Shown in pieces: positions 1 to 64,000 of a stretch of DNA of 64,000 bases. How positions within the stretch are numbered: position 1 is the stretch's first letter; each line of letters begins with the position of its first letter. The stretch lies in contig OX597824.1 in NCBI GenBank assembly GCA_951406725.2, forward strand, positions 7,812,001 through 7,876,000, given 5' to 3'. A model generated the notes under the pieces. That model was not told the origin of the DNA, ran no database searches, and worked only from the letters and a program-made list of their open reading frames with translations. The stretch comes from Octopus vulgaris. Lineage: Eukaryota. The position numbers were made by a program, and so were the translations under genes.

Positions 1-96
1 CGAAACGTAAAAGACTTTTTCTATTCCTGAGCGTTATACTAATACATCTGTTTGTTTTGTACACCACATGCCTTCGTCTTTTGTTGTTTTTTTTCG

Positions 97-170
<74 letters not shown>

Positions 171-266
171 CATGCACGAATGTATTTTGGTAGATATGTG
201 TGCGTGTGTGTTACTTTCGAAATATTGTGTTTTGTCAAAATTTCTTCCTTTTTTTTTCTTATTTAG

Positions 267-472
267 GATTTATCCCAGAGGCAAAATGTGCTACATTGAA
301 TATGTCCCAATTACAAGAATATGGTTATCGCAGCAACGAAACACATGAAATTGTCTACGAAGCATGCCAGATAAATATAAACAGTTTGGACGGCAGCGGC
401 AAGAACAAGAGTCTGGAATGCATCAATGGTTATAACTATGGCGACGAGAAATATAGCTCTGTTGTATCGGAG
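267..472 (+). CDS. SLC22-family transporter, first exon in window (extracellular loop; gene 5' end upstream)
   Basis: tttag acceptor at 265-266 and GAG|gtaaat donor. Encodes GFIPEAKC...ECINGYNYGDEKYSSVVSE, which splices in phase 0 to WDLVC, giving the SLC22 loop motif SVVSEWDLVC. Confidence 0.9.
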
Positions 473-504
473 GTAAATACATACATATAGATATACATAC
501 ATGC

Positions 505-537
<33 letters not shown>

Positions 538-539
538 TA

Positions 540-571
<32 letters not shown>

Positions 572-575
<4 letters not shown>

Positions 576-890
576 TAAGCACCGCCTTTAGTCGAGCAAA
601 TCGACCCGGGACTTATTCTTTGTAAGCCCAGTACTTATTTTATCGGTCTTTTTAGAACCGTTAAGTACGCGTAAAAAATCGGTTGTCAAGCAATGCTAGG
701 AGGAGAAACACAGACACACAAACACACAATTATATATATACATATATACGACAGGCTTCTTTCAGTTTCCGTCTACCAAATCCACTCACAAGGCATTGGT
801 CGGCCCGGGGCTATAGCATAATACACTTGCCCAAGATGCCACGCAGTGGGACTGAACTCGGAAGCTACTTACCGCACAGCCACTCCTGCG

Positions 891-892
<2 letters not shown>
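572..892 (-). mobile_element. tRNA-derived SINE, family A (internal microsatellite)
   Basis: Minus strand reads ggcgcaggagtggctgtg...gttcagtcccactgcgtggcatcttgggcaagtgt; many homologous copies in the window. Confidence 0.8.
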
Positions 893-978
<86 letters not shown>

Positions 979-1091
979 GTATGTATGTATGTATGTATGT
1001 ATGTATATATATACATATTCAAGGCTGTGCTCCAACATGGCCGCAGTCAAATGACTAAAACAAGTTGTAAAAGAGTAAAAGAATATATGTA

Positions 1092-1547
1092 CAGGGTGCG
1101 GTGAATAAACTGTCGTCTAAATTACGCAAATATATAACATATATTTACCAAAATAACGTAAAAATATCTTGAAATACTAAAAGAGTAAATTTATTCAATA
1201 AAATCGTCATTGGCTTCAACCACGGCCTCCAAACGACTTCGGAATCTCCTGCAGCTCTTCTAGGCGGTCTCCTTGTTTATGTTGGTGAATGCTGCCATAA
1301 TCCTTTGGTGTTACGAGGAGTTTTATTGGTCTCTCGCTCAACTGCGCTCCACACATAATAATCAAGGGGATTGCAGTCTGGGGAGTTAGCTTGCCAGATG
1401 TTGGGGGTGATGTGATCACAGAAATTGCCTGACAGTCAGGACTAGGTTCTCCTGCTTGTGTGGTATGGTGCAGGGTCCTGTTGCCAAACATAGGGTCTTC
1501 CAGCAGCCACCCTCCTCATCCAGGGCAGCACAACCGCCTCCAAGCAT
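1092..1547 (-). mobile_element. Tc1/mariner transposase 3' fragment with one TIR (probably DD37D/maT-like)
   Basis: TA-CAGGGTG terminus. Frameshifted YVWQQDPAPYHTS...NSPDCNPLDYYVW catalytic motifs. Confidence 0.8.
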
Positions 1548-1649
1548 TTAAAATCAGAAGCCATGAGAGTCACAGCCTGGTACTGCATCAAGGCATTTAT
1601 CATTATTATTATTATTATTATCATTATTATTATTATTATTATTATTATT

Positions 1650-2203
1650 GAGTGAGAGAGCAGTTCATGCCATCAAAGTGACACTGGGGTAAAATATACG
1701 AAGCCCAATATACCCATCATGACTACCCGTCTGATAAGGGTACACCAGGCAAATGCCTCACAACCATATGTGCGCGACATGGTGATCTTATATCAAGATA
1801 AACAGCACATGACCTTGCAGGTGGGGCCCAGTTAAAATTTTCTTCTGGTTGAGTAGCCCATCCTGCTCAAAAGGTCCCTGAATAAGGGTTGTTTAAGGAT
1901 GTTGAAAGAACCACCCATGTTTCCAGAGGTGAATTATTCAAACCCCAAAGAATCCCTCTCAACACATGGCTATGATGCTCCCCCACTACTTCTGCTCGTG
2001 ATCAGAGATGCACATATCGTCAGCCACTAAGGGACATGCTCAACTGGTTATGGTCAAACAATTGACAAGCAAATCTGTGGTATTGAGCAGAATATTTGCT
2101 GTAGCCCATCTTTTATACCAAGACAAAACAATGTACATGATAACACTTCCAGTCAGTTAAGATCAGAAGCCATGAGAGCCACTGCCTGGTACTGCATCAG
2201 GGC

Positions 2204-2206
<3 letters not shown>
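1650..2206. mobile_element. Non-coding interspersed element bounded by (TTA)n, with a second partial copy at 1548-1600
   Basis: The end atcagaagccatgagag...ctggtactgcatc..ggcattt occurs twice, each time running into (TTA)n. Confidence 0.6.
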
Positions 2207-2258
<52 letters not shown>

Positions 2259-3860
2259 GCGTTTGCACTGCTTCTAACGCTATAGATGTGCTACAGTGTC
2301 AGCTGTTCACTATCAGTGAACTAAGATTACACCTCTTATTTTTCGAGTACTTTCCGGAGTATTCGAGCGGTTCCAAGCAGTGCTGTTTTCTGCAAGTGTT
2401 CCACCCTTATTGCAGCCCCTATTTGTTCCGTGTACTTCTTAAGATTTTTACTCACTGTTCCCAGGGTTTGTATTGGGAAGTTCCAAAGGATGGTAACGCA
2501 GTCACCATTTACTACATCCTCTGGATGGTGCCTGTAACACTTATAATGGGACTTAATTTTGTAGTATTTACAAACATTCCAGTGGATGTACTACCCTAGT
2601 CTGTCATGTCTCACGAAGTACTCCTTTTCAGTGAGGACTGGGCAGCCAGAAACAACATGATCAATTGTCTCTGTGAATTTTCCACAAATTCTGCACGAGG
2701 GGTTAAATCCATCTTTAGGGACGTTTGCATGGTAGTCTCTGGTAGGTAAGCTCTTTTCTTGCGCTGCAATAACATAATCTATTTCCCCTTTCAGGCCTGT
2801 CTCTTGTAGCCACTGGTGTGTTAGATTTTGATCAATATCTGGCTTGGACAGGCGGTTAGGGTATTTTCCATGCAGAAGACGAGTTAGATCAATACGGAAA
2901 AAAGATCTCAATGCAGAAGTTTACCTTTCCAGTTGTCCTTGATACTACTCATGCAAGCCTCTTTTGCTTTTTGCTTGATGTTTTTTGCATCAGTGATAGG
3001 TTTGTCTATTTTGGTCAGTTCATTTAGTGTCCAATTAAGGATATTGTAGCTGTAACTTATAACTGGGATGTTAATACCTATTATCTTGTTTTTAGCATTG
3101 AGATCTTTCTCCGTATTGATCTAACTCGTCTATAGTATTCTTTCTTTATTTTCTCTTTCATTTGTGTGTGTTGTGTCTTATCTAGTTCATTGATTCCTAA
3201 ATATTTGTATGCCTGGCTTTGGTCTAATTCTCTTATTTCATTGACTTTATCTAGCATGATGTTACTACTCTTAACTAGTTTTCCTCTTTTCAGAGATGCT
3301 TTGGCGCATTTTTCTAATCCAAATTTCATATCTATTTCTTTGGTAAACCCATGTACTGTCTGTAGTAGTGTTTCCAACTGTTTATCATTTGTAGCGTATA
3401 TTTTTTTAGGCCATCCATATATAAAAGGTGGCTTATTGTTTTGCCGTAGCATTTGTATCCGCATCCAGTTCTATTTATCAGGTCAGATGAAGGTGTCAGT
3501 GCCGAGCAGAAAAGGAGTGGAGAGAACGTGTATCCCTGGAATATTCCTCTTTTAATGGGGATGGCTTTGGTTTTCACGAGTCCCTCTTTTGTTTGGAACT
3601 GTAGCACTGTCTGTCATTAGTCATTGAGTGTCTTATGAATCTTATAATTATTGGTGCTACCTTGTTGATGGCTAGTGTTTCAAGGATCCACGAGAGAGGA
3701 ATACTATCAAAAGCCTTTCGGTAGTCGATCCACCCAATACTGAGGCCTTTCTTCTTTTTGCGGCAGTCTTTAGTTATGGTTTTATTGATCATTAGTTGAT
3801 CTTTACAGCCATAAGAGCCATTGCAGCATCCCTTCTGCTCTTCTGGAAACAGGTTGTTTA
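2259..3860 (-). mobile_element. Decayed R4/Dong-like non-LTR retrotransposon (RT, CCHC finger) in (TAA)n
   Basis: Fragments WIDYRKAFDS, RGIFQGYTFSPLLF, ISHLLYMD, YKYLG and CRICGKFTETIDHVVSGC; TTA repeats on both sides. Confidence 0.88.
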
Positions 3861-3897
3861 TTATTAACCAGGTCGTTTATTATTATTATCCAGATGC

Positions 3898-3952
<55 letters not shown>

Positions 3953-3999
3953 CAAATGGGCTAAGAAATCTCTCAGCATACATTCAAGTATTTCAACTC

Positions 4000-4050
4000 A
4001 CGTAAACCGGTTTCTGGACTGGCATAATAGCCTCACCTTCTTCAGCACGC
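4000..4050 (-). ncRNA. Minimal type-I hammerhead ribozyme motif (PLE-type), intact core
   Basis: Minus strand: gcgtg-CTGAAGA-aggtgaggctattatgccagtcca-GAAAC-cg-GTT-tacgt. Stem I has 5 bp; stem III is the palindrome ACCGGT. Confidence 0.7.
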
Positions 4051-4800
4051 GTTCCAATGATGGAGAGCCCCAACCCGTTTGCCTTCGGATGGTTGATTCC
4101 CGTAGTTATTATCAGTGTATTCTGGCGATTTAGAGAAGAGTTTCGACTGTTATTTCCAGCAGGTAGACACACTTAGTACGTCCTTTCATTAATTTTAATC
4201 ATTCAGCTATTTAATGCTTTTTGGGGGGCCTGCATTCTTTTTTACCTGAGTAAATATTAAAATAAATACCAGGCATGTTCTGGAATCCGTTCATCCTGAT
4301 AAATGCATTGAAATATTTTGACACTCCTGTTGACGAGTTAAGATCAAAACCTGCAGAAAGAATAAATTACCCTTTGACGTTATCTGCATAACACAAGAAA
4401 TATTTAAAATAATTACGGCTGGCATAGAAAATGTTGCGATGACAAAAAAGAGAATTGAATGTTGGACTACAATTTCCAATATATTCTTTTAAGAAAAAAT
4501 GGTAAAAATATTTGGCAGAAATATGGCTGCTACGTCTAGTACGTCGACCGACTGTAGACCTTCCCTCATTATGTGACGGACATGTGGTGCTCTTAAACCA
4601 AGAATTGGGTTTCCTCACCGCATACATATTTCTGACTATATTTTAGATATTCACAACACTAAATATATTAACTTTATGATTCCCATACAGGTTTAGCTAT
4701 TAAAAACAAATTAGCAGATTTTAAAAAATTAATCAATCACTGTGGTTACAATATTGTACTCCTGCTCATTTACCTCGGACAAGTTAAACGCTGTCTATGT

Positions 4801-4841
4801 TTCGCTGATGAGGTCATAATAAGATCAAAACACGGTCTGAG
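4801..4841 (+). ncRNA. Degenerate hammerhead motif (GAAA changed to AAAA)
   Basis: ttcg-CTGATGA-ggtc ataataa gatc-AAAAC-acg-GTC-tgag. Confidence 0.5.
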
Positions 4842-5473
4842 CTGATACCCATAATTGTCGAAATGAGTAAATTATTAGTCGTTGAGCCGACGTCTTTTCC
4901 TCATTACATAATTATATCAAAATAACTTCTTTTCTGCTCCTCATATCAATTATATTTTAACTACATCCCAAAGATTTGCCATTATGTCTAATTCTTCATC
5001 ACCAGAACACATCGTCCCACAGGAATATTTTTCCTGCTTAGGTCCTTTCTGCAGGTATTGACACACAACAGAACATTGATGATATTAATCTTATCATTCT
5101 CGTACAGAGGAGGGTCTACAAACGTTATGAACTTTGCCCCTTTATTCAGACACAGCAAGGAAACAAAATAGAACAAAAAAATCTGTTGCTTTTATATGAA
5201 TGGAACCTCAGAGTAATTTACAATTGTGATTCTTTTCTTTAATAAAGGCTTTAATTACAATGTTTTGTATTACTAAGTAAATAATGCTAATCTTTGGTTC
5301 TTTCTTAAGGAATCGTACATAGTTGGAGAAACAGGACATAAAAGTTCAAAGAACACCCTTGAATGAGCCTGTTTTTAAGGGGAATTAGGAAATACAGATT
5401 TTAACACCTTCCCAAATCAAGTTCCTTCCATTCTCTTTATTTGTGTTCTATATATGTTCCACTTCCATTTCAG

Positions 5474-5704
5474 TGGGATCTCGTCTGCGACAAAGCTGGT
5501 CTGGCTGAACTCACCCAAACTCTATTTGCCGTTGGAGGCGTGGTTGGTTCCTTAAGCATGCCTTACTTTTCAGATACAAGAGGACGCAAACCTATTTTGG
5601 TGTTGAGTGGCATCCTTACTCTAATCGTCAGCGTCGGATCATCATTTTCTCCAAATTATATTGTATTTACAGTATTACGGGGACTTGAAGGCATTTTTAT
5701 TCAG
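5474..5704 (+). CDS. SLC22 transporter exon (WDLVC, TM2-TM4)
   Basis: tttcag|TGG ... CAG|gtaaag. Encodes WDLVCDKAGLAELTQ...SDTRGRKP (MFS motif A)...TVLRGLEGIFIQ. Confidence 0.95.
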
Positions 5705-6785
5705 GTAAAGTATTAACATTTTCCACATCCTGTTGTGTGTGTATGCGTAGGATCTTCAAGAGAGCAGTTCGGTAGTTACATAGAACCGGAGCCGGTAGCG
5801 CTTAAGGCTACGGACGGATGTAACCGTCAAAATAATGTCGAACATCATTATTTAAAATCATGATTCACAAAGAGCTTCTAACTTTTCCCTACTTTTATTA
5901 CAATATTATTGTATCATTCATATGATATCATTTTCCTTTCCTACTTGTTTTTAGGCAGGACAGGGCTCAGCATATTAAGACCCTCGGATTAAATTTGGTT
6001 CGCTTCCTCATTTGTAATGATACTATACATTTTTTCTTTATTACCGATCAATAAAATTCAGTGTGAAAAATAGCGCAAAAATATCATACTGTCAGTGGTT
6101 TTGCTTGAATCAATGTTTTGACTAAATAAAAAGCAAATGAGATTACTTCACTTGTTAAATATGATAAGATTCTTGACATATTTAATAAGTGAAGTATTTC
6201 ATACCCATAAAGAAATTGTACATCCGAGAAAGAGGGCTTTATACGATGTTACAATAAAGTTAACACGAATAGATGACTGAGAAAGCATGGAAGATGACAA
6301 AGTCTGTTAAAGAAAACAGGTAAACTGGCTGCTAGCTCGTTTACCCCACAAATCTCAGGTGGATCTATTCAGATTAGAAATGCTTTAACTCTTCATCGTA
6401 CGTCGTGTCAAACATAGCAGATACGAATTTTAAATCCTTAAACGAGTTGTGATATCATTATTACAACCGGTAATATCTAAAATTTAAAAAAAAGTCATTC
6501 AGGTACCTTGTATGATCATAGTTCCTATTTAAAAAATTTTTTATTCCCCTTGGCCCACTTGACAAAAACACTTTCAATCTGTCTAGCCACTAAAAATGTA
6601 GCTTACATTTTTTTCCTAGTGTGAGTAAAATTAATATCTTGTTCAATATAAAATATATTGATAGCCATGGCTGATATAGTTACATTGTCTCCTACTACAC
6701 AGCCATGCCTTCACCTATTATTATTATTATTATTGTTGTTGTTGTTGTCGTCGTCGTCGTCATCGTCGTCGTTGTTCCTGTTGTA

Positions 6786-6835
<50 letters not shown>

Positions 6836-6846
6836 CATTATTATTA

Positions 6847-8239
6847 GCAACTACGGAGGTGGCTACAACTCCACCACCACCATCAATAATGATACTCCTT
6901 TCGCCGGCGCCTCCGCCTCGAAAGAACTCTTTGCCTTCTCCCTAGAGGACAAAGCCTCTAAATTGGCGAACACGGCGGGTGGGGAGCTGAGCTATCACCA
7001 CCGCCGGAAACGCTAGCTACCACAGCCAGGAAAACAGTGACGTACCGCTGTATTAACCGTATATCGAAACGGCAACGAGTGCCCAGATAAAAAAAAAGGG
7101 CCCTTTCACGGTATATGTCAAGACATCGGTCATATATCGATGGCAAAGCAGTTCGGCGGGGTGAAACTTTTATTTAAAACTGAGGCCCTGACTATTCAAC
7201 AGTCTGTAGCCGCCTGCTGCAACGATGAATTCGTGCTCTTCTCTACGTATATAGGAAGAAGGGCGGTAAATATTAACGTACAGGGGGTGCCACCAGAATT
7301 AGATCTGTGGTGGATACTCGCTTGTGTGGTAATCAATGAAAGTGGTATTCTCCTAGATGTCAAGATATCAAGGAGAGAGAACTGGACAGGGATCACACTG
7401 GAGATGCTTCTCCAGACCAGCTGGAGTGGATCCCTGACCTGATCTCCCTGCCGAATGGAACTGAGTTGAGAGTGGTTGTAGAGGGCAGACGTCCGAGATG
7501 CCATGTCTATGGCATGACAAATCATTTACGGTCGTTCTGTCCACACAAGAAAAGCAAGAGAGAAGAGAGGAGGGCCCCCATCATCGTTGTCACACCCATT
7601 GTCACAACAACAACATGTACAGGAAAATTAAAAAAGAGTGGAGCAACATCATCATCTCAAGACAGAACCACGCCGGCGGAAGGACCGGCAGCAGCAGCAA
7701 CAGCAGCAGTAACAACAGCCCCGACAGCACCACGATCACCGTCGCAATCAAAATGGACAAATACTTCAAAAGAGAGGACCACCCAGGGCTTTCCCCAACC
7801 CAGCCCTCCATCGCCCTCTCTCTCAAACACACACTCACACATAGACGGCCACAGAAACACAAGCACTCACTCACCCTTATCGGGGACGGATTCATACATT
7901 CCGATTCCTACACATTTCGAAGTTATGAGGAAGGACAAGGAAAGCCACAAAAATCAAAACGAAAGCGCCGGAGAAAAACATTCGGCCCTCACACCAACAC
8001 AAACATCGGACAACACAAAAAGTGGACACACAACAGACACAGTCACACAGACAACAAGCCCCACCTGCACCACAACATTTAGTACAACAAAAGCTACCAC
8101 TACCAGCACAACCTCCCTCGCCCCCCACCAAAGAAAACTTTCTGAAGAACTGCTAAATTCTCAAACCCCGAATTTTGTGCTAATGAGGAGAGCAAATAAA
8201 AACTTCATCATCATCATAGCCCGAAATAGAGAAAGAGAG

Positions 8240-8304
<65 letters not shown>

Positions 8305-10158
8305 TAGGAGCAATACATGACACTATCACTCTTAAAGTGCTGGAAGAACTGTTGTTAGTGGTATACCACTAACAACTTACAAAGCCATTCGGGACGTCTT
8401 CCGACACGATGCTGGAACCCTAATATAATAGCATCCAAAAGACTTTTAAAGGGATTCCCAGAGAAACTACAACCAGATCTGGAAGTCAGGCTATCCGGCC
8501 ACCAACAGCGCCGGCAGGGTAAGTAACCTCGCTCTTTTTCTTTCTTGCAGCTATTTTCCGGTCGGCATGTGAATGATTAAAGGGGGCTCTGTAAATGTTC
8601 GTGGCCTGGGGTAATCCTGGAAGCAAGGTCACCACTCAACGACCTCAAGTCACTATCTATAGACGTGAAAACCGTCAGCGAAACCAGAATTTCCGACACA
8701 TGCGTCTAACCCCCATTTTTGGTCTGGAATGGAGGGTGGAGCGACAGTGCTGTTTAGGAAAGGCCTGGATCTCGAGGTGCGGACGATCTTCCTGGACCCG
8801 GAAGTTAAGTTGGCGGTCCTGGACATGAGTAACAGCGAAGGTGGTGCTTTCAAACTAGTCGCTGTGGACGCCCCAACTGGGGCAAGGCAGCCAGATTTCT
8901 TCAGACGTTTGGCGATTTTCCTTGAGACATCCCGCTCTTTAGTTCTAGTGGGCTGTTAGAACGCCATTATGGATGCACTCCTGGATAGGGTGAGACAAGC
9001 CGATAAGAGTGAGAGTGCAAAAGCCTCACAAACTTAGTCGTTTCCAATTGGCTGACAGGTACCGACTGGATTTCTTGAGTGCGCCAAAGTGGCCATAGGC
9101 AAACAGCAAAGATTAATCAGGACAATTCGGTGGGAGCAAAGCTCGGCACCTGGAGAGGCTGCTTCATGCAAACCGCTAGCGTTGTAGGGTGTGTTAAATT
9201 GCTCGGGGTCTGGTTTGGTCCGGACCACCAGATGGACAAGAACAGGGGGAGGTGACGAGTAGTGTGGCCAGTCTCACCTAAAAATGGGCAGAGAGTAAGC
9301 TGTCCCTGAAAGGTCGGACGGAGGTGGCGAATGCATACATCGTTTCCATCATCTACTGCCGCCTGACCGTCGTCCCCACCTAGCCTCGCTTTCTCTTCCA
9401 TTTTCTGTGGAAGGGACGTGTTCTGCTGTCAACAACCACTGAGTGGAGGACTGGGCATGCCGTGGCTAATGATGCGCAGATACGCTGAGGCTGCAACATC
9501 TCCAGCGTTTTGTTAGCGGTGAGCAGATGAGGCCACCGTTTCTCACACTGGATTTTCCGAAGCTCGTCTTATTGACGGAGCTACAGTCCTGGATCAAACA
9601 TAAACCAAGAAAGATGTGCTCGGTAGAAGTTCCACTATGAAGTTCTATAGGAGATTAGTGGAGGGAAAGAGCGACGATGTCATCGGGAGAAACTCTGGGC
9701 GTCAGGAGGGATCAATTAGCTGGTCTTTTCCAGAAGACTTTCGGGCCGGGGCCTATGCATTATTTCCAGAAATCTCTGGCCTGGCAATGATACCAGGGAG
9801 CTCTGCCGGTTCGAGACAATCTCTACAGATACGGAAGTGCTGTCAGAGATATGTGCAACGCGATGAAACCGTCTTGCATGCCCTCGTCTACTGACTTCTG
9901 GAACTTTGTCGAACAGCTGTTGACGCGTGTAGGACGGATTCGGTTATTAGCTGAGTCCATCGTGAATATCGGTTTGGGGTCTCTCGGTTGTCCCTGTGAG
10001 GAACTCCCCACTTCGAGAATTTTTATTGTTTAACTGTATTGTTAATTGTCATTGTTATTTAATTGTTTACTCTATTTTTGTGCTAAGCCCCACGTGTCCC
10101 TAGTTTTGTATTGTCCCTATTTGTTTTGTGTTCGGCCCTTGTGGCCAATAAAGAAACG

Positions 10159-10160
<2 letters not shown>
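6847..10160 (+). mobile_element. Decayed Tx1/L1-clade LINE (ORF1 with zinc knuckle, deleted ORF2) in (ATT)n
   Basis: ORF1 has CHVYGMTNHLRSFC. ORF2 has VNVRGL and GGATVLFRKG (APE) and KLLGVWFG (RT thumb). AATAAA precedes an (ATT)n tail, and (ATT)n also flanks the 5' side. Confidence 0.85.
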
Positions 10161-10606
<446 letters not shown>

Positions 10607-10739
10607 TTGTAGACGATATTTTCTGTTTGGTCGAAACAACAGCCGTTTCGAATCCTGCTCGAGACTGACACACTTCAATAACTACTAAATAATCACACAC
10701 ACTATATACCCTGACACACACTTTTTCCATTTTATTTTC

Positions 10740-11354
10740 GCTATTAACCGTCCTCGTGACATCTTTCGTATCTACGGACACGAACTGTACGATAAAAATC
10801 CAGAGTTACTCATGGTCGGTGAATTTTAAATAAAAATACGAAGTTCGTTTATCGAATCAAAAATCAATATCCACAAAATAATTATACTTTCTGGTTTTTT
10901 AATGCTAAAAACCGTTTTTGTAATCCCGAAAAATATCATGACCATTGGTCCAGCCGTCTGGCCGTGAAGAGGGAACAGGCAAAGAGAGGACAGACGGACA
11001 GACAGACGGACATAACACTCATTATATTAAAGATAGTAAATCTACCCAACTACCATGGGAAATAAAGGGATGGTATTGCAAATCTAAGTCCTCTAAATTC
11101 ACGAACTATATGGGGGTGGAAATCCAGAGTTAATCCTCATCACCAGAATTTTAACAAAAAAAAATCAAAGGTGATTTATTGATACAAAACTCGATATCCA
11201 CTTAATAATCATACTTTTTTTTACATTTCTTTCGCTAAAAACCTTCCTGATTAGCTCCTTCGTAATCCCGAAAAACATTGTAACCATTGGTCCGGCCGTT
11301 TGACCGTGGAAAGGGAATAGACAGACAGACGGACATAACACCCATTATAGTAAG

Positions 11355-11356
<2 letters not shown>
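10740..11356 (-). mobile_element. Non-autonomous Helitron-like element with a duplicated 5' part
   Basis: Two related blocks (accattggtcc.gccgt.tg.ccgtg...cagacggacataacac.cattata) ending in aagat, which is an A|TC 5' end on the minus strand. Confidence 0.55.
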
Positions 11357-11414
<58 letters not shown>

Positions 11415-11434
11415 ATCATCATCATTATTATTAA

Positions 11435-11650
11435 AGGCGGTGAGCTAGCAGAATCGTTAAGCACGCTGGACGAAAAGCTTAGCAGTATTTCGCCCGTCGC
11501 TACGTTCCGAGTTCAAATTTCGCCGAGGTCGACTTTGCCTTTCATCCTTTCGGGATCGATAAATTAAGTACCAGTTGTGTACTGGGGTCGTTCTAATCGA
11601 CTGGCCCCCTCCGCCAAAATTTCAAGCCTTGTGCCTATGATAGAAAGGAC
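11435..11650 (+). mobile_element. tRNA-derived SINE, family B
   Basis: ggcggtgagctagcagaatcgtta...gagttcaaat (B box)...gcctttcatcctttcggg.tcgataaa. Confidence 0.82.
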
Positions 11651-11696
11651 TATTGTTATTATCATTATTATTATTTATCTATTTATTTATTCATAG

Positions 11697-11899
11697 GGCC
11701 TCTCAGTATCTTGTTTTACAATAATGCTGGAGCATTTTCCCGTCTCTAGCAAGACCCTAATGTGCGGCTTGACCGGTGTCGTGTGGGGTTCGTGTGTCGT
11801 GCCATTCGGTCCAATTGCTTACTTGTTTCGAAACTACAACTGGAGAATAAATAACATCGTCTTCTCAGCCACACACGCCATTGTTTTCTTTCAATTCTG
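11697..11899 (+). CDS. SLC22 transporter exon (TM4-TM6), not in the ORF track
   Basis: catag|GGC ... TG|gtaaga. Encodes GLSVSCFTIMLEHFPVSSK...AYLFRNYNWR...FFQFW; phases 0/2 fit both neighbours. Confidence 0.92.
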
Positions 11900-12029
11900 G
11901 TAAGATTTGATTTCTAATGTTTTTGTTTTATTTTCTGTTTTCTTTTCTTTCTTTTTTTCTCAGTCGTTTTTTGCTGTTAGTTACGCTTTCTTCATATTAC
12001 TGCTGCTGCTGTTGCTATTGATGCTGTTG

Positions 12030-12395
12030 ATGTTGAGCGGACGGTCTTCGTCCCAGAGCTCGCAAGATGGGACGAAACGTGGTCCTTTGCTATTCGTAAG
12101 ACCCGCAGAAGAGAAAGCAGGTCAACCCCCGACACCGAGAGCATCGACGGATGGATGAATGCGCATCCAGGCTCAGCGGTTGCGTAGGAAGTCGGGGACA
12201 GGAAACAGGAAGAAAGAGTGAGAGAAAGTTGGAGCGAAAGAGTACAACAGGGGTCGCCACCACCCCCTGCCGGAGCCTCGTGAAGCTTTTAGGTGTTTTC
12301 GCTCAACAAACACACACAACGCCCGGTCTGGGAATCGAAACTGCGATCCTCCGACCGCGAGTCTGCTGCCCTAACCACTGGGCCATTGCGCCTCC
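12030..12395 (-). mobile_element. tRNA-derived SINE, family C (tail type 1)
   Basis: Minus strand head ggcgcaatggcccagtggttagggcagcag...gtttcgattccc (A and B boxes). Confidence 0.85.
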
Positions 12396-12427
12396 ACTAC
12401 TGCTGCTGCCACTACTAATACTACTAA

Positions 12428-12730
12428 TTGGCACTCCGTCGGTTATGACGAGAGTTCCAGTCTGCTCGTAAAATTAACTTGCAAGTGGCTGAGTACTCCA
12501 CAGACATGTGTACCCTTAACATAGTTCTCAGGGAGATTCACCATGACAACGAATCTGACAATGCTGGCCCCTTTTGAAATACTGGTACTACAGATTTTTG
12601 CCAGCTGAGTGGATTGGAGCAATGTGAAATAAAGCGTCTTGCTCAAGGATACAATGCGCTGCCGGGGATTGAACTCACGAACTTACGATCATGAGCCGAA
12701 TACCATAACCTGTAAGCCACGCGCCTTCAC
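12428..12730 (-). mobile_element. tRNA-derived SINE, family D (CORE-like)
   Basis: Minus strand gaaggcgcgtggctta...gagttcaatccc...tccttgagcaagacgcttta. A related tail lies at about 16325-16470. Confidence 0.75.
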
Positions 12731-13143
12731 CAAGTGCTATTACTACTAATAATAATACTTGTCATCTTAACAGTATCATAAGCCCCAGTCAGATCAATGC
12801 ATTCGGTCCTACAGCATTTATTGACAGCAAACCACAGCATACATTCATCATAACTGCCCCCAGACCCTTGAAAATGCAGCAGCAACAGTGCTTGTGCTGC
12901 TACTGCTGCTGCTGTTACTGCTGCTGCTACTTCCTGTTGCTGCCGTTTCAGTCTAGCACCCTTACTGCAACCCCTGCTGTTGCTAAGTTTTGCCTCTCCT
13001 TTGTCCTTCTCTTATTTCTTTATAATTTTATCTTTATTGTTCTTCATCTCGAAAAATAAACATTTTCATTCTTTCATTCACTCATTTACTTATTCATTCA
13101 TTCTCTTATTCTTTCATTTTTTTTTTTTTACCTCAATAAACAG

Positions 13144-13425
13144 GTTCCTTGAGGAATCTTTAAGATGGGTGGTGACAAATGGTTTCGTGGAACGATCGAA
13201 GAAAATCATCAAAAGAGCCGCCAAGTACAACGGTGTCGATTTTGATCGTGTCTGGGGAAATAACTTGATGTCATCTTTGATTCCATTAATGAGCACCGGA
13301 AACAGGAAAGGGACCCCTTCGAAAGAGGACTTGACTCAACAAGCTGAGATCAAAGAAGAAGGATTCCACACAATTTTTCAAGATCCCTTGGCTAGAAGAA
13401 TTACCATAATCATATTCCTTATAGG
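13144..13425 (+). CDS. SLC22 transporter exon (large cytoplasmic loop)
   Basis: acag|G ... GG|gtaagt. Encodes FLEESLRWV (PESPRW-like)...IIKRAAKYNG...ITIIIFLIG. Confidence 0.93.
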
Positions 13426-13457
13426 GTAAGTTTATGCAAAATTCTGTTGCATTTGTT

Positions 13458-13507
<50 letters not shown>

Positions 13508-14059
13508 CATACATACATACATACATACATACATACATACATACATACATACATACATACGTGCATACATGTGCGTATGTGTGTATGTGTGTGCGTGTGT
13601 GTGCGTGCGTGCATACGTTGGTTTATGACGGAGGGTGAAAAGGGAGTGTTCCATACATCTAGAAAATATAGTTTCCTTTTATATTGAGAGTGAAACAGAG
13701 TTGGTCACATGAGACAATTTCATGTATCTGCGATCTTTAGGCGGGGATATTGCCTCCAATACTTACACATACACACACGCACGCGCACACACATAAATTA
13801 TATATATATATATACATATACTTATATATGCATATCAACATATATATACACACACATGCACACATATATATATAATGAGTGGGAAAATACTCCACGCTGG
13901 ACTATGAATGAAGTCTGTATGATATATGTTTGTTTCTGCATCGTTACACTTCATAAGTTACAGACACTGAATCCATAGGTCATTGACCATCACTGCTAAG
14001 TGCGTTGCTAGTTAACCAATTCCAGCTTTACGAAGCTTACAATAGCAAATTTATTATAT

Positions 14060-14104
14060 CTATAGCTGACGATGTGCAACAACGCAGAAACGCATATCCT
14101 ACAG
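14060..14104 (+). ncRNA. Hammerhead motif with a stem III mismatch
   Basis: ctatag-CTGACGA-tgtg caacaa cgca-GAAAC-gcat-ATC-ctacag. Confidence 0.55.
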
Positions 14105-14622
14105 TCCGATAACTCTAAGAGCTAGCAAGGTGTGTTTCGAGAGTCAAGGTAGTTTACCAGATTTGTTAGTGTCTACTGTTATTTTATGTCGAATTTTTTA
14201 AAGGTCTTTGTTACATTTCTTCTGAATTTGTCAATTTCATAGCCGTGAAAGGTTAGCCCATCATCTCTATATAAGCCTATATTAGATTTTTATGAACAGT
14301 TGATCCGAGTATGAACAGTTTCACTCACAGTTGATCCGAGACAATAGTAATAAATAAACAAACTGCTTGCCTTAGATGCCATGCTTTGGGGTCGAACTTG
14401 GGGGTTGATGAACGTGAATAGAAAGAATTTCTTAAGTAAGCAGCCATGTACACATAGGAATGAAAAGAACTGATGACGATCGCAGTTCGAATCGTTGTCT
14501 AGATATAAATATACATTTTTTCTGCAAAGATAAGTGTTAATATTGATTAAATTTATTATCGACAGAAAGATTTTTTTAATGTATGCTTTATTAAATACTT
14601 TTTAACTGTTAAAACGTTTCAG

Positions 14623-14757
14623 GTTGTCGAACAGTCTAACGTACTACGGCATATATTTGACGTCGTCTGCGCTGGCAGGCGATCATTATTTGAATTTCTT
14701 TTTGGTATCCATTACGGAAGTGGTCGCAAATTTATTGATGGCCATGCTGCTTTTCAA
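14623..14757 (+). CDS. SLC22 transporter exon (TM7-TM8)
   Basis: tttcag|G ... AA|gtaaat. Encodes LSNSLTYYGIYLTSSALAGDHYLNFFLVSITEV...; phases 2/2. Confidence 0.93.
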
Positions 14758-15222
14758 GTAAATATACATTATTTTTGTTCCTTTGTTTTATCATTTTGTC
14801 TTTTTTTTTACTTGTTTCATATATTCGCTGTGGCCATGCTGGGGTATTGCCTTGAAGGGTTTTAGTCAAGCAAATTGACACTAATATTAACCTTTTTTAC
14901 AGTTTGGTACTTATTCGAGCAGCTTTGGAGTAAAAGAGCTACTTTAGAAATATGAAATTTGTACAGAAATATATACGAGATACATAGGCTTAAGCTAATT
15001 CTAACAAAAAACTACCTTCCTGTTTGAAGTGGACTGTGACTGTGTGACTTCGACTGAAGGGTTTTAGGATCTCAACACAAGTGGTGTGCACGACTACTAA
15101 GTTAACAGTAGTAAAATGATGGCAGAATTTGATATATTTTATGTTGGAGTGGCAACCAGTTTCTCAAACATAGAAGATGTAAATCTTTGATGTCTTTCTT
15201 TAAATTCACTCACGTTAATTTT

Positions 15223-15255
15223 TTCCTGAAGAAAGACTTTTTCCGAAACGTTGGA
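15223..15255 (+). ncRNA. Weak minimal hammerhead-like motif
   Basis: ttc-CTGAAGA-aagactttttcc-GAAAC-GTT-gga; stem II pairs poorly. Confidence 0.3.
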
Positions 15256-15454
15256 TTTTTACAAGACCAATCTCACTGTACTTTTTCTGTTGATATGTAT
15301 GTATGTATGTATGTATGCATGTATGTATGTATGTATGTATGTATGTATGTATGTATGTATGTATGTATGTATGTATGTATGTATGTATGTATGTATGTAT
15401 GTATGTATGTATGTATGCATGGATGTATGTAAATATCTTTCTTAAATTTTCCAG

Positions 15455-15540
15455 GTTACAAAGGCGTTCAACAATGGCATTATTCCAGTGTTTATCCGGT
15501 GTATCTCTTCTTTGTGCGGTCCTGGTTAACAACTTTGGAA
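15455..15540 (+). CDS. SLC22 transporter exon (TM9)
   Basis: ttccag|G ... A|gtatgt. Encodes LQRRSTMALFQCLSGVSLLCAVLVNNFG; phases 2/1. Confidence 0.9.
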
Positions 15541-16534
15541 GTATGTTGATTTTTAATTTAACGGTTCAGTACAACTAAAAGACTAGCTTTTATCGTTGTT
15601 TATCCCTGAGTTAACCCTGCTCCCTGTTCGGTAGATGCGTAATAATACATTTTTGTTCCTTTCTGTATACCCCGAATAAGATTATCCGTAAACTTAATTC
15701 GTCGCCTTGTTCAACACCGTCATTTGGGCCTTGTGAGATGATTTTGTGAATTCCGCTCTGTTTGAAGCAGTCGTACCAACTTAATCTTTGATTCGAGCAC
15801 GACTTCTCTTCTTCCCATGGAAGGCCTTCAGAGAGTAATAGTTACTCTTCAGGTCGACTTTACCTTTCATCCTTAAAATAAATACCAGTTGTGTACTGGA
15901 GTTAGTGTAATCGATTAATCCATTCCCCCCAAATTACAGGTCTTGTACCTATACTAAAACGTGTTGACTATTCCATTCAAAATCTTGAGTCATTCTTATT
16001 TTACGATGGCAATTTGTGATTTGAAGGATGCCTGCTTATATTTCTTAGAGAAGGGCCAGGACTGTATACCTGACATTTTTCAGGGCATCCAAAGCTCAAA
16101 AGAGGGAAGGAAGAAAATATCCTCAAACTGGAAATCTAATTCAAATGCTTACAATAGAGTGGAGTCTTCTGTTAGGGACACACAAAGTACCAGGGTGTAG
16201 TGGAGTTAGACAGTGGCGGATTAAGTCGATCACGGCTGGATTCGAACTCAGAACACAAAGAACCGGAACGGATACTGCATGATACCCGTCCCATGTGCCA
16301 AACATTCCAATAGTCCACCACCCTGTATCATGCTGAACCTCCCTGAGTACTACGATAAGGGTATACATGTCTGCGGAGTGCTCAGCCACTTGCACATTAA
16401 TTTCACGAGCAAGCTGTTCCGTTGATCGTATCAACTGGGACCCTCGTCATTTTAACTGACGGGGTGCCCCTTTTTTATGCAAACAAATTTATATTAGGAG
16501 ACAGTGTTTCACTAAATATATTAGCCAAAATATT

Positions 16535-16765
16535 TATTTCTTTACTACCCACAGGGGGCTAAACACAGAGAGGACAAACAAGGACAGACAAACGGATTAA
16601 GTCGATTATATCGACCCCAGTGCGTAACTGGTACTTATTTAATCGACCCCGAAAGGATGAAAGACAAAGTTGACCTTGGCGGAATCTGAACTCAGAACGT
16701 AGCGGCAGACGAAATACCGCTAAGCATTTTGCCGGGCGTGATAACGTTTCTGCCAGCTCGCCGTC
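16535..16765 (-). mobile_element. SINE family B
   Basis: Reverse complement of the family B head and body seen at 58229. Confidence 0.82.
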
Positions 16766-16948
16766 GTTTATTAGCCAAAATATTATCAACTCGCAGGAGA
16801 TCGATACGGAAATATCTTTATGCAGCTATCCCCGAACAGTCTATTAATCTCGTATAACAAAAATCTGAAGTTGTCCCTTATAATATAGAAACTTCTACCT
16901 CCACTACAACCATGTTTTCTTCACAAAGTAAAATGAAATAACGTTTAC

Positions 16949-16981
<33 letters not shown>

Positions 16982-16999
16982 CTTATTTATTTATTTCAG

Positions 17000-17120
17000 A
17001 AGGAGGCAAAGTACTTTCTATTATTAATACAGTGTGTAGTATGATGGGCATGTTTGGAATTAGTGCTTCATATTGCGTTATTTGGTTATACACACCAGAA
17101 GTATATCCTACTAACCTAAG
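17000..17120 (+). CDS. SLC22 transporter exon (TM10, EVYPT motif)
   Basis: tttcag|AA ... AG|gtatgt. Encodes GGKVLSIINTVCSMMGMFGISASYCVIWLYTPEVYPTNLR. Confidence 0.95.
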
Positions 17121-17675
17121 GTATGTGGTATTTTTGATATCATTCTTGAAGTTGTTCTTCAATTACAATCGCAAACAGCAGTAAGCTTTCTTCAACTGAA
17201 TACACGTCGTTGATTGGTTAAAATTACCCAAATTCGACAACTTTAACACGAAATAACTTCTGAAATACGAAATTTTGTCAAAAATGCTGAATGTGAACCG
17301 TGTTCAGCACGAGAAATTACACCAGTATACGAAGTTTCAAACTGTTTAGTTTAAAAAAATAATTTTAAAATCTGTGATCGAAACAGAACAGATCCTCATT
17401 CTTTAATATTATATATCTTTAACATAACAATACAAAGAAAATATATTAACAGGGGAGCTACACGGACCCTCGCGGGAGAAATAACGGCCAAATCTTTACC
17501 AAACTGCTTGCCATCTTCAGTAAAGAAAACTACACGCTGTTCTGAGAAAGATGCTATTTGTGCCTAGTGAAATAAAGTGTCTTGTTCGAGGAGATAACTC
17601 CCTTCCCAGTCCAGGAATCGAACTCACGACTTCAAAAGTAACACTGATCATTGTATTGTTTATCTATACTTTCAG

Positions 17676-17748
17676 AAACATCGGTTTGGGATTTCTGACG
17701 TTATGTGGCAGTATTGGAAGTATGATTTCACCATTTTCTCGTATTTTG
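17676..17748 (+). CDS. SLC22 transporter exon (TM11)
   Basis: tttcag|A ... TTG|gtaagt. Encodes NIGLGFLTLCGSIGSMISPFSRIL. Confidence 0.93.
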
Positions 17749-17810
17749 GTAAGTTGATCATTATGGAATTGAATATTCATTTACAAAGTCAATCAGTTCA
17801 TATGCTGGTC

Positions 17811-18500
17811 ATTACAAAGTTGATCATTACAAAGTTGATCATTACGAAGTTGATCATTACGAAGTTGATCATTACGAAGTTGATTATTACGAAGTTGATC
17901 ATTACGAAGTTGATCATTACGAAGTTGATCATTACGAAGTTGATCATTACAAAGTTGATCATTACAAAGTTGATCATTACAAAGTTCATCATTACAAAGT
18001 TGATCATTACAAAGCTGATCATTACGAAGTTCATCATTACAAAGTTGATCATTACAAAGTTGATCATTACAAAGTTGATCATTACAAAGTTGATCATTAC
18101 AAAGTTGATCATTATAAAGTTGATCATTACAAAGTTGATCATTACGAAGTTGATCATTACAAAGTTGATCATTACGAAGTTGATCATTACAAAATTGATT
18201 ATTACGAAGTTGAGCATTACAAAGTTGATCATTACAAAGTTGATCATTACAAAGTTGATCATTACGAAGTTGATCATTACGAAGTTGATCATTACAAAAT
18301 TGATTATTACGAAGTTGAGCATTACAAAGTTCATCATTACAAAGTTGATCATTACAAAGTTGATCATTACGAAGTTGATCATTACGAAGTTGATCATTAC
18401 GAAGTTGATCATTACAAAGTTGATCATTACGAAGTTGATCATTACGAAGTTGATCATTACGAAGTTGATCATTACAAAGCTGATTATTACGAAGTTGAGC
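17811..18500. repeat. 15-bp minisatellite (ATTACRAAGTTGATC), about 46 copies
   Basis: Direct inspection; source of the ITKLI and MINFV pseudo-ORFs. Confidence 0.97.
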
Positions 18501-19245
18501 ATTTCTAAGGTGGTCATTGCAAAGTTGAACATTGCTGAATTAAATATTTCCCTCATTTCAATTATTCGTTTTTCAACCTCATTCTTTCTCTCACATTCTC
18601 TATGTCTATTTCTCTGTCTGTCTGTGTGTCAGTGTCTCTCTATATTCCCCTTCTCTCACTCTCCTTCTCTCTCACACACACACTAACTCTCACCTCCCTC
18701 TTACATAAATGCACACACGTTATCTCAAAGTGAGATAAAGTGTGACCAATCCCACGAGGTAGGCTTTCGCACGACTCGGGATGACCCACTGACATCTCGA
18801 GCCCCGGCTTCACGGTGCCGGTGGGGGACGGTTTCGGTACCTTTTGTTACCCTCGTACGAGACTGGTGCTTATTTTAGTAAACACCAGTCTTAAACAATT
18901 CAGTTCTGGGGTCAATTTGTCCGACTAAACCCATGAAAGCGGCTTTCTGGTATGGCTGCAGTCCAATGACTGAATCAAGCTAAGCATAAATGATAAAAGA
19001 TTTGGTAATCAATCTTTGAAATGTCGAAATTGAATACAACTTTAACAAAACCTAAAATTAACAGTATTTCCATATATTAATGTATTCGGCACCACCCACC
19101 CACCCGCGCTCACACATTTCTTATATATTTCTGCCTAATTTCCTACCTAGATTATTTCTCCACCCATTACTCTCCCGCCTTGTAAATATCGGTCATAAAA
19201 ATAAACACAATATTATCACATTCTCAACTTGAAACCGTTTCTTCC

Positions 19246-19455
19246 CACCACCACCACCACCACCACCACCACCACCACCACCACCACCACCACCACAACC
19301 ACAACCACCACCACCACCACCACCACCACCACCACCACCACCATCACCACAACCACCACCACCACCACCACCATCACCACCACCACCACCATCACCACCA
19401 CCACCACCACCACCACCACCACCACCACCACCACCACCACCACCACCACTACCAC
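19246..19455. repeat. (CAC)n microsatellite
   Basis: Direct inspection. Confidence 0.97.
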
Positions 19456-19949
19456 TTCACTTTAAAATCTAAGGTCATCGAATATATGCTTCCTTCCTTC
19501 CTTTCTTCCTTCCTTCCTTACTTCCTTTCTTTCTTTCTTTCTCAAAAAGTGCCTACCTAAGTGACTTACCCCGTGCCTCCACCCACATAAAAGTAAACAA
19601 ATATATATCTATAACTATGTATATTTATATGTGTGTGTGCGTGTGTGAATGTATGTATGTGTATGCGTGTGTGTGCATGAGTGTGTGTCTGTGTCTGTAT
19701 CTCTGCGTGTCTGTATGTGTATAATATATACACACACAAATATATATACATACATATGTACACACATATATACATACATATAAATATATATACATATATA
19801 TATTTACAAATGTGCGTGTGTGTGTGTATAAATAAATATATGTGTGTGTGTATATGTATATCTATAGATTATATGTATAAATACATATATACATATATAT
19901 ATGTGTGTGTATTTCCTCTCACAGCTGCATACACATCGCAATATTATTA

Positions 19950-20042
<93 letters not shown>

Positions 20043-20064
20043 TCATCATCATCATCATCATCAT

Positions 20065-20101
<37 letters not shown>

Positions 20102-20104
<3 letters not shown>

Positions 20105-20300
20105 CACAGGCATGGCTTTGTGGTAGGAAAATTGTTTCCCAACCACATGGTTCCGGGTTCAGTCCTACTGTATGGCACATTGAGCAAGTCTTCTACTATA
20201 GCCTCGGGTCGCCCAAATCTTTGTGAATACATTTGTAGACAGAAACTGAAAGAAGCCCGTCGTATACATATATGTGTGTGTGTTTGTGTGTGTGTGTGGT
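20102..20300 (+). mobile_element. SINE family A head
   Basis: ggcacaggcatggct...ggttccgggttcagtcc...gaaactgaaagaagcccgtcg. Confidence 0.8.
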
Positions 20301-20327
20301 CTTTGTGTATATATACATATATATATA

Positions 20328-21968
20328 CTGTGTTTCCCCGAAAATAAAAACCGGTCTTATATTAATTTTGCCTCCAAAGAACGCAGTAGGGCTTATTTTC
20401 GGGGGATGTTTTATATTTTTGCGGAAAAAAAATCCAAGAAAGACAAAAAAGCCTCATGTTCTCGTGTAAAAGGAAAAAATTGTAAAAAGAAGACCCATGT
20501 TTTTAGTTATCAAAAGTTTATTCATTTGCTGATTGTTTTTAGTCAAGTACCAACATTTCGTCCTCTTCTGGAACATCGCCATAAATCATCAAACCCCGAA
20601 CTTCAGACTGAGTTTCTTGAAAATCCATTTCCTGTCGAATCATAGACTCCGATCTCTTATGTTTGTAGAGGCACATGGCCCAGTGGTTAGAGCAGCGGAC
20701 TCACGGTGGAGGGATCGCGGGTTCGAATCTCAGACCGGGCGATGTGTGTGTTTATGAGTGAAACACCTAAGCTCCAATCGGCTCCGGCAGAAGGTAATCG
20801 TGAACTTCTGCTGACTCTTTCGCCACAACTTTCTCTCACTCTTTCTTCCTGCATCTAGCAGCTCACCTGCAACACACCGGCGTCCAGTCCAGGTGGGAGA
20901 CATATACGCCAAGGAAACCGGGAAACCGGCCCTTATGAGCCAGGCATGGCTCGAAAAGGAACAAATCTCTTATGTTTGGCAATACAACCTTCCTGAAATG
21001 AACACTTTTTGGTCAAGTACCCTACTCTTAGTGCATTGGCAACGCAACTGTCGGTAATTTTATTCCATGAATTCTTCACCCAATTCACGGTTGGGTTTGA
21101 CAAAGTTTCCACGCTGATCTCTCTCCATTCTATGTTCAATATATTCATTCACATCCATCCGCAAATAATCCTCGAAGGGTTTGTTTATTACAAGATCTGG
21201 TGTTTGTAGACATGAAGCCATTCCCGCGCGAATCATTATGTTGTCAATCCTACATTCAGAAAGGAAAGTTTTTCATATCTTTTGCGCAATGAGTACTGGC
21301 TGGATCCCAGACTAAAAGACCTCTTTGAGAACCACGTAAAACAAATAGCATAGTTAAATCAACCCATTTTTTTATAACAACTTGTTGCACCAAGCATTTT
21401 CCGTTTCAAGGACATAAATGTCTGAAACTCGTTCTATTTTTTCTTTTTTGCTCTTTGGTGGGATTTTTGTTCCATCAAGACGAATTGCTAAATTACAAGT
21501 AACTCTTGTATTTTCGTAACCCGTTGAGGCAACGTAGATTGACGAGGCACCTGTCTGTTCAATTGTCGTTTTAGATGCTCGGCCCATAAATACTGTGGTT
21601 TCACCCATAGCAATTATATTGGAGAGATTGTATTTAAAAATTCGATGCCATCAACGAAGAACTTGAATGCAAGTCCACATTGAATCACTTCAGCATCCTC
21701 CAATTTGAACAATGTTGTCGATCTTCTTAGAGAAAGCTCTTATCACTGAAGGAAGTTATCCAACCAATGAGGTGATGCTTTGAATATCTCTGGGAGTATA
21801 TCCAGTTGTGGTTGCTGGTTTATTTTGCAAACAATATATGGTCTTGCTAACAAGTTGATGCCCTTTTGACTAGGTCTTATTTTCGGGGTAGGGCTTATCT
21901 TAAAAACATCTTAAGAAATCATGGTAGGGCTTATTTTCGGAGTAGGTCTTATTTTCGGGAAAACACAG
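20328..21968 (-). mobile_element. pogo/Tc2-like DNA transposon, both TIRs present, decayed transposase
   Basis: TA|CTGTGTTTCCCCGAAAATAA ... TTATTTTCGGGAAAACACAG|TA, with subterminal cttattttcgg repeats. DDE fragments ETTVFMG..TGYE..RVTC.LAIRLDGTKIPP and CLQTPDLVINKPF. Confidence 0.88.
20668..20962 (+). mobile_element. SINE family C (tail type 2) nested in the pogo element
   Basis: ggcacatggcccagtggttagagcagcggactc...ggttcgaatctc. Confidence 0.85.
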
Positions 21969-22109
21969 TATATGTGTGTGTGTATGTGTGTGTGTGTGTG
22001 TGTGTGTGCATGTGTGTGTATGTGTGTGTAAAACATTTCAGAAGTTTATCATTTAAATATATATGAGCATTTCTAGATATGAAACTATGTGCATGAGAAA
22101 CATACATAA

Positions 22110-22145
22110 AACATACATACATGCATACATGCATGTATACATACA

Positions 22146-22177
<32 letters not shown>

Positions 22178-22223
22178 CATACATACATACATACATACAT
22201 ACATGTATGTATACATACATACA

Positions 22224-22257
<34 letters not shown>

Positions 22258-22383
22258 CATGCATACATACATACATACATGCATACATACATACATACAT
22301 ACATACATACATACATACATACATACATACATACATGCATGCATACATACATACATGCATGTATACATACATACATACATACA

Positions 22384-22417
<34 letters not shown>

Positions 22418-22567
22418 CATACATACATACATACATACATACATACATACATGCATGTATACATACATACAAACATACATATATACATACATACATACAT
22501 ACATGCATGCATACATACATACATACATACATACATACATACATACATACATACGTACGTACATACA

Positions 22568-22601
<34 letters not shown>

Positions 22602-22635
22602 CATTCATACATACATTCATACATACATACATACA

Positions 22636-22669
<34 letters not shown>

Positions 22670-22727
22670 CATTCATACATACATTCATACATACATACAT
22701 ACATACATGTGTGTGTTTCTGTGTATA

Positions 22728-22777
<50 letters not shown>

Positions 22778-22814
22778 CATATATACATACATACATATAT
22801 ACATACATACATAT

Positions 22815-22845
<31 letters not shown>

Positions 22846-22995
22846 CATACATACATACATACATACATACATACATACGTACGTACATACATACATACAT
22901 ACATACATACATACATACATACATACATACATACATACGTACATATATACATTCATACATACATTCATACATACATACATACATACGTACATACA

Positions 22996-23029
<34 letters not shown>

Positions 23030-23079
23030 CATTCATACATACATTCATACATACATACATACATACATACATACGTACG

Positions 23080-23113
<34 letters not shown>

Positions 23114-23167
23114 CATTCATACATACATACATACATACATACATACATACATACATACATACATACA

Positions 23168-23201
<34 letters not shown>

Positions 23202-23243
23202 CATACATACATACATACATACATACATACATACATACATACA

Positions 23244-23277
<34 letters not shown>

Positions 23278-23331
23278 CATACATACATACATACATTCAT
23301 ACATACATACATACATACATACATACATACA

Positions 23332-23365
<34 letters not shown>

Positions 23366-23479
23366 CATTCATACATACATTCATACATACATACATACAT
23401 ACATACGTACATACATACATACATACATACATATATACATTCATACATACATTCATACATACATACATACATACGTACA

Positions 23480-23513
<34 letters not shown>

Positions 23514-23519
23514 CATTCA

Positions 23520-23553
<34 letters not shown>

Positions 23554-23615
23554 CATTCATACATACATACATACGTACATACATACATACATACATACAT
23601 ACATACATACATACA
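22110..23615. repeat. (CATA)n array, about 1.5 kb
   Basis: Direct inspection; it splits an R4-like 3' UTR (22028-22110 and 23632-23750). Confidence 0.98.
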
Positions 23616-24782
23616 CACACGCACATACATATAAACAAAAATACCCGGTTGTTGGTGTTAAAATTCCAATGAAGGAACCTTGGATGTAGGTCAGAAACCG
23701 GTTCTTTCTCTATTGACAAGAAATCTTGAAATAAAACTGAATAATGACATACATACATGTGTGTGTGTCTGTGTATATACATATATGCATATATACATAC
23801 ATATATATATATATATATATACATATATATATACATATATATATATACATATATATATATATATCGTGTGTATGTGTATGTATATATATATGCGCGTGTG
23901 TGTATATGTGTGGATGTATGTTCATTGTTTATATATGTGTGTATGTCTGTGTGTCTGTGTGTATGTGTGTATCATTTAATGTTCACAGTATAAACGCAAG
24001 AACTACTACTAGTTTATTGCTGTGAAGACACGTAACTAGGCAGGTCTCCATAACGTACATTGAGTCTCCGGGCAATCTTCAGGCTCTGAGCATACGGTCT
24101 GTTCTATTTGAAAATCAGGTCACTGGTACATGAGAAACCACAAGAAGTAACTGCTGGTTGAGTTTGGGTTGACTTTCCCATGCATGCTTGAGTGTCTGTG
24201 TGTGTTTGTGTTGCGATTGGATGCAAGAATTTACGAAATGTGTATGCACGGACGTGTGTGTATGTGTGTGTGAGCCATTCGTACTTTTATTTGTCTGTGT
24301 AAGTATGTGCATGTTTGTAGTACTTTTATTTCTCTGCCTTCTCCCTATATCTCTATTCCCTTTCCTTTCATCTATTTTTTCATTGTTCCACAATGGAATA
24401 ATTTAATCTAATTCATCTGACCTCATTCATATTTTCTTTCAACTTATTCTCACAGATGACAGAGAAAAAATGTCACATTTCCAGTAAAATTCCCAAACCG
24501 ATTCAACAAATATATCTTGCCTTCATTTAACACACTTACCATGATATCATTACTAAGAAAACAAATCGTCTTAAAAGTCTTAACTGCAATAACAGTTATG
24601 ACATCATGTTTTTATACTTGGGTTGCAATCAGACGAGATTTCACGAGTATGTTGTACTTTTATATTTATAGAAATATACGTCTTCGCTCTCTTTTAATTG
24701 CATCTCTTTCACTGTCTCCCGACATTGCTCTCATTTGTCTTTCTACACGACTGAGACTGGAATATGACTGGAATTTCTGTTT

Positions 24783-25040
24783 GACTGGAACTGTAAAAAT
24801 CTGTAAAACTTTCCAGAAGTTTATCATTTAAGTATATATGAGCATTTCTTGATATGAAAGTTTGTGCATGAGAAGACATACATAAAACAAAGCATACAAA
24901 TTTCCACATATACATACAAAGAAATAAAAAATACCCTGTTGTTGATGTTGAAATTCCAAGGAAGGAGCCTCGGGTCTATGTTAGAAACCGGCCCTTTCTC
25001 TATTGCAAGAAATCTTGGAATAAAACTGAATAATGACATA
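24783..25040 (+). mobile_element. 3' end of an R4/Dong-like LINE followed by (CATA)n
   Basis: TGTVKICKTFQKFII* plus 3' UTR; homologous to 48938-49390 and 41801-41995. Confidence 0.78.
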
Positions 25041-25545
25041 CATACATACATAAATACATACATACATACATTCATACATACATACATGCATGCACACATA
25101 CATACATGCATGCATGCATACATACATACATACATACATACATACATACATACATACATGCATGCATACATACATACATACATACATACATGCATACATA
25201 CATTCATACATACATACATACATGCATACATACATTCATACATACATACATGCATGCATACATACATACATACATACATACATACATACATACATACATA
25301 CATACATGCATGCATACATACATACATACATACATACATACATACATACATACATGCATGCATGCATACATACATACATATATACATACATACATACATA
25401 CATACATACATACATACATACATACATGCATACATACATACATACATACATGCATACATACATACATACATACATGCATGCATACATACATACATACATA
25501 CATGCATGCATACATACATGCATACATACATACATACATACATAC
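25041..25545. repeat. (CATA/CATG)n array
   Basis: Direct inspection. Confidence 0.98.
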
Positions 25546-26104
25546 GAATGAGTCAATCGTCGTTCGCGAACGAATAGGACTCCCTCACATGTACCACGCT
25601 TTCGCTTGTTCTGTTATTCGGTTATTCTGTTATTCTGTTCGGTGCGTTTGCACATTGCGGACAGACACAAACAGCTTCTCGACTTCCCCGACCTCGCGGG
25701 GAAGCCGAGAAGCTGAGGGAAGAAAGTGCTAGGCTTAGTGTTTGTCTGGTGCTCATTCTCAGCCAAGTACACGCACACCGAACTTATCCGTCCTAATTTC
25801 TATTTTATTTTCACTTATTCTCACAGATGTCAGTAAACGTGTCACATATCCAGTGAAACACCCAAAGCGATTCTACAAATAATATCTTGTTTTCATTTAA
25901 CTCACCATGATATCATTACAAGAAAAACAAAGACTCTTAAATACATTGACATTTGTGACGTCATGCGTTTATACTCGGGTTGCGTACGACGAGATTTCAC
26001 GATTACATTGTACTTTTATATCTATCGAAACTGTATATACATCTTCACTCAGTTTTAACTGCATCTATTTCACTGTTTCCCCATATCTCTCTCCCTCATC
26101 TTTC

Positions 26105-26540
26105 TACATACATACACACATACATATATACATACATTCCTACATACATACATGCATACATACATACATACATACATACATACATACATACATACATACA
26201 TACATACATACATACATACATACATGCATACATACATACATACATACATACATACATACATACATACGTACGTACATACATGCATACATACATACATACA
26301 TACGTACATTCCTACATACATACATACATACATACATACGTACATACATGCATACATACATACATACATACATACATACATACATACATACATACATACA
26401 TACATACATACATACATTCCTACATACATACATACATACATTCCTACATACATACATACATACATACATACATACATACATACATACATACATACATTCA
26501 TACATACATACATACATACATACATACATACATACATACA

Positions 26541-26574
<34 letters not shown>

Positions 26575-27008
26575 CATACATACATACATACATACATACA
26601 TACATACATACATACATGCATACATACATGCATGCATGCATGCATACATACATACATACATACATACATACATACATACATACATGCATACATACATAGA
26701 TACATACATACAAACATACATAAATACATGCACATACATACATACATACATACATACATACATACATACATACTTACATACATACGTACATGCATACATA
26801 CATACATACATACATACATACATACATACATACATACATACATACATACATACATACATACATACATACATACATACATACATACATACATACATACATA
26901 CATACATACATACATACATACATACATACATACATACATACATACATACATACATACATACATACATGCATACATACATACATGCATACATACATACATG
27001 CATACATA
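26105..27008. repeat. (CATA)n array
   Basis: Direct inspection. Confidence 0.98.
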
Positions 27009-27531
27009 CTCAGTGGATTCTCCAAATTCTATTTCTTTGTAGCACAGTGAAGGTTTGCAAAACATTCCAAAAATTCTGTGTCTGCACTTTGGGTGTATGT
27101 ATCGACGGTTCAACCAGCACTCTAGAACTCAGCCTCGTATTTACAAACACCGGGAACTCTCTCAACTCCGAATGTCTTGTCGCTTTGTTAGCAACCGGCT
27201 TCAACTCTCTCACTAAGAACTTGAGACTCAAAGAAGAAACACGCATACACACACACACACGCACACACAAATTGTTTTTGGATTCATTTTGCACGACTGT
27301 TGTTGAAACATCATCACGAATTGAAATGGAACAGATGCTGTTTTACTTCGAGGTAGGGGCATTTAGCGAATAAGGCATACGCACTGGGCATATTTCACTT
27401 CTTTTGCAGTTATCACTTAGATATTTTCTATGTAAATCTAGTTGTAAAGCTCTTGTAACATCTCTACGACTATGTTTAGACACTGGAGCAAATGAAAAAT
27501 TCAAAATATATTGTATATTGAAATATATTTG

Positions 27532-27945
27532 TGTATTGAAATAAATTTTGCTGTGTCTAGGAAGGGTCATTATACCAGCATAATTAACACACGCACTGGT
27601 TCAATTCCACTCCTTTATTGTTAGCCAATTGGTTAAATCTCCAGCCAGCTAATCGATTGTTTAATTTGCTTTGTTTTTGATTGGCAAAGTTCTTTCGTTG
27701 CTATTTGTAACCTTTTCAGTGACTATTGACTTTGTGTCCTAAGAGTCCATGAGTCAGTAGTCATTGAAAAGGTTGCAAGTAGAAAGAACTTTGGCAAACA
27801 AAAAACAAACAAATTAAACAATCGATTAGCTAGTTCGATATTTAACCAATTGGCTAATAATAAAGGAGTGAAATTGAACCAGTGCGTGTGTTAGTTATGT
27901 TGGCATAATGACCTTCCCCCAACACTACAAAATATACTTATACAA
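27532..27945. repeat. Long imperfect palindrome (foldback/MITE-like)
   Basis: Arms of about 190 bp (ggtcattat...acacacgcactggttcaat / attgaaccagtgcgtgtgt...ataatgacc) around a loop of about 20 nt. Confidence 0.88.
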
Positions 27946-28486
27946 TATGGTGCGTGTGTGTGTATGTGTGAGTGTGTGTGTGTGCGTGTGTGTGCGTATG
28001 TGTGTGTGCGTGCGTGTGTGTGCAAGTATGTATGTATTGTCATTGGCTCGATTAGTAGTTATTTACAAATCGCTTATCTCTTTTATTAAATATTAATTCA
28101 AAGATAAGAGTCGAGAAGATAAATCTGAAGGGTTTACCTTATTTTATTTGATATTATCCATATTTTCCCGCGCTGGTTTCGTACATACTGTTCAAATATT
28201 GTCAGTCTTTAAATGTAACTTTTATCTATTAAAACTGTGCCACTTACATAATGGATGCCGTTTAACCCTTTCTCTGTCCAAAGCATTTTATAAGTTAGTC
28301 CTAATCATCATTTACAGGCTTTTGGCATACCTTGTTTCATAACTTTATCATACCTCGGTTCTGCCTAATATAAAGCTTTCTTTCATAAGTACCAAGTAAC
28401 GGTGAAAAAAAATTTAACGACCAGCGGTTGTGTCCCAGCATGGCCGCGGCCTTCGGCTAAAACATTTTTAAGGATTTAAGGAACAT

Positions 28487-28965
28487 GTGACCGATGTCTC
28501 CGTTTTGGAAAGAACGAAAAGCAACAGTATCGAGGCTACCATCCCAAAACATCTGAGATGGTCGAGCCACGTGACAAGGATGGAAGAAACCAGGCTGCCG
28601 CGTCAAATTTCAAATAGTGAATTTTCCACTGGAAGAAGACGCCGTGGCCGTCACCTCCGTCGATACAAGGATCAGTTGAAGCAAAGCCTAAAGATGACTG
28701 GAATCGATCCCAAAGCCTGGGACATAGAAGCTCAGGACAGGCCCGACTGGCATCATTCCATCTCCGCTGTGACAAATCATTTTGAAACTGAACGACAGAG
28801 GAAAGAGGAAGAGAAACGACAAGAAAGAAAATGGAGGCTGTATCAACCAAATCCTCTACCACAGATCCCCTGTGAACTTTGCAACAGACGCTTCCATGCA
28901 AAAATCGGCCTTTTTAGTCATCAGAGGCAGTGGTCAAGAAGAAACCAAATAAATTATCGGACACA
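28487..28965 (+). mobile_element. RTE-clade (BovB-like) LINE 3' fragment
   Basis: HLRWSSHVTRMEETRLPRQI...G.RRRGR..RRYKDQLK...DR..W and C-terminal CELC...IGLFSHQR. Confidence 0.88.
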
Positions 28966-29407
28966 CGATAAAACGCCGAGAATCATATATTATGCATGGC
29001 CACTAGGGAAATATGTCCTGTGTATCGTATATGATACACAGGACATGCAAAGGTTTTAATCATTTATATTTATAGTAAGATTTGGAGGTGTTGAACTGGT
29101 GCAATCGTTAAAGCAGCGAACACCAAAAATTTTAGCTGGCCTTACTTCCGCCTTTTAACGTTCTGAGTTCATATTCCACCGACGTTGGCTTTACTTTTCA
29201 TCCTTCTGGTGAGGGCCAAATAAGTATCAGTTGATCCTGGTACTTACTTTACCCATGCTAGAAAAGTAATGCCAACGACCTGCCCCTCCAGGCAAAATCA
29301 CTGCCATAGTACCAGAAGTAGAAACAATTTTCCTAACAGAATTTAACCTCTGTCTCGCGTAACCATTTTAATGAAATAATCCTCCTTGTTTTCTCTCTGC
29401 TTTCTAG

Positions 29408-29614
29408 ATGCTCTACGTTCCTTGGCTACCTGGGACAATATTCGCTGTTGGATCTCTTGCTAGTGTTTGTCTTTTGATCTTTATGCCAGAAACTCAACAT
29501 TTACAGATGCCAACCACAATGAACGATGTTCGAAATCAACTAGAATCCCAGAAGAGGAAAAAGAAAAAGCGTTCAAACTCGGAAAATCAAAATACAAGCC
29601 TTACTAAAGCATGA
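29408..29614 (+). CDS. SLC22 transporter last coding exon (TM12, PET motif, stop)
   Basis: tttctag|ATG after a pyrimidine tract. Encodes MLYVPWLPGTIFAVGSL...MPETQHLQMPTT...TGA; phase 0. Confidence 0.93.
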   Translation: MLYVPWLPGTIFAVGSLASVCLLIFMPETQHLQMPTTMNDVRNQLESQKRKKKKRSNSENQNTSLTKA

Positions 29615-29754
29615 TTCGTAAAGAGTCAGTAATATATATATATATATACTTAATAATATATGTGTGTGTTGTTTTCTATTTATGTTGTTGAAACAGATTT
29701 TGTTGTACATTGGAAAGGATATTCCGCCATTACAGCACTGTTTAATTATCATCT

Positions 29755-29760
29755 AATAAA
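29755..29760 (+). promoter_or_regulatory. Candidate polyadenylation signal of the SLC22 gene
   Basis: AATAAA 140 nt after the stop codon, followed by T-rich sequence. Confidence 0.55.
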
Positions 29761-30290
29761 TGAATTTATTAACAAAGTGATTATTTTGTCAATGCATTTC
29801 ATTAAACTCGTGTGACCTTTTCACTGGTTCCCACCCATAACACTAACACCGAAACAGCTTTGTATTAATTCTAGAAAAAATAAAACCAAACCTTGCCTTT
29901 CGTGAGACTCATACATACAAGCATATACATACATACATACATATATATAGAGAGAGAAAGGGAGGGAAACCCCTATGTGGACACCCATATGCTAGAAATA
30001 GATCCGCTGCGGTCTCACCACCAAGAAATGTTCTCAAGAAAAATTTAGCAAAACAACCAAAACGTAATCGAGCAAGACAAAAGAAAAAGTAATAAAAATA
30101 TGGATTATTCGTATACATGTTTCACTATCAACAAATTACATAATTCTCTGTAGATCATCGGTACGACCGTCCAGGTGAGTATAATTTGTAGGACTGCATA
30201 CTAGGATGTCTGCACAAAGTCAAACTTGTATAACAGTCCTACCCATTACACTCGTAGCTACTATTTCAAACGTCCTTATATATATATATA

Positions 30291-30520
30291 AGTTCAGCAA
30301 AATTTAGATTCAGATGAATATGGTACTTAAGTTAAAGGCACCAGAATTTGGTATGGTATTATCCATATAAATCAAATGGGGTGATTATAATCAAAATAAG
30401 CAACAAAGATATCCAAGGTGGTGTAGTACAATCGTTTCATGCTACTTCATTTTATTAAACAATGTAAGTATTACATCAGTTTTAAAATGTCGAGCAATCT
30501 TCAGCCACATATAGAATCTT
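30291..30520 (-). mobile_element. Penelope-like pseudo-LTR relic with hammerhead (30422-30509)
   Basis: Minus strand: tgtgg-CTGAAGA-ttgct...agcat-GAAAC-gatt-GTA-ctaca. The flank shares gtactt..gcacc..aatcaaaataa..ccaagg with the 38.1-kb element. Confidence 0.72.
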
Positions 30521-30740
30521 TCAATTAAACTGACAATGCATATTCTTATACATTTGCCAACATTACAAAGAGGGTAGATATATATACAGAGAAGTTAATT
30601 TCATCATTAAGAATGTGTTGGTAGTATGTTCTTCTCCGTCTGTAGGTTTTACCACTAAGTTCACTTTGTTATTAAATAAGGAATTGACAAAACAAAAGCC
30701 CTCTCTTGCCCCAAAATAGCCAAAAAGTCGTTTTATTTTA

Positions 30741-31307
30741 TTACCTCCGCCTTAGCGAAGCCGGAGGTATTGTTTTCAGTCGTGTTTGTTTGTCTGTGGA
30801 CAAGATGTCTCAAGAACCATTGGATAAATTCAAGTGAAATTTTCAGGGATGTTTGGCGTCATGATTGACACGAACTGATTACATTTTGGGATCGATCCGG
30901 TACCGTACAAGGGTTCTGGATTATTTGTTATATTTACTCTACATGATGACGATCTTACGTTATCTTTGAAGTCTTTCTCAATTATCTCCCTTTAGGCTGT
31001 AACTATTTTGAATGGTGAATTTATTGTATTAGATAAGGATAGACTATTTATTACTGTTACTAAATTTTCTACAGCCACCTTCACGTTTCATGACTATCAT
31101 TGTGATCGATCAGGTACCGGACAAGGATTCTGGATTATTTTTCCGGCCTTAATTTTTGAGAGAGGTCGGGTTCAGTTTTAGTATTCTCGTTTGTAAGAGC
31201 AGTCAAGTGTATTTCAGATATTCTCATTTTAAAAATCATCTCCGGTTAATTGTTGAGAGGACGTTGGTGTTGCGTTGGCGGAGGTTTGTGCTCTCTGAGT
31301 GCCTCTT
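30741..31307 (+). mobile_element. Non-autonomous Helentron (HINE/DINE-like)
   Basis: ttacctccgcc...cggaggt 5' palindrome, 3' sub-TIR ttggcggaggt, 3' hairpin gtgctc-tct-gagtgc, T-rich flanks. Confidence 0.75.
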
Positions 31308-31779
31308 ATTATTTATTTATTTATTGACTTATTGCAATCCACGATGCTTTCATAACACGCGTTCGTATGTACGCTAGTTAATTTCCGATTCCCCATCTAC
31401 AGGAATGCCCACTGATGTTAATGGCAATAACGGTGACATAAATTTCGCGCTAAAACAAATTGATATATTCAAATGACAGTGACATACACGCAGTCCTTAT
31501 TTGTCCTCATTGACAGAGTTTTTCAAGTGGTTGAAGGAAACATTCGGAAAAGAAAAAAAATGCAAAATTAAAATTTAAGAAATGAAAACTCTTGATTTCA
31601 AAGATTAAACTTTATTGTTTCGTGGAATACAATGGGTCTATGTTTAAGGCATTTGAATTTTATTCTTGGCTTGTTTCAGTCATTGGACTGCGACCAGGCT
31701 GGAGCACCTCTTTCAAGGGTTTTCTGTTGTGTGTGCGCGCACGCGTGAGTAAAGGTGAGCTCCTTTATGTTTGTCCTTA

Positions 31780-32450
31780 GTGCTTGCTCTTGGGCAGCAC
31801 AGATTACAGCATCCGTTTCGGGTTTTAAATCACTTGTAGTCATCCACAGCCATCTTTTTTCTCAGTCTGTCTTATCTTCAACATCCCTATGAAATTTACC
31901 ATACATTCTTTTCTTTACCCACTTATTTTCAGCTTCATTCGTTTTCAATTTCTTGTATAGTGCTTTATCTTTGCAATCTTCCATCCTACACAAGCCTGAC
32001 CTTCCTACTTCTAGTAACAGCGGTTCTGTGGCATCTTTTACATACTATGTTATGTTGTTTTCTTCTGCTCTAATGCTGTGTTCGCATCCAATAAGTCCTC
32101 TTTTACTTGGTACGTACAGTCTGTCAGTGTCACTTTTTGGGTGGAGTGACCCATATCTATTTAGTAACTTCCTTGTCTTTCTGTCTAAGCTGTTTAGTTC
32201 GTCCACTGTCCATGCGATTACCTCTGCTCCATATCTACGGAGTGAAACCGCCCAGGTGTTGATAGCTTCATCCTTATTCCCTCCGTGTAATTTCGACTTA
32301 AGGATCAGTCTCAGTCTGTGTAAGTACTCCACCTTAAATTTTTCTGTCATTTCTTTCTCCATCAATTTATCCATCAATTTGTCCATTTCCAAAATCCCCA
32401 AGTACTTATAGCCCGTCTCTTCTATCTGTTTCATAACCTCCCCCAACGGT
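31780..32450 (-). mobile_element. R4/Dong-like RT fragment
   Basis: GYKYLGILE...SKLHGGNK..AINTWAV...LDRKTRKLL...LHPKSDTDRLYVP..RGL. Confidence 0.85.
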
Positions 32451-32499
32451 GGGATTATATAGTACGCCTTACGATAGTCGATCCATCACATGATACATC

Positions 32500-32648
32500 T
32501 GAAAAATACCTTAGGAGTGAGAACCTAGGTTCGAAACTTCCCCAAGATACATAATGAAGGCTGGAGAGTACATCAGCCGAAATGTTGTGTTAACAACAAA
32601 CAAGATGAGGACAAATATCCATCAAATGTAAATAATGTAAATAATGTT
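32500..32648 (+). mobile_element. Possible PLE pseudo-LTR relic with degenerate hammerhead (32545-32592)
   Basis: gatac-ATAATGA-a-ggctg...cagcc-GAAAT-GTT-gtgtt; stems kept, core mutated. Confidence 0.4.
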
Positions 32649-32649
32649 T

Positions 32650-32866
32650 TATTCTTTTACTTGTTTCAGTAATTTGACTGCGGCCATGCTGGAGCACCGC
32701 CTTTAGTCAAACAAATCGACCCTAGAACTTATACATTGTAAGCCTAGTACTTATTCTATTGGATCTTTTTGCTGAGCCGCTAAGTTACGGAGACGTAAAC
32801 ACAACAACACCGTTGTCAAGCGATGGTGGGGGGACAAACACAGACACACAAACATATATATATGTT

Positions 32867-32898
<32 letters not shown>

Positions 32899-33052
32899 CG
32901 ACGGGATTCTTTCAGTTTCCGTCTACCAAATCCACTCACAAGGTTTTGGTCTGCCCGAGGCTAAAGTAGAAGACACTTGCCCAAGGTGCCACGCAGTGGG
33001 ACTGAACCCAGAACCACGTGGTTGGTAAGCAAGCTTCTTACCACACAGCCAA
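32650..33052 (-). mobile_element. SINE family A, near full length
   Basis: Homologous to 35058-35410 and 59280-59640. Confidence 0.85.
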
Positions 33053-33604
33053 TGAACAGGTATCTTTTTACGTCATCAAGGTATCTTTTTACGTCATCCA
33101 AGGAATTGAAATTTTTACCATTAAGACTATTCTGCAGAGACCTGAATAAGTGGAAACTCGAAGGAACAATATCTGGTTAATATGGAGGGTGGGGTAACAC
33201 ATCCCGGCCAAGCTGCAGCAATTTTTGTCTGGTTCCCAAAGCATCAAGTGCCGAATATGAACTTTCTTATCTTCTATTTTAAAGGGTTATAGAATTGACA
33301 CAAGTTATCGGAACAGAAACCTTCTTCCACGAAAAGATAGCTTAAACTGTGCTCTAAATGGAGGTGAAGTCAACTCCTATTTTATGGACTCAACCATGTC
33401 TTAAAGTAAGTCGAAAAGTAAGCTACAATAAACTGGTACGAACTTTACCGACAACCCAATATAAATAAACATTTGCAGTCCAGGGGAAATAACTCGTGTA
33501 TAAGTTACACCAGCCCGGAAGAGTTATCTACCTTTGATTAAGAAATATTTTGAAATAAAGGCAACGCTATTTCCATTACTTTTCTATTTTTTTTATATAT
33601 TTCC

Positions 33605-33803
33605 TTCAGTCATTTGACTGTGGCCATGCTGGAGCACAGCCTTTAGATGAAAAATTCGACTCCAGGACTCATTCTCTGTAAGCCTAGTACTTATTCTGAT
33701 AGTCTTATTTGCCGAACCGCTAAGTTACGGGAACGTAAACACACGCATCAGTTTTGAAGCGATGGTGTGAGGACAAACACAAACAAACAAACACACACAC
33801 ATA

Positions 33804-33848
<45 letters not shown>

Positions 33849-33924
33849 GTACACATACATACATACATACATTACATACATACATACATGTATGTGTGTG
33901 TGTGTATATATATATATATAAATA

Positions 33925-33986
<62 letters not shown>

Positions 33987-34143
33987 AGCTTCTTTTAGTT
34001 TCCATTTACCAAATCCACTCACAAGGTTTTGGTCGGCCTGAGGCTATAGGAGAAGACACTTGCCCAAGTTATCACACAGTGGAACTGAACCCGGAACCAC
34101 GTGGTTGGGAAGCAAGCTTCTTACCACGCAGCCACTCCTGCGC
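33605..34143 (-). mobile_element. SINE family A with expanded (TA)n centre
   Basis: Same head and tail as the other family A copies. Confidence 0.85.
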
Positions 34144-34514
34144 CTGTTGCTCTGAGATATTTAATAACCCCGAACATTGTTCAGTGATGCAACAACGAAT
34201 AAGTGAAGCATGCATTAAACGGACAGGAGAAACGGACATCAAAAATACAGCATGAAGATAATATGAAATGCTGGCTTTAAAGTTTTGGCACAAGGCCAGG
34301 AATTTCGGAGCGGGGTAAATTGATTATAGTTACCCCAATGCTCATCGAGTGCTTATTTTATCCACCCGAAAGGCAAAATTGGCCCCGGTTGCGTTTGAAT
34401 ATAAAACATAAATTCGGAAGAAATGCTGCTATGCAGTTTTGTCCGGCACGGTTACGATTCTGTCAGCTCACCGACTTGACAAAATGTCAACTGCCGAGTC
34501 ATAAATCAAGGAGG

Positions 34515-34586
<72 letters not shown>

Positions 34587-34603
34587 GACAGACAGAGACA
34601 GAC

Positions 34604-34643
<40 letters not shown>

Positions 34644-35057
34644 GCAGACAGACAGGCAGACAGGCAGAGACAGACAGACAGAAAGACACGCCGATAGGCA
34701 GGCAGGCAAGCAGACACATAGATTTCTCAGTTCCTTATGAATGATAATCTATGTGAATAATAAAAGTTCTGTTCAGAATTAGAAAACTCATGAAATATCT
34801 TACATTCAACAACGATAATATACGATAAACAAAATGTTTTTAATGTCAACATCGTCCATTTGAAAAAAAATTAAAGGGAGATAATTTACGCAGACGATAA
34901 CTTCTGACGTTTCAATGATTTTTATATTTGATTGTTCAGTTAATCGATTTAAACTTTTATAAACCGTAACTGACCCTTATATAAAAGAATAAACTGTAAG
35001 AAAAACACAATTTTTCTTTTTAAAAAGAAAAGGGAAGAAGAAGCTGTACTAATATAG

Positions 35058-35410
35058 GTGCAGGGGGACTGTGTGGTAAGAAGCTTGCTTCCCAACCACA
35101 TGGTTCCGGGTTCAGTCCCACTGTGTGACACTTGGGCAAGTGACTTCTACTATAGCCTCAGGCCGACCAAAACCTTGTGAGTGGATTTGGTAGAGGGAAA
35201 CTGAAAGAGGCTCATCGTGTGTGTGTATGTGTGTGTCTATTTGACACCCTACCCCGCCATCACTTGACAACCGATGTTGGTATGTCTACGTCACCGTAAC
35301 TTTGCGGTTCGGCAAAAGAGACCGATAGAATAAGTCCTGGGGTCGATTTGTTCGACTAAAGTCGGTGCTCCAGCATGGCCGCAGTCAAATGATTGAAACA
35401 AGTAAAAGAA
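35058..35410 (+). mobile_element. SINE family A
   Basis: gtgtggtaagaagcttgcttcccaaccacatggttccgggttcagtccc...gctccagcatggccgcagtc. Confidence 0.85.
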
Positions 35411-37159
35411 TTAAAAAAGAAAAGATAAAATAATTATATATAAACAAATCAATTACTTTTGCAGTTAAATCTTTGGGCGGGGGGCTCCATGAAGTGAAGG
35501 AAATTGCTTAAGGCTAGTGGATCCTTGATATTAAATTGGCCCTTGAAACTTGACCACAGTTTAAAGACCAGACTTGTAATTTTTGCATTGGAACAGATAA
35601 TGGTATAAAGTGTCTGCGTATTCTCCATAATACCATAAATGTGATTCCATGCGATCTGTATTCTAAAGAATGCAACCCAAAGGAATGCAGCCCGTTTGAA
35701 GCCAACAAAAGTCTTCATTTATTAAACCTACCAGGTGTCAGATATGTTTTATACGTTACCAGATATGGTTGACATATTGGGGAGATTAAAGACTGATTAA
35801 AGTTAGCTTATCGTTTGATTGTTTCCAGTAAGTTTTATCACCATTGACTAATCATGGATTTGCAGACTGATTTCACTTTTGACAGATTTGTAATCTATAT
35901 CTTTGTAATGTAGTCTGTATCTTATTTCTTACTTTGCTCCATCAATTACTTATTCATCTTGTTTCCCATTTTCCTAAATCTGTGTAGAAGTGTCTAAATC
36001 ATTGTTATTAAATTATCAATATTTTCTGCTCAATATATATCTATTTTGTAGAGAATATTCCCGATTATTTTCTACAGGATTTCTTTTTAAAGAGTTCAAG
36101 TTCGACAGGTTATCAAAGAATGGAAAATCATTCTTATTTTTCCTTTTGCAAATTTTTATTTTATTTTATTTTATTTATTTATTTTTTTGCAAAATTCGAG
36201 TGCATTATCGTTCCTCACCATTCAACATCAAATGTTGTAAAAGCACGATACAATCTGAAGATGGTATTTTAAAATCTATTTTGAAAGATCAAGGCTAGCC
36301 GAACGCTCAAATCCCTTCCCTGAATATGGCGTATCTGTGCAAACGACGTATTTATGCTGTTCCTTTCTTTCCTCCATTGATTTATTTTATTGCTACTTTG
36401 AAAAAATTCCATTTGTTTTAAGCATGGACTTGACTTATTGTCATACTCTTCTAATTTCAATAAAAAGTGAACAGTTTTGTTTAAAATAAGATGTTGTACA
36501 ACTTGGATATAATTTACAACACTGCAATGTGAATAAAATCCGAAACATCTCCCAATTATTGATCGCTAAAGACGGCTTCACCAGTCTTTACTATTTTAGC
36601 ATTTGCACCCGTTAGAATCTAGAATCGTATGCAAGAAAATAAATATGTATAGAGAGTGTGCCATCAATACCGGATTGGGAGTGATTAATATAATGTCTTT
36701 GTGATATAAAACAATTGCTAATCGTTTTGTGCAGTTATTATAATTGTATAAAAACATTAATAAGGCATTGGAAGAAAGACGGAAAAAATAACATTCAGTT
36801 TGTTTTACACGTTTTACGAAAATCGCTCAGGGGAGGTAAGTACAAATTAAAGAAATGTTTGATTTATTTCCCTTTATATGATAGATTTGTTATTAGAATA
36901 AGTAACGTGAAGTGAGATTTAAATGGGGTTTTATTTGTAGCTTTTCAACTTATAAATCTTTATAATGATATAAGATAACCACCTGTCTGACTCTCTACCT
37001 TGCTAATTAGGAAGGTGTATATACATAGTCTGAGTGGTATGAGAAAAAGACTTGATATAGCCCATTGATAGATGTCTGGGATGATATGTTAATGAGCGGT
37101 CGACACTCTTGTGTCACGCAGTTTGCTGCTAGTTTTATACGTATATACGAAAGTGCACA

Positions 37160-38087
37160 CATACATACATACATACATACATACATACATACATACATAC
37201 ATACATACATACATACATTCATACATACATGCATGCATTCATACATACATGCATGCATACATACATAATACATACATACATACACACACACATATATACA
37301 TACATACATACATACATACATACATACATACATACATACGTACATGCATGCATGCATGCATGCATACATGCATACATGCATACATACATACATACATTCA
37401 TACATGCATACATACATGCATACACGCACACACATGCATGCATACATACATACATACACACACACATATACACATACATACATACATACATACATACATA
37501 CATACATACATACATACATACATACACACATACATACATACATACATACATACATACATACATACATACATACATACATACATACATACATACACACACA
37601 CATACACACATACACACATACATACATAAATACATACATTCATACATACATTCATACATACATACATGCATGCATGCATACATTCATACACACATACATA
37701 CATACATTCATACATACATACATGCATACATACATGCATACATGCACATACATACATACACGCACACACATGCATGCATACATACATACACACATTCATA
37801 CATACATACATACATACATACATACACACACACATACACACATACACACATACATACATAAATACATACATACATACATACATTCATACATACATTCATA
37901 CATGCATACATGCATGCATGCATGCATACATGCATACATGCATACATGCATACATTCATACATACATACATGCATGCATGCATACACGCATACATACATA
38001 CATTCATACATACATACATGCATACATGCATACATACATACATACATACATACATACATACATACATACATACACACATACATACAT
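37160..38087. repeat. (CATA/CATG/CACA)n array with higher-order duplication
   Basis: Direct inspection. Confidence 0.97.
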
Positions 38088-38193
38088 AAATTCAGGGTGA
38101 GTACTTGATAATTGTAAGCACCTGTATATACCGTTTGGTGGTGTAGGTGGTGGAGTAAATTAATCAAAATAAAAACATGATGCCAAGGATTCA

Positions 38194-38271
38194 GCGGTAC
38201 ATATGTTTCGGGCCTTTATTAGACGGATTTAATACAATGCATAATGTGTGCCTATGGCCTTCTTCAGCCGC
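38194..38271 (-). ncRNA. Type-I hammerhead ribozyme motif
   Basis: Reverse complement of the 38448-38525 motif. Confidence 0.8.
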
Positions 38272-38447
38272 GCACAACTACTACGTCAAGGGCATGTATT
38301 ACATCAAAAATTCTACGTTGGGGATGCAAATCCTCTCAGTCGCGTACGACATAATGCGGCAACAGCATAAAAATGAAGCGTCCATCCCGTCCTTCTCTCA
38401 ATGTAGAATTTTTGATGTAATACATGTCCTTGAGGTAGTTGTTGTGC

Positions 38448-38525
38448 GCGGCTGAAGAAGGCCATAGACACACATTATGCATTGTTATAAATCCGTCTAA
38501 TAAAGGCCCGAAACATATGTACCGC
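38448..38525 (+). ncRNA. Type-I hammerhead ribozyme motif
   Basis: gcgg-CTGAAGA-aggcc atagac...gtcta ataaa ggccc-GAAAC-atat-GTA|ccgc; predicted cut after 38521. Confidence 0.82.
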
Positions 38526-38864
38526 TGAATCCTTGGCATCATGTTTTTATTTTGATTAATTTACATACATACATGCATACATGCATACATGCATACATGC
38601 ATAAATGCATACATACATTCATACATACATACATACATACATGCATATATGCATGCATGCCTACATACATACATTCATACATACATACATGCATACATGC
38701 ATACATACATACATACATACATACATACATACATACATACATACACACATACATACATAAATTCAGGGTGAGTACTTGATAATTGTAAGCACCTGTATAT
38801 ACCGTTTGGTGGTGTAGGTGGTGGAGTAAATTAATCAAAATAAAAACATGATGCCAAGGATTCA

Positions 38865-38942
38865 GCGGTACATATGTTTCGGGCCTTTATTAGACGGATT
38901 TATAACAATGCATAATGTGTGCCTATGGCCTTCTTCAGCCGC
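38865..38942 (-). ncRNA. Type-I hammerhead ribozyme motif
   Basis: Copy of 38194-38271 at +671. Confidence 0.8.
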
Positions 38943-39118
38943 GCACAACTACTACGTCAAGGGCATGTATTACATCAAAAATTCTACGTTGGGGATGCAA
39001 ATCCTCTCATTCGCGTACGACATAATGCGGCAACAGCATAAAAATGAAGCGTCCATCCCGTCCTTCTCTCAATGTAGAATTTTTGATGTAATACATGTCC
39101 TTGAGGTAGTCGTTGTGC

Positions 39119-39196
39119 GCGGCTGAAGAAGGCCATAGACACACATTATGCATTGTTATAAATCCGTCTAATAAAGGCCCGAAACATATGTACCGC
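39119..39196 (+). ncRNA. Type-I hammerhead ribozyme motif
   Basis: Copy of 38448-38525 at +671; predicted cut after 39192. Confidence 0.82.
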
Positions 39197-40127
39197 TGAA
39201 TCCTTGGCATCATGTTTTTATTTTGATTAATTTACATACATACATACATGCATACATACATGCATACATGCATACATGCATAAATGCATACATACATTCA
39301 TACATACATACATACATACATGCATATATGCATGCATGCCTACATACATACATTCATACATACATACATGCATACATGCATACATACATACATACATACA
39401 TACATACATACATACATACATACATACATACATACATACATACACACATACAAACATACATACAAACATACATATATACATACATACAAACATACATATA
39501 TACATATGTAGGTATGTGAGTGTGTGTGTGTACGACGAGCTCCTTTCAGTTTCCGTCAACCAAAGTCGCTCACAAGGCTTTGGTTGGTCCGAGGCTAGAG
39601 TGGAAGACATTTGCCGAACGTGGCACGGTGAGGGACTGAACCCGGTGCCATGTGGTTGGAAAGCAACCTTCTTACCACATAGCCAATAATCTATTTCGAT
39701 GACGGTTGACCAAAGTGATGACCAGATCGTTTCAAGGATCCGGCATCAAAGCTATTCAAACTGTTGTATTTACAATTTGTGACATTTTGTTTTTCAATAC
39801 CGGCTGAGAATAAATTTTAACTTTGTTGTTGTCATTTTGTAACAATGACGCACCTTCAACAGCTGTTTATGACGTCATTGCTTACCTACCTTCCTACCTT
39901 CCTACCTACCTACCTACATACCTACCTACCTACCTACCTTCATACATACATACATACATACATACATACATACATACATACATACATACATACATACATA
40001 CATACATACATACATACATACATACATACAATTTAAATAATATAAATTAATTAATTTTATGTATTGGCTTATGTTTTTCATTGTTTGATTTGCCTAATAG
40101 TGGTTTTATCTCTAATTTAATATAACA

Positions 40128-40180
<53 letters not shown>

Positions 40181-40215
40181 ATATATATATATAAACATAT
40201 ATATATGTATGTATG

Positions 40216-40247
<32 letters not shown>

Positions 40248-40252
40248 TATAT

Positions 40253-40337
<85 letters not shown>

Positions 40338-40352
40338 CATACATATATATAT

Positions 40353-40388
<36 letters not shown>

Positions 40389-40433
40389 TTAGAGACAAAT
40401 TTTCCCTGTAAGTTTGGATTTACTCCCTAATAT

Positions 40434-40475
<42 letters not shown>

Positions 40476-40908
40476 GCACATACATATATTCTTTTTTTCT
40501 TTTCTTCTATTGTTTGTCATTTGACTGCTGCCATGCTGGAGCACCACCTTTAGTCTCACAAATCGACCCCAGGACTTATTCTTTGTAAGCCTCGTACTTA
40601 TTCTATATGTCTATTTTGCCGAACCGCCAAAAAGTAAGTAAAACGTAAGTATTGGGGTCGATTCATTCGACTAAAAATTCTCCAAGGCAGTGCCCCAGTA
40701 TGACCGCAATTTAATGACTGAAACAAGTAAAAGATAAAGATATATACGTATGTATAGAAAGCAAAGACTGAACATTTTCAGGCGATGAGTATTCTAGTAC
40801 AAATATATAGCTATTCAAATATTAACAGAGCAAACTGATACAGCGTACAAAGAGCAAACTCACACGGAGTACACAGAGTACAAAGGGGAAAGGTATAGTG
40901 TTACATGT

Positions 40909-41030
40909 CCGACACCTGTTTCGTGGAGCTCGGAGTTATTTCATAATGTTGGCAGATGTAGTTCACAAAAGTATGCAACCAGTTATAGAAGCAAATAAAT
41001 ACTGGGTAGATCCGGCTGCCGTCTTCAGGG
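40909..41030 (-). ncRNA. Hammerhead-like motif with long stem II
   Basis: Minus strand: cc-CTGAAGA-cggcagccgga...tccgagctccac-GAAAC-aggt-GTC-gg; stem I has only 2 bp. Confidence 0.45.
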
Positions 41031-41722
41031 TGGAGAGATAATCTAACAATTCAAATCATGATACAAGGAAATTTAAAGGCAGATTTCACGCTGGTGCGTT
41101 GTGTTCTTGGGAAATTCATTTCATTTCACGTTGCTCCAGTCTGGTCAGCTGTAAATCAGTTACTCTGCAACGAACTGGCACTTCTACTCAGGAGGTGTTT
41201 TGTGATCCCATCCAATGGCAACCAGGTAAACGGCCCTATGAGACTTCCTACACATGGAGGCAATAATGCCAAGGGTTTGTTGTTGTTGTTGTTGTTGCTG
41301 CTGCTGTTGTTGTTGTTGTTACTGCTTTTGATGATGATGACGATGACGACGACAACGACGACATACAGAGCACTCAGCAGGCTTCTATCCACGACAATGA
41401 CCCACGATCCTTGTCCAACCCAGCAAGTTGAACTTAGAACCGCGTGGTTGCGAATTGAACTCCTTCACTACACAACCATATTTATATATAAATACATAAA
41501 AAAAAAAGAAGAAAGAAAATCGCTAAGTCATTCTGAATCTGTTTTTCAAGGTGAATATCTTGTTTACATATTTTAAATGTTCCGTGAAGTCAATATTTTA
41601 GATTCAATAACATTTTATTTCTTGTGGTTGGAGACTTTGTATTTGCATGGAGTAAGGACTGTTGACAGGAGAAAGAGGGGAGGAAAGAGAGAGAAAATGA
41701 GAGCGAGAGAGCGAGAGCGGGA

Positions 41723-41798
<76 letters not shown>

Positions 41799-41800
41799 AG

Positions 41801-41995
41801 CATGAGAAATTAGGGTTCTTAAAACCAGAAAGGGGAAAGCTAATTCGAAGGCTACAGATCCAATCCATCACTGGAAGTGTAAAAATCTGTAAAACTTTCC
41901 AGAAGTTTAGCATTTAACTATATATGAGCATGTCTAGATATGCAACTATATGTATGAGAATACATACGTAAAACAAAACATACAAATCTGCGTAC
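41801..41995 (+). mobile_element. 3' end of an R4/Dong-like LINE followed by (CATA)n
   Basis: EKLGFLKPERGKLIRRLQIQSITGSVKICKTFQKFSI*. Confidence 0.78.
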
Positions 41996-42689
41996 ATACA
42001 TACATACATACATATACATACATACATACATACATACATACATACATGCATACATACATACATACGCACGTACGTACATACATACATACATACATACATA
42101 CATACATACATACATACATACATAAATACATACATACATACAAACATACATACATATTCGCAGAACATACATTTATGCAAGAATACATACACATACAAAC
42201 ACATAACATACATACATATGTGTTTAGGAAAGAAAAATCGTCGAATTTATCCTCAACGCCTTGCACTTAGTAACTTACTTTCTGGCAAAGAGGTTTGGTC
42301 TTGAGCTCTATGTCCAAGGTACATAACAACCTTCTGAAGCATTGGTGCACGAACTTCTTGGAATCTACATTCTATGTTCCGTGTCGGTCGGGAATGTCCA
42401 GCTTTCGCATAGAAAACGATCGAAGTCACCAGAAAGTTGCACACTTTGCGTTTATTAAGGAAACTGATCGATATGTTCTTTCTTTCTTTCTTTTTTTTTC
42501 TTTTTTATGACGTTCAGCTTTATCATAGCAAATGATGCCTGGTTGCTCAAAATGGACCTGCAGTATGGACACGGGGACACACACACGCACACACACATAC
42601 GCACATACACACACACGCACATACACATACATATACATATTTTTATATATGCATACACACACACATACATACATATATACATGCTTATA

Positions 42690-42787
<98 letters not shown>

Positions 42788-43286
42788 CGCATGCACACAC
42801 ACACATATCACATTGCTGTTGTTCGCGTGACTCACTCAATAGTGGTGTCATACAATTGTTCCTAAGACAAAAGACAACAACAACAAAACTAATTACTACC
42901 ACTCAGCTATACACCAGGGCTCTGTCGCCATACGCTTCCGTCTTGTTAATTAGTCAGTCCAGATAAATGTCAGAAACTGCCTAATTATCGATTGTCCTTA
43001 ATTAACTCCTTTTTTGTTCTTTAGTCGCAATATGGCCGTCCTTTGATGATGCAAATGACCGACAATACTTCAAATCCAAAGTTTTAGCACTTCCGGTTAG
43101 CCTTACAGGCTTACGTTTAACCCCTCATGACTTGTATAATAATCCCCATTTTAAAGCGTCCTGGTTAACCTTTTAGTATTCAATTTGCACAGATCTGGTT
43201 TCTCAGACAAACCCTACAATGTTATTTTAAAGATTAACACTCAAAATCTCGAAGCTGCGAGACAATGTATTCAAAACAATGCGAAC

Positions 43287-44285
43287 AAGAGTGCTAATAG
43301 AGCGCAGACCTCCGCCAAGGCAACACCAATGTCCTCTCAGCGATTAGCTTAAACATAAACCCAATGTATTCCACGAAACAATAAAGTTTAATCTTAAAAT
43401 CAACAGTTTTCATTTCTTAAATTCTAATTTTGCTTTTTTCTTCTTTTCCGAATGCTTCCTTCAACCACTTGAAAAACTCTGCCAATGAGGACAAATAAGG
43501 ACTGCGTGTATGTCACTGTCATTTGAATATATCAATTTGTTTTAGCGCGAAATTTATGTCACCGTTATTGCCATTGACATCAGTGGGCATTCCTGTAGAT
43601 GGGGAATCGGAAATTAACTAGCGTACCTACGAACGCCTGTGTTGTAAGCATCGTGGATTGCAATAATTTTTAAAATAAATAAATAAATAATAAGAGGCAC
43701 TCAGAGAGCGCAGACCTCCGCCAAGGCGACACCAACACCCTCTCAACGATTAGCCAGAGATGATTTTTAAAATGAGAATATCTGAAATAAACTCGACTGC
43801 TCTCACAAACGAGAATACTAAAAATGAACTCGACCTCTCTCAAAAATTAAGTAGAAAAATACCCGGAAAAATAATCCAGAATCCTTGTCCGGTACCTGAT
43901 CGATCCCAATGGTAGTCATGGAATGTGAAGGTGGGTGTAGAAAAGTTAGTAACAGTAATAAATAGTTTATCCTTATCTAATACAAGCCAACGTTAACAAA
44001 TTCATCATTCGAAATAGTTAGTCTAAAGGGGGGTAATTGAGAAAGACTTCAAAGTTAACGTAAGATCGTAACCCTGTAAAGTAAATATAACAAAACATCC
44101 AGAATCCTTGTCCGGTACCGGATCGATCCCAAAATCTAAACGGTTCGTGCCAGTCACGTGGCCAAACATCCCTGAAAGTTTCATTGGAATCTATCCAGCG
44201 GTTCTTGAGATATCGTGTCCGCGGACAAACAAACAAACGTAACTGAAAACAATACCTCCGCCTTCGCTAAGGCGGGCGGAGGTAA
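43287..44285 (-). mobile_element. Helentron copy with extra 3' segment and a second 3' terminus
   Basis: 43692-44285 is the reverse complement of 30741-31307, 43348-43690 matches 31308-31648, and 43287-43347 repeats the 3' sub-TIR and hairpin. Confidence 0.78.
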
Positions 44286-44532
44286 TAAACAAACGTTACA
44301 TTTGACAGAGCAATTTGAATGCTCAAGGGTTCAAGTTCATACGAAGAGAAGTGTTTTTAATGAAGCAACATTTTATTGTTGTCCCTTTCATAGGGTCTTC
44401 CGTACGGTTTGTGGCTGACCGTGTTTCAACGTGTGCGTGCGCGGGTGACGGGCATGTATGCATGCGTGCGTGTGTGTGTACGTATGCACGTGTGCGTGTT
44501 CCTGTGCATGTGTGTGTGCATGTGCGTGTTCC

Positions 44533-44637
<105 letters not shown>

Positions 44638-44919
44638 AAGCCTGGGGAATCTTTCATTCTGAATTTGTTTCAGTCACTGGACATTTTTTTGTGTAAATCT
44701 GGTGTTTATCACGTCGGTCACTTTTGCCGAAACGCTAGTTAAGGGACGTGTAAACAAACCAACAACGGTTGTCGAGTGGTGGAGTAGAACAAGCAAAGAA
44801 ACACACACACAAACACTCCCGAGTTTACTTCTACACGAGGTTTAAGCTCACTAAAAGCACGGAACCCATTAAAAGAACGCAACCCATTAAAATAACGGAA
44901 TGGTGACACAACGGGAATG

Positions 44920-45420
44920 AAATTAGTCGCGGGTTTGGTGGATCAGCGTTGGTCTATGTTTTAAATCAAACAAAAACAGCGGCGGCGGCGGCGGCGGCGA
45001 CGGTGACCTGGCATATAGTGGAGACGAACATTTAGCAGGAACATAGAGCACACAACAACAACAACAACCAGGAACAACAACAACCAGTTTTGTTTTGTTT
45101 TGTTTTCTTCGACTGCTCCCAGCCAAATAACAATGGATGTTCTCTGTTCGAACGACGTGGTCACGTGATTGGCCACAATCCTCCGAGTAAATGCGTCAAC
45201 AAAAACGATAAACAACAGGATGTTTTTCTCATGTCATTTTCTTCAAGTGAAAATAATGGATTATTACCACGGCGAAAATTTACGGAGATTCTTCTCTTTT
45301 TTTTTTCTTTTCTCTTTTCTCTTTTTTTTAAAATTTTTATTTATTTATTTTTACTCAGCGATTTACTCAGCGATTTACTCAGCCATGTTGTCAAAAAGCC
45401 GGATATTGTAGGGAAGCGGA
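44920..45420. promoter_or_regulatory. CpG-rich promoter-like island
   Basis: (GGC)n run and cgtggTCACGTGATTGG (E-box overlapping an inverted CCAAT) at about 45156-45172. Confidence 0.35.
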
Positions 45421-45444
45421 TTAGTAATATTGGTGGTGGTGGTG

Positions 45445-45521
<77 letters not shown>

Positions 45522-45522
45522 G

Positions 45523-45567
<45 letters not shown>

Positions 45568-46172
45568 ACAGCAGCGATGGGGGGGGGGGGTCGGCGGCGG
45601 CAACGACGGCAGTGTTGGTGATTGGTTCAAATCCGACCGAGGACATTTTTCCTATTCATCCCTTGTAGTTGATAAAATAACCCTCCACCCCACCCCTGTA
45701 ACCGACTAACCCCTTCACCTCAAACACCGCAAGCCGTTTCCCTAAATTAAAAACAGATTAAGGTAACCGTTATTCTTTTCGAATACGTACGATCGTTTCG
45801 TCAAGGCTGAGACGTCTCTCATCGTCCCTGGACGCTTCGATACTTCAGGCACACCTGCTGGAGCTATATGCTTTGAGGGCCATTCTGCTCGGAACGGGAT
45901 GGCTGGACATACAAGGTGTATCTGCGTGCACGGATGGTTTCACCGTAATGCTGCTGCAAATCTCAGGTATCGAAATGGTCAGTACCTCGACGTATAAGGA
46001 GGGTCACATGAGGCACATTTCGGACAGCTTTTAATGGCTGTCAGCAGATTTAATTCGGAAAAAGTGCAGAGCCACCTTCCTTGGACAAGAAAAGTCAGTT
46101 AGGCCAGTGAGGTTTTGTGGTGAACAAGACTGAAAGGTGCAGGTTAGTCCACATTACTCTGTAAGAAGAACA

Positions 46173-46385
46173 GTTTCTCGTGTCCCAGTTTCTCGGTGTC
46201 TCGGTTTCTCGGTGACCCGGTTTCTCGGTGTCCCGGTTTCTCGATGTCCAGGTTTTTCGGTGTCTCGGTTTCTCGGTGTCTCGGTTTCCCGGTGTCCCGG
46301 TTTCTCGGTGTCCCGGTTTCTCGGTGTCTCGGTTTCTCGGTGTCACGGTTTCTCGGTGTCCCGGTTTCTCGGTGTCCCGATTTCT
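46173..46385. repeat. 16-bp CpG-rich minisatellite (CGGTTTCT CGGTGTCY) inside a SINE tail
   Basis: About 13 units; the right flank continues as SINE sequence (gacgccggt...gagtggac...gtgttttgctcaagg). Confidence 0.9.
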
Positions 46386-46559
46386 CTTGGACGGGCAGGA
46401 CGCCGGTTTGTTACAGGGTTACTCAATTTTGCCAGCCGAGTGGACAAAAAGCAAAGTGAAATGAAGTGTTTTGCTCAAGGATCCAATCCAACGATTTTAC
46501 AGTTCCGCTGATCCAGTGATTTGGATTCATAATTTTTTTAACGATGCCGAAATGATTAG

Positions 46560-47060
46560 AGGCAAAGTAAACCTTGTTAGGATTTGAACTCGAAACGTAA
46601 AGAGCCGAAGAATAATAATTTCTGATTGAGGCACAAGGGCAGCCATTTGGTAGGAGGGGATAAGTCGATAACATCGACCCCAGTGTTTTACTGGTACTTA
46701 TTTTATCGACCATGAAAGGATGAAAGGCAAAGCCGACCTCAGTGGAATTTGAACTCAGGACGTAAAAACGGACGAAATACCGCCAAGCATTTTGCCCGGG
46801 CGTGCTAACGATTCTGCCAGCTCGCTGCCTTAGAGCCGGAGAGTAATAATTTCTGATTGAAGTAAAAGAGCAGGAAATACGAGGGTTGGGGTAAGACAGA
46901 CGATACCATCGGCTCCATTATTTGACTGATACTTTATTTTATCGACCCCCGAAAAGATTAAAAGTCAAATTCATCTCGGCGAGATTTGAACTTAGATCGT
47001 AATGAGCCGGAAGCAATGTTGCAAAGCATTGTGTCTGACGTTCTGACGATTCTGCCAATT
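46560..47060 (-). mobile_element. Cluster of SINE family B copies
   Basis: Repeated atttgaactc/atttgaactt B-box complements and tttatcgacc...gaaagg. Confidence 0.75.
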
Positions 47061-47304
47061 AAATAGATCCGTGTGATTTTCTATTGCACTACCAAATTCA
47101 TTTCGCTGTTCCTGTTAAGCGGATCCAATCAATCCTTATTAAACACAAAGGAAAATACTTAAGTCAGAAAACAATAAGAGAATTAGCAGTATTGTGAAAG
47201 CCGTTGATAGATACCGGAAGCAACCACTTCATTTCCGGCTTTACAAACAGACAGCGCCATGTTCCTTTGCCTGTTTATTGTCAATATACTTGTACACTTT
47301 TCCC

Positions 47305-47394
<90 letters not shown>

Positions 47395-47759
47395 GGCCTT
47401 AGAAAATAGGAGATATATTTAAACATTTTTTTAAGTAGGAAGGTTTCAAGGCCAATCCTACAGTAGAATTAATCTCTTTCAAAAACATAATCACTTAAAT
47501 ATTAAAATATGAAGAGAAAAAGACAAAGAAAAATATGATACTCTGTTCTGTAAGCTTGTTAAGTGGTAGTATAAATATGTAAATCAACTCTTAATGTATG
47601 TGTGTGTGTGTGTGTGCTTGTGTGTGTGTGTGCTTGTGTGTGTGTGTGTGTGTGTGTGTGTCTATGTGTGTCTACGTCTGTGTATGTGTGTGTATGTGTG
47701 TGTGTGTGTCTCTCTCTCTCTTTGTTTTTGTATCTAAAATCAGTGTTTATATCTCTTTA

Positions 47760-47955
47760 ACTGTTTTACTTGTTTCAGTCACGAGACTGCGGCCATGCTG
47801 GAGCACTGCCTTTTTAGTCGAAGAAATCGACCCCAGGACTTATTCTTCGTAAGCCTGATACTTAGTATATCGATCTCTTATGCTGAACCGCTAGTTTAGT
47901 GGGACGTAAACACACCAACATCGGTTGTCACATGATGGGGAGGGGAGCAAAAACA

Positions 47956-48006
<51 letters not shown>

Positions 48007-48270
48007 GGCGGGATTCTTTCAGTTTCCATCTACCACATTATTTTTTAGTCGTTTCAATTATTAGACAGCGGCCATGCTGGGGCACCGCCTTCAAGAGTTT
48101 TTAATCGAAAGAATCGAATCCAGTATGTTTTTTAAAACCTGGTAATCATTCTACCGGTCATATCTGTCGAACCGCTAAGTTACGGAAACGTAAACAGTCC
48201 TAAAGCGGGTGTCAAGCGGTGATAGGGGTACAAACACTGACACAAGCACACACACAAACACACACACACA
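47760..48270 (-). mobile_element. Two SINE family A 3' parts
   Basis: gcggccatgctgg...accgcta...gtaaaca occurs twice. Confidence 0.75.
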
Positions 48271-48937
48271 TATATATATGTATATGTGTATGTATGTCTA
48301 TGTATATGCATGTATATATATAATGCATAGGTATGTATATATATAATACCTATATATTATATAGATGCATGCATATATATATATATATGTTTATGTATAT
48401 GTATATATATGTGTGTGTGTATGCGTGTGTGTGTGTGTATGTATGTCTATGTATACATCAACTTTCTCACCTATATATATATACACAAACACAAATACAC
48501 ATGTATATACATATGTATACATCAACTTTCTCACCTATATATATATATATATATACACACATACACACACACATGTATATACATATGTGTGTGTTTGTTT
48601 GTAGGCATATATGTGCGTATGTGTGCATGAATACATATATACACATATACATATATGCATATATAAATATATATATATACATATGCATTTTCTATACGTA
48701 CGATTGTATACATCTGCGTGTGGATATATGCATATGTTAATGATAATCCTTTCTAATCCAGGCAGAAAGTCAGCAATTTTGGGGGGAAGCGTATTAGACG
48801 CTAACATTGGACAGGTGTTATATTCTAACTCCTCAAGACGTTACGTACATACATACATACATACATACATACATACATACATACATACATACATACATAC
48901 ATACATACATACATACATACATACATACATACATACA

Positions 48938-49390
48938 GGTAAGCATAACAGGCCGAATATTGTTGTTTGGGACAGAGGGGCAAAGGTATGTACCATCAAA
49001 GGGGTCAGCTGCCCTGCAGATACAAATATGTCTTTGAAAATCAAAGAAATAGAGGATATCTATGGACAACTGTTTCGAAATCTCCAGTTTCTATATCAAG
49101 ACTATGAATTTATATTCATAGCAATAATAATTGGAGAACTAGGTTTTGTTAGTAAATGCTTAAAGGGGAATCTGGATAAACTGGGATTTTCAGAAAGAGA
49201 AATCGACCGGCTGATTCGTACATTACAAGTGCAATATGTGAGTGGAACAGTAAAAATATGCAAGACTTTTCTCAAGTTCCAAATGTGAATTCGTCTGTGT
49301 TAACATCTCAAACATGGAGCCTTGTATCTATATTGGAAGCCGGCTCCCTCCTCAGTGGTAGATATATCATAATTAAAAAATAGAAGAGAC
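48938..49390 (+). mobile_element. 5'-truncated R4/Dong-like LINE (RLE endonuclease and 3' UTR) embedded in (TACA)n
   Basis: HNRPNIVVWD...VSCP.D.N...K..E...Y...IIIGELG...GTVKICKTF*; (TACA)n directly on both sides. Confidence 0.85.
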
Positions 49391-50700
49391 ATACATACAT
49401 ACATACATACATGCATGCATGCATGCATACATACATACATACATACATACATACATACATACATACATACATACAATCATACATACATACATACATACAA
49501 TCATACATACAATCATACATACATACATACATACATGCATGCATGCATGCATACATACATACATACATACATACATACATGCATACATACATACATACAT
49601 ACATACATACATACATGCATGCATGCATGCATACATACATACATACATACATACATACATACATACATACATACATACATACATACATACATACATACAT
49701 ACATACATACATACATACATACATACATACATACATACATACATACATGCATGCATGCATGCATGCATACATACATACATACATACATACATACATACAT
49801 ACATGCATACATACATACATACATACATACATACATACATACATACATACATGCATGCATGCATACATACATACATACATACATGAATGCATACATACAT
49901 ACATACATACATGCATACATGCATACATACATACATACATACATACAATCATACATACATACATACATACATGCATGCATGCATGCATACATACATACAT
50001 ACATACATACATGCATACATACATACATACATACATACATACATACATAAAGACATACATACATACATACTCACATGCATGCATAGATACATACATGCAT
50101 ACATACATACATGCATACATACATACATACATACATACATACATACATGCATGCATGCATGCATACATACATACATACATACATGCATGCATGCATGCAT
50201 ACATACATACATACATACATACATACATACATACATACATACATACATACATACATGCATACATGCATACATACATACATACATACATGCATGCATGCAT
50301 GCATACATACATACATACATACATACATGCATACATACATACATACATACATAAAGACATACATACATACATACATACATACATACATGCATGCATAGAT
50401 ACATACATACATACATACATACATACATGCATGCATACATACATACATACATACATACATACATACATACATACATACATACATACATACATACATAAAG
50501 ACATACATACATACATACATACATGCATGCGTAGATACATACATACATACATACATGCATGCATACATACATACATACATACATACATACATACATACAT
50601 ACATACATAAAGACATACATACATACATACATACATGCATGCATACATACATACATACATACATACATACATACATACAAAAGACATACATACATACATA
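49391..50700. repeat. (CATA/CATG)n array, about 1.3 kb, followed by (TAGA)n and (TAGG)n to 50930
   Basis: Direct inspection. Confidence 0.98.
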
Positions 50701-50706
50701 CGGAAT

Positions 50707-50803
<97 letters not shown>

Positions 50804-50930
50804 CGATAGATAGATAGATAAATAGATAGATAGATAGAGTGTCTGTGTGAGAGAGAGAGATAGCTAGGTAGGTAGGTTGGTAGGTAGGTAGGTAGGTAGG
50901 TAGGTAGGTAGGTAGGTAGGTAGGTAGGTA

Positions 50931-53055
50931 CCTACAAGTTTCGCCCCATTACCGCTTCGTATTCTTTTAGTGTCTCGCCGACCAGGTCGATATGCCTGTG
51001 GTTCGACTCTATCACGGTAACGTCGTCCGCGTATGCAGACACTCTCCTCCCGCATCCCAGTTCTCGCGGGATGCCCCTCAGCGTCGCCAGCTTCCGCAGT
51101 AGTGGCTCTAAAGTCAATACATACAGAAGTGACAAGAGAGGGGCATCCTTGACGAACCGAACGCATGATGTTAAATGGTCTGGGTAGATGACCATTTACG
51201 CGAACTACCGAGCGGATGACGCTGTATAAAGCAGCGATTCAACCGCCGAAGACGAGACCGAAACCAGCCGCTCTAAGGACAGCCTCCAAATAGCGATGGT
51301 CTACCCTATCGAAAGCTTTTGATTGATCCAAATTGATCAGCGCCCCACCCATGCCAGGTTCCTTAACTACCTTGTCTATGATGTAGCGCATCAGATGGAG
51401 GTTGTCATGGATACTCCTGCCCGACACGGCACATGTTTGTGCCTTGTCGACCAGTTTCTCGATGACAGGTGTCAGCCTCTCGGCTAGCACCTTGGCCAAA
51501 ATCTTCAAATCTGCGTTGAGCGGAGTGATGGGCATTAAGTTATCTATGATGTTCCCCTTGTTTCGATCTTTCCTTAGCAGTTCCACCGCTCCTCGCTTCA
51601 CAGAAACGGGAATACACCCGTTTTGCTGCCAGTTGCAGTAGACCGCTGCCAAGACGCCTCCAAACAAGTCTGGCATATGACAATAAAGTTCGTAGGGCAG
51701 ACTATCCAAGCCTGGCGACTTGTCTCCCCCGCAGCCTGCCATCGCATCCCGTACGTCCGGGGCTATGATGGGTCTTTCATAACACTCCGCCTCTCTTGCC
51801 GAGAGTAGTGGCAGGCCACATCCTTTCGGGCTTGAGAAATTCGCGTCCTTCATCTGTTAGAGACCTAATGATGGTTTTATTGCCTCGTTGGACCTCCGCC
51901 ACTCGGGTCTCGCGGCCGGCTCCAACTCTTTCGTTCCTCAGAGCACGCATCCAATCTCTGACAACGCATCCTTCGTGTTTGGCTTTGAAGCGTTGGTCGA
52001 GGGCCAACCTCGCCACCAGTACGTTGGACGTGATGCCAGTTCTGAGTGTCTCTTCTAATTTCTTAACTAGGTCTCCCTCTATTTCAGTCTAATGATTGGG
52101 CCTTACTATACCTAACCGCTTCTGCTTTAATTGCTTTCTTTAGGGCATACCACCATCTCAATGCTCTCTTAACTAATGTGCTAATCAGGTCCCTGTAAGC
52201 CTGGCGTGCTGTGAACGACGCGTTCAGATTCCAGTAACCGGGACCCTGCCTGTGGCTCTTATCTAAGTCAAGCGTACACGTTTGTGATCTGTGTAGCTGA
52301 CTATATGGAATTGTGGACAACCTACACTATCCCTATCCATTGTCCTACAGAATACTCTATCTAAATGCGATCTGGGCGATCCGATGCGGTTGCTCCATGT
52401 CCACATTGGCACATTCGGGTGGTCCAGTCGGTACCTGTCAGACAGTTGGAAACGTCTGAGCAGGTCTTTGAGGCATTTACATCCCCTCCTATTACTATCT
52501 CCGCCCTCGTAGTCTAGATGCGTGTCCAAGGTAGTGTTCCAATCCCCCACTAAAAGTAAAGGTCAAGACGTCCCCAGGAAAACCTCTAGACATCGAAAGA
52601 AATATGGCCGACCTATTAAGGACGCTGCATAAACTGTTATCAGTCGAAAAGCCATCGACATCCAAGACGACCAGCCTAGGAACATTTCTCTTACTTTGAC
52701 GACCAGCCTAGGAACATTTCTCTTACTTTGAAGTCCAGACTCTTCCGGAGAAGCACCGCGGTGCCACCTCCGCCCATTCTCGACAGACATGGAGAAAAAT
52801 AAATGTCGAAATGTCCATTGAACAAGTGCTGGAGGGCCCGCGGGTTGTGGAGTCTGGTCTCAATGATGGCTATGATATACATATTCTGTGGCTTAATGTC
52901 ATTTAACAGGTAGCCTTGTTTCCAAGGCGACCCCAAGCCACGTACATTTATACAACTTATTCTGAGCATGTACCTATCGAAAGTTGTGTTTTACACACGA
53001 AGGAAGACGAAAGAGGGTGAGAGAGAGAGAGAGAGACAGAAAGAGAGAGACAGAA

Positions 53056-53091
<36 letters not shown>

Positions 53092-53294
53092 TCACTTGCT
53101 GTTCAAAAGTTTTTTGTCCTTCACCTAATAGCCTTCTCCCTGAAGGTTTTTGTACAGTTTTTAGAGAGATATTTTTGAAGTCTCCCTACTACATCCGGGA
53201 AGAGAGATTTCAATGGGTTGTGTGTATTCTGTGTTATGTGTATGATTTTAATGTGTTGTGGTGGTGTTGTACGTGGGCGATTATTTATTTTGAT

Positions 53295-53295
<1 letters not shown>
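50931..53295 (-). mobile_element. Decayed Tx1/L1-clade LINE ORF2 (APE and RT), 3'-truncated
   Basis: MLRISCINVRGL...IIETRL, GDWN, LDRVF, TDHK, YWNLN, KSPGLD, LDQSKAFDRVDH, VRQGCP and SAYADD across frameshifts. Confidence 0.92.
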
Positions 53296-53347
<52 letters not shown>

Positions 53348-53734
53348 CAGACAAACAGACAGACAAACAGATAGAGGACTTGGAAAGCTTTTGACCCAGG
53401 CCATTCCTAACTTAAAAGCACCACTTGAGGAAGTCATTTAAGTCTCACTTTAAAACACCATAGCCACTTGACTAAAGAGCTGTTGGTGGCTAAATGTATC
53501 CGGGTGTCGATGGTTCGTTCGCTATTTCCGAGAATAATGTGTCCCAGTACAGTTTTAGGTCTTTAGGATTTCTCATTACTCAGTCATGTGTTATGCTCAT
53601 TTAAATGAAATTTTGAATTAGTCATACGTTATCTCTTAGCTTCCAGATTTTAGTAATGTAAAATGACATTGTATGATAGGTGTGAAAGCCGGATGTGGCC
53701 AATTTGATAAAAAACAATGTTTGGGTGGGACATA

Positions 53735-54480
53735 GTCGCAGGAGTAATACACTTGCTTCCCAACCACATGGTTCTGGGTTCAGTCCCACTGCGTGGCACC
53801 TCGGGCAGGTGTCTTCTACTATAGCCTCGGGCCGACCAAAGCCTTGTAAGTGGATTTGGTAGACGGAAACAGAAAGAAGCCCGTTGTGTATATATATGTC
53901 GAGCTGACAGAATCGTTAGCACGCTGGGCGAAATGCTTAGCGGTATTTCGTTTGTCTTTACGTGGAGTTCAAATTCCGCCGCAGTCGACTTTGCCTTTCA
54001 TCCTTTCGAGGTCGATAAATTAAATACCAGTTGCATACTAGGATCGATCCAATCCACTGGCCCTCTCTCCCAAAATTTCGGGCCTCATGCCTACAATAGA
54101 AAAGAATGTGCGGTGAGCTAGCAGAAACGTTAGCACGCCGGGCGAACTGCTTAGCGGTATTTCGTCTGTCGCAACGTTCTGAGTTCAAATTCCGCCGAGG
54201 TCGACTTTGCCTTTCATCCTTTCAGGGTCGATTAATTAAGTACCAGTTATGCACTGGTGTCGATGTAATCAGCTTAATCCGTGTGTCTGTCCTTGTTTGT
54301 CCCCTCTGTGTTTATCCCCCTGTGGGTAGTAAAGAAATAGGTATTTCATCTGTTTTTACTTTCTGAGTTCAAATTCCACCGAAGTCGACTTTGCCATTTC
54401 TCCTTTCGGGAGGCTGATGGAACGCGTAACAAAATTTAAAAAAAAAAAGATGGCCAGAGTCCAATGACTAAAACAAGTTA
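53735..54480 (+). mobile_element. SINE A head followed by tandem SINE B copies
   Basis: Homology to other copies in the window. Confidence 0.8.
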
Positions 54481-55127
54481 AAAGGTTACAGAATACAAAA
54501 AATAAATAAATGAATGAAAAAAAACAAGTGTACACGCTCTTACTTGTATTTATGTCAACATCCCAGATTTGGACAATGCTTTCGCTACAGAACACACGTG
54601 TTATGTTATTTGAATATAAAATGACACTTCAACTTCGACTCTGTGTGTGTGTGTGTGTGTGTGTATGTGTGTGTGTGTGTGTGTGTGTCATTAGAGATAT
54701 ATTCACACACCTGTTCCTTCTTTCCTTTATACTTCTTTTTTTTTTTGCTTTTTGCTTTTTTTCTTTGTTTTCTTTTCTCCGTTCCTCATTTTCCCGTTTT
54801 TGCCTCTCCCGGTTTTGGATCTGTACTTTTATTGTGAGTTTGTATTATATATGTATCATATTCATGCGAGTTATATTACACTCGTATATATATATATATA
54901 TATACACTTAATGTCAACTTTACTTTTAAACTTTAAATAACGTTCGCTTTTAATAATAAACAACGGTTTGTTGTCAAACAATATTTCAAAGTTTCTGAAT
55001 AAAAGGACAATGGCGACCATTTTGTAACAATGTCTCTTAGCTAGATTCTTATTTTGTGGACATTGAACCAAACTTTTTGCTTTATTTTATTATCATTGCC
55101 ATTATTATTTCAATTATGCATTGAATG

Positions 55128-55800
55128 CGGCACGCTGGCAGAATCGTTAGCACGCTAGACAAAATGTTGAGCGGCATTTCATCGGGCTTTACGTTCTGAG
55201 TTCAAATTTCACCGAGGTCAACTTCACCATTCATCCTTTCGGGGTCGATAAATTAACTACCAGTTACGCACTGGGGTTGATATAATCGACTTAATCCGTT
55301 TCTCTGTCCTTTTTTTGTCCTCTCTGTGTTTAGCCCCTTGTGGGTAGTAAAGAAATAGGCATTTCATCCGCCTTTACGTTCTGAGTTCAAATTCCACCGA
55401 GGTCAACTTTGCCTTTCATCCTTTCGGGGTCGATAAAATAAGCATCATCTGGGCACTTGGGTCGATGTAATCGACTGGGCCTCTCTCCCCAAATTTCAGG
55501 CCTAGTGGCTATATTGGAAAATTATTATTATTATTATTATTATTTTTATTATTTGAGTTATAAGATGTACCCGGGTTAAAAATTATATACATTGGTTTAA
55601 AACTTTGACACAAGGCTAACAAGCTCGTGGGAGGAGGTAAGACGATTACATCGATTCCACTGTATAACTGGTACTCATTTTATCAACCCCGAAAGGATGC
55701 AAGGCAAAGTCGACCACAGCGGAATTTGAACCCAGAACGTAAAGACGGGCGAAATGCCGCTAAGCACTTTTTCCCGGTGCGCTAACGATTCTGCCAGCTA
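55128..55800. mobile_element. SINE B copies, + (55128-55520) and - (55600-55800)
   Basis: Homology to 58229-58455; the copies are in opposite orientations. Confidence 0.8.
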
Positions 55801-55940
55801 AAAATTATATTAAAAGATCACATTTCGAAATTGTTTATTAAGAAAGGTTACAAAGTAAATTTATTTACAAGCTTCATATTTTGCTGTTCTTGTTGTTGTC
55901 ATTCTAGTAGCAGCTGTAGATGTTATTGTTGGTGCTGTTG

Positions 55941-56480
55941 TCTTCTTCTTCTTCTTCTTCTTCTTCTTCTTCTTCTTCTTCTTCTTCTTCTTCTTCTTCT
56001 TCTTCTTCTTCTTCTTCTTCTTCTTCTTCTTCTTCTTCTTCTTCTTCTTCTTCCAATCAGGACTCACGCCATTAGCCACAAAGAATAATCTCTAATGCGA
56101 GCCTACTCTAAGCTACTAAGAATGCGTGTGGCAACTTGAAGATCCAACCACCACACGCGATAGACTGGCGGTAGCACGGGCACGAAAGCTACGTTATTAT
56201 TCTCATTCCGTAAACGGTGGCTTTTTTAACGGGTGGAGAGCTGAACCATCCTGGAGTACAGAGGATTCGCAATCTAGACTAGGGTCTGAAAGTTTACCAC
56301 ACCATAGTGGGTTACACCATGGTTCCTCTGCTTTGTGGTAGAAGTAGGAAGAAAGAGTGAGAGAAAGTTGTGGTGCAAGAGTACACCACCAGCCAGAGCC
56401 TCGTGGAGCTTAGGTGCTTTTTTGCTCAATAAACACTCACAATGCCCGGTCTGGGAATCGAAACCGCGAGCCCGCCGTTT
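55941..56480 (-). mobile_element. SINE family C (tail type 3) ending in (GAA)n
   Basis: The family C body at 56345-56480 continues into a unique tail and the (TTC)n at 55941-56053. Confidence 0.65.
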
Positions 56481-57164
56481 ACTAGTTATTTGGTCATTTT
56501 TCGCTTACTAAACGCTTAAAATACGTGCTATCGTCGCCATGTTGATATTATTATTTTGTTTTCTTGCGATTGCAGTCACGCACAAAATGACAGCTTCCAT
56601 ATTCTGTTTTCTGACTGAGTAAAAATGATCAAACTTTAAAGCTCTATACCTCTGTTAAAAATATTTTCTGGAGCAAGTTAATTAGACCATGAGATTCAGC
56701 CTGGAAAATTACATCAATACTCCAAATTTGAAACTTTCAAAATGTGCAACCAAAAAGACAAAAAAAAATTTTAAATCCCTTGCAGGTCTCCTCTCTCCTC
56801 GCCACCAATGGATCCAGTACCGTCGCAGACGTTGCCGCAACAACGCAAAGTTGACACAGATATCACAAGGTATCCTATCTAACCTAAAATTTGATTAAAA
56901 TATGAAATACTGGTAAATTGTTAAGATGTTTCCGAAGACCTGGAGGGATAATCCAACAGACTGCTGGATGGCTTCGGTTCCATAGCGTTAAGCATTAAGA
57001 TGAAAGATAATAATCACTCTGGAAAAGAAGATGTTCTCTCACGGAAACGCCTGGTACTTCATAAGAACAGTTAAGAGTGTGTACTTCCAAGATGTACGAT
57101 GCATCAGTCAGAATAGCAACCAATTTCTTCCAAGTAATACTTCTTACTTAAAAAGTAAGAGAGG

Positions 57165-57223
<59 letters not shown>

Positions 57224-57614
57224 TGAGTAGACAGCTTAGTCCTCGGTCGGTTACTCTATTTCTGAAAAGGAAATGAGGGGATAGTCATGGGGTGAATGCT
57301 TTTGATCGCAGGCCTACTGGATGAAATGGCTGACTTGGGGTTAAATGAAAACAAATATTGACCCAGATGTCTGACGAACCATCTGTTTGGGTGGGGTGAA
57401 CTGTAAACATGTGTAATGGACGATTTTCGGGAGAGAGGCAGAGAGGGAAGAAGGGAAAGGAGAGATGGAAAGGAAAGAAAGATGGAAAAGAAGGAAAGAA
57501 AACAGCAAAGAAATGAGAAAAGAAAGAAAGAAAGAAAGAAAAGAAAGGAAGGAAGAAAGAAAGGAAGGAAGGAAGGAATAGGAGAAAATATATTTAATAT
57601 GGTGCGAAAGAAAA

Positions 57615-57700
<86 letters not shown>

Positions 57701-57720
57701 AAGAAATAAAGAAAGAAATA

Positions 57721-57792
<72 letters not shown>

Positions 57793-58228
57793 GGGGAAAA
57801 TATATTTAATATGGTGCGAAAGAAAGGATTCGCTGTGGGTAGATGATAATTTGTTTTTTTTACTTGTAGGGGCTAGAGGAAGGGGCAATTCCCGTAGCCT
57901 TCGTGAACCGTCAGATATTTGGGTAAGAATGATGTGGTGAGATGATATTGTTGGAGGAAGAATAAAGTTGGAGGAGATAGAAATGGTGTAAAAAGGAGAG
58001 GAGATAAGATGAGAGACTGGGGGATTAAACAGATAAGGGAAGAAGTGAAAGGAAGATGAGCATGGGAAGTGAAGGGTGGGGAAACAGATATAAGGGGATG
58101 AATACATACATATGTACCCGGTGGAGGGATGGAGAGGGTTACAGAGATGTAGTGGTGCTGGTAGGGGAGATAGCTGTAGAAAAATAAAGGACGTGGGCAT
58201 GAAAGGCTCAAGAAAGGAGCATATGCAT

Positions 58229-58452
58229 GGCGAGCTGGCAGACACGTCAGCGCGCCGGGCGAAATGCTCAGCGGTATTTCGTCTGCCGTTACGTTCTGAG
58301 TTCAAATTCCGCCGAGGTCGACTTTGCATTTCATCCTTTCGGGGTCGATAAATTAAGTACCAGTTACGCACTGGGGGTCGATGTAATCGATTTAATCCGT
58401 TTGTCTGTCCTTGTTTGTTCCCTCTGTGTTAAGCCCCTTGTGGGTAGTAAAG

Positions 58453-58455
<3 letters not shown>
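58229..58455 (+). mobile_element. SINE family B
   Basis: ggcgagctggcag...gagttcaaattccgccgaggtcgactttg...gtagtaaagaaata. Confidence 0.85.
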
Positions 58456-58513
<58 letters not shown>

Positions 58514-59279
58514 TGTGAGTCCATGGTGAGAAAGGGAGAATGGTGGTAGAGTGTTGTAGAAATGATAGCAAGAGCAGATAAGAGATAAGAGAAGTTTTAG
58601 TCAGGATGACTCAAGCTAATAGACATGCGCTTTGAGTGCTCAAATTGGGATGCCACTGAAATTCTGCTTTGAACTGCAGTTGAAGATGTGGTTTTGGGAC
58701 CGCTCTTTCTAAAGCGGCTAGAAGTGGCTCCCCTTTCAGTCGGTAGGTATACATTAAGGCAGATGTAACGATAGCTAAGATACTCTAGATAAAGTTGTTA
58801 GAGACTATCTACGCCTTTTATTCTATAGCTAAATTCAATATTTTGTCAAGTCTTGCCAAACTGTTTTGCCTTTTCTTTTCTGCTTTAATCTTGGAGAAGA
58901 TAATTATAGAAAAAATGGCGTGGATATGAAGGGAAAAGTAAAGAGACGTAGGACAAAGAAATGGGCTGAGACAGAAGAAAAGAGGAAGATTTTGAGTAAA
59001 ACATGACTAAAGGAACAATGTTTTAATAAAACGCTTTGAATACTAAATACCAATATAGTAAGGGCCTTTGTTAATTAATGTTGACCCAGAATCTGTGCAT
59101 GCAAGGCCTGGTTAAGATGTTTTTTGAGAAAGACTAGCAGTTGTCTCTCCATACCACCGATATTTATCCAACGAAAAGGGTTCCGATGTAGCTCAATACA
59201 GTTTGGCAAAATGGTTGTCGCAGATGTTGCTATCAGAACGCAAAGAACCATCGACATATATATTCTTTTATCATTTTGT

Positions 59280-59640
59280 TCTTTTATTTGTTTCAGTCAT
59301 TTAACTGCGGCCATGCTGGAGCACCGCCTTTAGTCGAACAAATCGACCCCAGGACTTATTCTTTGTAAGTCTAGTACTTATTCTATCGGTCTCTTTTGCC
59401 GAGCCGATAAGTTACGGGGACGTAAACAAACCAACATCGGTTGTCAAAGCGATGGCGGGGGGACAAACATAGAAACACAAATACATACATATTTTTTCAG
59501 TTTCCATCAACCAAATCCACTCACAAGGCCTTGGTCGGCCCGAGGTATGGTAGAAAACACTCGCCCAAGGTGCCACGCAGTGGGACTGAACCCGGAACCC
59601 TGTGGTTGGAAAGCAAGCTTCATACCACACAACCACGCCT
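59280..59640 (-). mobile_element. SINE family A
   Basis: Homology to other family A copies. Confidence 0.85.
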
Positions 59641-60129
59641 GTGTGTGTATATATATATCGTTCAGCTTCTTGTTCGACACTCTGATATTTTTGCCAATCC
59701 ATCGGCCTTGCTTTTATTTAATCGATCTTGAAAAATCACAAAAGAAAAAATAAGCCGACCTCGGAAGGACTTGAACGCAGAGAGTCGGAAGAAATGCTGT
59801 GTGTGCCATTCTATCCAATGCGTTAACGACTCGGCTAGTTCGCTGACACGGCAAATATGACAGACTGTCACATATCTAATATAGTGAGTTGAAATTCATT
59901 GATAAATTGAGATTATCCATGAAATTATGACAAAATCTCCCCCTAGTGGTGTTAAAAATATCTAAAAACATCAAATTAAAATATATATATAAATTAAAAT
60001 ATATTTTTAAAAAATACGTAGTGTACCTTAGATGAGTAGACAAAGAATCGTATATGTTGTATGGAAAACGAAACTCGGGAGGTGAGTGTGTGTTGTTTTG
60101 CATTTATAATAAAATAAATATATGCAAAT

Positions 60130-60234
60130 TATAAAAATAATTTTAAAAGATATACAGTACGGTACTGTTTCTACTTCGCTGAATTTCACCGGGTGAGTTG
60201 GAACGTAACACCCGCAATAGTCGAGGGATCACTG
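60130..60234 (-). mobile_element. Tigger/pogo-type terminal inverted repeat fragment
   Basis: Minus strand starts CAGTGATCCCTCGACTATTGCGGGTGTTACGTTCC. Confidence 0.5.
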
Positions 60235-60237
60235 CAT

Positions 60238-60299
<62 letters not shown>

Positions 60300-61105
60300 G
60301 GGTTTGTATGATTGTGTATAGAGGGATATATATTATTCAAAGAAATCCCAACTCTGTTTTTTATGTTTTATTTATATTCTTTATAATATCAATGTAGAAT
60401 ATAGAATATATAGTATAAATAATATATATATATATAGTAAAATGAAATGAAGTATTGATTGTCTTATAGAATACATGAAATGTTGAATATAAAATATTAA
60501 GGGACTAGTATACTTTCTTGCATTTAAGCAGTCCTCAAGGTCCCAGGTTACATATATATATATATATATATATATATGTATACACACACACACACACACA
60601 CAAGCATATGCATACATACATGCATGCAGATAGACAGACACATGACAATGAGACAGAGAGAGATAAAGAGAGGGAGAGAGACAGAGAGAGAGACAGAGAG
60701 AGAAGAGACGGAGGGAAAGGGAAGGGAAGGGAGCGAGAGAGGGTGAGTGAGAGCTGAGAGATTCTGTATACATAATTGCATTGGCCAATATTTACATTGT
60801 TTGTGAAGAGCTCTTCAACAAGTGTTGGTTAGGTACGTTCTCCGGAAGAAGGCAATCCACATTGAACATATGTTTGTCGGGAGATAGACAGATGCAGCCA
60901 ATCCAAATGGGTCGGATTATCAGTTCGCAGCACCGAATGAGACTTTCTACAACAATGGCCTCTTTCAAAACAAAACAAAACAAAAAATCTGAAACTGCCT
61001 TCTCGACTACTTATCTATCTATCTATCTATCTATCTATCCATCCATTTTTCTATCTATCAAGCCATCTATCCATCTGTCTATCTATCTGTCTGTCTGTCT
61101 ATCGG

Positions 61106-61151
<46 letters not shown>

Positions 61152-61215
61152 CATCCATTTTTCTATCTATCAAGCCATCTATCTATCTGTCTATCTATCT
61201 GTCTGTCTGTCTATC

Positions 61216-61273
<58 letters not shown>

Positions 61274-61676
61274 CATCTGTCTATCTATCTGTCTGTCTGT
61301 CTGTCTATCGGTCTATCTATCTATCTATCTATCTATCTCTGTATATGTTTGTGTGTCAGAGACAGTGTGTGTGTGCGTGCGTATATGCGTGTGTGTGTGT
61401 GTGTGTGTGTGTGCGTGCGTGTGCATGTGTGTGTGTGTGTTTGAGTTTGTGTTTGTGCGCGCTTGTAAAATATGTGTCCCTGTGTGAAATTGTGTGCATG
61501 AACGATTGTATGTTTATATATACATAAATATTCAGGGATTTTTCCTCTTAAAATACATGTTGCTTCCTTGTTTAACACACACACACACACACACACACAC
61601 GTACACACAAAGAGTGGGAGAGAGAGAACGTGTACGTGCTCCTCTTTTTATTGTCTATGTTGAATTATATCATGCA

Positions 61677-62065
61677 CTAGCAGTATCGCCCGGCGTTGCT
61701 CGGGTTTGTTTCCAGCCTTTAGAATTGGAATTTTTGAAAAGTAAAAATTTTGCATTATGTAGCTTGTTATTCTCTTTAAGTGATCATTTTTCTGGTTGAA
61801 ATACACCGAAAAATGGCGACACAGCAGTCAAAAAATCGTAAAAAGTAGGAGTTTTCATAGAAAAAAAAAAGCACCTTTTTGATGTAAATAATTTTTGGTG
61901 TTAACATGATCCGATTTGAATTTTTTCTTCTACGGAAGGAAGAGCAAGCCTTCTTCTATCATACTCTCAATTTTGGTCAACTTGCACCGCAGGGTCTCGG
62001 AGGAGATAGTGTTAGTTGAAGGCTACCAAACCTGCCATACACAGACAACTTCAGCTTTATATAGA
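61677..62065 (-). mobile_element. Non-autonomous Helitron, both ends present
   Basis: Minus strand: 5' TCTATATAAAG..., 3' hairpin cccgagc-aac-gccggg, then CTAG|T. Confidence 0.85.
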
Positions 62066-62990
62066 GAGAGCGATTAATAGACAATATCGTCTTCGATTGT
62101 AAGCTTCCAAAGTGAAACTATCGGTGAGTTTCTGAATTTCAGGTGAGAATAACAAAAGGTGTTTTTGTAGTCGTCCTTTCAAAGCCTGGATCCCACAAGC
62201 CACGATGGTTATTGTAGCAGTTTCTGGGAATTCGTTTCAGATTCTCAAAATCGAATGCAGAAAATTCTTATTCGGAGTGTATGCTTGGCGTCAAGAGTTG
62301 AGAGGCTGTGTGCAGGTATGAATGCAACCAGTCGTATAAAATGGCGTCTTCCACACAGCATCGCTAAACCTGCTCCGATCTCCGATGAGATTTCAGACGT
62401 CCGTGAGATACAATTTGTGCGCCCTGTAGAACACCGTCGCTGCAGCAATTCGTCTCTTCTGTTGGCATCTGTTGATAAAGAACTGCTTTTTAAAATCTTT
62501 ATATTTATTCAGTAACATCGTTTCTGTCAACTTCATTGAGAAAGATTTTTCGTTGAGACTCAATGAGTTGTAATGTTTTCTGAAACGGTTATTTAACATG
62601 CACAGAAGTACTCCATATTGTTTCAGATTTTTAAACGGTAGCCCTTCCTTTCTTGTTCAGTCTTTCTGTAATATTTCCTACCGACCTAACCTGAACAGTT
62701 ATGCTAGCTATGGCTGCAGTCACAACCTCAACCGTTTCGTCAAAGGTAACCTCCACCAGAGTGCAGTGTACAGTTTGATGAGCGGCTTCTTTTTCTTGAT
62801 AAAACCATAGCCTTATATTTACATAGTTGAAATTTTACTTACCGATCGTCTCCTCTGAGCTTCAGGCTAGCAAAGGTCTTTATTCAAATTAGCCGCGGCT
62901 GCATTATTTTCTTTTGCGATGTTATTGATGCAAAAAGCGTGGTTAACGAAGAGGTGCGGTTTATTTTCACAGTTTTATTAGGTTAGCTGT

Positions 62991-63300
62991 GGGGGCGCAA
63001 TGGCCCAGTGGTTAGGGCAGCGGACTCGCCATCGTAGGATCGCGGTTTCGATTCCCAGACCGGGCGTTGTGAGTGTTTATTGGGCGAAAACACCTAAATC
63101 TTCACGAGGCTCCGGCAGGGGGTGGTGGTGATTCCTGCTGTACTCTTTCACCACAACTTTCTCTCACTCTTTCTTCTGTTGGCCTGCTCATTTAGCCAGC
63201 AGGGTGGCGTCATTTGAAGGCTAAAACAATGCGAAGCGCATTGTGACTAGCGATGTGTAGCAACATCTGATGGCCTGGTCGGTCACGTGATCACGTGATT
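62991..63300 (+). mobile_element. SINE family C (tail type 4)
   Basis: gggggcgcaatggcccagtggttagggcagcggactcg...gtttcgattccc; flanked by ttaggttagct on both sides (candidate target-site duplication). Confidence 0.88.
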
Positions 63301-63424
63301 AGGTTAGCTATAAAGATTAAGGACACACAACGCCCAAGTATTGATACTAACAGGACTGACGGATTGATGAATGATTAACCAGAGTGTTGATCGAAATAAT
63401 ATATAATATAATATATATAATAAT

Positions 63425-63700
63425 ATAATGAAATTATTGTATACAGTGCTCAGGTGCACCACAACTTGTCAGAAAGTGCATATAAAAAAGTATATGCAGT
63501 AATGTAAAAATGTCTGGAAAGCGAACAATGTATGAGTCAGATACATGCTTGTGTGTGTATGGAGGGGAGAAAATCAGGTGTAGTGTTGGCGAATTTCAGA
63601 AAGCATGGAAGTTTTGAAGGATGCAGTGCTCCGACAACTAACAACTGATGCCGGCAGTTTGTTCCATGCTTCAGCAACTCTCAGCGTGAAAAAATGTTTG
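63425..63700 (-). mobile_element. CR1-clade LINE 3' end
   Basis: HFFTLRVAEAWNKLPASVV...SFK C-terminal motif plus 3' UTR ending in an ATT-rich tail. Confidence 0.82.
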
Positions 63701-64000
63701 TGACCTAATAGTGACCTTTTATAGAATCTTTTTTTCCTAAAGCCTATTTCTATGACTGGACAGGTTTCTCGGTGAAAAGAGAAATTTAACACAGTTTCGG
63801 ACGGTACAAAGTACGCAGATTGCGTTTAAGTTCAATATGCAGGATCAAAATTATGGAGGATGTACTTTGATCAGTCTTTGGGGTGAATGTCCTGACAGTT
63901 TACTCTGGCGATGTTCTGAAGACTCTGGCGATGTTCAGTTCAGAAGACGGTGGTGCGTTGTGACACAATGATCATTCTTAATGAGTTCACGGGAATCAGA

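Follow-up and report, generated by a model that had tools for sequence, protein, structure and literature searches.

A head-to-head terminal repeat insertion of a Hydra-clade Penelope-like element, likely duplicated in place, in Octopus vulgaris

Introduction

The canonical insertion unit of Penelope-like elements (PLEs) comprises a terminal repeat (pLTR) and an adjacent inverted, 5'-truncated copy, with a tail at one end (PMC8557442, PMC3846280). Among these elements the Hydra clade is marked by DKT, CxCX5C, CxxC and CxH protein motifs and by (TA)n targets (Craig et al. 2021, PMC8557442). The entry for one relative described there, Penelope-13_HM, gives an inverted 5'-truncated copy together with a hammerhead on each strand, and Hydra-clade hammerheads are in many cases drawn without a standard pair before GAA (PMC8557442). 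Pairs of hammerheads on opposite strands, 100-700 bp apart, had already been noted alongside the minimal PLE hammerheads (Cervera and de la Pena 2014, PMC4209133), while in vitro work on Poseidon PAc found two internal reverse transcriptase (RT) starts and extension of both target strands, with hammerhead cleavage not needed (Frangieh et al. 2024, PMC11167929). Metazoan non-LTR retrozymes, which are non-coding, tandem, derived from PLE pLTRs and equipped with type-I hammerheads (PMC7761336; bioRxiv 10.64898/2026.07.22.740005), offer a further comparison.

Here we analyse a window of 64 kb (the whole stretch of Octopus vulgaris DNA under study), in which a sequence-only reading had recognised a repeated unit bearing hammerhead motifs on both strands, and had proposed that transcription of either strand could release a retrozyme-like RNA. 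We favour, with a probability of roughly 0.85, a plainer account, in which the ribozyme-bearing terminal repeat of a Hydra-clade PLE inserted head to head and in shortened form to give each unit, and the two units likely arose by a later local duplication that included (CATA)n flank.

Results

The window contains a 477-bp element twice, at 38088-38564 and 38759-39235, with an offset of 671 bp and mismatches at 4 of 477 positions (38232, 38233, 38339 and 38440). Within each copy two inverted arms of 166 nt (38155-38320/38399-38564 in copy 1, 38826-38991/39070-39235 in copy 2) are 96-97% complementary and separated by 78 nt. The sequence-only reading had this geometry right, having described a 671-bp unit present twice with few differences between copies, and arms of about 165 bp around a 78-nt gap. 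Its 78-nt 'loop' and 67-nt lead are likewise present, but are in fact pieces of the element's pLTR and tail: the order of pLTR, tail and ORF in full-length family members (see below) identifies loop plus arm as pLTR and the lead as PLE tail. In copy 1, on the minus strand, the tail (38088-38154) corresponds to the beginning of the parent's 5' UTR, immediately following the pLTR, and the long arm (38155-38409) runs from a putative transcription start at 38409 to the pLTR end, with the loop (38321-38398) falling inside it. Long arm and tail together form 322 nt collinear with natural copies at ~98% (the best matches coming from copy 2) and match full-length L060 at 88-89%. The short arm (38399-38564, plus strand) is a tail-less 3' part of the pLTR beginning at -111, counted from the hammerhead GAAA. 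The arms meet at an inversion junction (38399-38409), an 11-nt microhomology from an imperfect inverted repeat within the parent pLTR (-200 to -190 and -111 to -101). Copy 2 repeats this arrangement, with its tail at 38759-38825 (minus strand, a copy of the first), long arm at 38826-39080 (minus strand, putative start 39080) and short arm at 39070-39235 (plus strand). Apart from a 92-aa antisense frame and repeat frames, the unit has no coding frames.

The insertion site lies in a host (CATA)n array (37159-38087 upstream), and the sequence between the two copies (38565-38758) is duplicated host (CATA)n flank: it matches the flank behind copy 2 (39236-39506) except for an 8-nt insertion and two substitutions, and over its final ~97 nt it is the same as the flank preceding copy 1. 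Its earlier assignment to the unit was therefore wrong, other copies of the family lying mostly in (TA)n.

As for the wider host context, 16 frames in the window were scanned and only one piece scored above cut-off, a LINE-type RT fragment at 51242-51856 on the minus strand (Pfam RVT_1, 4.5e-10). The window also holds a homogeneous 15-bp minisatellite at 17809-18533 (48 copies, 91% matches) and a GC-rich minisatellite at 46173-46386 (16-bp unit, 13 copies). Following the (CATA)n flank, 39520-39700 resembles by eye what lies past the L060 end, and is likely an interspersed repeat common in the host.

The sequence-only reading had pointed to the inverted pLTRs and dimer-type hammerheads of Penelope-like elements and had suggested a genome search for copy number and a parent; the link is supported, and full-length parents were found elsewhere in the genome. 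A search of the octopus's own 2.8-Gb genome gave 2,293 candidates, 40 of which were scored. In longer family members these two ends enclose 1-4.5 kb of internal sequence, which in one case includes an ORF fragment; that fragment led to copies with an open 836-aa frame. In L059-L061 the full-length order is 5' pLTR with hammerhead, tail, 836-aa ORF, 3' UTR and 3' pLTR, the last noted for L060 among these three; the tail sequence follows the 5' pLTR and continues into the ORF start, and the hammerhead motif sits inside the pLTR. Direct pLTRs on both sides of the ORF are seen in L060 and L077. The ORF contains RT motifs, with YRDD at 357-360, and YIG at 730, and among its relatives is a protein named as a GIY-YIG endonuclease (34% over 619 columns); a Pfam scan of the parent ORF gave no RT match. 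Two long Asn/Thr/Arg-rich insertions lie between the RT thumb and the endonuclease in L061 (3596-6103), absent from the relative P0085 and recalling the N-rich inserts described in PMC3846280.

The Hydra-clade change from DKG to DKT is found as ADKTG at 126 of the parent ORF, the CxCX5C linker as CNCRCASEC at 696, and CxxC and CxH as CQLC and CIH near the C-terminus, read from the translation. These motifs, together with the C-terminal endonuclease and the (TA)n targets into which nearly all family ends run (the window copy lies in (CATA)n instead), are shared with the Hydra clade, for example Penelope-13_HM and Hydra-1_Obim (PMC8557442), as are the position of a type-I hammerhead near the 3' end and its short palindromic stem III. 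By motifs, and with the reference proteins compared by eye from a supplement, the unit is the terminal repeat of a Hydra-clade PLE. The Naiad clade was rejected, the endonuclease being C-terminal and a hammerhead present. A different hammerhead sequence sets the window's family apart from Hydra-1_Obim as a new Hydra-clade family. It further differs from the clade as described in PMC8557442 in having RWA where RWK is expected, a long stem II insertion, and a length in L060 of about 4.4 kb from start site to start site, against less than 3 kb, the greater length being due to a long microsatellite-rich 3' UTR. The family is young, with sharply defined ends and apparently intact ORFs.

A type-I hammerhead descriptor found exactly four motifs in the 64 kb, all within the arms, compared with one match in total across 30 block shuffles. 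The two on the minus strand (38194-38271 and 38865-38942) would be cut at 38198 and 38869, and the two on the plus strand (38448-38525 and 39119-39196) after 38521 and 39192. The count of two per strand and both plus-strand cuts had been predicted correctly, as had every element of the motif: stem I GCGG/CCGC, CUGAAGA, GGCC/GGCC, GAAAC, the palindrome ACAUAUGU and GUA. Rfam at gathering scores gave no hammerhead match in the whole window, nor a hammerhead family match in 38400-38560, and an E-value scan of 6 kb returned microsatellite-driven matches only. In short stem I, long stem II, the extra base after the core and a palindromic, likely dimer-dependent stem III, the motifs resemble the minimal PLE hammerheads (PMC4209133). 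They differ from those in the 10.1/11.1 pair, which is A-C in the favoured fold; a G10.1-C11.1 register with a bulged C is possible but 3.4 kcal/mol less stable. This A-C pair, raised earlier as a caveat, is indeed present, but matters little, being the family's normal state. Three unrelated single hammerhead-like motifs with palindromic stem III (L110, L113 and L148) turned up in 1.6 Mb scanned and may belong to other PLE families or to chance; as the only such motifs among the loci, they were too few for covariation analysis across other hammerhead families.

Could read-through RNA from either strand cleave itself at both ribozymes, freeing a largely double-stranded 671-nt monomer that circularises, so that the locus would be a retrozyme in both polarities? 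All four cores are intact, and in the predicted fold of an isolated motif stems I and II pair with P 0.82-0.86; monomer stem III is weak (P about 0.25), so that a dimer would also be needed, for which the palindrome pairing between two motif copies is predicted at -7.0 kcal/mol. On both strands, however, the antisense arm is transcribed ahead of each ribozyme. In equilibrium predictions of read-through RNA, with one or both copies and from either strand, the stem I/II pairing probability is 0.0 for every ribozyme, and forcing both stems costs 119 kcal/mol. Each ribozyme is thus predicted to be locked inside a 166-bp duplex, as the earlier caveat of a sequestering upstream arm had foreseen, and it follows that a 671-nt RNA circle from the locus is unlikely. 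In such a circle the proposed 39192-to-38522 junction would read the same as genomic sequence running through the first cut site. Only a minus-strand transcript from the putative internal start would lack the upstream antisense arm, and there the ribozyme fold lies a predicted 8-11 kcal/mol above the best fold, compared with 2-6 in two other natural copies.

A recent retrozyme screen asks for two or more units in direct succession, each bearing a type-I hammerhead on a given strand (bioRxiv 10.64898/2026.07.22.740005), and the tandem passes it in a formal sense only. No dispersed or multimeric family was found, the exact fold-back junction having just three genome matches, two of them in the window, and the ribozymes do not fold in the predicted multimer transcript. 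About 190 nt of the unit is host microsatellite. Metazoan retrozymes are described as direct repeats of about 150-300 nt (PMC7761336) that form families and circles, unlike the window's inverted pair with host DNA at one locus and predicted sequestered ribozymes. Taken with the missing excess of ends at the cut site (below), these features leave the proposed 671-nt monomer unsupported and a retrozyme most improbable; on the features examined the locus is not one, and the fallback offered with the proposal, an ordinary inverted pLTR relic, fits best.

The 21-nt hammerhead core has 1,818 exact genome sites, and its reversed control has 0. Among the first 100 of the core sites on contig C1 we took 20 loci, chosen solely for holding opposite-strand pairs, and in 20 of their 21 pairs the tail stood on exactly one side; the sole exception, L079, has two tail-bearing ends tail to tail. 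Since the elements routinely insert head to head with a one-sided tail, ribozymes on both strands are the family norm. Head-to-head arms, a one-sided tail and a microsatellite target agree with the canonical PLE unit (PMC8557442, PMC3846280), from which the window differs in that both arms are reduced to pLTR and in having a longer tail, about 67-90 nt against 30-40. Either arm, the long or the short, can bear the tail, and arms measure anything from a few nt to kilobases. Contig pieces from sequencing runs cover family sequence, with the window junction bridged by none of those listed.

Two family loci hold additional sequence. L036 has a LINE-type RT between its inverted arms (2008-3219, minus strand; Pfam RVT_1, 8e-26), and L006 (978-1016 and downstream) a diverged tail piece beside a family copy. 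A second, different half-hammerhead in L006, with stem I and core and the matching GAAA half not seen, perhaps belongs to another PLE family.

If the fold-back were a non-autonomous family copied as a fixed unit by the parent's enzymes, in the manner of a MITE or SINE, one could understand the many short fold-backs of similar size, among them six that cluster together and are nearly symmetric, each arm ending close to -200. The junctions, however, are all different, both subfamilies are involved, the loop takes either orientation to the tail, and the window junction recurs at one other locus, of another subfamily, which makes fixed-unit copying very improbable. Self-priming, in which cDNA or antisense RNA folds back at the pLTR's internal inverted repeat and one arm is copied from the other, has more in its favour, an antisense model having been proposed for Adineta PLEs (PMC3846280). 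The window junction falls exactly in the internal 11-nt inverted repeat, as do those of L017 and L021, where the window's breakpoints recur with the tail on the opposite side, and L093 and L094 share the same internal duplication in both arms. Yet most junctions, which vary from copy to copy, show an overlap or filler of 0-3 nt and are located elsewhere than in that repeat, the longer arm can be either one, and solo pLTRs with (TA)n directly upstream begin at the same -200 base; we consider self-priming unlikely, if deserving of some weight. The duplications in L093 and L094, of about 60 and 98 nt, are tandem repeats internal to the arms and derive from the 5' part of the pLTR; that in L094 restarts at -201 as if RT had jumped at the RNA 5' end. 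An origin of the arms from two different pLTR templates was also considered and rejected, the tail and non-tail arms sharing the same letters.

We mapped 5' ends for all 100 listed C1 core sites and dropped two of three copies from a host triplication, leaving 98. Of these, 26 end at -184 to -203 from the hammerhead GAAA, seven exactly at -200, and 29 run beyond about 690. The density of ends in this interval is 1.3 per base, nine times the 0.14 in 160 neighbouring bases. In the whole genome the base before -200 is non-parental at 82 sites; of the first 30 of these, in which three pairs are the two arms of one insertion, 29 proved true truncations. At -204 there are 30 such sites, with truncations in 6 of 10 checked, and 684 sites are intact through -204. 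The non-inverted solo pLTRs L102, L103, L108, L113, L114, L118 and L123 start exactly at -200 with (TA)n directly upstream, two of the solo pLTRs that start there having a G between repeat and element.

At -200 stands the A of CTCATT, a sequence compatible with the initiator BBCA+1BW (PMC5287114), and GGACGCTT at +27 to +34 matches the Penelope downstream element RGACGTGY (PMC2377424) at 6 of 8 positions. In copy 1 the putative core promoter so defined spans 38376-38409 on the minus strand (+1 at 38409), and the other arm replaces the three bases upstream of +1. Across the 82 sites the base before -200 is G in 37, T in 27 and A in 18, an excess of G (p=2e-4 against 0.265; p=0.017 against 1/3) that copying of the cap would predict; for L1, an extra cap G has been noted to act as microhomology (PMC11702581). 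Of the 14 G cases in the first 30 loci, 5 might owe their G to the partner arm. From these DNA ends we infer a start site and cap at -200, a position that is also the 5' end of a predicted hairpin, so that structure could contribute to the pile-up. We found no earlier report of such a start-site footprint in the open-access literature.

The cut site leaves no such trace. Of 14 candidates at the cut, 7 are true 5' ends, compared with 4 out of 14 at cut+1 and 12 out of 19 at cut+4, ends preceded by the parental base being invisible to this count, and seven ends that had looked like a cleavage footprint are thus no excess over the 4 and 12 of the control positions. Copies ending at the cut were not found, 14 candidates resolving into 12 point changes and two short internal deletions. 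Each of the two arms begins downstream of the cut and continues across it, so that the template would have been uncleaved or rejoined; a circular template would have lost the capped 5' piece. Taken together, the ends suggest that capped pLTR RNA, still uncleaved, was the template on which both target ends were primed.

The tandem probably goes back to a single local DNA duplication that carried host (CATA)n flank with it. A 50-nt piece of the ~97-nt shared segment recurs at 37991, 38662 and 39341, and also at 50228, and unequal exchange or slippage in this segment explains the tandem, as would stacking of alleles by the assembler. The arms differ mutually at four sites common to both copies (a fifth difference, at arm position 4, comes from microhomology); as these inter-arm differences are shared, the fold-back insertion likely came before the duplication. 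No further tandem fold-back was found among 41 and 40 other mapped loci (three of the 41 overlapping others). Should the assembly have joined two alleles of a single fold-back insertion through the shared microsatellite, only the duplication step would change. Differences at 4 of 477 positions are at a level possible for two alleles, and the ~97-nt (CATA)n segment on both sides could mislead an assembler; against this, unequal crossing-over in the same segment gives the same structure, and the assembly elsewhere holds a host tandem triplication with a solo pLTR, itself possibly an artefact. We judge an assembly artefact improbable, at perhaps the weight given to self-priming. That triplication (L144-L145, G000:C1:57296600-57316400) has an 8.1-kb period and units more than 99% identical, each with a solo pLTR beginning at -193.

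Discussion

The following sequence of events would account for the fold-back. [quoted passage not shown] One cDNA would reach the capped 5' end at -200 while the other halts at -111, and the two would join through the 11-nt microhomology. The ribozymes would be passengers, and any read-through RNA would form a dsRNA hairpin holding them inactive. RT starts bounding the tail, an AT-rich target and uncleaved RNA as the main template recall Poseidon PAc (PMC11167929), with which the ends of the window family are compatible. Poseidon PAc belongs to another clade, however, whereas the window family has its ribozyme wholly upstream of the ORF, and a 5'-end hotspot at the start site is not among the results reported in the part of that work cited here.

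More broadly, the locus may be a fossil 'strong-stop' product, and the ~1,800 family ends a record of how PLE inverted repeats form: cDNAs from capped, uncleaved RNA would run off at the start, copy the cap as an extra G and anneal head to head. We hold this wider reading tentatively, at a little under even odds. If it is true, the hammerhead plays no part in making the integrated copy. Against the account of the fold-back given above stand the moderate size of the G excess, the DPE-like match of 6 of 8 and the position of the window copy in (CATA)n, not the usual (TA)n.

Taken by itself the locus is unremarkable: truncated, inverted PLE ends are very numerous, and this is a duplicated example. 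The family, for its part, is useful for the question of how PLE inverted pLTRs are formed and what purpose the hammerhead serves. The locus does carry a warning for screens for retrozymes and viroid-like RNAs: PLE fold-backs, by the way they are built, yield ribozymes in both polarities, and a tandem filter can let a host duplication through.
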